A stretch of 64,000 nt of DNA from Vezdaea acicularis (taxonomy: Eukaryota), in contig JAPEUI010000059.1 in the NCBI GenBank assembly GCA_026025075.1, positions 1 to 64,000 on the forward strand, written 5' to 3'. This document shows, in pieces, positions 1 to 64,000 of the stretch. The stretch's first letter is position 1, and each line of letters starts with the position of its first letter. The translations under genes and the position numbers were made by a program. Below the pieces are notes generated by a model, which saw nothing but the letters and a program-made list of their open reading frames with translations, ran no database searches and was not told the origin of the DNA.

Positions 1-473
1 GCGGGAGGTTATGCAGAGGGAGGGCGGGAAGGGCCGGTTTTTGATTGATGGTGCGTTAGCTGTGTTCTGAGCCACCCCTTTCCTCTCTCTTGCTCTCTTG
101 GCTCTAAGGGGCAATATGCGTGCGTGAACGCGGTCATGGCTAACCCCTTCTACGCACAGGCTTCCCACGAAAAATGGACCAAGCCCTGCGTTTCGAGGAG
201 AAAGTCGTCCCATCACTCTTCACGCTCTTCTTCGACTGCCCCGAGGATATCCTGGAGAAGCGCCTGCTGGGCCGTGGACAGACTTCCGGCCGCGCAGACG
301 ATAATATCGAGAGCATCAAGAAGCGCTTCAAGACGTTTGTGGACACGAGTATGCCCGTCGTGGAGTACTTTGAGAAGGAGGGCAAGGTGGTCAGGATTGA
401 TGCGACGCCGCCGAAGGAAGAGGTGTATGGGAAGGTTAAGGGGATTGTGGCGGCGAAACTGGAGGGGAAGTAG
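1..473 (+). CDS. URA6: UMP/CMP (uridylate) kinase, adenylate-kinase family, 3' part only
   Basis: Splicing intron 51-159 (GTGCGT..GCTAAC..CAG) gives FLIDGFPRKMDQA..FFDCPED..RLLGRGQTSGRADDNIESIKKRF, the typical NMP-kinase motifs. Truncated by the window edge. Confidence 0.85.
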
Positions 474-641
474 AGGGTGGGAGGGAGCTGGATCTTGTGC
501 AATTCTATTGGAGGGGATGTTTTAGACAAAGCCACTGTGATTGCGGCTTTGGGTTCGTAGGGGACAGCTACGCCTGCTCCGAACGTCCGCGCCGTTTCAT
601 GCCTCCATCTGAAGAAGGATCTAACGTCTTATACCCGATTC

Positions 642-2023
642 TCAATCCCCACCCACATCAATCATCTCCTGCCTCCCCCCGCCTCTCCTCCCACCCCTCC
701 CTCCATCCGACTCCCTCGCCATCTCCCTCCCCACACTCTCCCTCTCCCGTCTCAAGATCTCCAAGACGCCCCTCAGATTATCCTTCCACTTCTCCAGCCC
801 CGACGCGACCTCCCTCCACTGCTTCTCGCCAAAGACGCGATAGCTGCTGCGGTGGACGAGGAACTCGCTTGTCAGCTGGCTGAGCTTGCCCTCGACGAGG
901 CCCGCGCGGATCACGTCAATGACCCACATCTCGACGTCTTCGACCGGGATGCGGAGCGCCTTGGAGATGCTGGCATACGGCAGGCTGCGCGTGTGGGATT
1001 GTGCGGCGAGCGAGGCGAAGGTCAGGAGGCGCATTTTGCGCTCGAGAATCGCTTCGTCGAGGCCTTGCTCGGCGAGGAAGTCGTCGTGCTCGTCTAGGAA
1101 GTCGATGTATTCGTCTAGGATCTCGGCGTTGAAGATCTCGAGCAGCTCGTAGATGGTGCTGTCGGATGAGCGGAGCGCTTGGACGGAGTCCAGGTTTATC
1201 AGCTCGTGGAATGTGAAGAGGGTTGGTTGGGTAAGGGCGGTCTTGAGGGTACGGATGGAAAGGCTGCGTGCGGTGGGGGTGGTGCTTTCGGATGGCGGGA
1301 TGGTATGCAGAGCTAGAAGGAGGTAACGATAGGATTCTCTGTGTTTCTTGTCAGGACAAACTTTTAAAGGGGGGGAAGACCGGTAAGCGTACTCTGGCTC
1401 GCTGCACTCCTTGGCAATGTCGGCGATTTCAAGAAGGAGCTTGCGCTGCTCCTCGTCGTCAGACTCCCATTCTGCGAACCAGACTTGCAGGTTCTTCAGG
1501 CGGGGCTTCAGGAGCTCATAAGAGCCGCTTTGCCTAACGACTTTTAGGATTGCGGCGAAGACGTGGTAGCGTAGGTCGTTGTCTGAAGACAGGATATTGA
1601 AGATTGTGGTTAAGACTGCGAGGGCTAAACCTGGGCCGTTTTGCGGAGAGGACGTAATTGGTTGAGAAATGGTTTGACAGAGCTTTGGGAGAAACATATG
1701 CATGTTTGGGGATTGGAAGACGAGGTGGATGAGAAGATTATATGCTGCAACGATCTCTGAGAACAGAGGATATGATATGTTAGCTTTGAGGCCAACTAGA
1801 ATATGGTGGAACGTCATGTACCCTTTTCTGGGGCCGCATTCAGCGCAGCAGCAGCTGTGACTAGCTTCTTCAGAACTTCATCTTTCTCTCCTTTTGTTAG
1901 AAGCGGTCCGATCTCAGTCGTTAAGGTGGTGTTTTGCTTGACTTCGTCGATGTATGTCGCGAACTCTTGAGAGAGATCCTCAAAGGTACCATCGATGAGG
2001 AGAGTCTTCTGGGCCTCTGCCAT
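642..2023 (-). CDS. eIF3m: Eukaryotic translation initiation factor 3 subunit M (PCI domain), multi-exon
   Basis: Starts MAEAQKTLLIDGTFEDLSQEFATYIDE. C-terminal PCI-like region KMRLLTFASLAA..LPYASISKALRIPVEDVEMWVIDVIRAGLVEGKLSQ..RVFGEKQWREV. GT-AG introns near 1720-1820 and 1340-1390. Confidence 0.9.
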
Positions 2024-2289
2024 ATTGGCGATGTCTCCTTCAGAGTATGCTGCAGTTTGATGAGTGTTCGTAACCGTAAGAGCTAGCGGCTCTGTCAGTC
2101 TTTGTATGGTGGGGCCTTGGGAAGAAATCCGGGCCTTGCTCTTTTTGAAATTATTTAGTGCGCTCGCGGGGCACCCATGCGCGGCCCACGTTCTTAGAGC
2201 GGAGCGCCAAGATTTTGCGACCCTAAATTGTTTTGTGCACCCCAGCAAAACCAAATCCAGATGTCAAGAAACGGCAGAGAGCACTTAAC

Positions 2290-3189
2290 ATGTCGCGGCC
2301 GGAGGATACTCTGTATGTTTGAGTCTGCCCTATCACGAGAATCGAGTTAACATTGCAAGCCAGGCCACCAGATCTCTACTACAATGACGCCGAATCCCGA
2401 AAATATACTACGAGTTCACGGATCAAGAACGTCCAGGCCCAGATGACACACCGAGCTCTGGAGCTGCTCAACGTGACGTCCCCGTCTATGATCCTTGACA
2501 TTGGCTGTGGCTCAGGTCTCTCTGGCGAAATACTGTCTTCAATAGAACCTGAAGATGGTGGCCCTCATACATGGGTCGGCATGGACATCTCTCCCAGCAT
2601 GCTTGCCACCGCGCTCGAGCGAGACACTGAAGGGGATCTGTTACTCGCAGATATCGGGCAGGGTGTACCATTTCGAGCTGGGACGTTCGACGCGGCGATC
2701 AGTATCAGTGCCATACAATGGCTCTGCAACGCGGACAGCAGCGATGTCTCCCCGCAAGGCAGATTGTCAAGATTTTTCAACGGGCTATATGCGAGCTTAC
2801 GCAGGGGTGGGAGGGCTGTCTGTCAGTTCTATCCGAAGAATGATACTCAGAGAAGCATGATCAGTTCAGCAGCAATTAAGGCAGGGTTTGGGGCTGGTAT
2901 ATTGGAGGACGACCCGGAAACAAAGAATAGCAAGTTATATCTTGTGCTCACGGTTGGAGGCGGAGATGTTCAGGGTAATGGAGCGGTTGGAGACATAACG
3001 GGCGTTGTGAGGGGAATGGAGGGCGTGGATGTAGTCGATTCAAGGAGGAAGGGCCGAGTTGTAAGACACTCAGAGAAGAAAGGCAGCAAAGCATGGATCA
3101 TTCGAAAGAAGGAACAGATGGAGCGCAAAGGAAAAGTTGTGAAGGCCTCTTCGAAATATACCGGACGAAAGCGCCGCCCAGCTTTTTAA
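2290..3189 (+). CDS. BUD23: 18S rRNA m7G methyltransferase Bud23/WBSCR22
   Basis: MSRPEDTL, intron 2313-2363, then PPDLYYND. SAM-binding ILDIGCGSGLSG, AISISAIQWLCNA, basic C-terminus SKYTGRKRR. Confidence 0.95.
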
Positions 3190-3567
3190 CAGGTATCGTC
3201 TTCGTAGAGCCGGGCGTTGATTGCATGGCATATAGTCGAGCGCGCGGCGGTTGGGGGTTTTCGGGGCTTGCTATCTCTGATGGACAATGAAGTCATCAGA
3301 ATGATGCCTTCGACGGAAGTGTAGACGACTAGAAATTTACGCAATACCCTGACTTGTATCTTCTTTGAAATGCCGAGGTAGGTGTGATGCGGCAGATTCA
3401 TCCTAGCAGAAGCAAGCATTGGCCAATTGGCGACGAGCACTAACCCAGCCCGTGCAAGCTCCATATCGTCTATCCCGGCTTCATCTCTCTTGATTATTGA
3501 CTCCTCCCTATCTCCATGGCATAAAATCTCAAGATCTTAGCCTCATTCTGTCTCACACTCATTCAAG

Positions 3568-4950
3568 ATGCTATCGCGCAGCTGCAGAGCAACCCACGTA
3601 AGGACAGTGTCCCTGTACGTTTTCAGTAGGCTAACGATGCTACGTCTTCTAGGCTCTCCTGCGGGGCGCTCAGAACACCCACCATGCCAGCGCCTCTATT
3701 GTAGCCAGATGTACGTGTATACTCATGGCCATGCCTCTAACCTTTAGGTATGAGCCGAGGCTAATGTTCATTGACAGCCATGGCCACCGTTTCATCGGAC
3801 ATATTCAAACCAACCAAGTACGGCGGCAAATACACCGTCACGCTCATTCCTGGTGATGGTATTGGAGCCGAGGTGGCCGAATCCGTAAAGACGGTGTTCA
3901 AGGCAGACAATGTCCCTGTCGAGTGGGAACAGGTAGACGTGTCTGGTATGGAGGCGGGTGATAAGCACTCAGAAGAACTTTTTCGCGAGAGCATTGCTTC
4001 TTTGAAGAGAAACAAGATAGGACTCAAAGGTAAACCAAGCCTTGTTCTCGTTTCACGGCATTCGATCTGATAGAACATCTTGAGGTATTCTTCATACACC
4101 AGTTGAGCGCTCGGGGCATCAGTCCTTCAATGTCGCGCTACGACAAGAGCTCGATATCTACGCTTCCATTGTGCTTATCAAGAACATCCCTGGATACACC
4201 ACACGCCACAGCAATGTGGATATGTGTATCATCCGTGAGAACACCGAGGGCGAATACTCCGGTCTAGAACATCAGTCGGTCTCCGGAGTGGTCGAATCTC
4301 TAAAGATTATCACTCGTGCCAAGTCTGAGCGTATCTCCAAATTTGCCTTCAGCTTCGCGCTAGCAAACCACCGCAAGAAAGTTACCTGCATTCACAAGGC
4401 CAACATCATGAAGCTTGCGGACGGTTTGTTTCGGAACACATTCAAAAAGGTTGCGGAAGATTATCCTACCCTTGAAACAAACGACATGATCGTCGACAAC
4501 GCCTCCATGCAAGCGGTATCACGACCACAACAGTTTGACGTAATGGTTATGCCCAACCTGTACGGAGGTATTCTCTCTAATGTGGGAGCCGCCTTGGTTG
4601 GTGGACCCGGCATCGTCCCTGGCTGTAACATGGGGCGCGAAATCGCTGTGTTCGAACCAGGATGTCGACACGTCGGGCTCGATATCAAGGGCAAAGACCA
4701 AGCGAATCCGACGGCTATGCTCCTCTCTGGCTCTATGTTGTTGAGGCATCTGGGACTTGATGATCATGCTAACCGCATCTCTAAAGCTGTATATGACGTT
4801 ATCGGAGAAGGGTACGAGACATCTGCATCCTTTTCAATTTTAACTTAAGTGCTGACGTTATTTAGGAAAACATTGACTCGAGATATGAAAGGGTCCGCGA
4901 CGACTCATGAATTCACTGCAGCTGTCTTGAAGAAGATGGAGGCGTCATGA
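3568..4950 (+). CDS. IDH1: Mitochondrial NAD-dependent isocitrate dehydrogenase subunit 1, multi-exon
   Basis: Arg/Ser-rich presequence MLSRSCRATH, then KYGGKYTVTLIPGDGIG, IIRENTEGEYSGLEH, HKANIMKLADGLF, FEPGCRHVGLDIKG, ANPTA. The final exon after 4866 ends at TGA 4948-4950. Confidence 0.95.
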
Positions 4951-5337
4951 TCGTACTTGCTGCTCATGATACCCCGTATCATCGATTTTTCCTTTTAACG
5001 GAGCACAGGCATTGATTTTGGCATACCGGGATGGTGAAGATGTACTCTAGTATGATAAGTAAATACGAAAACCTGATGAGCTCTTGCGTGAACTCTTTCT
5101 TTGTTATGAATAGCGAATGAGAGATGCTGACAGAAGGAGTCTTAACCAAGTAATGCGCCAAACCAAATAAGTACACCACTTTTTCCTCCCTAGCTAAAGC
5201 TACTGTTCGCAGAAGGGGGCTAACTATCATTCTAGGCCATTCCAGATGTTTCGCATTCTTCACGTGAGGTTGTCGTTACTGCAAATACTCGGCACATTAC
5301 CTCCTGTTCTCAACACCTCGCTAACCCAAAATGGGTT

Positions 5338-5788
5338 TCAATAAGATTCTCAATAGCAGCCCCAGCTTCACCCACCTCTACCATGTCAATACTGAATAAG
5401 TTAAAATGCTTTGTTCCGCACATCCGGAGAGGACCAGATGTTCCGTAAGGACAAAGCATACCGTCAATCTTTCAATCCCAAATCTAGGCCACTAGGTCGC
5501 TGCGCGGCCATAGAAGGGCCATCTATCAGGACATAATCGACCTGAATACTCATTTGCGGAAGTCAAGGGATTTTACAGAAGATCCAGACACATCTTTGGA
5601 TTGATCTAAAGCCTTTCGAGCTCCTTTAGCGAAGTTTTGGATGAAAATCTTATTGAGGAAGACTCCGTCTCGTAAACTCCTTATTGACATAGCGCTACCC
5701 CTGCGCGGCCTCCGTAGCCACACATACTTTTCGTATGGGATTTCTCATATACTTTGTCCTTATTGCTATTTCAGGCGACTCTATTGAC
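5338..5788. promoter_or_regulatory. Cluster of six TATTGA-core motifs upstream of the pheromone precursor; candidate alpha-box (MAT1-1-1) binding sites
   Basis: TCAATAAG 5338-5345, CTCAATAG 5349-5356, GTCAATAC 5385-5392, CTTATTGAG 5649-5657, CTTATTGAC 5680-5688, CTATTGAC 5781-5788. Confidence 0.6.
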
Positions 5789-5897
5789 ACCTGACTAGTC
5801 ACATTATCTCTTATCACACGTTTAATAGTCTTTATGAGCGGTGCGCCTCGTGGCACCCACGGACGGTCCCCCCCTCCCAGCAGCTCTACCTTTTTCC

Positions 5898-5905
5898 TAT
5901 TTAAA
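5898..5905 (+). promoter_or_regulatory. TATA-like box of the pheromone precursor gene
   Basis: TATTTAAA about 145 nt upstream of ATG 6048, followed by a CT-rich tract. Confidence 0.5.
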
Positions 5906-6047
5906 GCCCTCTCTCCTCTCCTTCTGAACATCTCCATTTCTTTCCCTTGATACGTATTTGTCAAGCTTACCAGCTTTTCCTCTCGCTTTACGTGCTAGTC
6001 GCGTTCAACATCACACTCACTCAATCCTCACCTCATCTACCACCGCG

Positions 6048-6622
6048 ATGAAGGTCACTTCACTTCTCTACGCTGTCCTCCTCGCAGGCGTTGCCGCCAA
6101 CGCCGCCGCTGTCGCAGAGCCCGAGCCCGATGCGGAGTTGGTCCGTCGCTGGTGCTGGCGCCCTGGCCAGTCCTGCGGAAAGCTCAAGCGCGCTGCCGAC
6201 GCCGCCGCCACCGCTCTTGCCGACGGCGAGTTCGAATACACCGAAGACAACCACCTAGCCAAGCGTGCGGCCGAAGCGCTCGCAAGCGCCGTCGCCGATG
6301 CCTATGCTGCAGCTGGCCCTGAGCCCGAAGCTGGTAAGTCACTTCATCCTCCCCTTTTTTTCGCCTCACTTGCCCTCGAATATCTCGCTAACACCACTTT
6401 GTAGAGGCCGAGCCTTGGTGCTGGCGCCCCGGTCAGTCCTGCGGGAAAGTCAAGCGCGCCGCCTCCGCCATCTCCGAAGCCCTCGCCATTCCTGAGCCAG
6501 AATCCGAGGCCGACGCGCTCGTGCGCAGATGGTGCTGGCGCCCGGGTCAGTCCTGCGGTAAGGCCAAGCGTGCTGCCGATGCCCTCGCGGCAGCGGCGGC
6601 GGAGGCTATGGCTGCCATGTAA
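6048..6622 (+). CDS. ppg1: Alpha-factor-like mating pheromone precursor (ppg1/ppgA/ccg-4 type), 167 aa, two exons (6048-6333, 6405-6622)
   Basis: Signal peptide [21 protein letters not shown]. Three identical [10 protein letters not shown] repeats (6150-6179, 6416-6445, 6530-6559) flanked by RR/KR Kex2 sites and EP/EA/DA dipeptides. Intron GTAAGT..GCTAAC..TAG. Confidence 0.92.
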
Positions 6623-7242
6623 ACAGCAGCATATATACACTCCGCAACAATGGTTTTGTTGGTTATCAGGACATGGACGCAAGGATATACAATTCGATTC
6701 TCAGCATAGACTACACTTAATTCAATTCACGCCTCTTCTCGACTTTGGGAGCTAGCCTGGTGCTTCTCTCTCTCAATTCAAGAACCGTCCCGTCTCACTT
6801 CACAACGCCTGCAGATCCCAAGAAGATAGAATCGGTACCTACGTCAATCTCAAGACTTTTCGAAACAGAATAGACTAGGGGTTGCATTCTCCTTTCTTTC
6901 CCACTGGGGCTGGATGGTATGAGCTGGGAAGTTATAGACCATTCTCGCTGGACTATGAAGGCGGTATACACGGTGCTTGCGAAGACCAGGCTCGGCTACT
7001 CCCCCTTGATGTTCGAGATCGGCTACATTTTACATAGATTCACGATAGTTGGATCGCCTCTAAAAACCTAAAAGGATAAAATTCCTAGTGAGCAAGTTTC
7101 GTGACTGCTATTTAGCTAGATACGAATAAATACTCTGCTCCTAAACATGTCTCTTCTTATGCATGAAAACGATAGACAACCACCCATCCAAGAAACAGAC
7201 GTGACGTGAAAAAGATACCCTGACAACGCAGCTTCAGAGGGC

Positions 7243-8145
7243 CTATGCCATCTCTTCATCTTCGTTCTCACCGCTGCCCGTCATTGCCCTCCGCGCTTCA
7301 AACGCGCCGTATTGCGTCGCCAGCCGGTCTTTCTCGCTGTATACCGGATCTGTCGCCCGGTTGTACTCATGCGCCCAGTTGTTCCCCGGGTCCACGTTCG
7401 AGTGGTTATGGTGGGGGATCGCCTTGCCCACCGGCTGGTATTGGTTCGGCCTCTCGGTCTGCAGGTTTTGCGCATAGCCATTCACGATATACGGCTCGGC
7501 GTGGGGCGCGAGCGTTGACTCTACGTCCTTGGGACAGTATTCCCTCCAGCCCCGACTAGCTTCCCAGGAGCGCCGCTCCATTCGTTCTTGTGCACTCTGT
7601 TCTTCTAAAGCGAGAGAAGTCTCTAGCTCGAAGTCGTCTATCAGACTCGTCCTGACGCCGCTGCTGCCGGGGTCTGGGGGTGACACTCGCCAGATCTCCA
7701 CGAGCCGCATTTGCACTTCGAGGCCGGAGTGCCGGAATAAGGAAAGTTGCGCCTGGGAGAGGAGACCGGCGTCGACGCCGTTGCGGGCCAGTATTATAGA
7801 TGTGGTTGCTGCATCTGTAGGCTGGGTCTGTAAGTCGGACGAAGATGCAGCGGGGAGTGGCAAGCTAGAGGGGAAAGTTGATGTGCCGGGAGGAGGAGAG
7901 GCAAGGTGGGCGCTATGGTGGTAGTGTTGCGTGATCGAGTACTGAACGGGGGCATGTGCTGCTGGCTGAGGAGGTTGTTGGAATGGCGATGAAGAGTGCG
8001 GGGGTGTAGCAGTGGGTGTTATGGTTAGGCTACGGTTGAAAAGAATTGAGAGCTCATCTGGTTGTTGGCGTTGCATATTGGGCGTGTACTGTGGGTTATA
8101 TACTCCAGCTAACGCCACGTCCCTATGAAGATAATCATCAGCCAT
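7243..8145 (-). CDS. Hypothetical protein, about 300 aa, Q/P/S-rich N-half
   Basis: Long uninterrupted ORF. An ordered-looking segment ILARNGVDAGLLSQAQLSLFRHS..QMRLVEIWRVSPP and AEPYIVNGY. Start codon uncertain. Confidence 0.6.
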   Translation of the reverse strand: MADDYLHRDVALAGVYNPQYTPNMQRQQPDELSILFNRSLTITPTATPPHSSSPFQQPPQPAAHAPVQYSITQHYHHSAHLASPPPGTSTFPSSLPLPAASSSDLQTQPTDAATTSIILARNGVDAGLLSQAQLSLFRHSGLEVQMRLVEIWRVSPPDPGSSGVRTSLIDDFELETSLALEEQSAQERMERRSWEASRGWREYCPKDVESTLAPHAEPYIVNGYAQNLQTERPNQYQPVGKAIPHHNHSNVDPGNNWAHEYNRATDPVYSEKDRLATQYGAFEARRAMTGSGENEDEEMA

Positions 8146-9268
8146 ATAGAAGGACTTATAGGGGATATGGAAATAAGGTGCATACTGTTCTGGACAAGGA
8201 TAGCCCAGTCTGTGGGTTGTGTCCACTAGCGGTAGGTCTGGGTGGGACTGAGGATGAAAGGAAATCTGCATGTAGACCATCGGGACTGCAGTCAGAAGCT
8301 GCAAAACAGCACGCAGGGATTGATTATAGATGCTCGGGAGGCATAGCAAACAATATACGAAGAGACTAGCTTTATCTTCCGCGGCAGAAAGGCGTACTTG
8401 AGATACCTGCTAAGTACTACATACTCCGTCACAGAAAGGTGGACCAGAAAGTAGATCAGAGAGCAAAGAACCGGTCAGGTACAATTAAATCAAACCCGGG
8501 GTGCGGCGTAGCTTCGGGAGTATTCGAGGAAAGGAGTGGATTGCTGCAATCTACCTGATGAGGCTGTGGTGACAAGGGACGGGGGTTTGGTGAATGCGAG
8601 GTGGGGTGGCTTTAGCCCCCCTTTTGAAGTACCGGTCAGATCCCCTCGGCCCCTCCAACGCACGTCACGCACAGATCATGCAGATGTAGACATAGCACAT
8701 ACCGTTGCAATCCAATGTGATCTTGGGAGAGTCGACTAGATGATTGCTCTCGCATCCTCTCCGCGCCTGAAACGATTAGCGCGGAGATCTCGACGGGCCT
8801 GATGCGATAGGACGCCCAATGGCGCAGTGCCACCTGACTTGAAGACTTGTCTCAGTGCAGCCAAAGCGGACGATATTGCATGGCCTGCGAATAGCTGTCT
8901 CCGATCTAGAAGGCGATAGCATTTGACTTGCTTGTTGGGCGAGAGCGCGAGAGGCGCTCTGAGGCGAATGGGATCGCGGCAACGTCTTTCGTGGGACGAG
9001 GCCCGCCATCTCGTCGATCCTCCTTGCGCGCCGCAACTGACGGAGCCGGGGGGCCATATCGGGCCGGTGATGGAGCCGTGAGCCAAGAGCAGGTGCCGAT
9101 CGACTAGGGCGGCCGCCCGATTTGAGTTAGGCGAGCTAGAGCGCACGCGTTAATCCGTGCCTGGAACGGGACACAAAGCTTCTTCCACTTCCATTCGAGC
9201 TTCCAGAACTCTGCACAGCTCTCGTCCTCCTCACCATCTAGTCCGCTCGCAAGCAGAGTACTCTCATC

Positions 9269-10289
9269 ATGGTCAGTGTCTACTGCAGATCCATCGCGAG
9301 CTGGCGGTTAGCCTCATCAAACCCATCTAACCTGGAATATAGACATCCATAGGCACAGGCTACGATCTTTCCAACTCTGTCTTCAGTCCCGACGGCCGCA
9401 ATTTCCAAGTCGAGTATGCCGTCAAGGCCGTAGAGAATGGTGGGACATGCGTGGGGCTGAGGTGCTCCGACGGGGTCATCCTTGCTATCGAGAAAATCAC
9501 AACATCCAAACTCCTCAAGCCGGGCACAAACAAGCGCATCAGCACAATCGACAACCATGCAGGCGTCGTCACAGCGGGGCTTGTTCCGGACGGCCGCCAC
9601 TTAGTCTCGCGTGCACGAGATGAGGCTGCGTCCTGGCGTCGAACTTACAAAGGACCGATCCCCATTGCCAGTCTGGCAGACAGGTTAGGGAGCTACGTGC
9701 AGGCATATACGCTGTACAGCAGCGTACGACCGTTTGGTATCACGGCGATAGTTGCGGGCTGGGATAGCGAGAAGGAGGCCAAGGTAGACGGAGAGGTGGG
9801 AGGAGGGCCCAAGGTCGGCGCAGGCGGGAGGATAGACGGAGGCCGGAGAGGAGGTCCAGGGCTTTACATGATCGAGCCAAGTGGACTATACTGGGTGAGC
9901 TCCGAAAGACCCGTTTTGTGCGGACACCAAAAGAAAATTGCTGATGAATATGACAGGGTTATTACGGTGCGGCAACAGGAAAGGGGCGACAGGCAGCAAA
10001 AGCCGAGCTCGAGAAACTAAGTCTCGCAACGAACCCGCCTACATTGCTCGAGGGCATCAAGGAGGCAGCACGCATCATCTACGTCGCACACGACGACAGC
10101 AAAGACAAGGACTTTGAGCTCGAGATGACATGGATAAGCGGCTGGGACGGGCCGACAAAGGGCCGGCACGTAGAGGTTCCCAAGGAGCTTAGAGAGGAGG
10201 CGGAGAAAGCTGCCAAGAAGTCTCTTGAGGGAGACGAGGAAGAGGAGGAAGAGGTGAAGGAGGGTGAGACGGAGAAGATGGAGGAGTAG
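9269..10289 (+). CDS. PRE10: 20S proteasome subunit alpha type-7 (alpha7)
   Basis: ATG-only first coding exon, intron 9272-9342, then TSIGTGYDLSNSVFSPDGRNFQVEYAVKAVENG. Also YTLYSSVRPFG, LYMIEPSG, GKGRQAAKAELEKL, KDKDFELEMTW and an acidic tail. Confidence 0.95.
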
Positions 10290-11359
10290 ACGGCGGCTTG
10301 CGGCTGTAGCATTAGATCCTGCGCTGTACTATTCCAACGAGCATGAAGCGTTGATTGGCTGAAACCTCCCTTACAGTACTTTCAGATCTACGAATCCGTC
10401 AAGGAGCTCCTGTGTCCCTCTCGTATCAGTCGCTTTTTAAAGGACTAGTTATAGCGGTTTGTCCGCCCCTATGAAGTGCAAGACTTTTTCTTGAAAGACC
10501 ACCCCAGTCCATCAATCCCCTCAGAACTTCCCATTATCCCACAAAGGCATACAATCCTCAAAGAACGCACAACCCCAAGAAGAGGGGTCTCATAGCCAAG
10601 CAAGACACGCACCTGACACGGACCCCCCACAAACTAACCCACGAAACAGACCAAAAACACGCCCAAAACGCACCAGAGGCTTCACAGTGATGGTACTATG
10701 TCTACAAAGACACTGGTGCTGCACCATATTGTCAATAACTTCAGAAACAGCGTATGAGACATCTTTGCTATAGAGCAGACCTCAGAGAGACTACAACACG
10801 ATTTCTTTGCGTGGAAAGGACGGGATGGACGCTTGATAGCTTTGATCATCTTGAAGTCCGGGTTGTAGAATTTGCTATAGAGATAGGATCTCGGTCTCTG
10901 CTGCGTTCTTCTTGCCGGGCATAGTGACAGCGAGGGAATATGGTGGATGTGCGGGAGTTTATCAACGAGAACGATGATAATAGAGGCGAAGATGTTAGCA
11001 AGAACGAAGTGAGAGAAATTCTTTACGGGACAATTTAAAGGGTGATAGTTCAGTCCGGTGCCTGCCAGAAGAACACGATGAGAGTGACGCGGAGTGTTTT
11101 TGTCAGAAAAGCCTCGCGTTAGCCCTATAGGAGCAGTCTCATACATATTTCACTATTCGATGACCCCAAAGACTTCACAGTAGATCCATTCCATTTATGC
11201 ATATAGATAAGTAACCAAACGCCATATGCCAGTCCATACCCCATTTTACCATATCACCCCGGCCCTACGACAATGAGAAGATCATGAGTCCATAACAGAT
11301 CTGTTGATATCAAGAGAGCCGATAGTGATGAAACTTTGTGGAAGAGAAGCTAGACAAGT

Positions 11360-12718
11360 CTATCTCCTTCTTGTAGACCTTACTGGCACACCACCACTAC
11401 CACCAACGCTATTCGCAAAAGTACCTGGCATATCGACCCTGACACCTTCGTCGCCATCATCATCATCTCCCTCGTCACTGCTAGTCGTCGCGCCTTCGCT
11501 AGAACTCTCAACCGACTGTCGGCGTCTGGTCAGCATTGGCTCTGAAGAGCTAGCATAGGCGGCACTACCTGCAGCATATGCTGAACCAGGAGGCTGACGT
11601 CTCAGCGAAGAATACTGCATGTCAGCAGGGCCAGACACGCCCCGTCTTACTTGTGCGTACTGATTAGATAACTGCGGTGAAGGCGGTGAATAAGTTTGGT
11701 ACTGGAACGGGTCAACGGTAGAATGTTGTGACGATGATCGACTTCGCGACATGGGCGTCCAGTCATCTTCATGGGGCAGAGGCATTCGGGCTGTCGGACC
11801 TCTTCCAGACGATGAAGACACCGGTCTGGTCGATGGCTGTGCTCCTTCAGGCATCGAAGCGTAACGTTGTTGAGGGTATTGATTTTGGTAATATTGCGGC
11901 GCCGTGTAAGGCTCTTGTGGATGGGCAGTAGCATTACGCGATACAGGGCGAGAAGCAGGATTCGAAAAAGCAGCATTTGGACCATAGTAGCTCAGAGGAG
12001 CATAGGTAGCGCCGGAAGGAGCGTTCACCATGAAAGCTGGAGGTGCAGCACCACTGCTTAAGGGCGGGCTATCTTGTGGAGTAGCAGCGCTGCTTTTGTT
12101 ACGTCGACGACTGGCCTTTGCTGGAACTAGTGCGGTGGAAGAACTGCGGCTACTCTTCTTCGTTGTCCGATCAGATCCACTGCCACTCTTTATCTTCTTT
12201 TCTCTATTTTTCACTTTCCCAGCACTATTCAATCTTCGAGTGTGCTTCTTCAAAGCTTCATTTTCAGAGTGAGTCAAATGAACAGTCGACTTGCCCTTCT
12301 CTTGAGCTCTTCGAATCCGCTCTAAGGCCCGTTGTATCAGCATATCTTCCTTTTGCTTCATTGCTCTTTGGACTGCCATAGGGTCCGAAGCGTCGGAGTA
12401 ATCCGAATCAGAGGACATGTCTACGTCGTAGGCGCTAGACTCCCCCCTGCGGGTTCGTCCGCCCACGTCGATACCAGTAAAGCGTAGCTGGTCGCTAGCA
12501 TATCGCTGGTGTTGTGGATCTAATTGTATCTGAACTCCTTCGCCATTATCATCATCCTCTTCAGCACTATCAAGCTCTTCAAACCTCCTCTCCTCTTCCC
12601 ACTGTCGTTGTCGTTCCCACTCCTTCCACTTCTTTCCTCCCCTCGCCCCTGGTGGTCTTCCCCAGGGGGGCACATCGTATGGAGTTCGCGGCCGACCACC
12701 TAGACCGCCTCCTCGGAA
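11360..12718 (-). CDS. Long ORF in the -1 frame of YIP3 with no 5' ATG; probable C-terminal trans-frame extension of YIP3
   Basis: 452 open codons from the slippery site (FRGGGLGGRPRTPYDVPPWGR..QKEDMLIQRALERIRRAQEKGK..) to the stop at 11360. It overlaps the last YIP3 codons, and its first in-frame ATG lies about 100 codons in. Confidence 0.8.
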   Translation of the reverse strand, partial: FRGGGLGGRPRTPYDVPPWGRPPGARGGKKWKEWERQRQWEEERRFEELDSAEEDDDNGEGVQIQLDPQHQRYASDQLRFTGIDVGGRTRRGESSAYDVDMSSDSDYSDASDPMAVQRAMKQKEDMLIQRALERIRRAQEKGKSTVHLTHSENEALKKHTRRLNSAGKVKNREKKIKSGSGSDRTTKKSSRSSSTALVPAKASRRRNKSSAATPQDSPPLSSGAAPPAFMVNAPSGATYAPLSYYGPNAAFSNPASRPVSRNATAHPQEPYTAPQYYQNQYPQQRYASMPEGAQPSTRPVSSSSGRGPTARMPLPHEDDWTPMSRSRSSSQHSTVDPFQYQTYSPPSPQLSNQYAQVRRGVSGPADMQYSSLRRQPPGSAYAAGSAAYASSSEPMLTRRRQSVESSSEGATTSSDEGDDDDGDEGVRVDMPGTFANSVGGSGGVPVRSTRRR

Positions 12719-12721
12719 AAA
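12646..12721 (-). other. Candidate -1 programmed ribosomal frameshift cassette (slippery heptamer, spacer and RNA structure)
   Basis: U_UUU_UCC at 12721-12715; spacer GAGGAG; hairpin GCGGUC/GGCCGC (12708-12688) with loop UAGGUGGUC; second hairpin CCCCUGG/CCAGGGG (12668-12646) with loop GGAAGACCA complementary to loop 1. Confidence 0.75.
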
Positions 12722-13230
12722 GCATTCTCGATTGGTCTGTCCATGAATGCGGCATGGCCCAAGATGCTAACACCACTGGCTCCGATCAGCCAAAGTGCTG
12801 TAGAGATCGGAGAGCCAATGATGCCAAGCGGGACACAGATGATGAGAAGACCTGTGTACAGTTGCGAGGTTGTGAGACGAGTAAACCCTAGCTCAAGATC
12901 CTGCCCACCAAGGCGGCCGATTCCCCACATGCCCGCTATGCCGAAGACAAGGACGAAAAGCAATAAGGGCCGCGTTAAAAGGGCGTAAATCGTAAGCATA
13001 AAGAATAATACAACATAATTGCTCGAGAAATACGTCAAGTTGTAATTCACTCGTGCCTGCACCTCTGAGAAATTTGCAGGCTTTGACAAGCGCTTCAGAT
13101 CAAAGAACTCTGAGATGGGCTTCAGATTCGCGAATCTGGAGCCGATCGACTGAGATCGGACGCTGTCAAATCTGCTCCCCAAGTTGAGCCGGGACGTCAG
13201 AGCGTCGAGAGGGATCTGAATTCGTGCCAT
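12700..13230 (-). CDS. YIP3: Prenylated Rab acceptor 1 (PRA1)/Yip3 COPII-vesicle membrane protein, 176 aa
   Basis: NLKPISEFFDLKRLSKPANFSEVQARVNYNLTYFSSNY, two long hydrophobic segments, and WLIGASGVSILGHAAFMDRPIE. Confidence 0.95.
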   Translation of the reverse strand: MARIQIPLDALTSRLNLGSRFDSVRSQSIGSRFANLKPISEFFDLKRLSKPANFSEVQARVNYNLTYFSSNYVVLFFMLTIYALLTRPLLLFVLVFGIAGMWGIGRLGGQDLELGFTRLTTSQLYTGLLIICVPLGIIGSPISTALWLIGASGVSILGHAAFMDRPIENAFSEEAV

Positions 13231-13976
13231 ACTAAGTTATTTGGGATGTGGACTCAGGAGGGTCGAGCTATGAGAGCAAGGAAGAATTTGTGGAAATGTT
13301 GAGGGAATTGCTGCCTGTGCGAGATTGTCAGCAACTCGTATCCAGAATAGCCACCGCCGCAGACTAGTGCAGGCGAGAGGCAAGGCTTAGCTCTACCTTA
13401 TGCAATAGTGCGATGAGTCGAACTTTGTCCAGTGAGGTCCAAGGAGTCGGAGCTGTGGTGAAAGTCGAATATCTGAGGTTGATGAAGATAAAACGTTCTC
13501 CGTGCCTCGCACGGAAATTTTGGCGAGGCGACTTAAGGGGAAAGAGCTAATTTGTCCCTCAGCTAGGGCGAGGGTGGCTCTGCGCTCGCCAACCCAAATT
13601 GGCATGGGCGAAAAGCTCTGCCTCTGGAAGGCGGGACCCGCTATCTCTTGGCTGCCCGAGGCAGCCAAGCTGCTGATTCTTCTATCTCCGAGCGCAAAAT
13701 CAGGTCACCATGATGAAGGGTTGGAAGTTCTCGATGGCACGCGCCCATCTAGAGAGCGTAAGAAAAGTGGGAAAAGAGCGAATGCATGAGAATTAAGTGC
13801 GGCGGGCAGCGACTTATGTAGCAGCGGACGGCCATTTCTAGCCTGCCACGTTCAGGCGAACCGCGCTAAGGGCCTCTAACAGGGAAGTTGCATCCATGCG
13901 AACAGCTCCACGAATTTTCGATCTCGCGATTGTTTGGCATTGGCATTGACCATTGTCTCCGGCGTTTTGTGTCACA

Positions 13977-15347
13977 ATGAGGGTACGACTGTCCGTTGCG
14001 CTGTTGTTGTTCAGTCTCATTGCGAACGTGGCTGGGTGGTCAAAAGAAGGTACGTTGATCCTCGAGGTGGCATGCCACAGCGCACTGCTAAACTCTTCGC
14101 AGATCATGAAATTTTTAGCTTGCGCGATCAGCTCGCAGCGTCTGAAGGGAGTGAAATTACATTCTATGGTATGCACCTGAGCCCGTACTGGAATCGATTT
14201 CACAGATTAACAGCTCACTTTCCTGCAGACTTTCTGGGTGTGAAAGCCTCCGCCTCGCAAGAGGAAATTCAAAAAGCCTATCGCAAAAAGTCCCGTCTGA
14301 TCCACCCGGACAAAGTAAAGAGCCAACTTGCTGCTACGCGGAGTCGAGAACAAGCAGCAGACAAGAAAGCGAAGAAGGGCAAGAAGCCTGGGGTGGTCGT
14401 CAGTAAACCCCCATCCCAAGCCGAAGTCCAGAAAGCAATCAAGAAAGCCACAGAGCGCTGGGCCCGTCTCGGCGTGGTGGCTACCATCCTAAAAGGACCG
14501 TCCCGCCAGCGGTACGACCACTTCTTGAAGAACGGCTTTCCAGCATGGAAGGGAACAGGGTATTACTATGCACGGTTCAGGCCTGGTTTGACTTCAGTGC
14601 TTCTCGGGCTGTTCATTGTTTGCGGTGGCGGGGCCCATTACGGGGCGTTATATATGAGCTGGAAGCGGCAGAGGGAGTTTGTGCAGAGATATATAACCCA
14701 TGCGCGGCGAGCAGCTTGGGGTAATGATGTCGGTATAAGTGGAATTCCGGGTGTTGACAGCGCTGGGACGCCAGCATCCGTGCCAGCGCCTCAAGAGAGT
14801 GATGGCGGTATGCAGGGATTGAACAGAAAGCAAAGAAGAATGCAAGAAAAGGAGAACAAGAAGGGAAAAGGCTCGAAAGAATCTGGCCGGACAACGCCTC
14901 CAGAGGTACCTGTACCGAAGACAGGGCATCGTGGGGACAAAAAGAAAGTAGTTGCGGAGAATGGTAAGGTCCTCCTAGTTGACTCGGTGGGGAACGTCTA
15001 CCTCGAAGAAGAGAACGAGGAGGGGGAAACTGAGGCGTATCTGCTTGATGTAAGTTAAGCCCACTCACCGACAGCCTCTTAGGTACTAATACGTATTGTC
15101 CTTGCAGATCGAGGAAATTCGTAAGCCTACTATCAAGGATACCGCGCTCTTTCGCTTCCCTATCTGGGCTTTCTACCGTTCCTTTGGACGGCTCCTGGGA
15201 AGCGGCTCTCCTGCTACAGAAGCTGCCACGCTTGAAACACAGAGCGACTCTGGCACAGAGAGCGACGATGCTGTTCTGGTAGAGAAGCCCGGCGCTAATG
15301 GCGCTGCATCAAGGAAACGTAACCGACGAAAGGGGAAGCAAAATTAA
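13977..15347 (+). CDS. ER membrane J-domain (DnaJ) protein, Erj5-like, multi-exon
   Basis: Signal peptide MRVRLSVALLLFSLIANVAGWSKE, then DHEIFSLRDQL, J-domain with HPDK, RYDHFLKNGFPAWKGTGYYYARFRPG and a transmembrane segment. Introns near 14050-14103, 14169-14228 and 15049-15107. Confidence 0.85.
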
Positions 15348-15565
15348 AACCACACTACACCAAAATTCATGGCGTTTCACGGTTAAGCGGGGATCTTGTA
15401 TATTACCAAAAACCAGAAATGCTTCAGAGTACCCTGAATGTATTATTTTTCGTTCGTTTCCTGAGAGGCCAGAGGACTGAATGCTGTGAAAGGCCCAGCG
15501 TTGTAGGTGTTGTGTATCCATTTTTGAACGGCATTCATACGTGAGATGAGACTCCCTGTCACCTA

Positions 15566-15765
15566 GCCCATATAATATGAGGTCGCCCAGATAATGAAAG
15601 CTGAACGCAAAAACCTTGGACTCACGTGCGTCCACGTGAGACTTTCAGTTTTCTTTTACAAGATTGTAACGGGGTTTGCCACCATTGGCCCATGTAATGA
15701 GAGGTCCCCCATATGATGAAAGCGGAACGCAAAAACCTTGGACTCACATGCGTCCACGTGAGACT
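15566..15765. repeat. Two diverged direct copies of a 78-bp unit (period 122 bp), each with an internal hairpin
   Basis: Copy 1 at 15566-15643 and copy 2 at 15688-15765 share TGAAAGC.GAACGCAAAAACCTTGGACTCAC.TGCGTCCACGTGAGACT. Confidence 0.9.
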
Positions 15766-16188
15766 AAGGTTTTGCTTTGCAATACTGTTTGTTTTGTAAC
15801 AGTGTTGAGCGGATCCGTGACAACCCCCTTTCAGCAAAGGTGTCATTTACAGCAAGTCATTTCCCGAGGAATCGAACTTGAAGGGCAAGCGTCTTTTCAA
15901 GGTTGGAAAGGACCTATATTCAGCTACTTGCTAAAAGCAAATACTCCCATAGAATTCACACCCGCCCCTTGTGGCATCATATATCGTCTCTAAAAGCAAA
16001 GTGAAAGCCCCCTCCCCGTAAAGATCGTGAGATAAAGCAAGTCGTAACCATTGCCCGCCAAGCAACCATGCAAGGAGAAGAGGGAAGCAAAGAGCATAGA
16101 AAAACATCAGGCAGAAGTGAAAGCCGAAACACCCCGGGAGCAGTACAAAGATTGCGGAACCTGCCACAACACCCGACCCATAGCTCGA

Positions 16189-16953
16189 CTAATCCATGTA
16201 GAAGTCACCTTTCAAGATCCTCTCCTGGAAATGGTCTGGTGCTCTGACCGGCTTTGGCGTTTCCTGCACCGGTGCGCTGACTGGTGCTGCAGTGCTCGCC
16301 GCTCGTTGCTGCGTAGGGGCGGAGGGGTTGCTGAATGATGCTCGCTCTTCAGCCCTGCGGCTGAGGGACCCGCTCCAATTAAAGCCTTCGCCTGTACCAG
16401 AAGAAGAAAAGCGTACGTTAGATCCCATCTTGCTTGATGGAGTGCTTGTGCTGGGTGACTGTGATGAGATCGTAGACAAACCTCGAGCTCCTTGCGGAGA
16501 CGTACCCTGGCTTGATGAGGCTGCTCGTCCGCCACGAACATCTCTCAATGCTCTTGCGCCAAAACTCATTCGCCGAGCAAAGGGTGAAGAGGGCGTGCTT
16601 GGCGGCACTCCATCTCCATCTTCGATTGCACTTTCTTCGATACCAGTTGAGCCTGTGCCAGAGCTAGACATGCTCCCACGCCGAGCGCCACTAGCTGCTG
16701 CTGCCGCTGCCCATGGAGATGCCTGGGTTGGGCTTCCGGACAACCCGAGAGTTGAGATTGACATACGTCGTCTTTGTTGAGCATTGGCTGCTGCGGTTAT
16801 ACTGCCAGAATACCCACCACTATTCCCGGAAGGCTGAGTCGGATTAGACGGCGCGCGTCCGCCGAAAAGGTCCGAGAGGGTACCTGTCGTGAAAGATGCA
16901 CGTCGGCCTCCGGTGCGAGCCGGGCTGGCAGGGGGAGAATTCTCGTCAGACAT
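16189..16953 (-). CDS. Ser/Gly-rich hypothetical protein with RRxS motifs
   Basis: ORF with RRASF, RRMSISTLGL, RRGSM and RRMSFGARALRD, ending PDHFQERILKGDFYMD. Probable in-frame intron 16392-16505. Confidence 0.75.
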   Translation of the reverse strand: MSDENSPPASPARTGGRRASFTTGTLSDLFGGRAPSNPTQPSGNSGGYSGSITAAANAQQRRRMSISTLGLSGSPTQASPWAAAAAASGARRGSMSSSGTGSTGIEESAIEDGDGVPPSTPSSPFARRMSFGARALRDVRGGRAASSSQGTSPQGARGLSTISSQSPSTSTPSSKMGSNVRFSSSGTGEGFNWSGSLSRRAEERASFSNPSAPTQQRAASTAAPVSAPVQETPKPVRAPDHFQERILKGDFYMD

Positions 16954-18452
16954 GCTTGAATATCGACGATATGCTAGGTGAGGGAAAGTGAGACGTAGTG
17001 TCCGATTGCCAAGTTAGAAGTTGATTATCTACGCCTCAAAATACGCTTTTAATGAGTACGAAGGAGCTGAAAGGTAAGTCGTTCAGGTTGGGAGACGTGG
17101 AACAGTTCGTTACGACGGTGAGTGATCGCTAACGTCAGCGGCCCAGCGGCCCCCGACTCTCTTTAAGCTGTTGAAAATGAGTATGATTGGTTGACGTAAG
17201 CCAATGCCTTTAAAGGTATAGATGTTTGTAGGTTTTCAGACTACCCCGATCGGTAGTATGTACGTCTGAGTACAGAGAAGTTTCGAGATGGTGAAGAGAA
17301 CAAGACGGGCGGAGGGGGAGATAATGGGGAATAGCTGGCAATATGGAGGGGAAGACGCGGACTTAAACTGGATGCGCGCCCCGGAGTGGCGTGAGCGAAT
17401 AGGATGCGGAGAACCCTGGTTGAAAGCAGCTAGCTGGCACTAGCTGCATCGTCAGGGCAAAGTGTCTCGCTAATGACGAAGCCACGCTCGCCCGTCTACC
17501 GCGTTTCCCATCTGAGATGCCCCTCCCATAGCAAGCGAAAATCGGTAGGGTTCGCTATAGCATCAGTGCGGACCAAGGCCATTCTCTTTCCGTGGATCAT
17601 GCTTGTCGGGCCTCATCCCGTTATCCGCTGCTTGGAAGCCTCTTCTCCCGCAATGATGGGTCGACGACATCCTCCGTCTCATATACTGGTCTTGTGACCC
17701 TCTCAATTGAGGGAAATGGCGCTTGGACCGTCCCAGCTTGGACACGTCCTGCTAAGTATACCAGAAAGAGGGAATCTACTGCTACACAATTCTGAAGAGC
17801 TGAATTCGTGTCTACTTTTCACAGCACAAAGGCCTTGTTCTTGATCGGAGCTTGCGCTGAGGTTGCAGACATATCACAGGGATAAAGCAAGCTTAGTTGA
17901 TACACTTTCACTAACCGAGATATGTGAGGCTACATTCACAATTATCACGTCTCAGAGGCATGGCGTTCGTCTGTGGAAACCGTCAATACTCAAGATAAGC
18001 TCGGTTCCTTATGCAGCACAGCGGGATCCCGTTATTGATCAGGGTGAGAAACCTTCGGAATCGCACAGACAGGAAGGAATCGCCTTGCAGTTTCCACAGA
18101 ACACTTGATAGAACGGGCTTCGTATGAACTCTTTACATGTCTTGATTGTGTATCAGCAGTACTCGCAATTACGATCAAGGACCGGCGCTTCTAAGGACCG
18201 TATATTTGGTTCTTGAGGATCTCAAGGTCTTGAGTTATGCCACATCCTCCTAGGCCATACAGCCTTAAATTTTCAGCAGGTTTTGTCTATTCCAGGCTTG
18301 CGTGGCTGCCAAATGGATGAAAGCGTGCGATTCGTGGTATCTGTCACCTGAAATGTAAGTAAAATATAGTTTCACATCGAACCTTGTGGTGGGAAGAAAA
18401 GCGAGACACACCAGTAAGATCATATCAGAGCCCCCACTGTCCCCAATTTATT

Positions 18453-18940
18453 TTACATGAACATCTGTGCTAACTTCACCAGTCCCTGGATGCCTCCGCC
18501 ACCCAGCGCTCCACCACCGAGCGACCCGAAGGCCTCACTAGCCGCACCAAAATTCGAGGATCCCCTTCCACCATATGATCCTACAACACCCAGCGATCAG
18601 TTATCGTTCGAAAAATGGCTCCTCGTATTCTTGCGGACGACGTGAACTCACCTCCCCGGCCTCCGGCCATCCCCGCGAACATCGCTGGCAATCTGATGCC
18701 AAACTGGCTAAGCAACTTTGTCAAAGCGCCACCCGTTATTAGCGGCATAATAACCATCATGAAGACCTTCATGGGGTTCCGTCTTGCAAAGCGCATAAGG
18801 TCGCGCAGCAAGCGCCGCAACTTTTCATATGCTCGACGGACGTAACCTTCGCGTGGTGATCGTCGGTATGAGGAGCTGCCGCTATGGTGGTGATGATGAC
18901 TTCGGCCGGACGATGAGCCGGGACCTGAGAACCAAGCCAT
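18453..18940 (-). CDS. Small hypothetical membrane-associated protein, two exons
   Basis: MAWFSG..YRRSPREGYVRRAYEKLRRLLRDL..NPMKVFMMVIMPLITGGALTKLL. Intron GTGAGT..TAG (about 18581-18651), then a Gly-rich exon ending IQGLVKLAQMFM*. Confidence 0.7.
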
Positions 18941-19977
18941 TGTGGAGTGACGTGAAAGGGTCTTCAAGTGTCGACGGGCCGCGTGATATTGAAGATAGAA
19001 AACTGCGAAAGTTAGATGAGATGTGATAATAACCTCAGCGGTCAGCTCCCTTCTCCAGCCTCTAGGTGCGGCTCCAGACTTCGGGCTGGGCTGCCCCCAA
19101 CCACCGTTTTGGCGCGAAGGTGTCGTTCGGCTAAAGTTTCATTGGACGGGAGGAGGATCTGCAGGGGTCTGAGCTCCCTGCAGGATCCGGGGTCAGCTCG
19201 CTTCTCGAACTGATCGGGCGATCCATTCAGTTTCAATGGACTCGTCCCACAGTCGAATGAGATAGAGACTTTGTTCATTGCTCGATGGGAGAACTATCTT
19301 GGGGTGTATGGCGGATGAGTATGCAACAAGTTGTTCTGCCATTATATTGGGATCTCAGCTATTATAGCAGACTTTTGACATGAAATATCAAGTCCGATCA
19401 TCTCCAAGTCTAGATACATCGACGTTCTCATGGTTTCCGCGCATTCTACCCGTGGCAGTCCAGAATAATCTTCCGAAAACACCATGTGAGGCTTTGAACG
19501 CCGTCAGATAGCTCGAAAAAATACAATCGATATCATCTCCCTACTCTAATTTTTCTATATTCCTCTTGACTACCTGGGGCAGCTCGGCGGAAAAATACGT
19601 GGAGAGCTGATGAAGGAATATACATAATCACGTGCCAATCACCCCACTGTCCACGAAGTGAAGCGGTACTAATTAATTCAACTACACTATCGAAATCTTT
19701 AATTTAACAGTATTTCAAAACAGAGTGGGTTGGGCGCGGGAACAAGTATGGTGTAGATGTAGATTGATCAAGCCACGTTGCACAGCCACAACAACGTCAC
19801 CGCGGAAAGCTTGGTCTCGAGGTTCGCCGAGATGCATTTACACCACAAGGCTCCTACCTGCCACTATCTTCAACGCTCCCCTAGCTCTCCACCTAGACCC
19901 CCTTACATTATCCTCCTCACTATTATAATCTTTCTTACGTCGGTGCCCATCCGATAAAGCCCTAGTTAGCACTCAAG

Positions 19978-20863
19978 ATGACCTGTACGCCCTCATGCCC
20001 CCGCCCCCGCCATGGATCCCTGCTAACCCAATCTCCAGCCTCAGCTCCCGACTACTGTACCTACCCTCCTCTCCCACCCCGATCCCAATCTAACAAACCG
20101 CAGACAAAATCCTCGAAATCGCTCCAACAGCGACCGCGCAACAAATCCGCGATGCCTACAAACGGTACCGCTCCCCCTTCTCCAAACCCCTCAGTCCCAT
20201 CCTAACACCCTTCCCAGCGCCGCCCTAAAATCGCACCCCGACCGCGTCCCCTCCGACTCGCCCGAACGCCCCGCGCGCACCCGCAAATTTCAGGCTATTA
20301 ACGATGCTTATTACACGCTCTCGGACCCCGCGCGCCGCCGCGACTATGATGCTGCTCGGACGTACTCCCGGCCTGGCGGGGCGGGGTTCTATAACTCGCC
20401 CTTTTCGAACGTCGATACGGATGACGAGGCCGAGGGCGAAGACGTTGATGCGGATGAGGAGGTTCCAAGGCCGGACGGGCAGCAGCGGCGGGGTGGATGG
20501 GGTTCGTTCTTTGGGTTCGGGGGCCAGAATGCTCAGAGAGAGGAGAGGCATGCGAATGAGCAGTTTGGGTCCGTCTTCGAGGAGATGCTGAGAGATGAGG
20601 GGCTAGCTGAGGGGCAGGAAGCGGCGCCGACGGGCAAGTTCTGGTCGTTGGTTGGTGCTGCGAGTGGAGGCGCGATGGGCTTTATCATCGCGAATGCTCC
20701 AGGGGCTGTTGCTGGTGCAGTGGCGGGAAACAGGTTGGGAGCTGTAAGGGATAAGCGTGGGAAGAGCGTTTACTCGGTCTTTCAGGAACTTCCACAGGCA
20801 GATAAGGCTAGGCTTCTGAGTGAACTTGCTACAAAGGTCTTTGGGTATGCGGTTGGGAGTTAG
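19978..20863 (+). CDS. J-domain (DnaJ) protein with a C-terminal glycine-zipper-like hydrophobic segment, four exons
   Basis: Exons 19978-19984, 20039-20056, 20104-20164 and 20218-20863 give PDYYKILEI..QIRDAYKRAALKSHPDRV..KFQAINDAYYTLSDPARRRDYD..GAASGGAMGFIIANAPGAVAGAVAGNRLG. Confidence 0.85.
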
Positions 20864-21072
20864 ACATTCAATGCACACACCCAGCCATGTCATTTAGTTT
20901 TGTGCGGCAATAATCAATTGATGAGAGATCGCTTTACAGATACATAATGAAGGTCTCACCCCGCCTCGACGGATTCACGAGTAATAGTTCCCATTGAATC
21001 GGCTGCTGGCTTGAAACAGGTCAAACACTTCTGTCCCTACGTCCTTAAGGTTTGATTGACCATCCTTATGGT

Positions 21073-21788
21073 CTACAATAGAGCAAAAAATACCGCGGTC
21101 ACCAGGGCAGCTGAGAGCGGGATAGCAAGGTCCCAAGGCTTTCCCATATCAGCGTAATGAGTTGCGCTAGATGTAGTGGATCGCTTGGATATCGTGGCGT
21201 TGTGCGGAGGTGTCGGCTCGATGCTTTTGATTGAAGCGTTTCCAACCCTTGGCCAGCACGTTAGTGAAACCCGAGAAGGACCCATTGACTTTATAAGGAA
21301 GCGACTCACTTGTCGATGACACATCCCCGAAAGCACGGAAAGGGAGAAGAAGTGGTTGAATTACCTTCGGTATCACAGAATGTGTGGCATTCGGCCTCTA
21401 CTCCTTTACCCCCTTCGAAGGTAGGGAACTATAAAAGCGAGCAAGACCGAGTCAGCAGGCTGAGCGTCGGAGGAGCATGACAGAATTGATATTTTGCAAG
21501 GATTGAAGCCGGAGAGGATGTGAAAAGACTTACGAGCTTGTCAATGCACCCATCCACACACTTGCCAAATTCAGCCATTCCGCATCCCTGGAGGCAATGT
21601 TCCACTTGCGGAATTGTATCGACAGTTCTGATCTTATGTTGCTTGGCGCCGGGAACAAAGCCAATACCACAATCGACTTTGCACCAGAGACGATCAGACC
21701 CAGGCTGGCCACATCGCGAGCAGTCGGTGAAAGCATTGACGCTCAGGAAGAAAGGGATAGTGGCTAACATGGCGAGTGAGAGCTTCAT
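21073..21788 (-). CDS. Secreted cysteine-rich protein with a probable GPI signal, 182 aa, three exons
   Basis: Exons 21788-21534, 21428-21310 and 21247-21073 join in frame through GT-AG introns. Signal peptide, 12 Cys, S/T-rich linker and hydrophobic C-terminus LAIPLSAALVTAVFFALL. Confidence 0.75.
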
Positions 21789-22211
21789 GGCGAATGTGAG
21801 AATGAAGAACTTTCTGAGCAGGGCTTTTGATAAGAAGATGATGAGTCTGTAAAGCCAAAGATCCTAAGCGCAGACACTGGTGGGCAAGTTGACTATGAAT
21901 AGGAGTTATGAGAAGCAGTAGAAGAGAAAACGAACAAGGGAATTATGTGGCCTAAAGAAGAGCCCTTTATAGACGACCTCTGTTCGATCAACAAACCTGC
22001 TTGGGAAGACAAGGAGAAATCGGGAAGGCTTGCGTTGCTCGGTATGATAAGAATGCGCTTTCCTCATACGGTGCCAAGGCAGGGCATCCTGACTCGCTAC
22101 GCCTTTCCTTAAGTCGCAGCTATCTCCGTATATCTAGTGAATGAGAAGCGCATGAAGAAGTATTTTCAGCCTATTGAGTACAGGAGGAGCTCGTTGCGAA
22201 CGCTGAATCCA

Positions 22212-23328
22212 CTAAAGCTTCGATGTGCTCTTTACAAATTCGACTTTATTTGTGCAAGTACCTACGCTTTCGAGGCTTACTTCTACCATATCACCGTCTT
22301 TGAGCCAAAGCTTAGGTTTCATGGCCATTCCAACACCTTGCGGGCTACGAGGGTATCAGCATTGCAGGGAATTGTGAGGTATGGACGATGGAAAGGGGAG
22401 AGGAGATTTGCCACTTACGTCCCAGTGAAAATTAGGTCACCTGGCAGGAGCGTTGTGCCCTGTGACAGGAATGCGATCGTCTTTGCTACTCCAAATATCA
22501 TGTCTTTCGTATTTGAGTCTTGCATAGTCTTTCCATTGAGCTTCGTCATGATTCGTAGGTTTTGTGGATCTTTGATTATCTTGGCCGAAACGATTCCAGG
22601 CCCAAAAGGGGCCCAGCCATCAAAGCCTTTTCCAAGGGACCACTGACCCCCACCTCTCTTCATCTGCCACTCTCTGTGCGATATATCGTCTCCTACAGCA
22701 TAGCCCAAAACGTAGTCTAACGCTCTTGCCTCGGAGACCTCACGGGCTTCCTTGCCTATAACAGCAACAAGTTCACATTCCCAGTCCAAGCCCTCAGCCT
22801 CCTGAGCCATTCGAGATACAGGGATTGGGTCGAATGGCCCCGTTATGGAAGTTACGGGTTTGTAGAACAAGATAGGGTACTTTGGAAATGGCGATCCGGT
22901 CTGACAGGCATTTGATATCAGGATAGTCCAAACGCAGGGATTGACTTAATGGACTGACCTCCTTAGCATGAGCCGAATAATTGAGGCCCAGGCACCGAAC
23001 TGTACCAACGTCATCGCGTGATAATGGTGAAAGGAGCAGTCGCACGTCCTGATCGTGAGTTCCGTAGTCAGAATTTGTTTGTCGTAAGAAAGGGCGAAGA
23101 TCTGATTCATACTGCAATCTGGTCCGTAACATGGTGCTTGCCGAATATGTCCCCTATTATAACTCGTGCCTGGGTGATTCTGGCAATGTCCTTGACTCCC
23201 GATGGCAATATTGCATCACCATAATAGGTCCTGCCGTCTTTCGCAAGGAAACGTACTAAACGCTGAGGGAGTGATCAGTCAGGCGTAGTCGATTACATTC
23301 TGGTGTCACTTACAGAGAAAGACGCCAT
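22212..23328 (-). CDS. Fumarylacetoacetate hydrolase (FAH) family protein, multi-exon
   Basis: RLVRFLAKDGRTYYGDAI, VRCLGLNYSAHAKE, LDWECELVAVIGK, YVLGYAVGDDISHREWQ, GKGFDGWAPFGP, TLLPGDLIFTGTPQGVG. Confidence 0.9.
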
Positions 23329-23762
23329 TCCGATCAAGAGTACCTCTTTAGGCAAACATGTGAAGCTATAAATTGGGATAAGGTCTTCTTACGTAGAACG
23401 TTAAGAAACGGCATTGTTCTTTATCGCTTGTTACCTCGGTCAATATTTAAGGCCATGCAGTCTGCTCGATAGCGTCATTCCGGCGCTGTGGCTTGGTGGA
23501 CTTGTTCACGCTACTTCACTTCGGGCGCCGATTAGTGCCTGAGCGCATGCTGAAAATACCGCCATGACGGATTTCTGGGCTGAGCCCGATTCGCGTTAAA
23601 TTACTCTTTGCCCCACCATCAACAATCACACGAGAGACGCCCCACAAAGACCGTCCAACGTTAACATCATTTGTCACATAAACTAGGTCTTAACGTCTGA
23701 AGGGACACAAAAGCTACCAAACACTCTTATTGCGCGAGCCAATATTCAAAGGTGGAGCCATC

Positions 23763-24861
23763 ATGGCACCTGCAGGAACAAAATGGGGTGAGTAATTTTT
23801 ATGCCCCTTGATCTGATTTTGTGCGCCTGAAAAAAACCCCTGCGCTTCATGAAGCACGCATATGAGAGCGTTGTACTCGAGCCCGCTACGCAATAATCGA
23901 GCCATGAAAGACATATACTATTTCATTTGCTGACTGCTTCACTACATCCCTCAGATGATGAGGATTCGAGCACACCACCGAGCTCACCCCCAGCCGTCCC
24001 AATAGTGAGACGATCCAAATTTGAAGATGAGGAGGACGACAGTGATGTACTATTCCTTCAAAAGCTTATGTCAGCGTGGGCCTAATATGTCTTTCCCCGA
24101 TAGGTCGCCGACGCCTGGGATGAAGAGGAGGATTCGGAAGTTGAACGGGAAAAGGCGAAAGCCGCCGCTGAAGCTAAAGCCAAAGCTGATGCGATCGCAG
24201 CTGCCAATAAGAAGTCGAAAACACAACGTATAGCAGAGAAGCAAGCGCAGAAAGCCGCTCAAAAGGCTGCCGAGGAAGATGAAAGCAGTTCAGAAGACGA
24301 GGACGTTGCTGCCAAGCGGGAGAAGCTAAGACGAATGCAAGAGGCATCCGACCTCAAGCACGCCGAGGACTTGTTTGGAGATGTTGGTATATCCAATAAG
24401 AAAGCTGTCAACCACGCTGTTATCACGACGGATTCTGGAGAGACAGTCGACCTCTCCAAGCTACCGCTCTTTAACCCTACGACGAAAGACCAGTTTGCCA
24501 AACTTCGCGAGACGCTCGTTCCCATTCTCACCTCCAGCAATAAGAAAGCTCAATACACCCTCTTCCTGACCGAGTTTACAAGACAACTGGTCAAGGATTT
24601 GCCTAGCGCAGACATCAAGAAGCTTGCGACCGCCTTGTCAACTGCAAGCAATGAAAAGCTGAAAGAAGAGAAGGCGGCAGACAAGGCAGGCGGGCGAGGT
24701 AAAGCAAAAGCGAAGAATAAGACGACACTTGCTGTGGGCCGTGACACTGCAGTACGAGCTGACACTACAAACTACGCCGATGAAGGATTCGATGAGTACG
24801 CTCCCAATCATGCCTCTCACGGGAATCCTGCTAATAACTGACCAGTGACGATTTTATGTGA
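23763..24861 (+). CDS. HCR1: Eukaryotic translation initiation factor 3 subunit J
   Basis: MAPAGTKW|DDEDS..SKFEDEEDDSD|VADAWDEEEDSE..MQEASDLKHAEDLFG..ADEGFD|DDFM*. Acidic W-containing motifs and the DDFM terminus. Confidence 0.9.
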
Positions 24862-25507
24862 TTCTCGCCTCTATGTTACGTCAAGAACATGTGATGATTA
24901 CGATATGGTCAATTCTTAGTGGCGTCGACGTGCTTGGTTAGTCTTATGTGGCGTTAAGGGGAGCACATGAAAGGGGCGAGATTTGGGTTCAGCATACTTC
25001 AGTTCTCTCTGTGCATAAACACCGTAGAGATACAATCGGCCTGCTCTCTTGCAGATCCGAAGGCCACAAAATCCTCAATCCGGCTCTGATGCTCCTACTA
25101 ATTGTGATTTTTGCATTGACAAGGTCCACGCAGCGCGATGGCCACTGAGGTATGCCCAGATCGCTTGACTGATGGCGTGACATCTCCCTTTGCCATTGAC
25201 ACTTCCGTTGCAATCAAAAAGGGGCTTCTGCAAGGCAACGGAGTCTCAAGGGCATATTAGGGCTTGTTTAATGCCTCATGATTGACTCTACGGGTCGCCA
25301 GGCGCTTAAACAAGATCATCTTTATTCCTATTTCATGGCGAAGCTATGACGTCGGAAGGCTGGGGATGGGTCGTAGTGTCTCTCACAATCACACTCGTAG
25401 ATGCTCGGCTTTGTACTCTTGTTACATAAAGGGGTAGATTATAACTTCAGTAAAGCGAAGCTCCCACGAAGCGCTCATGCCATGCGACGCAATTACTGCC
25501 AGAACCA

Positions 25508-26412
25508 TCAAAACCTCCTACTCCCCTCCCTACTCGACCACCCAAACGCCGCCGCCGTCTCGCCGAGTAGCCTCCCGGCCGCATCGACTACCTGCCCTGC
25601 CATGCCCTTCTTCTTCCCCCTCCCTCCCAACGCCCCCGCCACGCCCAGCCCATCGGGCCCACCCGCAACCCCAGTGTCCATCATAGTCGGCAGCACATTA
25701 TCGCTCGCTGATAGCGACACGAAGAGCGCGAACGGCACAAACCACACGCACATCCCAAAAAAGGAGGAGATCTCTGTGAAGCTGGGCGGCGTGACGAACG
25801 GTGCTGACGGGGGAGGCCCGTGGCCTGTCCGGTGCGGGTTGTCCCGGTAAGGAGGCGGGGGGTAACGGGTTAGTGTTGAGAAGTGCGAGAACCATAGGTA
25901 GTGGTTTAGGAGTACCAGAACTGGTATAGCAGTTAGCTCTTCACTCCTGCTGCTGAATAGCATCACTCTGGCGCAAAGGGGGAGGGCGTCTCTTACGGCA
26001 TGAGATGATGAAGAGCGGATCGCTCAGCCGGACGAAAGGGAACCGTCGGAGATTGCCAGCGTATACGGCATGGCTGCCTATGCTAAGGAGGGAGAGAAAG
26101 AGGGGCAGCCGGTCGACGAGGGCGAGTAGGACGAGGACGCCGACGACGAAGTAGATGAGTTGGCTGAGGAGCTTCTTCGTGAGGACGGTATGCTCTTCCA
26201 CCAGCTCGGAGAGGTAGTAGAGCCCCGAAGCTGCGACGACCACGGGTTAGCTTGGAGATCTAGCTAGCGACAGAGAGCTCTTTCTTGCGGAGACGCCGGG
26301 ATGTGCCATGTGGCATCGTGGCTTTGAGTAGAGGCCACTTACCGATTGCAAGGGTGAGGAAGCAGAAGCCGACGAGGATGCCGAGGTATCCGATGAGCGG
26401 GAGGATCCACAT
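25508..26412 (-). CDS. SVP26: Svp26/Erv26 (TEX261 family) COPII cargo adaptor
   Basis: MWILPLIGYLGILVGFCFLTLAI|ASGLYYLSELVEEHTV..NHYLWFSHFS..PSFTEISSFFGMCVWFVPFALFVSLSASDNVLP. Confidence 0.9.
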
Positions 26413-26706
26413 TGCCAGTCGTGTGTCGAGGAGGGCGCAAGGCGCATCTTATTCATGCATTAGAGTAGGGTGGGAACATCGAACGAGAAAGTTGGAGGTC
26501 GGCGCTAAACCTCGGCAGGCGCGTTTATCACTGGCGTGGGCCGCGCGTGAGGGCGTGCCTGGCGAGCATATTTCCCTTTCGAGTAAGGCGTCCCGACTTC
26601 ACCACAGCTTCAACCTTTCGAGCAAGCTCCTCAAACACCTCCACTACCCAGCGCCAGCCCTACTCTACGAAGCTCAAAAAGAAACGGCTCAGATACTCTA
26701 GACATC

Positions 26707-27649
26707 ATGAATCATCTACCCGAGGCATGGGGTCGTGTAAGTCTTCCTTCTTTGAAGAAACGTTCACGCAGCAATAAGCTCACGGTTCTGTCCATCTAGC
26801 CCCGAGACGACATCTACGGAGCCTACGACGCCTCATACGTCCAGCCAAATGGCCCAAGCCAACGCACCCAACAGCCTGTCGTGACCGGCACCTCAGTCCT
26901 CGCCATCAAATTCGCAGACGGCATCGTGATCGCCGCCGACAACCTAGGTGTGTCCTCCCAAATCCGGACCACCACTACCACCACTCCCAACCCCCATCCA
27001 CTAACCCCCCTCCCCAACACCAGCATCCTACGGCTCCCTCGCCCGCTTCAGCGATGTAAAGCGCCTGCTCCCCTACGCCAACACCTCCATCATCGGGTGC
27101 GGCGGCGACATCTCCGACATGGAATACATATCGCGACTTCTGCAATCCCTCGCCATAAACGAGACCCAGCAGAGCAGCACCTCGCACCACGGCCTCACCG
27201 CCGCAAACCTGCACTCCTACCTGTCCAAAGTCCTGTACAAGCGCCGCTCAGACTTCAACCCGCTCTGGAACCAACTCCTCGTCGCCGGCTTCGACGCTGC
27301 GGACAAACCCTTCCTCGCCTCCGCCGACCTGCTCGGCACGACCTTCTCGGCGCCGGCGCTCGCCACGGGATTCGGTGCCCATCTCGCGATGCCCACCCTG
27401 CGCGGCCTCGTCGAAGGGACCGATGCGGAAGGTCGCGAGAAATGGGAGGGCTTGAGCAGGGAGGTGGCCGAGAAGGCGATTCGGGATTGTTTGAAGGTGC
27501 TCTGGTACCGCGATGCGAGGAGCGCGGAGAGCTTCAGTATTGCGGTTGTGACGAAGAAGGGCGTCGAGTTGAGGGAGGATGAGAGGTTGGAGGAGCAGAG
27601 TTGGGCCTTTGCTGAGGGGGTTAGGGGGTATGGTACCCAGGTCAATTAG
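26707..27649 (+). CDS. PRE4: 20S proteasome subunit beta type-7
   Basis: MNHLPEAWGR|..RTQQPVVTGTSVLAIKFADGIVIAADNL|ASYGSLARFSDVKRL..YKRRSDFNPLWN..ATGFGAHLAMP..YRDARS..GYGTQ. Confidence 0.95.
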
Positions 27650-28098
27650 AGCCCGGGGGGGGGAACGAGCTGGCGTGGTGGGATAGGGGGGTCAGCGGTG
27701 TGTGGTAGGATAGATGATGATTGAGCTCGGGGGTTACTGGTTCAAACTACTCTGGACCACCATCAATCTGCAATACAGAACACGCTTGACTCTGGCCGCT
27801 GTGCAAAGTGAAGCGTCAGCGCATCGACGCATCTTGTTTGAGGCGATTGCGTAGAGCTCGCTGCTATGGTTTATATACACGTTCTGAGAGGCGCTGACTG
27901 GACTTTTAAACCACCCCGAGTTACCCCCCCTAGAGGTGCCTCCATGCAATACAGAAATCTCACACGTAACCACCCAACCAGAGTACCTCCTCCGCATCGC
28001 TCGGTCCTTCCTTTCTCCACTCCGCTGCGCTGGAACCCCTCTTTCCCCTTCCCGTCGCGGTCACGTGGTAGCTCCATAGCACCATCACACCCACCGCA

Positions 28099-28778
28099 TT
28101 ACCCCCTTTCCTTTCCGCCGTGCTGCTCAGCGCCCGTCCGCGCATCCTCAGGAGTAGCTGACTCAGTCTTACTTCCCGCCGCCGCCGCCGCGTCCGCGGA
28201 AGTCGCGGGGTGACTAGGGAGGGAGGGAGCGCTGGCTTCGACGCTGGAGAGGAGGGCGTCGATCTTGGCCTCGACGGCGCTGAGATGGGTCTCGAGGCGG
28301 GTGGCGGTGGCTTCGCCTCTGTTAAGGGGGGGGGGTTAGTTTTGTGTGGGGGATAGGGGGAGAGGGTGAAGGAGGGGGATAGAACAGGGAGAGTGAGAGG
28401 AGATTTGGGGGGGAGGAAAAGGGAGAAGAGCGATGCTTGGGCATTGCCAGTGCATAGAGGTATGAGACGCGGGACATTGAAAAGTAGGGTGAAAGCATGG
28501 GGCCAGAGGTATCATCGAGAAGTACCTCGATGATGACGTATGGAAAAGCGAGTTCACGCTCGCCGCAGCACCACAGCCGCGCCACCATGTCAAACAGGAG
28601 CAAAAAACATACTGAGCAATCTCCCGAAAAGCCTGGTAGACCGAGAAAAAACGGAGAAAATCAGCACTTCAGTAGTACACTACGTATACAACACCAACAG
28701 TGTAGAACGACGCACCTGCGCCATATCGGCCTCGGGTTCCTTTGGAGCGGGCCCCGCGGCGGCCTGTTCGGCGACCAT
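28099..28778 (-). CDS. Small coiled-coil hypothetical protein, 100 aa, three exons (absent from the ORF track)
   Basis: Exons 28778-28716, 28632-28613 and 28318-28099 with GT-AG introns join in frame: MVAEQAAAGPAPKEPEADMAQ|AFREIAQ|GEATATRLETHLSAVEAKIDALLSSVE.. Confidence 0.7.
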
Positions 28779-29835
28779 AGCTGATATGCAGGGCCCTTCC
28801 TCGGGGGTGCACGGTCTGCGCGCAGAGTACGTCACAGAAGGAAAAAGGCAAAAAAAGAAGAAGGGAATCTAGGCCGAAGCAGAGGGGCACGACGGGGGCG
28901 ATGCAGAGGGTCTGGATCCTCTCTGCAAAGGAAGTAGCGCTGGTAGTGTACGACCTTGACAAAACGCCAGCGAGAAAAAGCACGTGCGCGGACTGGCTGT
29001 TTCGGAATACGCGAGGACGCAAATCCTTGGCGCAAGCGAGCACGTGCGGGTAAAGCCGGGCCGGGGGTAGTGGATGACTGACAGTTGTGGCCGAGCGGGT
29101 TCAGCGAGCCGTCAAAGAAAGGAAGGCGCGGGGTTCAGTCTCTTCGCTGCAGGAGGCCAAATGGAGAATGGACCGAGAACGGAAGGGCCGATGGGGCCTC
29201 GCGCTACGGCGCTTGGACGCTTTGGTTGGGGGTTCAACGGGGGGGCCCGAGGGCTGCTCGAGGGGGGAAAATGACGGAAGAGTGAGCGCAGAGGATGGGC
29301 TCGTGGAAATATTGATCGAGGCCTGATGGCAGAGTGATCGGAGAATGGGAATGATCGATGGTGCGCATGTACGGAGCAGCCGCCGCGGATGATTGCAGAA
29401 TGCGGTCAGTGGCGAATGCGGAACGGACGGGGATGGGCGAGGCGGGCACGGATTGGCTGGAAGCGGCGCCGGAGGTGTCTCCGGCCGGACGTCCAGCTCC
29501 GTCGCACCAAAACCCAGCGGCGCGCGCGGATTGGCGGCCACGCTCGGCCATGCAAGGGCCCTGCCCCCTTCTCCAGAAGTTCCATTGCACGACCGTGGTG
29601 GCCTGCACGCGCGGGGCCGCCGATTGGCCGGCGGACGTGCGGCCGGCGAGAGGGCATCGGGGTCCAGATCGACATTCGCACTGGCCTGGATGCGTTTTTC
29701 GACCGGAAATCCTATCGACGGGGGCGCTGGCCACGACATGATCCGCCCCCGTGATCTGCCCCCTGCTTATCTTAGCGCGACGGCCGGCGGACTTGGCCCC
29801 GCCTGACCTGGACCCTTCGAACGGCGCGGCCGCCC

Positions 29836-29923
29836 TCTGACTTCAATCTGACCGCAACCTGACCTCGACCTGACCTCGATCTGACCTCAACCTGATCTCA
29901 ACCTGACCTCAACCTGACTTCAT
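29836..29923. repeat. Minisatellite, 8 x 11 bp (consensus CCTGACCTCAA)
   Basis: tctgacttcaa tctgaccgcaa cctgacctcga cctgacctcga tctgacctcaa cctgatctcaa cctgacctcaa cctgacttcat. Confidence 0.9.
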
Positions 29924-31380
29924 GCGCTGCTCGCCGCCTGTCCGTGGCCGCAACACTGCTCCGGATTCAACACCCGCCGCGACATGTCCTCGACCTAGCG
30001 GTCGAAAGAACTGACGCAAACCTCACGTCTTTTTGTCTCCGTGAAGACGTGGCTGGCGGTGATCCGCTCTGTTGAGGGGTCTCGGGTTCAGGATGGCGGC
30101 CTCACCATTAAGGGGGATTGTCGAGAAAGGAAGTCTCTGATGCCCCCCTCCACGCTCCGAAGCACGTGCGGCCCGTTCGTCGGACAGAGGGCATGGCCCA
30201 CCGACTGACGTTAGACTTCGCCGTGTTATTGATCTGGTCTGTTTCTGCCGGTAGCTGCTTGGCTTGTGTCTGCAAACGCGTGGGCAGCGGAGCCGCCGTC
30301 TTCACGTGCACGAAGGGAGAGATAGAAGAGAGAAGAGAGAAGAGAGATCGACAAACCGATCGAGAGAGGAGACGGGTCAAGCTGGTCACGAACGGGCGGC
30401 CGGCGGACGGTCGACCGTCGTGATGACGCCGCCGCATCAAGCGCGTGTGCGTAAGGGGAAGGGGCATTGTCTGGTGGATGGTAATCGCGTCCGGCGCGGG
30501 CAATCGGAGGACTCGCGCGGGGCCAGATCTCGATCGCGGCGAGCGGTGTGCAAATCCGTCGTGCGTCGCTCTTTCCTTTTCCTCGCGCGCGCGCGCTCTC
30601 TCTCCATCCGCGCCGGCGAACGGATGCGGCCGCCGTCCTGTCCACGATGGATGATGCGGTGCGAAGGGAAAGGGACGACAGAGAAGGTTCATGCTGAATG
30701 GCGACATGGAGCCTGGTGAGGATCGGGGATTGATATGTTGATCGCGGAACAGCCGAGCCCATGACGAGCGCCGTTTAAAGCCGCAAGGGCGATGGAGCTT
30801 CGATGGCTCGATGAGCTCGGGTAGTCACCGCTGGGGGACACGATGCGGTGGTGGACGGCCCCTTCCCCTTCTGCCTCTGCCTCTTGCCTCGCGCACGCCG
30901 CACGCAACCCGCAACGGAAGGAAGGCCAGTGCGGCAGGGGCGATCAGAGGCCAATCGCCGCAGGGTCGGAGCCAGATCCGCCGCCATGCAAACTGCATTG
31001 CGCGGTCGCCGTCGCGGTCGCAGGTCCACCTCACGGACCATACGGCTCTGCCAGATGGTCTTTTTCTGCAGCGAGGAGGGCCAAGCAGATACCGTCGTCA
31101 ACTTACGGTAGATGAGGCCGACGCCGCGAAGAAGCCGTGGGAACCCCCTCATATAGCATACCGCTCGTCTTCGCCTTCGAGCCGCAATGGCCGATCGGTG
31201 GGCACCGAGCAGGCTTCGCACGAACGGCAACCAATCAGGGCCGCGCCTGCCTCTGCTGACAGCGCGGGAGCAGCACAAAGCAGCATCACGTTAGGGTTTG
31301 GATTCCGCGCTGCTTTGACCGGAGCTTTTGCGCCGCCAGTAGCTGCGACAGGGGTGAGCGATGGTCCTCTCGCCGCCTTC

Positions 31381-31428
31381 CTCGCTTCTCGCCTCTCGCT
31401 TCTCGCCTCTCGCTTCTCACTTCTCACG
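31381..31428. repeat. 7-bp tandem repeat (CTCGCYT)n, about 6-7 copies
   Basis: cctcgcttctcgcctctcgcttctcgcctctcgcttctcacttctcacg. Confidence 0.8.
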
Positions 31429-33514
31429 TCCCCCCTTCACTCCACCGTGGGGCGCCTCGTACCTCATCCATCGCCATTCCAGAGAACACGCATCCGCTCG
31501 TCAAGCAATTGATTCATGCTCGATCATGGCCCAGACATCGCAGCGGCCTAGCCCTGGCCCGGCGCCACCCAGCGATGTGGCCGCTGCTCGCCTCTTCGGT
31601 CGCGTGGGATCCCATGGCGCTTAATGGGCCCCTGCCCTGCCGCACTAAGCTACTCCACCTCGGGCCCACGAACGACGTGCTCGATCGGGGATCTGGCCGC
31701 TGACTTGGCCGGCGTAGGCGGGGGTGGGGAGCTGGGCGAGAAAGAAAAGATGAAGAAGTACGTCTGGCCCCGATGCATCGACTTTCCCATTCTTTCTCGA
31801 GCAGAACGCCATCCCTTCTCATCACGGTCACGGCGTGCATCGTCCGTCAATTGCCATCCCCCTCCGTGGCCCCCCCCCGCGCCCTAGGAAGCCGACGAAC
31901 CGCCCTCTCGCCCTCATATGGACCACGTCCCCTTGACAGTATCCTCAGCTCTTGTTCGTTTCCCAACTGCCCGGCTCCGGCATTCGACCCGCCAGGACGA
32001 TATCGGACAAACAGCAACGCTGGTCCTCTCTTCGCGACAGATCCGGGCACGACCAACAGTATGTGGATCCTCTTTGTTTATGCCCTTCCCCCTTCCCCCG
32101 ATCTGCGATCTCCCTCCTTCTCCTGGACCCCTTCTCGCCTGTATCACACCCAACCACCTCCTCCTCCTCTCCCCCCCGCCGCCGCCGGCCTGCTCTCCGC
32201 CGCCGAGCACTGGGCTGCACTCGACGGCAGCCGGCTGCAGCGGGCAGCGGCAATCGGGGTTCGCCCGCGAGATCGCGGACATGTCCCCGACAGCCGCGGC
32301 CGCCATTCGCTCACGTCGCGAGGGAGCCCGTTGCCCGCGCTGGAGCATCCGTCATCTCCATCTGATTTCTCCAGATTCGGCTGATGTCTTGGCGGGCCCC
32401 GAGGGAGTTTCGATTCGTCGACTGGGGCCGGCTTCTGCCCTACTGTTGCACGGCCTTGCTGGGATAACTCTCCCTCTCCCCCCGCGCTTCTTTCCCTTTC
32501 TTTCTCCCTCTCTCCCTCTCGCGCTATGTCTGAGTCTGTGTGTTTGTATTTCTCGCCCCGCTCCCGCTGCCCCTCTTGTTTTTCTCTTTCTTCTTCCCTC
32601 TCCATTACCTATTCCGTCCAACACGGTCAGGTAAAACTCGCGCTCGCCCCACGCCCGCCATCATCCTCGACGCAACAGGATGAGAGAGAGAGAGAGAGAG
32701 AAGAGCTCTCGCCACGCGGAGATCCGTCCTATGGCCCACGCTAACCGCTCGTGTTCTCCCCGTAGGTTTCTTCCTGTCGCTCTCTCCGGCAGAGGCCCAG
32801 CAAGCGCCGCTCCGGGCCTATGTCCGGTGATTGAACGACGGGTCCCGCGCGCACCTGCCTGAACGCCCATGCACGTCGCCCTCCGCGAGGGTCGCTCTTT
32901 CTCTTCCAGTAGCCGGGCCCACTTGCCCGAACCGGCACGATTCACTCCCAATCCTCGATCGTAAACACCGGCCGGTCCCAGCAAATCATCCGTCGCTTAG
33001 CCCGCACCCGGGGGTGCTCGCCGTCAAGCCTCGACGCGGTAGGGCTCTTGCGCCCTCGCCGTCTCTCTCTCTCCCTCTTACCCCCCCCCTCGTTGATGCA
33101 CGAAAGCGTCGTGCTGCCTTGGATCCCTGGGAGAGATCTCTGGCACGGCCGCCACGACTCGATCCTGTTCTCTATCGATTGCTCCTGCCATTGCCCGTCT
33201 TTTTTCCTGCTGGACCCTTGCATGCCTGGTGCATTTTGCCTTTCGCCTGTCTAGATTCTGTCATATCACCGGCGCCATCTCCGTCCAAGTCAATCCTCCA
33301 TTCCTCCACCACCACCACCACCACCACCACCATTCTTCTCGCCTGCCCGACCCGACACGGTTTTGGACGAACGGCATCAGGCATAAATAAGCTTGGAGAA
33401 GGGAAAATAGGAATTGAACGCGGACGACCAGCACCCTCGTCGTGGGCTGCATATATCGCACCTGCTCTGCTCTGCTCTGCTCTTCCGGGGAGCCGGCCAT
33501 CACAGCTCTCGCCC

Positions 33515-36119
33515 ATGCAACTCGATCACTCGCCGCTCCCCCCGTACCTACCTGCCCGAGGTGGATATTACGAATTGGGGCCAAAACCGGGACTGATCAA
33601 ACAGCATCAGAAAGCGCACTCGAACGCCTTGCGCCTCCTCGCCAAGTACCTCTCGAGCCCGGCCGCACCGACGGCAGCCTCCGGTCGCCCGCCAAATAAC
33701 GTCGGAAAGCCTCTAAAGGTGGGTCGACGCTCTCCACCGTGGCCATCGAGCGTGGTCCCGGCTTTTGGAGGGGGCAGATCAAGCTGACGAGAGATAGGCC
33801 AAGGCCGCGAAAGCGTCGGAGGTTGGCGGTGCTGCCTCTGTCCGGGACAACGATTTTATGACGGAGCTGGGACCGGTGTTGGCCAGGCTCGGCCTCTCGC
33901 AGTACCAGGACGTCTTCGCGGAGGAAGGCTTTGACACGTGGGACATTCTGCTCGACATCACCGAGTCGGATCTGTACGTAATTTCTCCCTAGACGAGCGG
34001 ATGATGTGACGGCGGAAGGCTAATGCCTTTTTCTGTCCAGGGACGCTCTCGGCGTTAGGCTCGGCCACCGAAGGGTATGCAGCCGCGCTATGCTTTCGCG
34101 AGTGGGGGGGGGGGCGGCTTGGCTTGCATGCGCGATTGTCGCTAATCTGCGTTTAGAAACTGCAACGAGAGATTGCGAGCGCGCGCGGCGTCTCGAACGC
34201 ACAATCGCTGAAATCGTTCAGCCACAACTCCGCTAGCGAAGATCGGAGCACGGAAGCGGAAGATCGGGCCAGCATCGCCCGGCAGAGCGAGGAAGACAAA
34301 CGGCCGGTCGGGCATCCGGGAAAGAGGAAATATCGGCGCCATCCGAAGGTACGTGATCTGATCACGAGTACGCATCACGTGGCTTCTGTATGGAAGTTAA
34401 CAGCCTCCCCACCTCTATTCAATACGACATCTCTAATCAAGCCGGAAGCGCTTTACTGACTCGCAATGTGAGGCAGGTCGACGAGAATGCTCCCGAAAGG
34501 CCGCCGTCGGCGTATGTGATTTTTTCAAACAGTAAGTGCAGCGGTAGCCGTGGCGGCAGTAGTAGTAGTAGTAGCATCAGTAGCCGCTGCCGTCGCCACC
34601 TCCCCTGCGTTTGAAGCGGTACATGATGACTGACCCATTCGCTAGAGATGCGAGAGGATCTCAAAGGACAGAACCTTTCATTTACGGAAATAGCCAAGCT
34701 GGTCGGGGAGAGATGGCAGGTGCTGTCGCCGGTCGATAGAGAACCGTACGAGGCACGGGCGACTTCGGCCAAGGCACGATACAACAGCGAGCTGGTCGAG
34801 TACAAGAAAACCGACCACTACAGGGAATACGCCCAGTACCTTGCAGACTTCAAAGCGAAAACGACCATTCAGCAGACAGGTACGGACTCCGAAGACTCTT
34901 CGAGTTGTTATTTTGATTGATGCGTACCTTGGTTGTATGCCTCGACGATTATGATTTTCTGCGCTTGCCTTGTCTTTCATCGAGCGTCAAACTCACTTTC
35001 TCTGCTAGAAGGAAAACGACCCAAGCTAGAGGCTCAGCAGATGGCCATGAACGGCTCACTCGATAATGGCGACTCCGGCGACCGATCGCCCATTCGAGCG
35101 ACCGGTGCGCTTCCCATCGGGCACGGCCGGGTACCGTCGATATCGTCGATGAAGTCGTACTCGACCGCCAGTGGCCAGCAATCACCGACCATTCTCCACT
35201 CGAGTCTCAGCCAGGGAGGGACGGGCGTTTCGGCCTTGACGAACAGCATGGGCGGCCTGGGACAGTCGACGCCCTCTCCCACGTCACCTAATCCGAGGAC
35301 AGGGTATCGGGAGGCCATCCTCAACCCGAGCGTGCGAACGAGCTTCCTGAGCGACTCGCGCGAGCACGAGGTGCCACCACGGGGACCGGCCATGTCGACT
35401 GGGGAAATGGTGCGGAGGGTCGCCGGGGGAGCGGATATGACGAGACGGCCACTGCACTCTCCGGCCTCGTTGCGTCGCGAGGAGACGTCGAGATCCTCCG
35501 CCTCGTCGTCTGGGTTGTCGTCTGGATTGTCGTCTGGATTGTCGTCCGGGTTGTCGTCCGGGTTGTCCGGGGGCAACTCTAGCGGCACATCCGGCAATAC
35601 ATCTGCATCGTCGCTGTACCCAGCGGCGAAGCCGTTGGAAGAGTCACAAAATCGCATGCAGATGACGCTACCCGCTCTTCCGGCTACGGGGAAAGCGCCT
35701 GTGAGCGACCGATTCTTCGATACCCCGCGGCCCCTCTATCCACCACTTTCTGGAGGGCAGCCACCGAACACGCAGACATTCAAGATGGACCCCAGCACTC
35801 GCACCGCCGGAAGCCCCACCGGCACCGCCCCATCAGGTTAGCAGCTCTACTTCCTTTCAGATATCCCGCTCCTCAGCGAGAGAACCTCCCCGCTCATCAT
35901 GTTCGTCCAGGCCCACCCCTTACAAACTCGCATCATCCACGAAACGCCTCCCGCGAAGAGCCGCCACCGCCGTCGTCGCAGACGCACGACGCGTACATGA
36001 CCGGCTTCAGCTCCATGTCGCCTTCGTCCCAGACGTCTGAAGTCTACCCCTCCTCGCCCTTTTCCGTGCTGCTCCAAGCTGGGGAGCAGCTCGAACGCGA
36101 CGCCGAGCGCCATCCGTGA
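33515..36119 (+). CDS. SAM-domain plus HMG-box protein (putative transcription regulator), multi-exon
   Basis: SAM: MTELGPVLARLGLSQYQDVFAEEGFDTWDILLDITESDL|DALGVRLGHRR|KLQREI (from 33858). HMG: KRKYRRHPK|VDENAPERPPSAYVIFSN|..LSFTEIAKLVGERWQVL..PYE..AKARY. The upstream exon (intron 33719-33797) and the final exon (..FSVLLQAGEQLE..) are less certain. Confidence 0.85.
35506..35571 (+). repeat. Coding 12-bp tandem repeat encoding (SSGL)5
   Basis: TCGTCYGGRTTG x5 inside the HMG-box gene. Confidence 0.85.
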
Positions 36120-37577
36120 TTTCTGGGGCTGGTGGTGGGGGGGCCCCATGAGCTAACATTTTCCATCGCCTCTACCGAAGAAATCTTAGGAAAAAAAAAA
36201 AAACAAAAAAAAATGTTTTCAGGTTTTGAGCGTTCTTGTATGAGCTGTTTATCGATGACTTTTGCATGTGTCACAATTACGTCGGCATTTTCTTTTTCTT
36301 TTACTCTATGCAATTCATCCCGTATCACCCGATCGATTGATCGATCGATGACGGCGCGAGGGTGTGTATGCATCAGACGAAACGGACGAAACGATGGAGA
36401 ATTTCAAGGAAAATTTGTTCTGGAGTTTTATCTCTCTTCATCTTCTTCCCTTCCCCCCTTCCCTTTGCCTTTCATATCGTTGAACCGTCACCAGGCGCAT
36501 GATCGGAACTGGCTGGATATAGAAACATCTGTTTTATTTTATCTTTTCGTGTGCTCTTGTGGGCACGGATCGGATCCAGGGGCGTTTTTCTTACATTTCT
36601 TCCTCCTCCTCCTTTCCCGACTCCTCCTCCGTCTCCTGACTACTCATATGTCTCCCGAATCCGTCTGTGCTGAGCCTTGGGGCTCTGGGCTCTGGGCTCT
36701 GGGCTCTGAGGGTTAGCTCGTGTGCTTCGAGCTGGGTCACTCGACTATAAGAATAGTCTGGGGGGGGGGAGGGAGGGGGGGGGGGGAATTGGGAAAGGGA
36801 AGGGAGAAGGACTGACGAGGGGGGGGGGCGGGGTTAGGAGTGTTTGTGTCTTTCATGACTTCGCGGCGTCTATTGTGTAGGACCAATTGATTTGGCATGC
36901 TATCAGGCTACTGTTTGTTTGGCTGGTTATCAGGCTCCTCGATTTGTTCGGCTATTAGGTCTTTTTTTTTTTTTTTTTTTTTTTGGGAGTGGGTGGGTAG
37001 GTGATACCTCCGAATTGGACCGACGGATGGGGGGAGATGGGGCTCGATGGGATTCGTCATTCTTCCCCATACCTAAAAATAAATCTTTCGTCTCCCTCCC
37101 TCTATTCTCACGTTTTTTCGGGTTGGGGGAATTTATGTGCACGATATGATTATCTCACGATGGGGCTGGGAAAGATGGGATGAGTGGAGGATGAGGATTT
37201 ATTGGTTATGACTATCCACCATCCAGACGAAAGGAAGTCGTGGTGGCAGTCGTGCGAGGGATGGAGGGAGGATGTATTTGTTCCTCTCCTCTGCGTCCAG
37301 TCCACGCGGACCCGCACCGGCACTCTCCCCCCCCCTCCCTCCCCCCCACTATCTGCCCCACGTCTACTTCCAAACTTCCATCTCCTAACTTCCATCACCC
37401 CTTTGTTTACTCCTGCATATCCAACTCTCCTGCCTCCAACTCTCCAGCCCAGCATAGCATAGCATAGCATCCACCCCTCTGTAGCGTAGCGTACCGTACA
37501 AACGCGCGCATTCCGTTTTCAAAGACAGCCAGCTAGCTAGCTACCCTCCTGCTTTAAGAAATGAATGAAATGAAATA

Positions 37578-39755
37578 TTACCAACCGACCTCCCTCCCGC
37601 GGCTCGCCCGCGCTTCGGCCTCGAGGGTCTCTCGCGCGGTGCGGGCGCGGGCCCAGATGTGGGAGCGGGGTGTGTTCGTGTTGCGTTTCGTCTTTTGGGT
37701 GGTGGGATCGTGCGCCTGGTGATGATGGTCTTGCTGCTGCTGCTGCTGCTGATGTGATTCAATTGGAGTATAAAAGGCTCTCCCGCTGTCGTCGTTGCTG
37801 TCCTCAGCAGCAGCAGCACCACCCCTTTCAACCGTCCCTCCAATCCCTTCCGTGACTAGACCGCAGAGCTCAGGTCTCAGGTCTAGCAGTGGTGGCAAGG
37901 CGGGAGGCCGTCCTGTTCGTTGTATCTTTTGCTGGACGTGGCGAGGGCAGGAGGGGAGAGGAGGTGGAGGTGTTTGGATAGTATTCCTCGCGGGAGGCGA
38001 GAGGGGTGAGATGAGTCTGGTTGGGGGAGGTTCGGGGGAGGGGGTGAGAGTGTGTGTGGTGTGCTTCGTGGTGGGAGATGTGGAGAGAGTTGCAGATGGC
38101 TTGTGCGGGTTGCGGAGGGATGGAGATAAAGAGGAGGAGGAGAGTGCAGCGCCGTTGCTACGTGGGGCGTCGATTGAGGGCAGAGGTAGTTGTTCCTGGC
38201 TCAGCGGGAGGGAGTAGGTTAGTGGTGTCAGATTATTAGGAGCTTTGCGCCTGTTGGCGCGGCGAGGGGTGTTCCTGAGGCTGGGAGCAGGCTTTGAGCT
38301 TGCACCACTACCACTGCTGCTACTAGGTGTGGACGAGTAAAGACGTGGAGGTGGTGTAGCCCTCAACAGAGCACGCGCACCCAAACACTGCTCTTCCCGC
38401 GAAGCGGACACCGCGCCGGTGAATACGCTCTCCCCAACGCCTGACTTCCCGTTGATGCGCGCGGAAAAGTCGCTCGTGGAGGGGAGGTCGTGGAGCCAGA
38501 TCAGGGTGCGTTGCGCGTGGAGGTCCATTGTAGTGAGCGGGGAGTCGGGATCAGTGGCGATAGCGGGGCGGGGATGGTGCAGTGTGTAGTGCGTTCGTGT
38601 TCGCGCTCGTGGAGTATAGGGCGTGCGAAGCTGAGGTTGGCCACGGTGGACGGTCATCGGCGTGCTGACGGCTCCGGCGAACCAGGCGCCTTCGTAGGAG
38701 GGGGTCTCGAGTTTTCGTTGGACGCCGGTAGGCGAATTATCCTCATAGAAGGGAGACTCAATGGTTCGTTCGGAAAGGGGCGACATCGTGGTGAGCACGC
38801 CGGCTCGCATGGGGTGGCGTGCTCTGGTCGAGTTGCTGAGGTGACCGAGCTGGATCTCATGATGCCTCGTTCTTTCCGCGAGGTCTGTGGGAACTGGTGG
38901 GGGCCGATGCGTGGGTTCATCTAGTCGAGGAGGCACTATGGCTGAGCTCTCTTCGAGAAAAGTGCGTCGGGTTGGTTCGTCTGATAATGGAGAAACTGGG
39001 GAGAGAGACTCGTCCTCGAGAGGGTCGTCTCTCTCCATCGAACCCCACCAGCCCGGTATAGGCCAGCCATCCACGGCCGCGGTGCCAGTATCTGCTGATT
39101 GAAGTTCCTCGTACGCTTTCCGCTGCCAATTACCAACACTCGCATCGATGGGCGTTGTTTGCAAGGGCTTGGACCGAGCCAGATGGGGTCGACTTTTGTT
39201 CCTGAGCGGCTCCAAGACGGACCCCATCACGCCCTTGTGAGAACCATGACGACCTTCCGCCTTCAAGCTGACGGCCTCTTGCACCGAGTGCTCGTCACTA
39301 CCAGGGCGTAACTTCCCGGACAGCAAAGCATAGTCCCTTCGAGCTGGCTCAAGTGGCGATGACAACGTAGGCGAGCGCGAGTTCTCCTCCTGTGAATAGT
39401 TGATCTCGGGATATGGGTGAATCCATCTTAGCGGAGTATGCTGATCGACTTCCTGCAGCGCAGGAATGCCAGCCTTGGGAGAGGTGCTCTTCACCAGGTT
39501 GACGATGGTCAATTTCTCGGACGGATGGCTAGAGTCAAAGGAGAGAGGCGACTTCTTCCTCTTGATCTTGTCACGCTGCCTCTTCCTCGCTTTCTTGAGG
39601 TTGGCGTCGACTGGCTTCTTTGCAGCGCTCTTGGCAGCCTCCGTAGATGCGTATTGCAGCCTCAGCTCTTCGCCCGCCGCCGAGTCCGTTATACGTGGCA
39701 GTCGTCGATGAGGGAAGCCCCGCCAGCGGAGGCCCATGCTTGTCGGTCGGGCCAT
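37578..39755 (-). CDS. Low-complexity Pro/Ser-rich hypothetical protein, up to 725 aa
   Basis: Uninterrupted 2.2-kb ORF with a basic NLS-like stretch KKARKRQRDKIKRKK and a poly-Q/H tail. No recognisable domain; an upstream exon is possible (acceptor near 39782). Confidence 0.5.
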   Translation of the reverse strand: MARPTSMGLRWRGFPHRRLPRITDSAAGEELRLQYASTEAAKSAAKKPVDANLKKARKRQRDKIKRKKSPLSFDSSHPSEKLTIVNLVKSTSPKAGIPALQEVDQHTPLRWIHPYPEINYSQEENSRSPTLSSPLEPARRDYALLSGKLRPGSDEHSVQEAVSLKAEGRHGSHKGVMGSVLEPLRNKSRPHLARSKPLQTTPIDASVGNWQRKAYEELQSADTGTAAVDGWPIPGWWGSMERDDPLEDESLSPVSPLSDEPTRRTFLEESSAIVPPRLDEPTHRPPPVPTDLAERTRHHEIQLGHLSNSTRARHPMRAGVLTTMSPLSERTIESPFYEDNSPTGVQRKLETPSYEGAWFAGAVSTPMTVHRGQPQLRTPYTPRARTRTHYTLHHPRPAIATDPDSPLTTMDLHAQRTLIWLHDLPSTSDFSARINGKSGVGESVFTGAVSASREEQCLGARALLRATPPPRLYSSTPSSSSGSGASSKPAPSLRNTPRRANRRKAPNNLTPLTYSLPLSQEQLPLPSIDAPRSNGAALSSSSLSPSLRNPHKPSATLSTSPTTKHTTHTLTPSPEPPPTRLISPLSPPARNTIQTPPPPLPSCPRHVQQKIQRTGRPPALPPLLDLRPELCGLVTEGIGGTVERGGAAAAEDSNDDSGRAFYTPIESHQQQQQQQDHHHQAHDPTTQKTKRNTNTPRSHIWARARTARETLEAEARASRGREVGW

Positions 39756-40193
39756 GCTAGTAGCTGGCGTTCGAAGTGGACCTGCAGAGATAAATCATGC
39801 CGAAATTGATAGGAGACCAGATGGCGGGAGTCGTCGCTCCAGGACGACAGCAACGTATGACGACAATAATAATATCGATAGTCTCGGACACTGAACTGGC
39901 TGGAGAGGTTTCGAGGCTAGCACCTAGATATACTCCCTTCTAAAGGAAGTATGCACCGCTGCTCAACCGAGGAAGGACTTAATCGCGGTCCTCTGCCGTT
40001 CTGGAAAGCGCGAGGAGGATCTTCTACCTCTTAATGAGAAGGCATTCGAGCATAGTGATTGGATGTACGTACATATGGAGTGAGATGATAAAGAGTCTCT
40101 ATGACTCGGTTTCTTGAATCTTCCATCGTAAAGCTGCCTAATTTGTTCGAAGTTTCCCACCCCATTCCAAAAACCCCACGATGTGGGCCCCTT

Positions 40194-40946
40194 TCAAGCT
40201 GTCCCCTGAGATGTGAGACGGTCGGGGTCCACATCTTTGCGACTCTGCCATAATTTCTCAATGGCAAGCGCTGTTCCCTCGACAATGATCGACCACTCAA
40301 TCTCATGAATCTTAGTCTCCCACTCCTCCAAGGTCTCGTCCTTTGCCGGCAGATCCACGTCTCTTGTCACAATGGCCTCTCCCCTGTCGACCTCCGCAAC
40401 GACATAATGTATCATGACTCCCGCCCGGTCGATGTCCCCACTTTGAGCAGCCTCATATTCCCTCCGAATTGCGCCCGCACCATCAAAGGCGCCGGGCAAG
40501 GCAGGATGCAGGTTGATGACGGGGATTCCGGCCTCGTCAAGTGGCGTGAGGAAGGCGGGAGTCAGAATATGCATCCAGCCGGCACATACTACAAGATCCG
40601 ACCGTGGCTTATCCTCCAGAATCATCTTTGCGAGATCCGCATCGTATGCCTCGCGCGCCGCCTGGACACCCTCGGGCGTGTCTGGGCGCGCCTTCTTGTA
40701 GGGTACCAGATTGTGGTATGTGACGGGAATGTCAGCTTTGGAGGCGCGCGCTAGCCCGTAGGCAGCCCTCCGGTTGGAAATGACGCGAGTGATGTGCACC
40801 GAAGAAAAAAGCTCTGTGTGCGTGGCGTCGATCAGGGCTTGGAGGTTGGTGCCAGAGCCAGAGATCAGGACGGTGAGGTTGGTTACCGGGTTGCTGGAGG
40901 GGAGCAGTGGGAGCGGCCCTTCCATGGGCGTTGTTGCCGCGGACAT
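40194..40946 (-). CDS. ADE8: Phosphoribosylglycinamide formyltransferase (GART/PurN)
   Basis: LTVLISGSGTNLQALIDA, DLVVCAGWMHIL, INLHPALPGAFDG, GVMIHYVVAEVDRG. Confidence 0.95.
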   Translation of the reverse strand: MSAATTPMEGPLPLLPSSNPVTNLTVLISGSGTNLQALIDATHTELFSSVHITRVISNRRAAYGLARASKADIPVTYHNLVPYKKARPDTPEGVQAAREAYDADLAKMILEDKPRSDLVVCAGWMHILTPAFLTPLDEAGIPVINLHPALPGAFDGAGAIRREYEAAQSGDIDRAGVMIHYVVAEVDRGEAIVTRDVDLPAKDETLEEWETKIHEIEWSIIVEGTALAIEKLWQSRKDVDPDRLTSQGTA

Positions 40947-41736
40947 GGTGATTATCCGATACGCAGGTCTCGGGGCGTCCTCGCCATACTAGGGTTGCAC
41001 AGGGTTTGAAGCTGGACAGAGGGAAAGGGAAGAGAAAAAAGGATCATCCAGTAATGATCCGGCGTGGCTTGGGTTGGCGAACATGTGTTCGTGACCTGCG
41101 AGCTGTTTGTTCCACTGTGCGTGCAAGCATCCTCGAACTGCACCACTCGCTAATGCACGGCAGTTACACTCGATCCCTGCGCCAAAACTGCATCGAAACT
41201 GCACCGAAAATGCATCCTGCGGCTCGCGGCTCTCCAGACGTTACACGGCCGCGCGGATCGCCGAGGCGCCATGAGCTCAACGGCGTCTGTCCGGCTGTCA
41301 TCCTCCCGAAGCGCGCTAGGGTCCCACTACGGGAGCGACCCCTCCTCGCCGGCCCGTTTTCTCGCGCGGTCCAGCCCTTTGCGAGAATGTCCCTCGTCAC
41401 CAATCTTTTTCACGCCTTTTTGCTTCACGTCGCATCTCTTTCAGGACTCAACTCACCGTATCACTATACGCCATTGCTGCACCAATTGCGCTCCCACGCC
41501 GCAACTTCGCTCTGCCCCCCTCTGCCGTCGCCCTGACTCGCCGTCTTACACCAATCTTTAGGCCGCCCCCACGCTGCGTGCCTGCTGGCAGGTGGCAGCA
41601 GCACCACGGCGGGTTCGCCCAGACTAAACTTCCGAAGCACCTTTTCTATTCACGGTTACACCGCGTCGAAGATAAATCATCCTCACTGTCCCTGCTCCGA
41701 TCCACGCGCAGCTTGATAAACCACCGCTCGTTCACA

Positions 41737-42776
41737 ATGTCCGCTTCGGACCTAGCCCCACCATCATCAACATCCTCCCCTTCCTCCCCTTCCACCGCCA
41801 GCACAATGGCATCCTCGGACGCCCTCGAGCCCATCCCGACCGAGCTGCAGACATACCAGTTCCCCAAGTCGCGCCTGAAGCGCGTGATGGACGACCCGAA
41901 CAAGACGCCCCTCTGCCTCGTTCTCTGTGGCTCCTTCAGCCCCATCACATTCCTGCACCTGCGGATGTTCGAGATGGCGGCCGACTTTGCAAAGTCGCAC
42001 ACCCAATTCGAAGTGGTCGGCGGGTACTTCAGCCCCGTGTCAGACGCATACAAGAAGGTTGGGCTCGCGAGCGCGGAGCACAGGTGAGTGATTCAGGCGA
42101 GAAAGAAAACGGGCCTCCAATTGACCCACCTTTCCCCTGATGCAGAATCAAGATGTGCGACTTGGCCGCAACGCTCACCTCCGACTGGCTCATGGTCGAC
42201 CCCTGGGAAGCCCTCCAACCCTCCTACAAGCGCACGGCCGTCGTCCTCGACCACTTCGACGAATGCCTCAACGGCCCCGCCGGCAGCGGTGGCGGCGGCA
42301 TCCCCACCTCGCCCACCGGCCCCAACAAACGGATCCAGATCAAACTACTCGCCGGCGCCGACCTCATCCAAACCATGTCCACGCCCGGCGTCTGGTCCGA
42401 GGCCGACCTCGACCACATCCTCGGCCGATACGGCAGCTTCATCGTCGAGCGCACCGGCACCGATCTCGAGAACGCCCTCAGCAGCCTGCAGCCCTGGAAG
42501 GACAATATCTGGCAGATCCAGCAGCTCATCCAGAATGACGTCTCCAGCACCAAGATCCGCCTCTTCCTCAGGAGGGAGATGAGCGTCCGTTATCTCATCC
42601 CACAGCCCGTCATCGATTATATCGAGGAGCATGATCTGTATGTGGATGATGGACAGGGGAGCGTACACGGGGATGGCGGCGGGGCTGCTGCTACTACTAG
42701 TGGTACCACCAGCACTGCTACGGCGCAGAAAGTGGGTGGGGAGGGCTCCGGTTCGGGTTCTGGTTCGAGTCATTAG
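41737..42776 (+). CDS. NMA1: Nicotinamide/nicotinate mononucleotide adenylyltransferase (NMNAT)
   Basis: CGSFSPITFLHLRMFEMA, SPVSDAYKK, intron about 42084-42145, VDPWEA, LLAGADLIQTMSTPGVW, IQNDVSSTKIRLFL. Confidence 0.95.
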
Positions 42777-43267
42777 ATTATTGGATATATGGGCGGATGG
42801 ACTTCAAGGTGGCACAATCCTAGAGCGATTGGGGGGAAGGGATGAGCGTTTCCGCATCATACTTACTTTCACTTCAACATGTACGTTGGTCAGACAGCGC
42901 CTGAATGAGCGCTCGAGCAAGTCTCGGAGCATAGAAGCTTTGTCTAACACCTTTTCAGTTCCGCGAGATGTGCATCTCATCTATGGGATATATGTTTTGC
43001 AATCTGAGCTCAGGAGAAGTAGAAACCCGTCCGAGCTTCGCCGTAGCCCGTAGAGATCGACTTGCGCCACCCCGAGAATAGCAAGTACGAGACATTGCAG
43101 ACAATTTTATCCCCCGTATAAAACATTCATTTCTAAGCCTCCCTACTGTTCTAGCCCAAGCCGGGGCATTTCAGAACCAAAATGCAAACCTCTGAATGCA
43201 GCAGAGTAGGGAGTCTTTGGCCACTCCTACAGGCCATTAGCCCACTGGGGGGCAGGTGCTCTCCAAA

Positions 43268-46200
43268 TCATGAGAGATGGAATGCACCCTGACCTTCCTT
43301 TATAGCAAGGTCCAATCTCTTGCGCATGATCTCAAGGTTGGTATAATCCGGCAGCTTGAGATAATTGACGCAAGTCATGACGCTCGGGAGGTAGTCATCC
43401 GAGGTGAAGGGGGGTTCACTTGGCTTACAGACCACGGTGAACATTGGTGTAAGGCTCTTGAAACCTAAGAAAGGGTCAGCTGAGTTCTTACATAGGCTAC
43501 AAGGACCACTTACCTCCGATAGGCAACTTTGGACTACCCGTGACGAATTGCAGGAACTCTCGTCTCTCTTGTGGGGCAAGTTCGCTCATAGTCTGTAACA
43601 GGTTACGAACGCTCTTACTATCCATGTTGAAGCCGTGGTCGGCTTTAATAGAGTCGAGCAGGGCTAGCGATAAATGTTAGCATTATTCGATGACCAAGGA
43701 GGAGATGATGCACTCACTTTCAAGGGTCCAATCTTCCTCCACTCTACCGAATAACATCACAAGCTCATCCGGGGTGAAGGCTTTCAGCGCAGAGTAGGGG
43801 AAGACTTGAGAGAACCCTGCTCTGAACGCATCAACTTGCCGCTGTACGCCAGAGCCGAGGGTAAGATCAATGACTTTGTCGACATAATAGCCAACGTTTT
43901 CGATAGTCACACTGATGTTTGACCCATTGGGTTGAAGCTCAATTGTGGGGTAGCCTGGAAGTGTAAAGTCGAGCCCAAGGTCCTCCACACGGACACCACT
44001 GATCACAATGTCAGAAAGAGCAGCGACCTTTTCTGCGCCATCCAGCCTCAAATCTTCTTCCACCCGTTTCTTCGCATTCGCGAATTGCTTCAAGAGCTTA
44101 AGAGACCTCGCAAGATCGGAGTCCACAGTCATTACAGCTCCAAGTGACGGCGGAACAGTAGCCGGCCCGTCACCGATACGGAAGAAAGTCGGGTTGAAGG
44201 AGACATCAATAATTCTCGAGTCGAGCATGGACCGAGCTACAAACTTGCCAAGCATCTTGAAAAGATGGAGGACTCTCTTTCCGTTCTCGTTCTCAGCAAA
44301 TTCTTCGTTCATCGGAGCTGGAAATAAGCCGCGTTTGCCATAGGCATATTCGTGGTCATCAGCTGTATCGTTCTCTCGCCAGAGGTTCTGCTTCTTCCGT
44401 GAGAACTCCTTCGAGATCGTAGAGTAGAACTCTAGCGTCGGTCCTAGGCCTGTCCCAACTTCTTCAAAGTATTCGACCTCAAGCACGCTTGGAGACGCTC
44501 CATAAAGCTCCATGACCTTAATGGCTGACTCAAGGATCCTCGTTCTAGATATCCTGACCTTCTGACGCTGAAGTCTTCCCAAGAAGGGCCGATCATCCCT
44601 GTGACGATCTTGACGGTTTGTGTTTGTGGTTTGGGAGCTCTGCCATCGAGCCATGGACCGAGAATAGCCGAAGGACGTTGATTGCAAGAATAAATGTCGG
44701 GTTTCAAAAGGAAATAAAAACGGGTACAAGCGAGCCAAGTCTTCACTCCAGCTTGGCAGACAGTTGCTTGCAACGATCAAGGGTTCCTCAAGTTGTCTGT
44801 TCAGTTTCGCTGTGAGCTTTGTATTGACAAATTGAGCGAGAGGCTCGGGGATAAGCCTGAGACCCTCCTTGTTCCCCGCCAAGACATCATCTAGGTTCGC
44901 ATTTAGAGCATGGAGAATGTTGAGAAGGCGTAGGATGGTTGAAGTCGTGGGATTTTTGTCGAGAGATAGGGGAAGTCCAGATGGCCCAAACTCTCGTGTG
45001 GTTTCGGACACGGGCGTAAGTGTACCCAGTTCCGGAGGTGGGGGGCCTGGAATACGTTTGAAATTTATCGTATGACTTGAGTTCCAGAGCGAGCGAGCAA
45101 GGTCTTCCGGCACCTCATTGTTTTGGTGTATCGCTCGATAGATGGTGGTTTCACTCGTAATTGTTTTTCCACCTACGCTAAACTCGATATGCCAATCCTG
45201 AGGGACGGCTTGGATAGCAGCAGCATATGACATCGGTCGACCTGAGGGCATGGCAGCTAAACTTGAGCTTGGGGCCGCCGCAGCTTGTAGAGAGATAGCA
45301 GATCTTGATCTGGAAGACGAGCTTAGAAGTTGCGAAGGTGTCGAAAATTGGGAGTCGTCTTCCTTACGGGTGGTGACTTTCCCAGTTGGTGCTATTTCGA
45401 GGCTGACTGCCGTAGGGTCAGTAGGGCCATCGTCATCCAAGTCATCCTCAAGGTGGCCCATAATAGCGTTCAAAGCCCGGGATTCCTCCAAATCCTCGTC
45501 ATCAGAGATGTGCCTCTCGTCAGCACATTCCAGAGGCTCCTGAGCATCGCTAGGGTCTCGGAGGGGCGGAGGTGGAGGAGGCGGTGGTGGTGGTGGAGGA
45601 GGAGGCAACGTTTGGGTTGCATGCTTCCTTGAAGATCTTCGGGTCCCCGTCGACTTCTCTTGAGGGGTTGTAGAGTTTGATTGATCGACTGGCGTGGATT
45701 GAGGAGCCTTGAACTTGGATGCCTTCTTTGATGCGCGGGAGCTTTTGTCGGCGGAACCGCTTGGGGTTGAATGAGAAGACGCTGCGCCAAGCAGGCCACG
45801 CTCAGCAAGACGCTGTTGATGGTCGGGAATGCCTGCTGCGGCAGCAAAAGCAGCAAGAGCGTTTGAGATACCTTCACGATGTCTATGACCCCTGGGACGT
45901 TCGGACATAGTGATCCTGGGTCGCAGATAGTCGTCAAGGGCTTTAAAGGTTGCAATCGCATGTATTGAGACCATAATATTCCGGTAAGGACGAGGGATAC
46001 CAGAATCGTCTCCCCCAACTAATTTGAGGCGGATCTGTTTCGCGAGCATCGATGTGGCGCTGCTACGGTTGCTGTCGAATGAATGGTGGTGGACCGTAAC
46101 TACCTCGAAATGTTCAGAGCGACTTAATAGATCCTGCAGTTTATGTACGAGGATACTGAAAGCTGTTGTTGGCGATTTGCTGCTAGCAGTTTTGATGTTG

Positions 46201-49191
46201 CTGTTAATAGTCTTGCTCATAAAGACCTCAAGGAATGAGCTTCTAGCGTTCGCGTTGGCTTCGTCTGTGTGCAGCTAAATTAGCCAAGGTCAAATCGGAA
46301 TTATCTTAGACGTACCGTCAGTACTGTTGAAAACGTCAAGAAGAACTCGTACAATGCCAGAGTTCAGCAATTCAGAGCTGGTTATGCTCTCAAGTGCATC
46401 GCCATCGAAATAGTTTGATAATCGTTGGAACAACTCTATACCATTACCTTGACCACTCCCGATGAAGCATTCTTCAATATCTGCCGCCAATTGGCGAAGA
46501 TCTTCGAGAATCTTAACCGCCTTATCTCTTACATGCTTCCCATTGGCTTCGTTCTCGTATGCTTCGAGAACCTTTCTCGCGCGACGGGAAATACTTCGGT
46601 CCATGTGCAATCCGCCAGGGGAAGCAGGATGGTTTCTTCGAGATGATGATGAATCTTGTGAGCTAACGGGTGAGCCAGACATATCATCATGCATTTCATC
46701 TTCATCGGGATCAATATCAGAGGAGTCACCGTCTTCGTTGTCATCGTGCATACCATCAGACGCACCCCCATCTTCATCCATATGTTCATGGGGAGCGTCT
46801 AACTTTTGGGCCTCATTATTTGAGGGCTCCTTCAAGCCGCTGGCCTTCGTCTTCACGGGTTCGAATTCCGGCTCTTGGTTGGCCAGATTCGTGATTTCTG
46901 CCATGACTCCTTCGCGGTGAAATTGATACCGATAGATGTGTCCCAGGCGCTGTAGTAGAAGCTCCGCAGCATGCAAAGCATAAAGGACGAGTGTTGGATG
47001 GTCTTGCTGGGATAGTATCGAGGCCAAATAAGAGGAATAGGGAACCGAACGTAAAGCCTCTTCAAGTATGTTGGTATCCAGATTTGAGAGCATCTTTAGC
47101 TGCGCGTTGAGTACCTTTTGACGCACACTTAGGTTTACGGTACTTGAATAGGCATCTGTCAATGTCGGAAGTAGAATTATTGCAAATCGCTTGAGTTCCT
47201 CTTTACAGGTTTTCAGAAGCTCGAGTCGCTTATCATATGGCGCTTGAGTCGGCGGTAGCGGAGAGGTGGGAGACATTTCAATCGTATGACCTAAGTCGAA
47301 TAGATCGGCGAGCAGAGGGTCACGTGGTAAGTCCGGAAGAAGCTCACAAATAACATTGAGCGTCTCAAAGACCTGGTCTCGAGGCCGATGGATCAATGCT
47401 TGCATGATCACCACGCTATCGATCTTTGAAGCAACGTCATCTGTCCCAGCAGGAGGTGAAACACCAGTTAGGATCTGATAGAGAGTGTCGACGACGTTCA
47501 TCTTGAAAAGCTCTGCTGAGAGGGTAGGACTCGCTTTAGCGGTAATGGCAAGCACACGCAGAAACTGGGTGTGGATATGGGGACCGATGAGGTTTGTCGT
47601 TCCAGGAAGTAAGAGGCGAAGGATTGCTCTTAGGAGATCTGCGCTGACCAGTACCTCGAGCCTGTCCTGCCGGTATTTGAAGCTCTCAACCACTCTCGAT
47701 ACACAGAGGCATCCTTGCTCAACGACTTTCTGATCGCTGCTTCCTAAAACATTCAGTAGAATCGGCATGACGTCTCGAACGACGGAGAAAGAGTCCTCGG
47801 GAATGTTTCTACAGCAGTTGGCTGCTGTCGTGACGGCTGTGCGTTGCGTGCTCGTAGCAAAGAAATCCAAATAGGTCAAACAAGCTGTAAGCCCTCCCTC
47901 ACGAACAATGGAGGCCGGAAACTCGACTGATATCTTCTCCAGTGTCTAAAAAGGGTGTGAACATGTGAACTCGAGATACGAAGCTTAGGACTTACGCTTA
48001 GAGCTTGCTCAGCCAGGTCAATGAAGTGAATCTCGAGTAGTTTCTGGCAAAGCACCGGTACAGCCCCGCCATAAACTACATTGGCAGTGGATGATGGTAA
48101 AGCTTCCATGAGATTCGCAATACATCGGCATGCCAACAGCATCATCTCTGGATTCTCTTCTCCAAAATCGCCAGGTTGCATTAGGATGACGAGTTCCTTG
48201 ACAAATTGATCTGTTGCAAAGTGGCCGGAAAGATTATCTTCTGTGGAGACGAGTAGGATTTCAGATAGATCTTGAAGAGCAATAAGCTGTATTGAGGGAT
48301 CGCTCTTCTGCTTGATATTATTGAGAAGCTCGCGGAACCGTGATGGAACCCCAGACATCATGCCAAGGGCACGCAGTGTGTTACTTAACCCAACCGGAGG
48401 TCCTCCATGGCGACTCCCTGGATATATTCCACCAAAAGGGTCCTCTTCATCATCGTCGTCCTCCATGTCTTGATCATACTCGTCTTCTACCTCGTCATGA
48501 TCGTGATCGTCGCTGTCATGGCTAAGCATCTTCTCGTCTTTATCTTCCTCAAACTCCGATGCCTTATCAACTCCCGCCTTCCCCGTTCCATCAGGAGGTC
48601 GGCCCAGCGATCCTTTTTTTGCTGCTCGAGTGGAAAGGGACGTTGGGGATGAGTCCGTGTTATCTTTACGGGCTTAGTAATTAGCTCTCACGCATAGAAT
48701 GTCAAGACGAAGCAATGAAGTACCCTTACTGGACTTTTTACTCTTCGGTTTGCGCTTGAGTGCCGGTGTGTTGTCCGTCGTGCTCTCGATAGGGTCATTG
48801 GACGGCCCAGCGGGACTTCTTGAGTACTGTTAGATTAGATACATAGAATGCACGAACTTTCAACTCACTCGGGAGCTGACATTTTCCGAGGTTGCCTCCC
48901 CTTCCTAGCGCCTCTTAAAGGTCCTGTATCGGGCGGCGGCGGTTCCGGTTCAGCTATCGTCGCCTTTCTCCGCTTTGCTCTTCTTGGTGGGGACGAGTTG
49001 GGCACGGGGGAGCTCGCGTCTGGACTCTGCTCTCGTGTCGTAGGAGCCTTGCGTTTGCGTGTGCTCGACGCTCGGACGGTGGGAGCAGTTGCAGTCGATA
49101 TGGGAATGGACGTTAAAGCTTGTGGTTCGGCCAGGGGATTGGAGGGTTCTGCTGCCTGCCTTGCTGCAGAGCGTGTCACTCTGGAGGACAT
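43268..49191 (-). CDS. UFD4: HECT E3 ubiquitin ligase, Ufd4/TRIP12 type, multi-exon
   Basis: N-terminal ARM-like region ([47 protein letters not shown]). [49 protein letters not shown]. Confidence 0.95.
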
Positions 49192-50573
49192 GAGTAAGTG
49201 AGTTACTGAGAAATCTGAGTGAAAGAATGACGATTTGCATCACAAGCAAAGCAGAATGTGTAAGCAAGGGAGGTCTGTGTTTGTGTTTTGGTTTCAGACC
49301 GATTCCGAATAGCGAGCTTGTTGAGTGTTGGAGGCGGACCCGCAAGATCTGATATCACGAGCATCACAGGAAGTGTGGGGAACAGCGAAGAAAGAGAGAT
49401 TTCTGGAAGATACCTATTGGTTGTAGAAGCAATGGCAGAAGAGGGGGGGTCGGCTGGCGAGGTGGACGGTGAATCTCGACGTGGATCGGTGGTGGAAGGA
49501 GCTCTCGGCTTTGCCTTTCTCGTTGCAGGTCTCTCCATTCGTCGTCACCCTAAGCGGCCGCCATGAAGCAGGCGAGACTGGCTAACTTAGACCGCGGACC
49601 AAGTTCAGGGCGAGGGTTATGACGTGGGCAGCGCCAGGACGATCGGGAGCAGGCGAGTCGACGGGGTGTGCAGTGCGGAGGGTGGTGGTTGAGGAGTTGA
49701 GACGAGCACACGAAGGCGATGGAAAAGTCTGAACCGTCGGCGTCCCGGTGAGAATCGTGAAATGATGTTTCGGACTTTTGCGAGATGGAGGCCAGTGCCC
49801 GTGACGAGGGCCGTATCTGCTGGATGGAGCTGGCCAGGGCTTCGATCGCTTGTTACGGCGCGTTACAGGCACCACTCTGGGGCCACTCTACGGACCCTTT
49901 GCGTGGCGATCCAGACGAATTGGGAACGGACCGGCTTTACCAACTACATGATATGGGAGTATCACGATTCACCCGCCGTCCGGCGTGAGTATCAACTGTG
50001 GGAGATAGATACCGTGGGATGCCCGTCCAAGGAACCCTCGCTGTCGCAAGCAGCCCTTTTGGTCGCCGGCACTCGCATGCACACGCACGTGTGTTTGGAC
50101 TGAACATGTCCAAGTAAGGGGATAAAGCTGCGCTGGTGATTGAGCATCGATTCGCACAGTTGGAGCGTAGCCGCCCGCGTTGAACGATTCCACTGAGATA
50201 AGTCTGTCTGTGACGCCACTGAGCATCCCGCTCCACGCTCGAGATATCTTCCCCGTTTCCTCCGCCCAGCAAGCGCCACACATACCCCATTGGCCGAAGC
50301 GCTCTCGCGGCTTTTCGACGTCGTCCGAACCCTCTCTGCATCACCAGATCGAAGCCTACAACCTGTCCCTCGACGCTCGCAGGATTGCCCACTTCACCCG
50401 CGACCTCATGCGGCGCACCCGTACAATCTACAATACTTGCCACCCATGGTTGTTTTGACGCCGAGCCGCCCCGTCGCTTTATTCCTCTTCGCAGGTGGGG
50501 CGTTAGACGCGCATTATTCCTACTCAGGGGAGGACGCTTCCGAGGCCCCATTTCTCGAGCTTTATCCCTCTCC

Positions 50574-53500
50574 ATGCAGGTGCGTTTCTCTTGTTTGAAC
50601 TCGCACCTATACAAGTCACATAACTCCTTCTGGAGTCTTTGACGTATCCCCTCTACAATCCAACCAGCTTGGCAGCCGATGTAAGGGCATGCTTGAAACG
50701 TCCGCATTGGCCCCATTCACTGCTGCAACATCGGCTCTGAAACCCATTGATGCGCCTGCACCTCCAAAGCTAACTCAAGCCTTCGGGTACCACCATCTAC
50801 AGACATCCACAAGGCCGCACGACATTGGCGGGAGTCTATCACAGAATAGGCGTGGACATGCCGCTCAACTCTCTATAAGCGATGACAATCATCACGTCAC
50901 AGAGGCAATCGGCGAAATGTATGGCGACAACGACTACGACTATGGCGGGAACCGAGAATCTCCCCGACCCTTGAGCTTCATCTCCTCTCCTCTCAATCAC
51001 CCGATCGAGCAAGGTACAAATGCGTATTTTGATAGCAGATTGGCGTCGAGTCGGTCTCCTCCGGCACGGACAAACTCCAATGACAGGCTTCAATCGACCC
51101 CTAATGGCCAGTCTATAACAAATCCTCGTCGGCAAGACTCGAACCATCGCGAGAATGGCTCACCATCTCCAACAAGGACGCCTATGCGAGACAGATCTCC
51201 GTCTGACACTGCGAACACACAGTTTCCTTTGAATGACGTCGGCTACGAATCAAGCCCTGCGGCAGTGGCTCAAGAACTGAGCAATCTACAAGCGTTAAGA
51301 AGAATGTCTATGGATGTCAACGCGACTGGGGATCCAGATTTGCCGGCTTTCAACACTTCATATATGCCTCCTGTGGCACCCACAGCCTCGAGTGATGAAG
51401 ATGACGAATCGAGATTGTTCTGGGTCCCCGCTCGGTTACATCCAGAGCTTGCGCCGACGGAGTTCAAAACATTCTTGGAAACAAGGGTTGGTCAAATCAA
51501 GCGTCGAGCAGATGGCTCGCTCTCCCCAGATGGACTCAGTCGGCAAGGATCAGGTTCAAGCAGTCTGAAGCGCAAGAAGTCGATGTTATCGAAACAGATC
51601 GACACCTCCACAGGCAAAGCAGCGGATGATTACAAGGATGGTGCGGATGTGCTAGAGAAGAAGAGATCTCTATCAGGGCAATACCATCCAGATGTGAAGA
51701 TGGCCGATCTGGCTGAAGACTTGAACGATATCGTCAAGGACCCTACAAGGCTGATGCGGAAACTCAGTATTGACACCCAGCAAAGCGGATTGGGCAACGA
51801 TGGAGACGTTATTCTGCCCTCGGCACCGCCGCAGAATCAACTAAAACGGACGATGCATACAAGAAAAGGACGCGGCGGAAGCAAGAGGGGAGGACGTCTT
51901 GGAAATTCAAAGAGATATCCCCTGAAAGCAGATACAGATACCGAAGACTCCCCAACCTCGCCATCTGTTACATCAGGTGGGAGCGATGTAAAGTTGGGTC
52001 TCACAAGGGTCCAAACAGAGCCGACCCCTTCGCCTCGCCCAGAAGCAGTAGACAATTTTTCAAGGCCAAGAGGGTCTCAAAGAGGACGCGCAATCCCACC
52101 TGGTGCCTCATCTAGCTCTTCCTTTGATGACATATTGAAAGATCCGAAGGCTCAATCTCCAACTTCTTTCCAGCAGAGAGTGATAGCGGAGAAAGAGCTA
52201 ATGGCGAGAGGTGGCAAGTATACTACTCCGCCTGAAGTTCTCGCCCAGCATCCTGTTCCTCAGATAGTGGAGACACCCCCACCGCCAGAAGAGGACGAGC
52301 CAGGTGCTGGCCCTTCATATCCTCAACAGGCGCATCTTCCAGAACGAACATCATCACATGACCCTCCCTCCTCCCAACCCCCGCAGGGCCCTCTTCCACA
52401 TGGGCCCCCATCCACTGGCCGTTCTGGAAAACGGCCCCCAATACGACATGCAAGTAATACCCGCAAGGGCGACCAAACGCTTAATGATATTGCAAGCCAT
52501 CCGTCTCCGTTACCAGGAAGCAGTACGAGGACTGATAGCTTGTCCTTTATCCCTACTTTCGCAGAGGACAAGAAGGCGGAGAAGAAGCAAAAGGAGAAGA
52601 AAGAAAAAGACTCGAGTGACAATGCGTCGACGACATCGAGGAAGTCGAGCTGGGGCTGGTTACTTGGCAGCGAGGATAAGCATCAATCGAAAGAGAAGGA
52701 CAAGAGCAGTAGCAAGAATAGTAAAGCTAATGACAAATCGCACGATAATACGCGACTGGATCTCCTACAGACGTCCATCGATGGTGGCCGGAGCCGAGAA
52801 TCTCTTGTCCTGGACCGCGAGGGCCTAAAGCTCGAGGAGGAGCGGAAGAAGGAAAGCAGCCGGAAATCATCCGGCAGCGATTCTAAGAAAGAGAAAGACG
52901 GCATCTTCTCCTCCTTCTGGGGCAAGAAGAAGGGCGATAAAGACTCATCAGGGAAGAAGCACAACTCTCGAGGACTGTCCCCCGAGCCTCCCCACAAACT
53001 TCTCAAGCCCGACAAGGACTACAACTGGACGCGTTTCTCGCTCGTCGAGGAACGAGCCATCTACCGTCTAGCGCACATGAAACTCGCCAACCCCCGCCGA
53101 GCCCTCTACTCGCAAGTCCTGCTCAGCAATTTCATGTACTCCTACCTCGCCAAAGTGCAGCAGATGCACCCACAAACACCAGCCATAGGCACCAGCCAGC
53201 CGAAAACAACGCCACAGCAGCAGCAAGCTCAGCAGCCAGTGACCCAACAAGAGCAAGACGCCCAGCAAGACCAGCAGGACAACCAGTATTATCAGTATCA
53301 TGAGGTAAGCGACCGCACAACCCCGTCCTGTCCCACAACCCCGTCCTGTCACACAACCCCGTCCTATCCCACAACCCCATCCTACCCCACAAGCTCCCCC
53401 CTCCCTCCGAAGCCTCCCGTTCCCCCACGTTTTCAAACTGGGCGCTAACACCCTTGAGTACTACAGCAAGCTCCTGACTCAGGAAACTACATAGACGACG

Positions 53501-53667
53501 CCCAAATCTACGACTACGACCACCCCGACCCCGAGCCCACTCCACCCGCGCAAGCCCCCCGCACCACCGACCCCTCCTCCACCAGCAAACGTAACCGCCA
53601 TAAACGCGAACCCCCGCCACAGCAGCCCCACCACCAGCAAGCCTCGCGTGACGACGATATGTGGTAA
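50574..53667 (+). CDS. ZDS1: Zds1-like protein (PP2A-Cdc55 regulator family)
   Basis: FWVPARLHPELAPTEFKTFL and the C-terminal Zds_C-like EERAIYRLAHMKLANPRRALYSQVLLSNFMYSYL. Inferred first exon MQ (intron 50580-50802) and last exon ending DDDMW*. Confidence 0.85.
53316..53391. repeat. Intronic 18-bp tandem repeat, about 4 copies (CACAACCCCGTCCTRTCC)
   Basis: cacaaccccgtcctgtcc cacaaccccgtcctgtca cacaaccccgtcctatcc cacaaccccatcctaccc, inside the last ZDS1 intron. Confidence 0.85.
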
Positions 53668-54437
53668 CCTCGGCCGTTCTTGGGGATGTGCATAGCCCCG
53701 TTTTTGGGTTTTGTGGAGGGGACGTGTAGTGCAGCTGGCGCGGTTGAATGCGAGGGCGGATGCGAAGGATAGAGGGGAGACGGCAATGGATAGAGCAGGG
53801 CGTCGAGGAAATGAGCGGCTAGTGTGGATTGGGAACGTGGGTTGGAGCGGAGCTAGGGCGTTTCGAAGAGACAATCACACTACACACTCACACTCATACA
53901 CACCTCTGTATAAAAACTTAACGAAGCTTCGCGTACATGTAAAACCCCTTTGTTCACGAGCTGATCGTCGGGAGTTGAGGCACTGGCCTCTTTATCATGT
54001 CATGCTGTTGCCCGGGGAGAGAACCGGAAGCCAGGTTTTAAGGGTATTCAAACCCCCGACCCGGAAAGTCGAGCCCTTCCTCCATAAGGAGGAATACGAG
54101 AAAAGTCTCCTATTATCACCACATCATTCGCAGACGTGAGAAACGAGGCGAAGCAAAGGCGAGGGTAGAGTGAATACGTGTTCAAGAGTGAGACTGGTCT
54201 CCTTCTCAATCCCTCGAGGGATGTGCTTATTATATACAATAGCGCCGCCCCACAACAGAATCCATTCCAGATAAGTAGGCCACCAGCGCCAAAAGTCTCG
54301 CACCAAAAAGCACACCCACACCATACTCCATTAAACGAAAGGTATCCACGACGCTCAGTCCATCCCAATGCCACACCGCCAAGCCCCAAAACCCCCCCCC
54401 ACAAACCAAAAAAAAAGGGAGGAGAGCAATATACAAA

Positions 54438-56633
54438 TCACGGGCGATGCGCCGGGTGATGGAGCGGGCTAGGCGGCAAGCTAGTCGCGGTTTCATAGTT
54501 CGGGAGAGACTGGTTGAAGGGGGTACCGGCAGCTGAGCGGAGGGCGGTGCTATAGCTGGGGACGCGCGAGAGCTCTTCGACGTCGTATTCGATGTGCTGG
54601 GGATGGGTGGGGGGCGAGTCAGTGCCGGAGGGGCGGCGGGAGAGGGCGAGCTCGGCTTCGCCGCCAGAGGACGCGCGGGAGCGGGCGAAGTAGTCGTCTT
54701 GGGTTGGTGAGACTTGGTGGTTCTGCGCCTGCGCGTCGCGACTGAGGGGAGCGTCTCCGTCAAGGGCTAAGTGTCTAGCTCGCGGCGGGTCGCGTGCGGC
54801 TTGGGGTGATGCGGAGGGGTGCTCTGGTAGGTTGCTGAGGCGTTGCTGGAGGGCTTGGGGGTGGGCTGAGCCGTGTGCTGTGGAAGCAGCGTTCAGGGCT
54901 CCGAGGTTGTCGAAGGACTGGCTTCGGCTTTGTGAGCCTAATGGTGTTCCCGTGGCGCTGAAGCCTCCTACGGGCGTCATGAAACCGCTTGGGTCAATAT
55001 CGTTCCAAAGGGGGTCGAAGTGATGCTCGCCGTAGAGTGGAGGAGCGTGGTCCTGTAACCTCAAAATCTGACTCCTGTATAGGTTTGGATTGATGAGGTT
55101 GTTAGCTTCATCAATATCCATATGAGGAGAGATGAAGATTCGGACGGGAAGTGTAGCTTTTAACTATGCTGGATTAGTCATTTCACTTGATTCAGGGGTA
55201 AGGAGGCCGCATACCTCTGACTTGTGGCCATCAGGATTGAGAAGCGAAACGCTGAATTTTAGATGATGCCGAATCTTCAGCCCTTGAAAATCTACGTCCT
55301 GCATACATTCTCGCAGCGAAGTTGGAAGGCGCATGCTCCTGCTAAACTCGAAACACTCTTGACCCGCCTCATCGTTATTTGATTCTGTATCCTCGTCCAG
55401 TTCAAAGTTTGCTGCCACGATTTGACGAGACTCTCGACGGGTTGACCATACTTCCGGCACTTTGAAGTCCTGCACTTCCATTAACTCCAGCCTAATCCTC
55501 CCGATCCTCAGTCCTTTTAGCAGAGGTATGAATTTAAAGTCTGCCGTGATGGAGGTGCCGAATATAGCAGCTTTGGACGGTACACTGATCGTGTATTCTA
55601 TTTTGTCCACCCAGATGTTATCGATTGACTGTACTAACATCAGATAATACTCCATGAGGTGTCAAGGGGGTCTCTGAAGCAGATGGCAGGCCTAGCGATA
55701 AGCTCTTGGTATGGTACCGCAAGGGCGCACCGTTCATCCTGCCATCCACCTCACTTTTGACGGTGCGTACCATTGCGTGGGAAAGATCCAGTGCAGTTGG
55801 ATCAAGCGTTCGTACGATGCGAACGTGCTTGTTTACTAGGATATCTCTTCCGAAAGCACCCCTTCCTATCGTAGCTTTCATCCTGTATACGACCCACGAA
55901 TAAACAAGCCCTTCGACACTTTCCGGTGTGCCACCTGGAATAACCACTTCGAACGGCCACTCATAGTTGTTCGCCCCGAATGTCTGAGCCTTCCCGACGA
56001 TATTCCACTCATGATGGCAGACTACGGATTCGTGCTTGACGAAACGGGAACGTGACTGTGAATGGTTCAGCTCTGGCCATCTGAAACGGCAGTCCTGTTA
56101 GCAGAATTTTGAACTGGAGTCTGATTGATAACTTACGCAACTCTGCACTTCCCACTGAGCTCCAACTTTATGTTCTTCACATGAAGAGGCTCCGATGTGC
56201 AGAGAACCACACTGCCCTTCAAGACCTGGCCAGCGGCCTCGTCGGGTGTTCCACTGAAAACTAGTATGCTCTTATCTAGGCTGGAGAAGGCCCATGGCCA
56301 TACTATCAGTCACTGTAGATCAATTGGAAGTTACAACGAGACTAAGCTGAGGAAGTATTCGTGACGTCTTAAGAGCTCCACAGGACCCTGACTCAGTAGA
56401 GGCGCTTGAAAAATTCGAAGCAACTCCTGGTTTAGTAAGGCGCTCTAGTAAAATAGAGCATTGCCCTTGGATCTGATCCAAGAGTATTCGTCCCAATCCG
56501 GGCCGCTCTGATCACGAATACTTCCACAGCAAAGTCTCGCGGATAATTCGGAGCTAGGATGAGCCTACCGAATTTCGAATAACTTTACAGCTCTCAAACT
56601 GGTAGTAGTGCCAAAGATGCTATTCAGGTTCAT
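54438..56633 (-). CDS. creD: Alpha-arrestin HECT-ligase adaptor, CreD/Rod1-like, multi-exon
   Basis: MNLNSIF..VKLFEIR|LDKSILVFSGTPDEAAGQVLKGSVVL..NYEWPFEVVIPGGTPESVEGL..SIDNIWVDKIEYTISVP..VSLLNPDGHKSE|LKATLPV. PY-like motifs PPLYGEH, VPSYSTA and LPNYE. Confidence 0.85.
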
Positions 56634-57738
56634 AATAGGCTTCGTCTGAGGGACGAAGTCGGTCGGAAAAAGAATGTGCGAATGAAAAGATGATGACGGC
56701 CATCTTGTCGCCAACATCGGAGCGGTTGCTGGAAAAACTTTCGGAGCCTCCTCGGCGCTTGTTGCAGCGAAGCTTCCGAAAGTGACGCGCAAACCACACT
56801 GGTGGGTCGAGCTTGCTAGGATGCTCACAAGAAGAAGTCGCACCAACAGGTCAGACCGTGGTTAACTCAGGAGGTGAAGTAACACGATACGCAAGGAAAC
56901 TGATAGCATAGCAGGGTGAAGGAACGACGATGAAAGTAAGTATCACATCCTCAGCTCGGCGCCCGCAGAATGACTCTACTTTTTTTTTCTCCTTCTCCCC
57001 CATCCTTCCCTCAGCTCCTTTCCCATTCCGCCCGCACACCGATATCGCCAGCAAACCCCTTTGACCTGACATGCATGACGAGCTTATCGCTGATTAGCTA
57101 TCGCATCGTTTGCCGCACGTCTAGAACTTCTTTAGGGGCGTTCGATGGTTGCGCCATACTTTGTTTTGGCTGGCCGTCGCACGAGGGGCATGGGCGCAGC
57201 CCCCACCAAATGCGGTTTCTGCCGATTCAACCCCCACCACCATCGGCCCATGGGTAGCCGTGCCAAGCCAGGACAAGACAGAGCCGACCGGGGTCCGCGG
57301 CGCCTGCAGGTGCCTCCCAGCGGTGCGACGTTCGACGTTCGACGAAAGGGGCGAGGTGAAGGAATGGGAGTTCTTCAGAAGCCTTTATTTGATCTGTGCG
57401 CATCGATGACGCAGACTACGGGAGAATTTCGGGATTGCATCCGCCCTGAATGCTACTGTAACATTCAACCGGGATCTTGGGATTGCGCGATGTTCAGCAC
57501 GAGCGTATGGCCAAAGTATAAATTGATCTCGAGATTAGGGACAAGTAGAGAATGCTTGCAGGCTAGGCAGCTTGCCCCCTTGTTTTCTCATGAGTTGATC
57601 GATTGACAGCACATCGCCACCTCTAAAGCTCCAATCCATCGCTTTGATGTCGACTGCTCCACTTCCGGATCCTACATCGGGGGAATCTGATCAAATAAAC
57701 CTTGCGCCTCTCACCTAACGCCAGCAAAACGCTTCGCA

Positions 57739-59873
57739 TCATAGATCGCTATTCGTGCCTTCCCGTGGTCGGTCCCATGTGCGGATATGCCCAGCCTTAC
57801 AGGACGTAATGATGCAATCTGCCTCGAACCCAAGCCACGAGAGAGGATGTGGATCAATAGCCTTTGACATCACCGGCGGCAACATAGCCGTTCTTGCACG
57901 TGGCCCAACAGGGTGCTTGATGACTGATTCCTCGCTGTTAGCACCTAAGTCGATACTGGAATTAGACCGGTATCGGGCCGTGGCTTGGCTATCGGTACGC
58001 GTTCGAGTTGGCATCGAAAGTCCTGCAGAGTATGAAGACACACTACTTCGCTGTCGGACCGATGATGTTTTGGGCCTTCGCAGCATACCTACGCCAAAGT
58101 CCCATAATAGGAGCCGACAGTCCTCGCCAACGCTACCAAACCTGTAGTTGCGTTCATCGCACCTCCATGGATCAAAAGCCACAGCGGTAACGAAAGATTG
58201 ATGGCCCTGACATCGCGCCACGATTTGGCGCTCGGCGAGTGACCAGATGGACACTAGGTCATCTTGGCCGCCCGTGACAATGTACTTACCGTCCGGTGAC
58301 CACGAGACACACAGAAATCCTCCATAATAGCTGGGAAAAATATCAAGCAGCCTGCAAACACCTTAGTGGGAGAACGACGGTGGTTTCAGGCGTATGTACT
58401 GACTGCTCCTTCAAATAATCAATCACCCGCAAAGAACCGTCCTCTGAAACTACAGCAAGGTGCTGAGAGTCAGGCGAAAAGGAGAACGCATTGATCCGCT
58501 GGTTCGATAGCTTCCAGCAAGATATTGGGTTGTTCTTCTGATTCTTAGAATTGACAGACTTACTCACGTGTAGCGAAAAGTCGGATTCGGACGAATCAGA
58601 TGTGTCGGCAGAAGATGTCTCGGTTTCTTCAGGAATGAATGCCGCATCCTCTTTCTCCTTATCGTATACTACAAGTGATCCGTCCATATGTGCTGCGAGG
58701 AAGAGGTTTTCCGACCTAGGGATCCAGCGAATGTCGGAAACAGGAGACGGATTGATAATTCCCTGTATCTAATCAGCTACTGGAGGATTCGATGTTCATT
58801 GGTTAGAATCATACGTTCTTATTGAGCCGAGCATACTTCTGCGACGTTGGCTCGTACCAGAAGATATCACCGCTTGAAAACCCAATGACAGTATCAATGT
58901 GATTTGGAGCCCGCGTTAGGGGGTTGACATCGTGGCAGAGAGCATGCGCTTTGCTGAATAAGATTTTGGTTAAGTTATCAGCCTATTTGAAATGGTCAGT
59001 AAACGCAGATGACTGGATACTGAGCTGTCTGACCATGTTGCTTGTCGAAAAATCAAGCCACTGAAAAGCTCGATTAATATTGGCAAATACCATGAGTCCC
59101 TCCTGGTTCCGCTCTTGCAGTCGTTTGGGTAGAGCATCATGTTGCAATACCCGAGAAACAAAAGAAGAATTTCTTTTGATGATATTGGTCTTCGGTTTCC
59201 GGCGTTTGAGAGAATCCTTGCCAGAGGGAGGAATCAGCGATGTGTTACCCTCGCCGAACGCTGGTGTAGCTGAGCCATCAATGCCTCTCAAATTCCCAGT
59301 CGGCTGAGAAGTCCCAGCATCACTGCTGACGCGTTGCACGCTTGATTCTTCCGACTTCCTAGACTCCCTCGGACTCTCCTTAATGCTATGCGGTTTGAGC
59401 GCAGAGGACCATATACTAGAAGTCGTTGGCATTTTGTGGGTATATAGACGCGGCGAGCTTTGGGGCTGCACAACTGCCGTGAGGGAAAGCCGTGTACCAG
59501 CTGTTGGTGGTGACATGGTGGTGGCCAAAATATTAGGATTCCCTAAGGGCGCATCTGATGGATAGGGAGGCGGTGTTGCGAGTAGTAGATCATCTCGAAG
59601 AACATATGTACCTTCACGTATCGTCAGCAGTCATAATGAATTTGAATAGATAACGACGCACCTTCGCCCACGGAGAGCTGATACTCAAGGCCACTGGGAT
59701 GTGAAAGTACATTAGTCGTTTCTGTGTATGGCAAAGGCTGGCCATTTACTGCGCCAGTATTGCCGGCCTGGCTTGTGGGGTACCGCGAAGGAGGAGGGAC
59801 AACACTGGCATAGCTTTTGTTTAGCATTAATGATAAAGAATAGTTTAAAGGGCGTAGACCTTACGCACAGCAT
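57739..59873 (-). CDS. creC: WD40-repeat catabolite-repression protein CreC (WDR20/DMWD-like), multi-exon
   Basis: [118 protein letters not shown]. Confidence 0.9.
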
Positions 59874-60320
59874 CTTGAGCGGATATTAGATCAAGGCTGA
59901 CCATATATTGGATGCGCTCAGAGGAATTAGGAAGATAAGGGATGGTTCATCACATAGCTGAGCTTGAGAGATCTTGCAAGGCCTGCTCTGGGGACTACAT
60001 CGAGAGCCAATGTCCCTCATATATCGTAGATAAACTGAGCAGACAGCGCTGTGTATGGTCATACCGGGGGGGGGGCGGGCAGAAGTCTCAATACATCGTT
60101 GCCTCGCTTCACGCGTCAAAGTGTATCCAGCCCGTTGCCCCTCCCTTTGGTATCAATCTACGCGCTCGGTGATTAGCGACATAAGCGATCTACTGTATTC
60201 GGCTTCGGCACATCGTCGTCATAGGCTTCTCGGTCCAGATTGTCCTTCCATCTAGCATGGACGTCATCTTACGATCGAACAATACAAACTCGCGACTAAA
60301 CTCGCTACGAGTCCTCCAAG

Positions 60321-63137
60321 ATGGATGGATATCATAGCTTCAATAGCAGCGGTAAATATCCACCTGGAGATCCAAGACGCAACCCCAATGGCGTTAAGAC
60401 ACAGATTGAGCTTTCCGTCGCATTAGGCCTAATTGCCTTTCTAATTTTCTGCGTAATTCCCCATCTCTACATTTCCATGAAGCTTTGCTCACCTATTACC
60501 TAGTTTCTCCGGCCAAGATGGAAGAGTCTATACGCAGCGCGCAAGCAGATCAACAAGTCCGCATCATCACTCCCAGAATTACCGAGCAGTTTCTTAGGGT
60601 GGATGCCTGTACTGTATAAAATCAGTGATGAAGAGGTGCTAGCTTCAGCAGGCCTTGACGCCTATGTGGTAGGTGTGACTAGATCCATAAGCTTGATTCC
60701 ATGCTGAAGTAATGCGACTACGTAGTTCCTGGCATTCTTCAAAATGGCTATAAAGTTCCTCGCTGTCGCGTTGTTCTTCGCTGTTACTGTCATCACGCCT
60801 GTGCATGTCGTTTTTGCAAAAGATACTTGGGTACCTCCTGATAATTCGACAAATGCCCTGTCGTCTGGCCTGTTCACTTTTAGCGGTGGCTTAGCTTTAT
60901 ATCAAACAGACGGCACGTCATCCAAACGGCCAAAGGAGCCGAATACAGACTGGATGTGGCTATACGTCGTTTTTGTCTACTTTTTCAGCGGCTTAGCCAT
61001 ATACCTCCTGATGTCAGAAACAGACAAAATCATCAAAACAAGACAGGAATATCTCGGCAGTCAATCTACTATCACGGATCGAACGATCAGGCTTTCTGGA
61101 ATCCCTTTTGAGCTCCGTTCCGAGGACAAAATAAAGGATTTTGTTGAAGGTCTCGAGATCGGCAAAGTCGAGAATGTTACCCTCTGTAGAGATTGGAAAG
61201 AACTGGACGATCTAATTAATGAGAGAAGTTATCATTTAAGAAAGTTAGAAGAGGCATTGACAGTACATCTCGGCCGCCGGCAGGTCGAGCGGACTGGAGA
61301 ATCTTTACCCATTACCCAGCCACCTCCACCTGAACCTCGTCCGGGACGAGGTACCGAGAACGAGGAATCCGGGTTACTCGACCATAGCAATAGCCAGAGC
61401 CATGTGGTTCCGTATGAGCGGGAACGCCCAAGAACAAGGATATGGTACGGCATACTCAAGTTGAAGCATCATCAAGTCGACGCCATTGACTACTATGAAG
61501 AAAAACTGCGGAAATTGGATGAGGAAATCAAATCAAAACGTGAACAGAACTTCGCACCAACCCCTTTTGCTTTTGTCACAATGGACTCTATTGCAGCCTG
61601 TGTGAGTCGTATTTTGCTATTGTATCAAAGGTTAAGACTTATCATGACGTAGCAAATGGCTGTCCAGGCAATTCTAGATCCATCGCCATTACGCCTTCTT
61701 GCCAAGCCTGCGCCAGCACCACCTGACGTTGTATGGCGGAATACTTACCTCCCTCGAACGAACAGGATGATCAGAGCATGGATCGTGACGATTATCATTG
61801 TCTTGCTTACCGTCTTTTGGTCTGCAATTCTTGTACCAGTTGACGGACTGCTCAGCACAGAATCAATACACAAAGTCTTTCCCGGCATTGCAGACGCTTT
61901 GGAAAAAACAGAGTTTGGTAGAGCGCTGGTTACTGGAGCGCTTCCGACATTGGTAGTATCACTTCTGGGTGTGGCCGTTCCTTATCTCTACGACTGTGAG
62001 TACATAAGAAATAATGCAAGGAAGCCTTTCCTGACTTAGCTTAGGGCTCGCGAATATGCAAGGCATGATCTCACAGGGCGACGTGGAACTATCAGTGATC
62101 TCTAAGAACTTCCTTTTCTCGTTCTTCAATCTTTTCGTCTTTTTCACAATCATCGGAACAGTGACAGTGACTGCTTCAGAGCTATGGGGGCAACTAAGGG
62201 ACTCACTGAAAGACACCACTCTAATTGCATACCAGCTCGCGAAGTCACTGGATAGCCTTGCCCTATTCTACGTGAATTTCATCATTCTTCAAGGCTTAGG
62301 TCTATTTCCGTTCAGGCTCCTTGAGTTTGGAAGCGTTGCTCTTTATCCCATTTACTTGATTGGCGCAAAGACTCCTAGAGGTAAGCGACTTCAGCTTCAA
62401 AACGAACTTCAGAATGCTTACTATAGCTCCTGTACAGACTACGCCGAACTGGTGCAACCTCCAGTGTTCAGGTATGGATTTTACCTGCCTCAGACGATTC
62501 TCATCTTCATCGTTTGCATTGTCTACAGCACATTGCAATACGGCGCCTTCATCCTGTTCTTTGGATTACTTTATTTTATCATTGGACACTTTACCTATAA
62601 GTATCAGCTACTTTATGCAATGGATCACTCACGGCACTCGACTGGCCAAGCATGGTCCATAATAAGCTACCGAGTCATTCTCGGGCTTGCAGTCTTTCAA
62701 CTGGCAATGGCTGGTCAATTAGCGATCCACAAGACTGTTTATCGGCCTCTCTTGATCATACCACTCCTAGCGGCGACAGTGTGGTTTGCTTACTACTATC
62801 GAAGGAATTACGCACCTTTGACTCGCTTCATTGCCCTTAGAAGCATTGAACGGCATGAAAATGCTACTCAAGAGGAGGATACTGATGATCCAGCTCCATC
62901 GAGCCGTTCGAGGCGCCAAAGCGGAGTTCCTGAGAGTACTATAGACGAAGAGCGAGAAAAGGACATGAAATACGTCAATCCTAGTCTGGTGTCACCGTAA
63001 GTGGAATTCGAAAGCTTGCCAAAAGCATACTAATGAGATTTCTCAGCCTTGAGGAGCCCTGGGTACCTAATAAAGAACTACTCAACCTTAGTGACTCTAC
63101 TCACAATAGTCGCAACGGTGGGGAGCATAATGTTTAG
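60321..63137 (+). CDS. OSCA/TMEM63 (Csc1/Rsn1 family) calcium-permeable stress-gated channel, multi-exon
   Basis: FLRPRWKSLYAARK, AGLDAYV|FLAFFKMAIKFL, TITDRTIRLSGIP, AFVTMDS, PAPAPPDVVWRN, FYVNFIILQGLG, YKYQLLYAM; many transmembrane segments. Confidence 0.92.
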
Positions 63138-63437
63138 GATGCCATTGTATTGTCTATGGAGTTGTTGCATAAGCCGGAGTCGACCGCTGAACAGGTACAT
63201 GATTAAATGAAGCTAGGCCTGGGAACCTGTAATAACAGACCAATGACTTTGTTAGGTAGGTTTCAAGTGATCTTGCTTGGGTTGAATGGCCAAAAGCATG
63301 ATATCATAGATCCAATATTCGTAGCACACGCCGAATAAAAAATTCTCATTCAAGCTATTATGACATACGCCGTTTTCGTGCAAGACAGCAAGGATATCGA
63401 GTTGAGAAAAACAATTCTGAGCAAAGAAATCTCGGAT

Positions 63438-64000
63438 CTAATCTATCCTGGGTGGACTTTTCGAATGGACCTTCCCACCCGGCACACTCTTTGCATTGTA
63501 GGGACTTACGCTACGCCTGGATCAATGTCAGCGATCTGAACCACGGTCGAGCCCAAATGACATGAGGTGCAAATCTAGTCTATGCCATGCCTCGGGTTGC
63601 TTTGTCCAAAAAGGGGGTTAAATTACTTACGATCGTCTCCTCTCGCCCTCCCTTCGAAAACCCTCGATGACCTTCAGCATCTCCTTCCGCCCAGCTGCAG
63701 CGATAACCGTCTTGCCAACCATGCTCATCTTGACTTTATCTTTAGCTGTAGCGCTGAGTAACCGCTTGACGAGCAGATGCCTCATCTGCATACAGACAAA
63801 AACGCCGCAGTCTGATCCGTTCTCTTGCTGTGGACTGTCTTCAAGATCTATAAACTTTAATGGCCTTCCCAGTAATTGTGACATCTGCCCTGTAACTTTC
63901 TCGGCCTCGTTGAAGTTCGATGGATTTAAAGAATCGTAATGGAAAGCAACACCGTCGATGACGCTCACGAGAAGAAGAGACCAATGTGAACCCCCCTCTG
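63438..64000 (-). CDS. NEDD8-specific cysteine protease (DEN1/SENP8, Ulp1 family), 3' part only
   Basis: GGSHWSLLLVSVIDGVAFHYDSL (catalytic His, Asp) and PQQENGSDCGVFVC (Gln, Cys). The last exon ends SKSPPRID*. Truncated by the window edge. Confidence 0.85.

Follow-up and report, generated by a model that had tools for sequence, protein, structure and literature searches.

How does a fungal YIP3 gene come to share its 3´ end with a second reading frame of 452 codons, shifted by -1? The question is raised by the window analysed here, a stretch of 64,000 nucleotides from Vezdaea acicularis (contig JAPEUI010000059.1, positions 1 to 64,000). The original prediction was that a -1 ribosomal frameshift at T TTT TCC fuses Yip3 to the tail encoded by the second frame, and Podospora anserina YIP3 was named as a possible precedent. 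Both the proposal and the precedent agree with what the text of Malagnac et al. 2013 (PMC3777964) gives for P. anserina PaYIP3. The region 13230-11360 on the minus strand is very probably an orthologue of PaYIP3 that is expressed through programmed -1 ribosomal frameshifting.

Two overlapping reading frames and their conservation

On the minus strand, the YIP3 open reading frame ends in the codons AAT GCT TTT TCC GAG GAG GCG GTC TAG. Its ATG is located at 13230-13228 and the GCT codon at 12723-12721. From stop to stop the zero frame spans 12700..13236, and the 176 aa are counted from the ATG. The Pfam family PRA1 (PF03208) matches this frame with an E-value of 1.9e-39 and 135 bits (cut-off 30.1), aligning YIP3 residues 32-172 with profile positions 2-142 of 143, so that the PRA1 domain extends through the slip site. 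The coordinates originally assigned to the 3´ end of YIP3 and to the heptamer proved correct to the base. The features of the locus are collected in Table 1.

Table 1. Features of the YIP3 locus, in window coordinates
Feature	Position	Strand	Remarks
YIP3/PRA1 orthologue, zero-frame CDS	12700..13230	-	176 aa + TAG, 19.4 kDa; from ORF and Pfam
Slip heptamer T TTT TCC (U UUU UCC)	12715..12721	-	Zero-frame codons Phe171 and Ser172
Spacer GA	12713..12714	-	2 nt, heptamer to stem 1
Stem 1, 5´ arm GGAGGCGGUC	12703..12712	-	Minimum-free-energy and centroid fold
Zero-frame stop TAG	12700..12702	-	In hairpin loop of stem 1; position kept in 48/48 loci
Candidate stem 2, 5´ arm GGUGGUC	12694..12700	-	Within stem-1 loop; putative, moderate support
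Stem 1, 3´ arm GGCCGC, bulge GAA (12687-12685), CUCC	12681..12693	-	Same fold as 5´ arm
Candidate stem 2, 3´ arm GACCACC	12651..12657	-	23 nt beyond stem 1; few compensatory events
Competing local hairpin	12646..12668	-	Would sequester stem-2 3´ arm; -16.4 kcal/mol in window
-1 frame tail ORF	11360..12718	-	452 codons + stop; Pezizomycotina-specific C-terminal extension; no Pfam family
Conserved helical hairpin of tail	12200..12382	-	Residues 113-173; AlphaFold2 helices 113-141 and 150-173

The -1 frame is free of stops over 11360..12766 (468 aa, stop to stop). Translated from the TTC at 12718, it encodes a tail of 452 aa beginning FRGGGLGGRPRTPYDVPPW, whose earliest Met is residue 101, as expected from the original description of about 100 codons without ATG. 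The openness of this frame is not due to chance: none of 20,000 mononucleotide shuffles of 12721..11360 remained open. The translation, the shuffles and 103 database relatives thus bear out the predicted open frame of 452 codons down to 11360. The predicted slip product has 623 aa and a mass of 68.3 kDa, against 19.4 kDa for the short form.

The original prediction had proposed checking the conservation of the slip site and the -1 frame, and the two-frame layout was found to be identical in all 48 metagenomic fungal loci, both window-like and truffle-like. In each of them, the zero frame ends six codons past the start of TTT. In the 36 loci with a visible stop, the tail frame extends over 246-496 codons; in the other 12 it stays open to the end of the contig. 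The third frame shuts within 13-78 codons.

The relatives of the tail, 103 at E ≤ 0.001, occur in named Pezizomycotina and other assemblies (best named E-value, 3.9e-83), and the closest named matches belong to lichen-associated leotiomyceta, such as Pycnora (45% identity). The tail matched no family in Pfam, and its only matches in the Atlas are clusters automatically named 'Prenylated Rab acceptor 1', which carry no Pfam family either. In an alignment of eight sequences, comprising the window and seven fusion models from named fungi, the -1 frame peptide over and past the slip site, FFRGGGLGGRPR, is invariant, together with P33, G36, R37, P38 and R61 of the tail. When 20 tail sequences are aligned, P33, G36-P38 and R61 are invariant and W35, E64, D92 and G98 nearly so. 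These conserved residues, from the peptide at the slip site through G98, all lie upstream of the first in-frame Met of the window.

The AlphaFold2 model of the tail, built on a 56-sequence alignment, has a mean pLDDT of 52.3, with values below 50 for 273 of the 452 residues, which fits the 'largely disordered' tail initially suggested. The sole confidently folded part is the helical hairpin block (pLDDT 85-96), and the alignment columns from E124 to L156 are nearly invariant.

The slip site and its downstream structures

The heptamer reads TTTTTCC in 47 of the 48 metagenomic loci and TTTTTCA in the remaining one, a uniformity largely demanded by the scan, whose pattern, R[ER][CG]FFRGGG, already specified the slip site together with the opening 9 nt of stem 1. 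U UUU UCC does not conform to the X XXY YYZ rule, its positions 4-6 being U, U and C, and the same is stated for the PaYIP3 heptamer in the text of PMC3777964. The canonical spacer of 5-9 nt, which the original prediction expected, is not seen here either, as only 2 nt separate the heptamer from the structure. Of 34 unique sequences, 32 have GA as this spacer and two have GG.

At this heptamer, a slip restricted to the P site would allow perfect re-pairing of UUU to UUU, and slippage of a single P-site tRNA has been suggested as the likelier mode for YIP3 (PMC3777964, in the text). Judging from the codons, the junction peptide would vary with the mode of slippage, reading ..NAFS-RGG.. after tandem slippage and ..NAFF-RGG.. 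after P-site-only slippage. The junction ..IENAFFR.. originally proposed would therefore hold for P-site-only slippage and fail for the tandem mode.

Stem 1 is predicted to be a 10-bp helix with a 3-nt bulge and a G-C base that begins 2 nt past the heptamer. Its core of eight pairs is formed in all 34 unique sequences without any variation and, for this reason, yields no covariation information. The third base of the bulge is variable among the loci (A, G, C or U), and the adjoining paired bases are invariant. One pair of stem 1 is C-G in the window and U-A in the P. anserina reporter sequence given in the Methods of PMC3777964, both changes being synonymous in the tail frame. Confirmation of the truffle-like loci relied on tblastn with residues lying among the first ~30, which leaves their stem-1 3´ arm partly ascertained as well. 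The complete 92-nt fold is no more stable than its shuffles (z -0.73).

Sequence comparison points, with moderate strength, to a second stem (12700-12694 with 12657-12651) as a possible addition to the known signal. In a manually anchored register of 34 sequences, 234 of the 238 cells of this candidate stem 2 can pair, versus 32-135 of 238 when the register is slid. The 22 window-like sequences retain the pairing and so, without any change of the anchored register, do all 12 unique truffle-like (Pezizomycetes) sequences, with 5 to 8 consecutive pairs in each of these 12. The two arms encode different residues in the two groups (G-G-R and R-P-P in window-like sequences versus M-V-S and G-P-S in truffle-like ones). 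Compensatory changes are found at only about three positions, where G-C is replaced by A-U (via G-U) at two and U-A by C-G (via U-G) at the third.

Covariation of stem 2 within the 12 truffle-like rows, aligned separately, is not above that of shuffles (129 of 500 reach it), and 1577 of 5000 shuffled versions of the window contain a helix of 7 bp or more. In the MAFFT alignment the truffle-like loop rows are displaced by one column and stem-2 counts are unreliable; the counts were therefore taken from the manually anchored register and the separate 12-row truffle-like alignment. The competing local hairpin (12668-12646) is paired in only 66.7% of cells across the 34 sequences. A short-range alternative to stem 2, formed by 4 bp of GGUG with YGCC, was considered and rejected; 22 of the 34 unique sequences could form it, none of them truffle-like (0 of 12).

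We tentatively raise the possibility that the stimulatory pseudoknot uses a stem 2 of longer range than the published fragment can contain. According to the text of PMC3777964, the yeast reporter fragment stops 16 nt past stem 1. Should P. anserina be like the loci nearest to it, L026 and L028, this fragment would lack the 3´ arm of stem 2. If true, the missing arm could explain both the 1% efficiency measured with that fragment and the lack of a pseudoknot reported for Tuber (PMC3777964).

Published precedent and competing explanations

In the text of Malagnac et al. 2013 (PMC3777964), -1 frameshifting is demonstrated at U UUU UCC in PaYIP3, with a signal formed by a bulged stem or pseudoknot 2 nt downstream. 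Stem 1 of this signal has a G-C base and a conserved bulge of 3 nt, and the signal is conserved over Pezizomycotina. According to the same text, the PaYIP3 mRNA is unspliced and colinear with the gene at the site (12 cDNAs), a wild-type allele with GFP at the end of the tail gives an 88-kDa band of fusion size in western blots, and frameshifting in a yeast reporter reaches 1% versus 0.3% with the slip sequence out of frame. It is also reported there that the PaYIP3 pseudoknot gave no stimulation of the canonical IBV slip site in yeast, and that a constitutively fused YIP3 allele failed to complement. The authors present YIP3 as the sole non-retroelement cellular gene with protein-lengthening -1 frameshifting (PMC3777964), and PaYIP3 frameshifting has been reviewed by Atkins et al. 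2016 (PMC5009743). The mechanism is thus already published, at odds with the novelty that the original prediction implied, and the window represents the same site in one more lineage. The words 'lichen' and 'Lecanoromycetes' are absent from the main text of PMC3777964, as are 'YIP3' and 'frameshift' from that of Espagne et al. 2008, whose gene list is Additional data file 2.

The window shares with PaYIP3, as described in the text of PMC3777964, a PRA1/YIP3 5´ ORF, a stop that follows U UUU UCC by a few codons, the 2-nt spacer, a stem 1 that is rich in G+C and bulged by 3 nt, and a long -1 tail without any known domain. The short forms are of 19.4 kDa in the window and 19.5 kDa in PaYIP3, and the long forms of 68.3 kDa (predicted) and 61.6 kDa, respectively. 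The window differs in its lineage and in the stem-1 pair mentioned above (C-G versus U-A). Like the viral -1 signals (IBV 1a/1b), YIP3 has a U-rich heptamer, a G-C-based stem or pseudoknot and a C-terminally extended product; however, its heptamer is not X XXY YYZ and its spacer has 2 nt instead of 5-9. The mammalian genes Edr/PEG10 and Ma3 are also cellular genes whose proteins are extended by -1 frameshifting, and the Edr pseudoknot contains a 3-nt bulge in stem 1 too, but both genes derive from retroelements, an ancestry of which YIP3 shows no sign (PMC3777964, in the text). P-site-only -1 slippage, the mode suggested for YIP3 (PMC3777964, in the text), is known from bacterial insertion sequences, whereas YIP3 is a eukaryotic nuclear housekeeping gene.

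Other routes could link, or keep apart, the two frames. Many automatic gene models join the ORFs by splicing, on the assumption of a short, frame-shifting intron close to the YIP3 end: 31 of the 103 database relatives are modelled in this way as PRA1-tail fusions (PF03208), the others being stand-alone tails, and on paper the two frames of the window could be united by 157 GT..AG combinations. However, the junctions of the fusion models differ by species (after ..GATG, ..FMDR, ..LIGA or ..LWLI), which gives them the look of ad hoc frame repair and not of a conserved intron. Among 20 distinct donor hexamers, compared by eye, there is no match to GTRNGT and a single match to GTRNGY; this donor would cost the PRA1 domain, whose profile match reaches residue 172, about 60 residues. 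The short candidate introns that spare the conserved peptide (35-77 nt) are devoid of a CTRAY branch site, and the 12 P. anserina cDNAs are colinear at the site (PMC3777964, in the text), all of which makes splicing extremely unlikely. A tail that is translated independently and never fused to Yip3, whether through an internal promoter, through reinitiation beyond the YIP3 stop or through a non-AUG start codon, is very unlikely. Many databases carry stand-alone tails of 400-450 aa, and in many relatives an in-frame ATG lies 13 codons past the slip site (..D M P..). Nevertheless, this codon is not conserved: among 39 unique 126-nt sequences, those of the window-like group encode Met, Val, Leu or Ala at this position; the window has GTG there, and its first Met, residue 101, is downstream of invariant tail residues. 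Furthermore, the -1 frame peptide is conserved right over the slip site, and the tail-tagged wild-type allele of P. anserina produces a band of the size of the fusion (PMC3777964, in the text).

RNA polymerase slippage on T5 would add one U to some transcripts, and this single extra U would bring the tail in frame, giving the fusion by standard decoding. Five U are a short run for efficient polymerase slippage. Moreover, the conserved structure begins 2 nt beyond the run and the yeast reporter dropped from 1% to 0.3% with the slip sequence out of frame (PMC3777964, in the text), observations that argue for a ribosomal event. The 12 cDNAs of P. anserina (PMC3777964, in the text) are too few to exclude a variant of a few percent; even so, polymerase slippage is extremely improbable as the source of the fusion. 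Finally, homopolymer runs are often sites of sequencing error, and the arrangement might reflect an indel introduced into the T-run during assembly, or else gene decay that has broken a fusion once in frame. This is refuted in practice by the same frame arrangement in 48 of 48 independently assembled loci; P. anserina has the same arrangement, with sequencing errors discounted, the tail is open across 452 codons, and the chance that an indel or decay accounts for the locus is close to nil.

Proposed expression of the locus and gene annotation

Under programmed -1 ribosomal frameshifting, most ribosomes would terminate at the TAG at 12702-12700 and release a 176-aa Rab-GDI displacement factor. 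A minority would shift back one base on U UUU UCC (12721-12715), aided by the G+C-rich bulged stem 2 nt downstream, which probably closes into a pseudoknot. The slipped ribosomes would continue for about 451 codons to produce a membrane-anchored isoform of 623 aa, with a tail predicted to be mostly disordered except for one conserved helical hairpin. Orthology with P. anserina suggests that this long form is produced in V. acicularis.

The finding is real but not new, since what this further filamentous ascomycete carries is the orthologue of the published fungal YIP3 frameshift gene. The window brings no new principle and shows that the site is intact in another lineage. The YIP3 signal itself is odd, combining a non-canonical heptamer with a 2-nt spacer. 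Public gene models of the family are inconsistent: 31 of 103 relatives have been given invented introns, and others appear as orphan 'Prenylated Rab acceptor' tails. The expectation that standard annotation would miss the fusion consequently fails for the 31 relatives modelled as fused and holds for the remainder, annotated as stand-alone tails. The practical value of the finding is as a caution for the annotation of these genes.

Reading frames of YIP3 and its tail

The 5´ ORF encodes a PRA1/YIP3 protein of 176 amino acids (PF03208, E 1.9e-39), and since the Pfam profile matches residues 32-172, the family domain continues through the slip site, where the minus strand reads ...AAT GCT TTT TCC GAG GAG GCG GTC TAG. 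The -1 frame is open for 468 codons stop to stop, or 452 counted from the TTC at 12718; by chance, 0 of 20,000 shuffles of the region stay open. Re-reading of the window upheld the statements of the original prediction on the heptamer, the stop, the 452-codon -1 frame and its roughly 100 codons without ATG, with Met first appearing at tail residue 101. The coordinates are collected in the table.

Features of the YIP3 locus in the window
Feature	Position	Strand	Basis or remark
ATG of YIP3 ORF	13230	-	sequence reading
Open -1 frame	12766-11360	-	stop to stop
Slip site, heptamer T TTT TCC	12721-12715	-	sequence reading
Spacer GA	12714-12713	-	between slip site and stem 1
Stem 1, 5´ arm GGAGGCGGUC	12712-12703	-	MFE and centroid folds
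Zero-frame stop TAG	12702-12700	-	within hairpin loop of stem 1
Stem 1, 3´ arm GGCCGC-[GAA]-CUCC	12693-12681	-	3-nt bulge 12687-12685; MFE and centroid folds
Candidate stem 2, loop GGUGGUC	12700-12694	-	complementary to GACCACC
Candidate stem 2, GACCACC	12657-12651	-	23 nt past stem 1
Local hairpin	12668-12646	-	-16.4 kcal/mol
GGAAAGA, MFE partner of slip heptamer UUUUUCC	12637-12631		MFE fold
Confident helical hairpin of tail, the sole one (residues 113-173)	12382-12200	-	AlphaFold2
Candidate 82-nt intron in YIP3 5´ leader	13396-13315	-	GTAGAG donor (poor), CTGAC branch-like motif, CAG acceptor; read by eye
Divergent neighbour of YIP3, 392-codon open frame	13880-15058	+	DnaJ J-domain (PF00226, E 2.3e-9)

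The candidate leader intron would parallel the 173-bp 5´-UTR intron reported for PaYIP3 of Podospora anserina (PMC3777964).

The tail has a high content of S, R, A, P and G (pI 9.6), and AlphaFold2 on a 56-sequence alignment gave a mean pLDDT of 52.3, with 273 of the 452 residues below 50. No family was found in a Pfam search of the tail. A database search returned 103 relatives at E <= 0.001 (P0001-P0103), every named one from Pezizomycotina; among these, Pycnora praestabilis (Candelariomycetes; 45% identity, E 3.9e-83) ranks first, followed by other lichen-associated fungi. In the 20-sequence tail alignment A1, residues P33, G36, R37, P38 and R61 are invariant (20/20) and W35, E64, D92 and G98 nearly so, while in A2, which joins the window to seven fusion models from named fungi, every sequence has the same -1 frame peptide FFRGGGLGGRPR.

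Published precedent and rival explanations

A -1 frameshift in P. anserina YIP3, mentioned in the original prediction, is indeed described by Malagnac et al. 2013 (PMC3777964). According to that paper, the PaYIP3 mRNA covers both the YIP3 ORF and the -1 ORF, the longer of the two, 12 cDNAs match the gene colinearly across the site, and tagging the tail end of a wild-type allele revealed a band of fusion size. Frameshifting in a yeast dual reporter reached 1%, against 0.3% out of frame, and a constitutively fused P. anserina allele failed to complement. The arrangement was reported in all Pezizomycotina examined there except Ascosphaera apis and Arthrobotrys oligospora, with a +1 version in Capnodiales and Ophiostomatales (PMC3777964). 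Espagne et al. 2008 listed 14 candidate recoded genes, YIP3 being unnamed in the main text (PMC2441463), and Atkins et al. 2016 (PMC5009743) reviewed the YIP3 case. It is not new, having been in print since 2013.

For the window, sequence comparison supports a -1 frameshift interpretation. Splicing could on paper join the YIP3 and tail frames through 157 GT..AG combinations, but the 20 distinct donors include no match to GTRNGT, the single donor fitting GTRNGY would remove about 60 PRA1 residues, and the short candidate introns are without a branch site. Translation of the tail from its own start, separate from Yip3, would suit the many relatives with an ATG 13 codons past the slip site; this codon, however, specifies Val in the window and, in some other sequences, Leu or Ala, and the conserved tail residues (P33 to G98, and FFRGGGLGGRPR) all lie upstream of the window's first tail-frame Met. 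The five U could also provoke transcriptional slippage, adding a base to some transcripts, and such variants may have been missed among the 12 P. anserina cDNAs (PMC3777964); against this, a conserved structure adjoins the U-run and the reporter signal depends on frame (PMC3777964). Assembly error at the T-run was excluded by the same arrangement in 48 independent loci.

Public gene models of the locus are mutually inconsistent, with 31 of the 103 tail relatives carrying PF03208 (410-700 aa) as fusions made through differing invented introns. In A1 the fused models change frame after ..GATG, ..FMDR, ..LIGA or ..LWLI, a scatter that marks automatic frame repair rather than a conserved intron. 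The remaining relatives are stand-alone tails, several of them called 'Prenylated Rab acceptor 1' despite the absence of that domain. Prokaryote-style gene callers place the start of the tail inside the long loop of the putative pseudoknot, on an ATG or on a GTG translated as Met.

Metagenomic loci and the structure 3´ of the slip site

Metagenome contigs scanned for the peptide pattern R[ER][CG]FFRGGG yielded 48 confirmed fungal loci. The conservation of the two-frame layout, which the original prediction had proposed to check, held in 48/48, although the pattern itself fixes the opening 9 nt of stem 1 and all of the slip site except its two Y positions and its N positions. In all 48 the zero frame reaches its stop six codons past the beginning of TTT, and the third frame shuts within 13-78 codons. 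The tail frame runs for 246-496 codons in the 36 loci reaching a stop; in the remaining 12 it is still open where the contig ends.

The loop UCUAGGUGGUCGR is common to 22 unique sequences including the window (window-like), and other loops occur in 12 (truffle-like: L031, L032, L036-L041, L045-L048), which have the slip site and stem 1 in common with the window. The L041 tail is 68-74% identical to Tuber and Choiromyces proteins (Pezizomycetes), so this group stands for the deepest branch reported to have the extension. Truffle-like tails align to that of the window over roughly the first 20-40 residues only; those of L030, L039 and L040 show a longer but weaker match (24-31% identity). The YIP3 frame of truffle-like loci is broken some 60-73 codons upstream, where an intron presumably lies. 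As tblastn confirmed these loci only on residues within the first ~30, their stem-1 3´ arm was partly selected for too.

The slip site, GA spacer and bulged stem 1 of the window agree feature by feature with PaYIP3, whose stem-loop, possibly a pseudoknot, follows the slip sequence after just 2 nt, its stem 1 carrying a conserved 3-nt bulge (PMC3777964). One stem-1 pair is C-G in the window and U-A in the printed P. anserina reporter sequence, both substitutions being at third codon positions of the tail frame. The eight core pairs are formed in 34/34 unique 84-nt sequences (33 from loci plus the window) without any variation, so the helix is neither supported nor opposed. The third bulge base is A, G, C or U across loci, and its paired neighbours are invariant. 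The MFE fold also pairs the slip heptamer with GGAAAGA downstream, probably by chance, because the fold as a whole does not outperform shuffled sequences (z -0.73).

In 33/34 unique sequences, the loop can pair with the next 36 nt in a helix of at least 7 bp. With UGGYC and GRCCA as anchors of the register, pairs form in 234 of 238 cells, against 32-135 when the partner is slid by 1-3 nt; 0 of 2000 permutations of the 3´ arms among sequences match the observed pairing, a figure that the relatedness of the sequences prevents from being read as a probability. One stem-2 position has G-C 16, G-U 8, A-U 7 and unpaired 3; the second has U-A 31, U-G 2 and C-G 1, and the third G-C 31, A-U 2 and A-C 1. 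Both arms encode different amino acids in window-like and truffle-like groups, so retained complementarity is not explained by protein constraint alone. Counting against stem 2, compensatory changes total about three events, and shuffling the window's loop and downstream stretch gave a helix of at least 7 bp in 1577 of 5000 cases. Covariation within the 12 truffle-like rows was not above shuffles (129 of 500 reach it). The local hairpin competes for stem-2 bases in the window, with just 66.7% of its cells paired overall, and a short-range alternative, GGUG/YGCC (4 bp), is possible in 22/34 sequences, all of them outside the truffle-like group. Judged from these sequences, the long-range stem 2 may form, but we lean towards doubting it. 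The published yeast reporter fragment stops 16 nt past stem 1 (PMC3777964), so the published stem 2 must fall inside it; should P. anserina be like L026 and L028 (gap 23 nt), the 3´ arm of the long-range stem would fall beyond the end of the fragment.

A-site codon and U-run

The slip sequence proposed for PaYIP3, U UUU UCC, misfits X XXY YYZ, and tRNA-Ser(IGA) can re-pair there on UUC via a G-U pair (PMC3777964). One metagenomic locus has TTTTTCA in its place (L018:1604-1610), putting the Ser codon UCA in the A site, with the remaining signal intact. Such a variant would agree with the A-site codon being less important than the U-run.

Follow-up and report, generated by a model that had tools for sequence, protein, structure and literature searches.

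The stretch of DNA analysed here (the window) comprises 64,000 nucleotides of the Vezdaea acicularis genome (assembly GCA_026025075.1, contig JAPEUI010000059.1, positions 1 to 64,000). On its minus strand, two open reading frames meet in different frames (Table 1). The first, ORF1, encodes a YIP3/PRA1 protein: it matches the Pfam PRA1 family (PF03208) with E = 1.9e-39 over residues 32-172, and its 3′ end reads GCU UUU UCC GAG GAG GCG GUC UAG. The second, ORF2, lies in the -1 frame, which by the ORF list and frame arithmetic is uninterrupted between 12766 and 11360, overlapping the last part of ORF1. This frame has no ATG for ~85 codons past the YIP3 stop. A ribosome that passed from one frame to the other would make a predicted long isoform of ~623 aa.

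Table 1. Features at the YIP3 gene end in the window, with positions counted from the first letter of the stretch
Feature	Position	Strand	Remarks
ORF1 (YIP3/PRA1)	12700..13230	(-)	176 aa, intron-less; stop TAG 12702-12700; from the ORF listing
ORF2	11360..12715	(-)	-1 frame; 451 codons counted from the first codon after tandem slippage, then stop
Shift site U_UUU_UCC	12721-12715	(-)	Zero-frame codons GCU UUU UCC; heptamer identical to the published PaYIP3 site
GAGGAG	12714-12709	(-)	After the shift site
Spacer GA, 2 nt	12713..12714	(-)	Second base is alignment column 20, opposite column 56
Lower stem 1, 5′ arm GGAG	12709..12712	(-)	Pairs with CUCC 12684-12681; invariant in 44/44 distinct rows
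Upper stem 1, 5′ arm GCGGUC	12703..12708	(-)	Pairs with GGCCGC 12693-12688; 100% paired
Loop 1, 9 nt, TAGGTGGTC (RNA UAGGUGGUC)	12694..12702	(-)	Contains the zero-frame stop UAG 12702-12700
Loop 1 UGGUC	12698-12694	(-)	Proposed 5′ arm of stem 2
Upper stem 1, 3′ arm GGCCGC	12688..12693	(-)	Pairs with GCGGUC
GAA bulge	12685..12687	(-)	Between upper and lower stem 1; third base A, T or G among orthologues
Lower stem 1, 3′ arm CUCC	12681..12684	(-)	Invariant
GCCC(C)..UGGGG block	12660..12671	(-)	CCCY pairs with the adjacent GGGG (small third stem) or the distal GGGG 12649-12646
Hairpin 2, CCCCTGG/CCAGGGG	12668-12662 / 12652-12646	(-)	Encloses GGAAGACCA 12661-12653
GACCACC	12651..12657	(-)	Proposed 3′ arm of stem 2; conserved core GACCA 12657-12653
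CCAGGGG, hairpin 2 3′ arm	12646..12652	(-)	3′ limit of nucleotide-level constraint
Ten frozen codons			GGT GGT CGG CCG CGA, CCC, GGA AGA CCA, GGG

ORF2 has 95 homologues across Pezizomycotina, the best non-self match being 45% identical over 100% of the query, and their annotations differ in how they treat the junction. Thirteen of the 95 are annotated as fusions with PF03208, and 44 are annotated with a start M exactly at ‘MPxWGRP’, a position occupied by V, T, S or A in others. The -1 frame peptide FFRGGGLGGRPRTP runs across the junction, upstream of the ‘MPxWGRP’ position, in at least 11 homologues, including species in which T, S, A or V replaces the M; the peptide is the -1 frame translation of exactly the junction stretch. 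No two of the eight fused public gene models examined join the frames at the same place, which is what predictors would produce if made to bridge a frameshift. Some public models in the sample examined name ORF2 alone ‘prenylated Rab acceptor’.

Frameshifting at this gene end has been known since 2013, and the extended 3′ half described below is a modest refinement of it. In Podospora anserina, Malagnac et al. (2013, PLoS One 8:e73772; PMC3777964) reported that PaYIP3 gives rise to a long Yip3 fusion form through -1 frameshifting at U_UUU_UCC, with evidence from GFP fusions and cDNAs in that fungus. Their report describes a stem-loop, “possibly a pseudoknot”, that begins 2 nt downstream of the shift site, and an arrangement that is conserved in Pezizomycotina. 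Tested in a yeast reporter, the PaYIP3 signal gave 1% frameshifting and, as reported there, did not boost the slip site of IBV (PMC3777964). The account is repeated in the review by Atkins et al. (2016; PMC5009743), and a literature search on the YIP3 frameshift pseudoknot and on Podospora anserina YIP3 found the 2013 paper only. A reading of the present DNA from its letters and open reading frames (the sequence-only reading) had taken the region for a frameshift stimulator, and this is borne out by orthology with PaYIP3, whose -1 frameshift the 2013 report demonstrates experimentally (PMC3777964). For Vezdaea acicularis, in which the signal is intact, the predicted frameshifting rests on that orthology.

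Orthologous loci were collected by searching metagenome contigs with a 23-sequence alignment (A2), which gave 80 loci and, together with the window, 81 sources. Because MPxWGRPPG served as one of the two search peptides, species with ATG and WGRPPG are over-represented in this sample at the amino-acid level, though not at the codon level. A first junction pattern missed 12 of the 81 sources: by eye, 3 of these were cut by contig ends and 9 were junctions with amino-acid variants (these nine, L063 among them, lie outside the alignment used below, A3, which contains 47 aligned sequences in 44 distinct rows). Under a strict pattern, the full junction was present in 76 of the 81 sources as 40 distinct strings; the remaining five are L072 and L073, which have a 3-nt loop insertion, and three sources cut by contig ends. 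Pattern scans gave 6 matches in genome contigs, one of them orthologous (L083), and 4 in viral contigs, none orthologous, and 9 of these 10 matches are due to chance. The sample is diverse: pairwise identity at third codon positions in the flanks is only 40%, and clustering at 60% yields 27 groups.

Every motif listed by the sequence-only reading was found in the sequence, at its coordinates on the minus strand (Table 1). The first six bases of the shift site, TTTTTC, are invariant in all 47 aligned sequences; at the seventh position, 42 of 46 have C, two have T and two have A. The distance from the shift site to the structure proved shorter than had been claimed: a 6-nt spacer ignores the invariant lower stem, whose GGAG lies inside the supposed spacer, so that if this helix forms the spacer is 2 nt (GA). 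H-type pseudoknots are expected at ~5-9 nt, and the spacing found here is 2 nt to the invariant lower stem and 6 nt only to the upper stem. At column pair 20-56, just outside the lower stem, the 44 distinct rows have G-C in 21 cases, A-U in 11 and no pair in 12 (the window itself has A opposite A, unpaired).

Stem 1 is the published stem, and comparison across species shows it to be solid. All ten of its pairs are 100% paired in the 44 distinct rows of A3, and it contains compensatory changes: at column pair 27-43, four rows have A-U in place of the G-C found in the other 40. At column pair 29-41, U-G is found in 42 rows and U-A in 2. The upper part of the stem is fully paired in 40/40 distinct orthologous junctions. 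The loop that it closes is also conserved at the nucleotide level: the -1 frame codons GGT GGT have a synonymous diversity of 0.0, and variants occur solely at alignment columns 33-35. Another possible cause of this loop conservation could be the context of the stop codon.

Synonymous sites in the -1 frame give a measure of how far the constrained RNA reaches, and they provide the strongest of the new observations. In the element after the stop, synonymous diversity is at most 0.09 in all 10 fourfold or sixfold degenerate codons (listed in Table 1), compared with 0.50-0.79 in 31 of 31 control codons for conserved residues, drawn from upstream YIP3 and from a conserved block of ORF2 downstream. 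The Pro codon is CCC in 46 of 47 sequences (diversity 0.04); GGA and AGA are each identical in 47/47 and CCA in 45/47; and the Gly codon GGG is kept in 43 of 45 (diversity 0.09). In the codon before CCC, the third-position G is invariant though the amino acid varies (M, V or S). Directly after GGG, an Ala codon has a diversity of 0.57. Because frozen codons give way to this value, constraint at the RNA level extends to ~12646, which coincides with the 3′ boundary that the sequence-only reading had drawn. The fragment used in the 2013 reporter is shorter: the 59-nt insert given in the methods of that report aligns base for base, by eye, with 12723-12665 (PMC3777964). Frozen synonymous sites thus reach ~30 nt further than the published insert, and they point to a putative stimulator larger than the fragment tested in 2013.

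Part of the constrained stretch beyond stem 1 is complementary to loop 1. The original proposal was a 7-bp stem 2, and in the window GGTGGTC (12700-12694) is indeed perfectly complementary to GACCACC. Among the 40 distinct junctions, the inner 5 bp of this pairing (UGGUC/GACCA) are paired in 40/40, with one change from U-A to C-G; all seven pairs are present in 30/40, and the outer two pairs are mismatched in 10/40. A conserved 7-bp stem 2 was thus overstated, given the mismatches in the outer pairs. The core is also kept in L072 and L073, despite their loop insertion, and in L083. Shifting the 3′ partners by 1-3 columns lowers the pairing from 98-99% to 30-70%, and the duplex energy of the long-range pairing is -5.4 to -11.4 kcal/mol. 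At column pair 35-89, U-A occurs in 42 rows, C-G in one (L061, a double change) and U-G in one (L011); column pair 34-90 changes without coordination, A34 standing opposite C in 4/5 of its distinct rows. Almost all positions of stem 2 and hairpin 2 are invariant, so that covariation rests on the double change in L061 and the wobble lineage L011. In 5000 dinucleotide shuffles, a stretch of 7 nt or more perfectly complementary to the 9-nt loop arose within 81 nt downstream in 5.0%, and one of 5 nt or more in 52%. Loop-1 UGGUC may thus pair with GACCA ~36 nt downstream; since the case is based on invariance and one compensatory event, we hold this pairing at a little under even odds. Another GACCA, upstream at 12737-12733, was considered as a partner for loop 1 and is not conserved in orthologues.

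The published pseudoknot would pair loop 1 differently. The PaYIP3 reporter insert ends ...CGCCCCAT, that is, at alignment column 74, before the Trp codon, according to the sequence in the 2013 report (PMC3777964), which means that the published stem 2 uses a nearer 3′ partner than GACCACC. A short stem 2 of this type (columns 33-37 with 66-70, as reconstructed from the reporter sequence, not from the authors' drawing) is 79.1% paired; in these species it amounts to 3-4 bp, two of them G-U, and its duplex energy is -2.0 kcal/mol.

Hairpin 2 fared less well in the form first drawn. In that 7-bp register, pairing over the outer four pairs is 71.6% and 37/44 rows lack pair 74-93, which makes the hairpin as drawn specific to the window. 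When a bulge is allowed (columns 68-72 with 93-97 and 78-80 with 90-92), pairing rises to 93-97%, and columns 68-72 with 93-97 alone are 93.2% paired. In L028, L042 and L063, pairs of this bulged hairpin 2 are disrupted with no compensating change. The same CCCY can also be paired locally: columns 69-72 with 79-82, in which CCCY meets the adjacent GGGG, are 100% paired, and this pairing can equally give a candidate three-stem pseudoknot. The kissing and three-stem topologies are 97.1% and 98.0% paired, respectively, and are inseparable by pair counts. RNAalifold folds the block by itself, with GACC inside the stem (columns 81-82 with 87-88) and without need of loop 1.

In folding energy the sequence is not exceptional. 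The 101-nt fold has an MFE of -36.4 kcal/mol (z = -0.27), with 76/200 shuffles at least as stable; this is not significant, and thermodynamics was therefore dropped as an argument. A search with Rfam covariance models over 12400-13000 gave 0 matches at E-values up to 1. On the window sequence alone the structure is not beyond chance, and the support for it comes from comparison across species.

Taken together, we consider it probable (roughly 0.85) that the region acts as 3′ stimulatory RNA for a conserved programmed -1 frameshift of the PaYIP3 type at the end of the YIP3/PRA1 gene. Under such a mechanism most ribosomes would stop at UAG and release the 176-aa Yip3, and a minority would slip back one base on U_UUU_UCC and read ~451 more codons, producing the ~623-aa isoform. 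The slip could involve both tRNAs, with tRNA-Phe moving from UUU to UUU and tRNA-Ser(IGA) from UCC to UUC via a G-U pair, or the P-site tRNA alone. It would be promoted by the G+C-rich bulged stem-loop that begins at a distance of 2 nt from the shift site and whose 9-nt loop contains the stop. Stem 1 and the pairing of loop 1 with GACCA would together form the roadblock, an elaborated pseudoknot with either a kissing second hairpin or a small third stem, and the functional element would then span ~12722 to ~12646. Unwinding of the lower stem (GGAG/CUCC) by the arriving ribosome would place the upper stem and stem 2 at the normal 6-nt spacing. The 1% activity in yeast, the z of -0.27, the frequency of chance loop complements and the uncompensated breaks in hairpin 2 were all counted against the best explanation, as were the lack of effect on the IBV slip site, the near-invariance of stem-2 and hairpin-2 positions, the mismatched outer pairs of stem 2, the uncoordinated pair 34-90 and stop-codon context as a possible source of the loop-1 conservation.

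The exact architecture of the stimulator is a more tentative matter. We propose, without giving it quite an even chance, that it is a ~75-nt three-helix or kissing pseudoknot in which loop 1 pairs with the GACCA in the codons of the WGRPP motif, complemented by a CCCY/GGGG helix, and that the 2013 fragment was without the 3′ half of this structure. If true, the missing 3′ half would explain both the 1% activity in yeast and the failure to boost the IBV slip site. The sequence-only reading had also suggested that the element might switch between a pseudoknot and a kissing form, which is conjecture. Another arrangement, which we regard as rather unlikely, is that stimulation comes from stem 1, with or without the short published stem 2, that the frozen CCC..UGGGGAAGACCA..GGG has some other role (it could be an independent hairpin that slows post-shift ribosomes, or a binding site for protein or RNA), and that the complementarity of loop 1 is incidental. 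The independent folding of the block by RNAalifold with GACC in a stem, the 52% of shuffles that contain a 5-nt complement by chance and the single compensatory event behind stem 2 would all fit such an arrangement. A passive loop, however, would not need its third codon positions U35 and U38 to be frozen; the sole change of U35 to C occurs in one of the two lineages with G89; and the reconstructed short stem 2 is weak in both percentage paired and duplex energy when set against the long-range pairing.

Within the same evidence lie two readings that dispense with frameshifting. ORF2 could be made separately, by initiation or reinitiation after the YIP3 stop at the ‘MPxWGRPPG’ AUG (GUG in the window), with the structure serving initiation, and we consider this very improbable. 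A hairpin just past a start codon can favour initiation, and this was counted for such a scheme together with the 44 homologues annotated as starting with M exactly there. That codon, however, is GTG, TCG or ACN in many species (TCG in P. anserina; PMC3777964), the -1 frame is open and its peptide conserved for ~16 codons further upstream, back to the U-run, and the long form described for P. anserina in the 2013 report is a fusion with Yip3 (PMC3777964). Joining of the frames by splicing, whether of a 56-nt GT..AG interval (12705-12650) or of the ad hoc introns of public models, has a probability close to nil: the interval does begin with GT, end with AG and shift frame 0 into the -1 frame (56 mod 3 = 2), and the 13 public homologues annotated as PRA1-ORF2 fusions were counted in its favour, but such an intron would excise GGRPRTP..PPWGRPP, the most conserved peptide of ORF2, and would have a poor 5′ site (GTCTAG), no branch-site match was seen, the junctions all differ among the eight fused models examined, and the twelve P. 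anserina cDNAs described in the 2013 report are without splicing or editing at the junction (PMC3777964).

A programmed -1 frameshift thus offers the best account of the locus, and it bears on annotation as well as on mechanism. For the Vezdaea acicularis genome, it would mean that the two ORFs belong to a single gene that yields two products. Public gene models treat YIP3 badly: in the sample examined, some fuse the ORFs via invented introns that differ between models, and others present ORF2 by itself. For the study of recoding, the narrower point is that synonymous sites are frozen over ~30 nt that lay outside the fragment of the sole functional test, which could account for the weak showing of the published pseudoknot.

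The closest known system is PaYIP3 itself, which as described in the 2013 report shares with the window the gene (PRA1/YIP3), the ORF2 family and the shift site U_UUU_UCC, together with a bulged stem 1 that starts 2 nt downstream and a stop codon in the same 9-nt loop, UAGGUGGUC (PMC3777964). By eye, the sole difference in stem 1 from the sequence in that report is a compensated one: a U-A pair in PaYIP3 is C-G in the window (PMC3777964). YIP3 is among the very few eukaryotic cellular genes, outside those derived from retroelements, with a conserved -1 frameshift, which makes it a reference case for recoding.

Frameshift pseudoknots of coronaviruses take several forms: that of IBV is H-type, that of SARS-CoV has three stems, and those of HCoV-229E and TGEV are elaborated or kissing. 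The likeness to the proposed YIP3 structure lies in a G+C-rich stem 1 and in the pairing of loop 1 with sequence downstream, and possibly also in an extra helix between stem 1 and the 3′ arm of stem 2 or in a loop-loop contact with a second hairpin. The differences are that YIP3 is a cellular gene with a non-canonical heptamer and a 2-nt spacer, and that there is no sequence similarity; moreover, in the yeast experiments of the 2013 report the PaYIP3 structure did not functionally replace the IBV pseudoknot (PMC3777964). Mammalian PEG10 and Ma3/PNMA and bacterial dnaX, which are brought up in the same report, resemble YIP3 in producing a short and a long isoform from one mRNA through -1 slippage with a structure downstream (PMC3777964). 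They differ in being unrelated genes with canonical X_XXY_YYZ sites, and PEG10 and Ma3 are derived from retroelements.

In A3, an alignment of orthologous YIP3 frameshift junctions that includes the window, synonymous constraint already sets in some 9 nt before the shift site U_UUU_UCC is reached (window 12722-12731, minus strand; columns 1-11): the codon ATC is present in 42 of the 46 sequences, GAT/GAG and GCT codons are nearly fixed, and it is possible that slippage is influenced by this 5′ context. Within ORF2, the -1 frame ORF, the 'start' codon varies by lineage (ATG, GTG or TCG) while its third base is an unchanging G, and because this base stays constant through all three codons it points to a role for the G that would be exerted at the RNA level. 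A few orthologous loci (L007/L032, L058, L028 and L042) have Arg, Ser or Leu in place of the Trp, elsewhere invariant, of the conserved ORF2 peptide motif WGRPP; these replacements are single-base changes in columns 78-79, and despite them GGGAAGACCA is unaltered in the same loci.

Coordinates in the window of the ORF2 'start' codon and of two neighbouring ORFs
Feature	Window	Strand	A3 columns	Translation
ORF2 'start' codon	12673-12671		66-68	
Neighbouring ORF	9451-10289	plus		Putative intron-split proteasome alpha-type subunit, by resemblance
Neighbouring ORF	13934-15058	plus		Putative J-domain (DnaJ-like) membrane protein, by resemblance

Public gene models treat the YIP3 frameshift inconsistently. 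Eight are PRA1-ORF2 fusions in which invented introns join the two parts, no two junctions being alike (P0016, P0018, P0022, P0037, P0042, P0048, P0080 and P0083). Another five (P0030, P0034, P0058, P0065 and P0070) consist of ORF2 only, yet are labelled 'prenylated Rab acceptor 1' or 'Yip3' despite the missing PRA1 domain. Separately, a 226-kb contig filed under a bacterial MAG carries a full fungal YIP3 frameshift junction (L083:1-822), so the contig looks like eukaryotic (fungal) sequence binned into the bacterial MAG.
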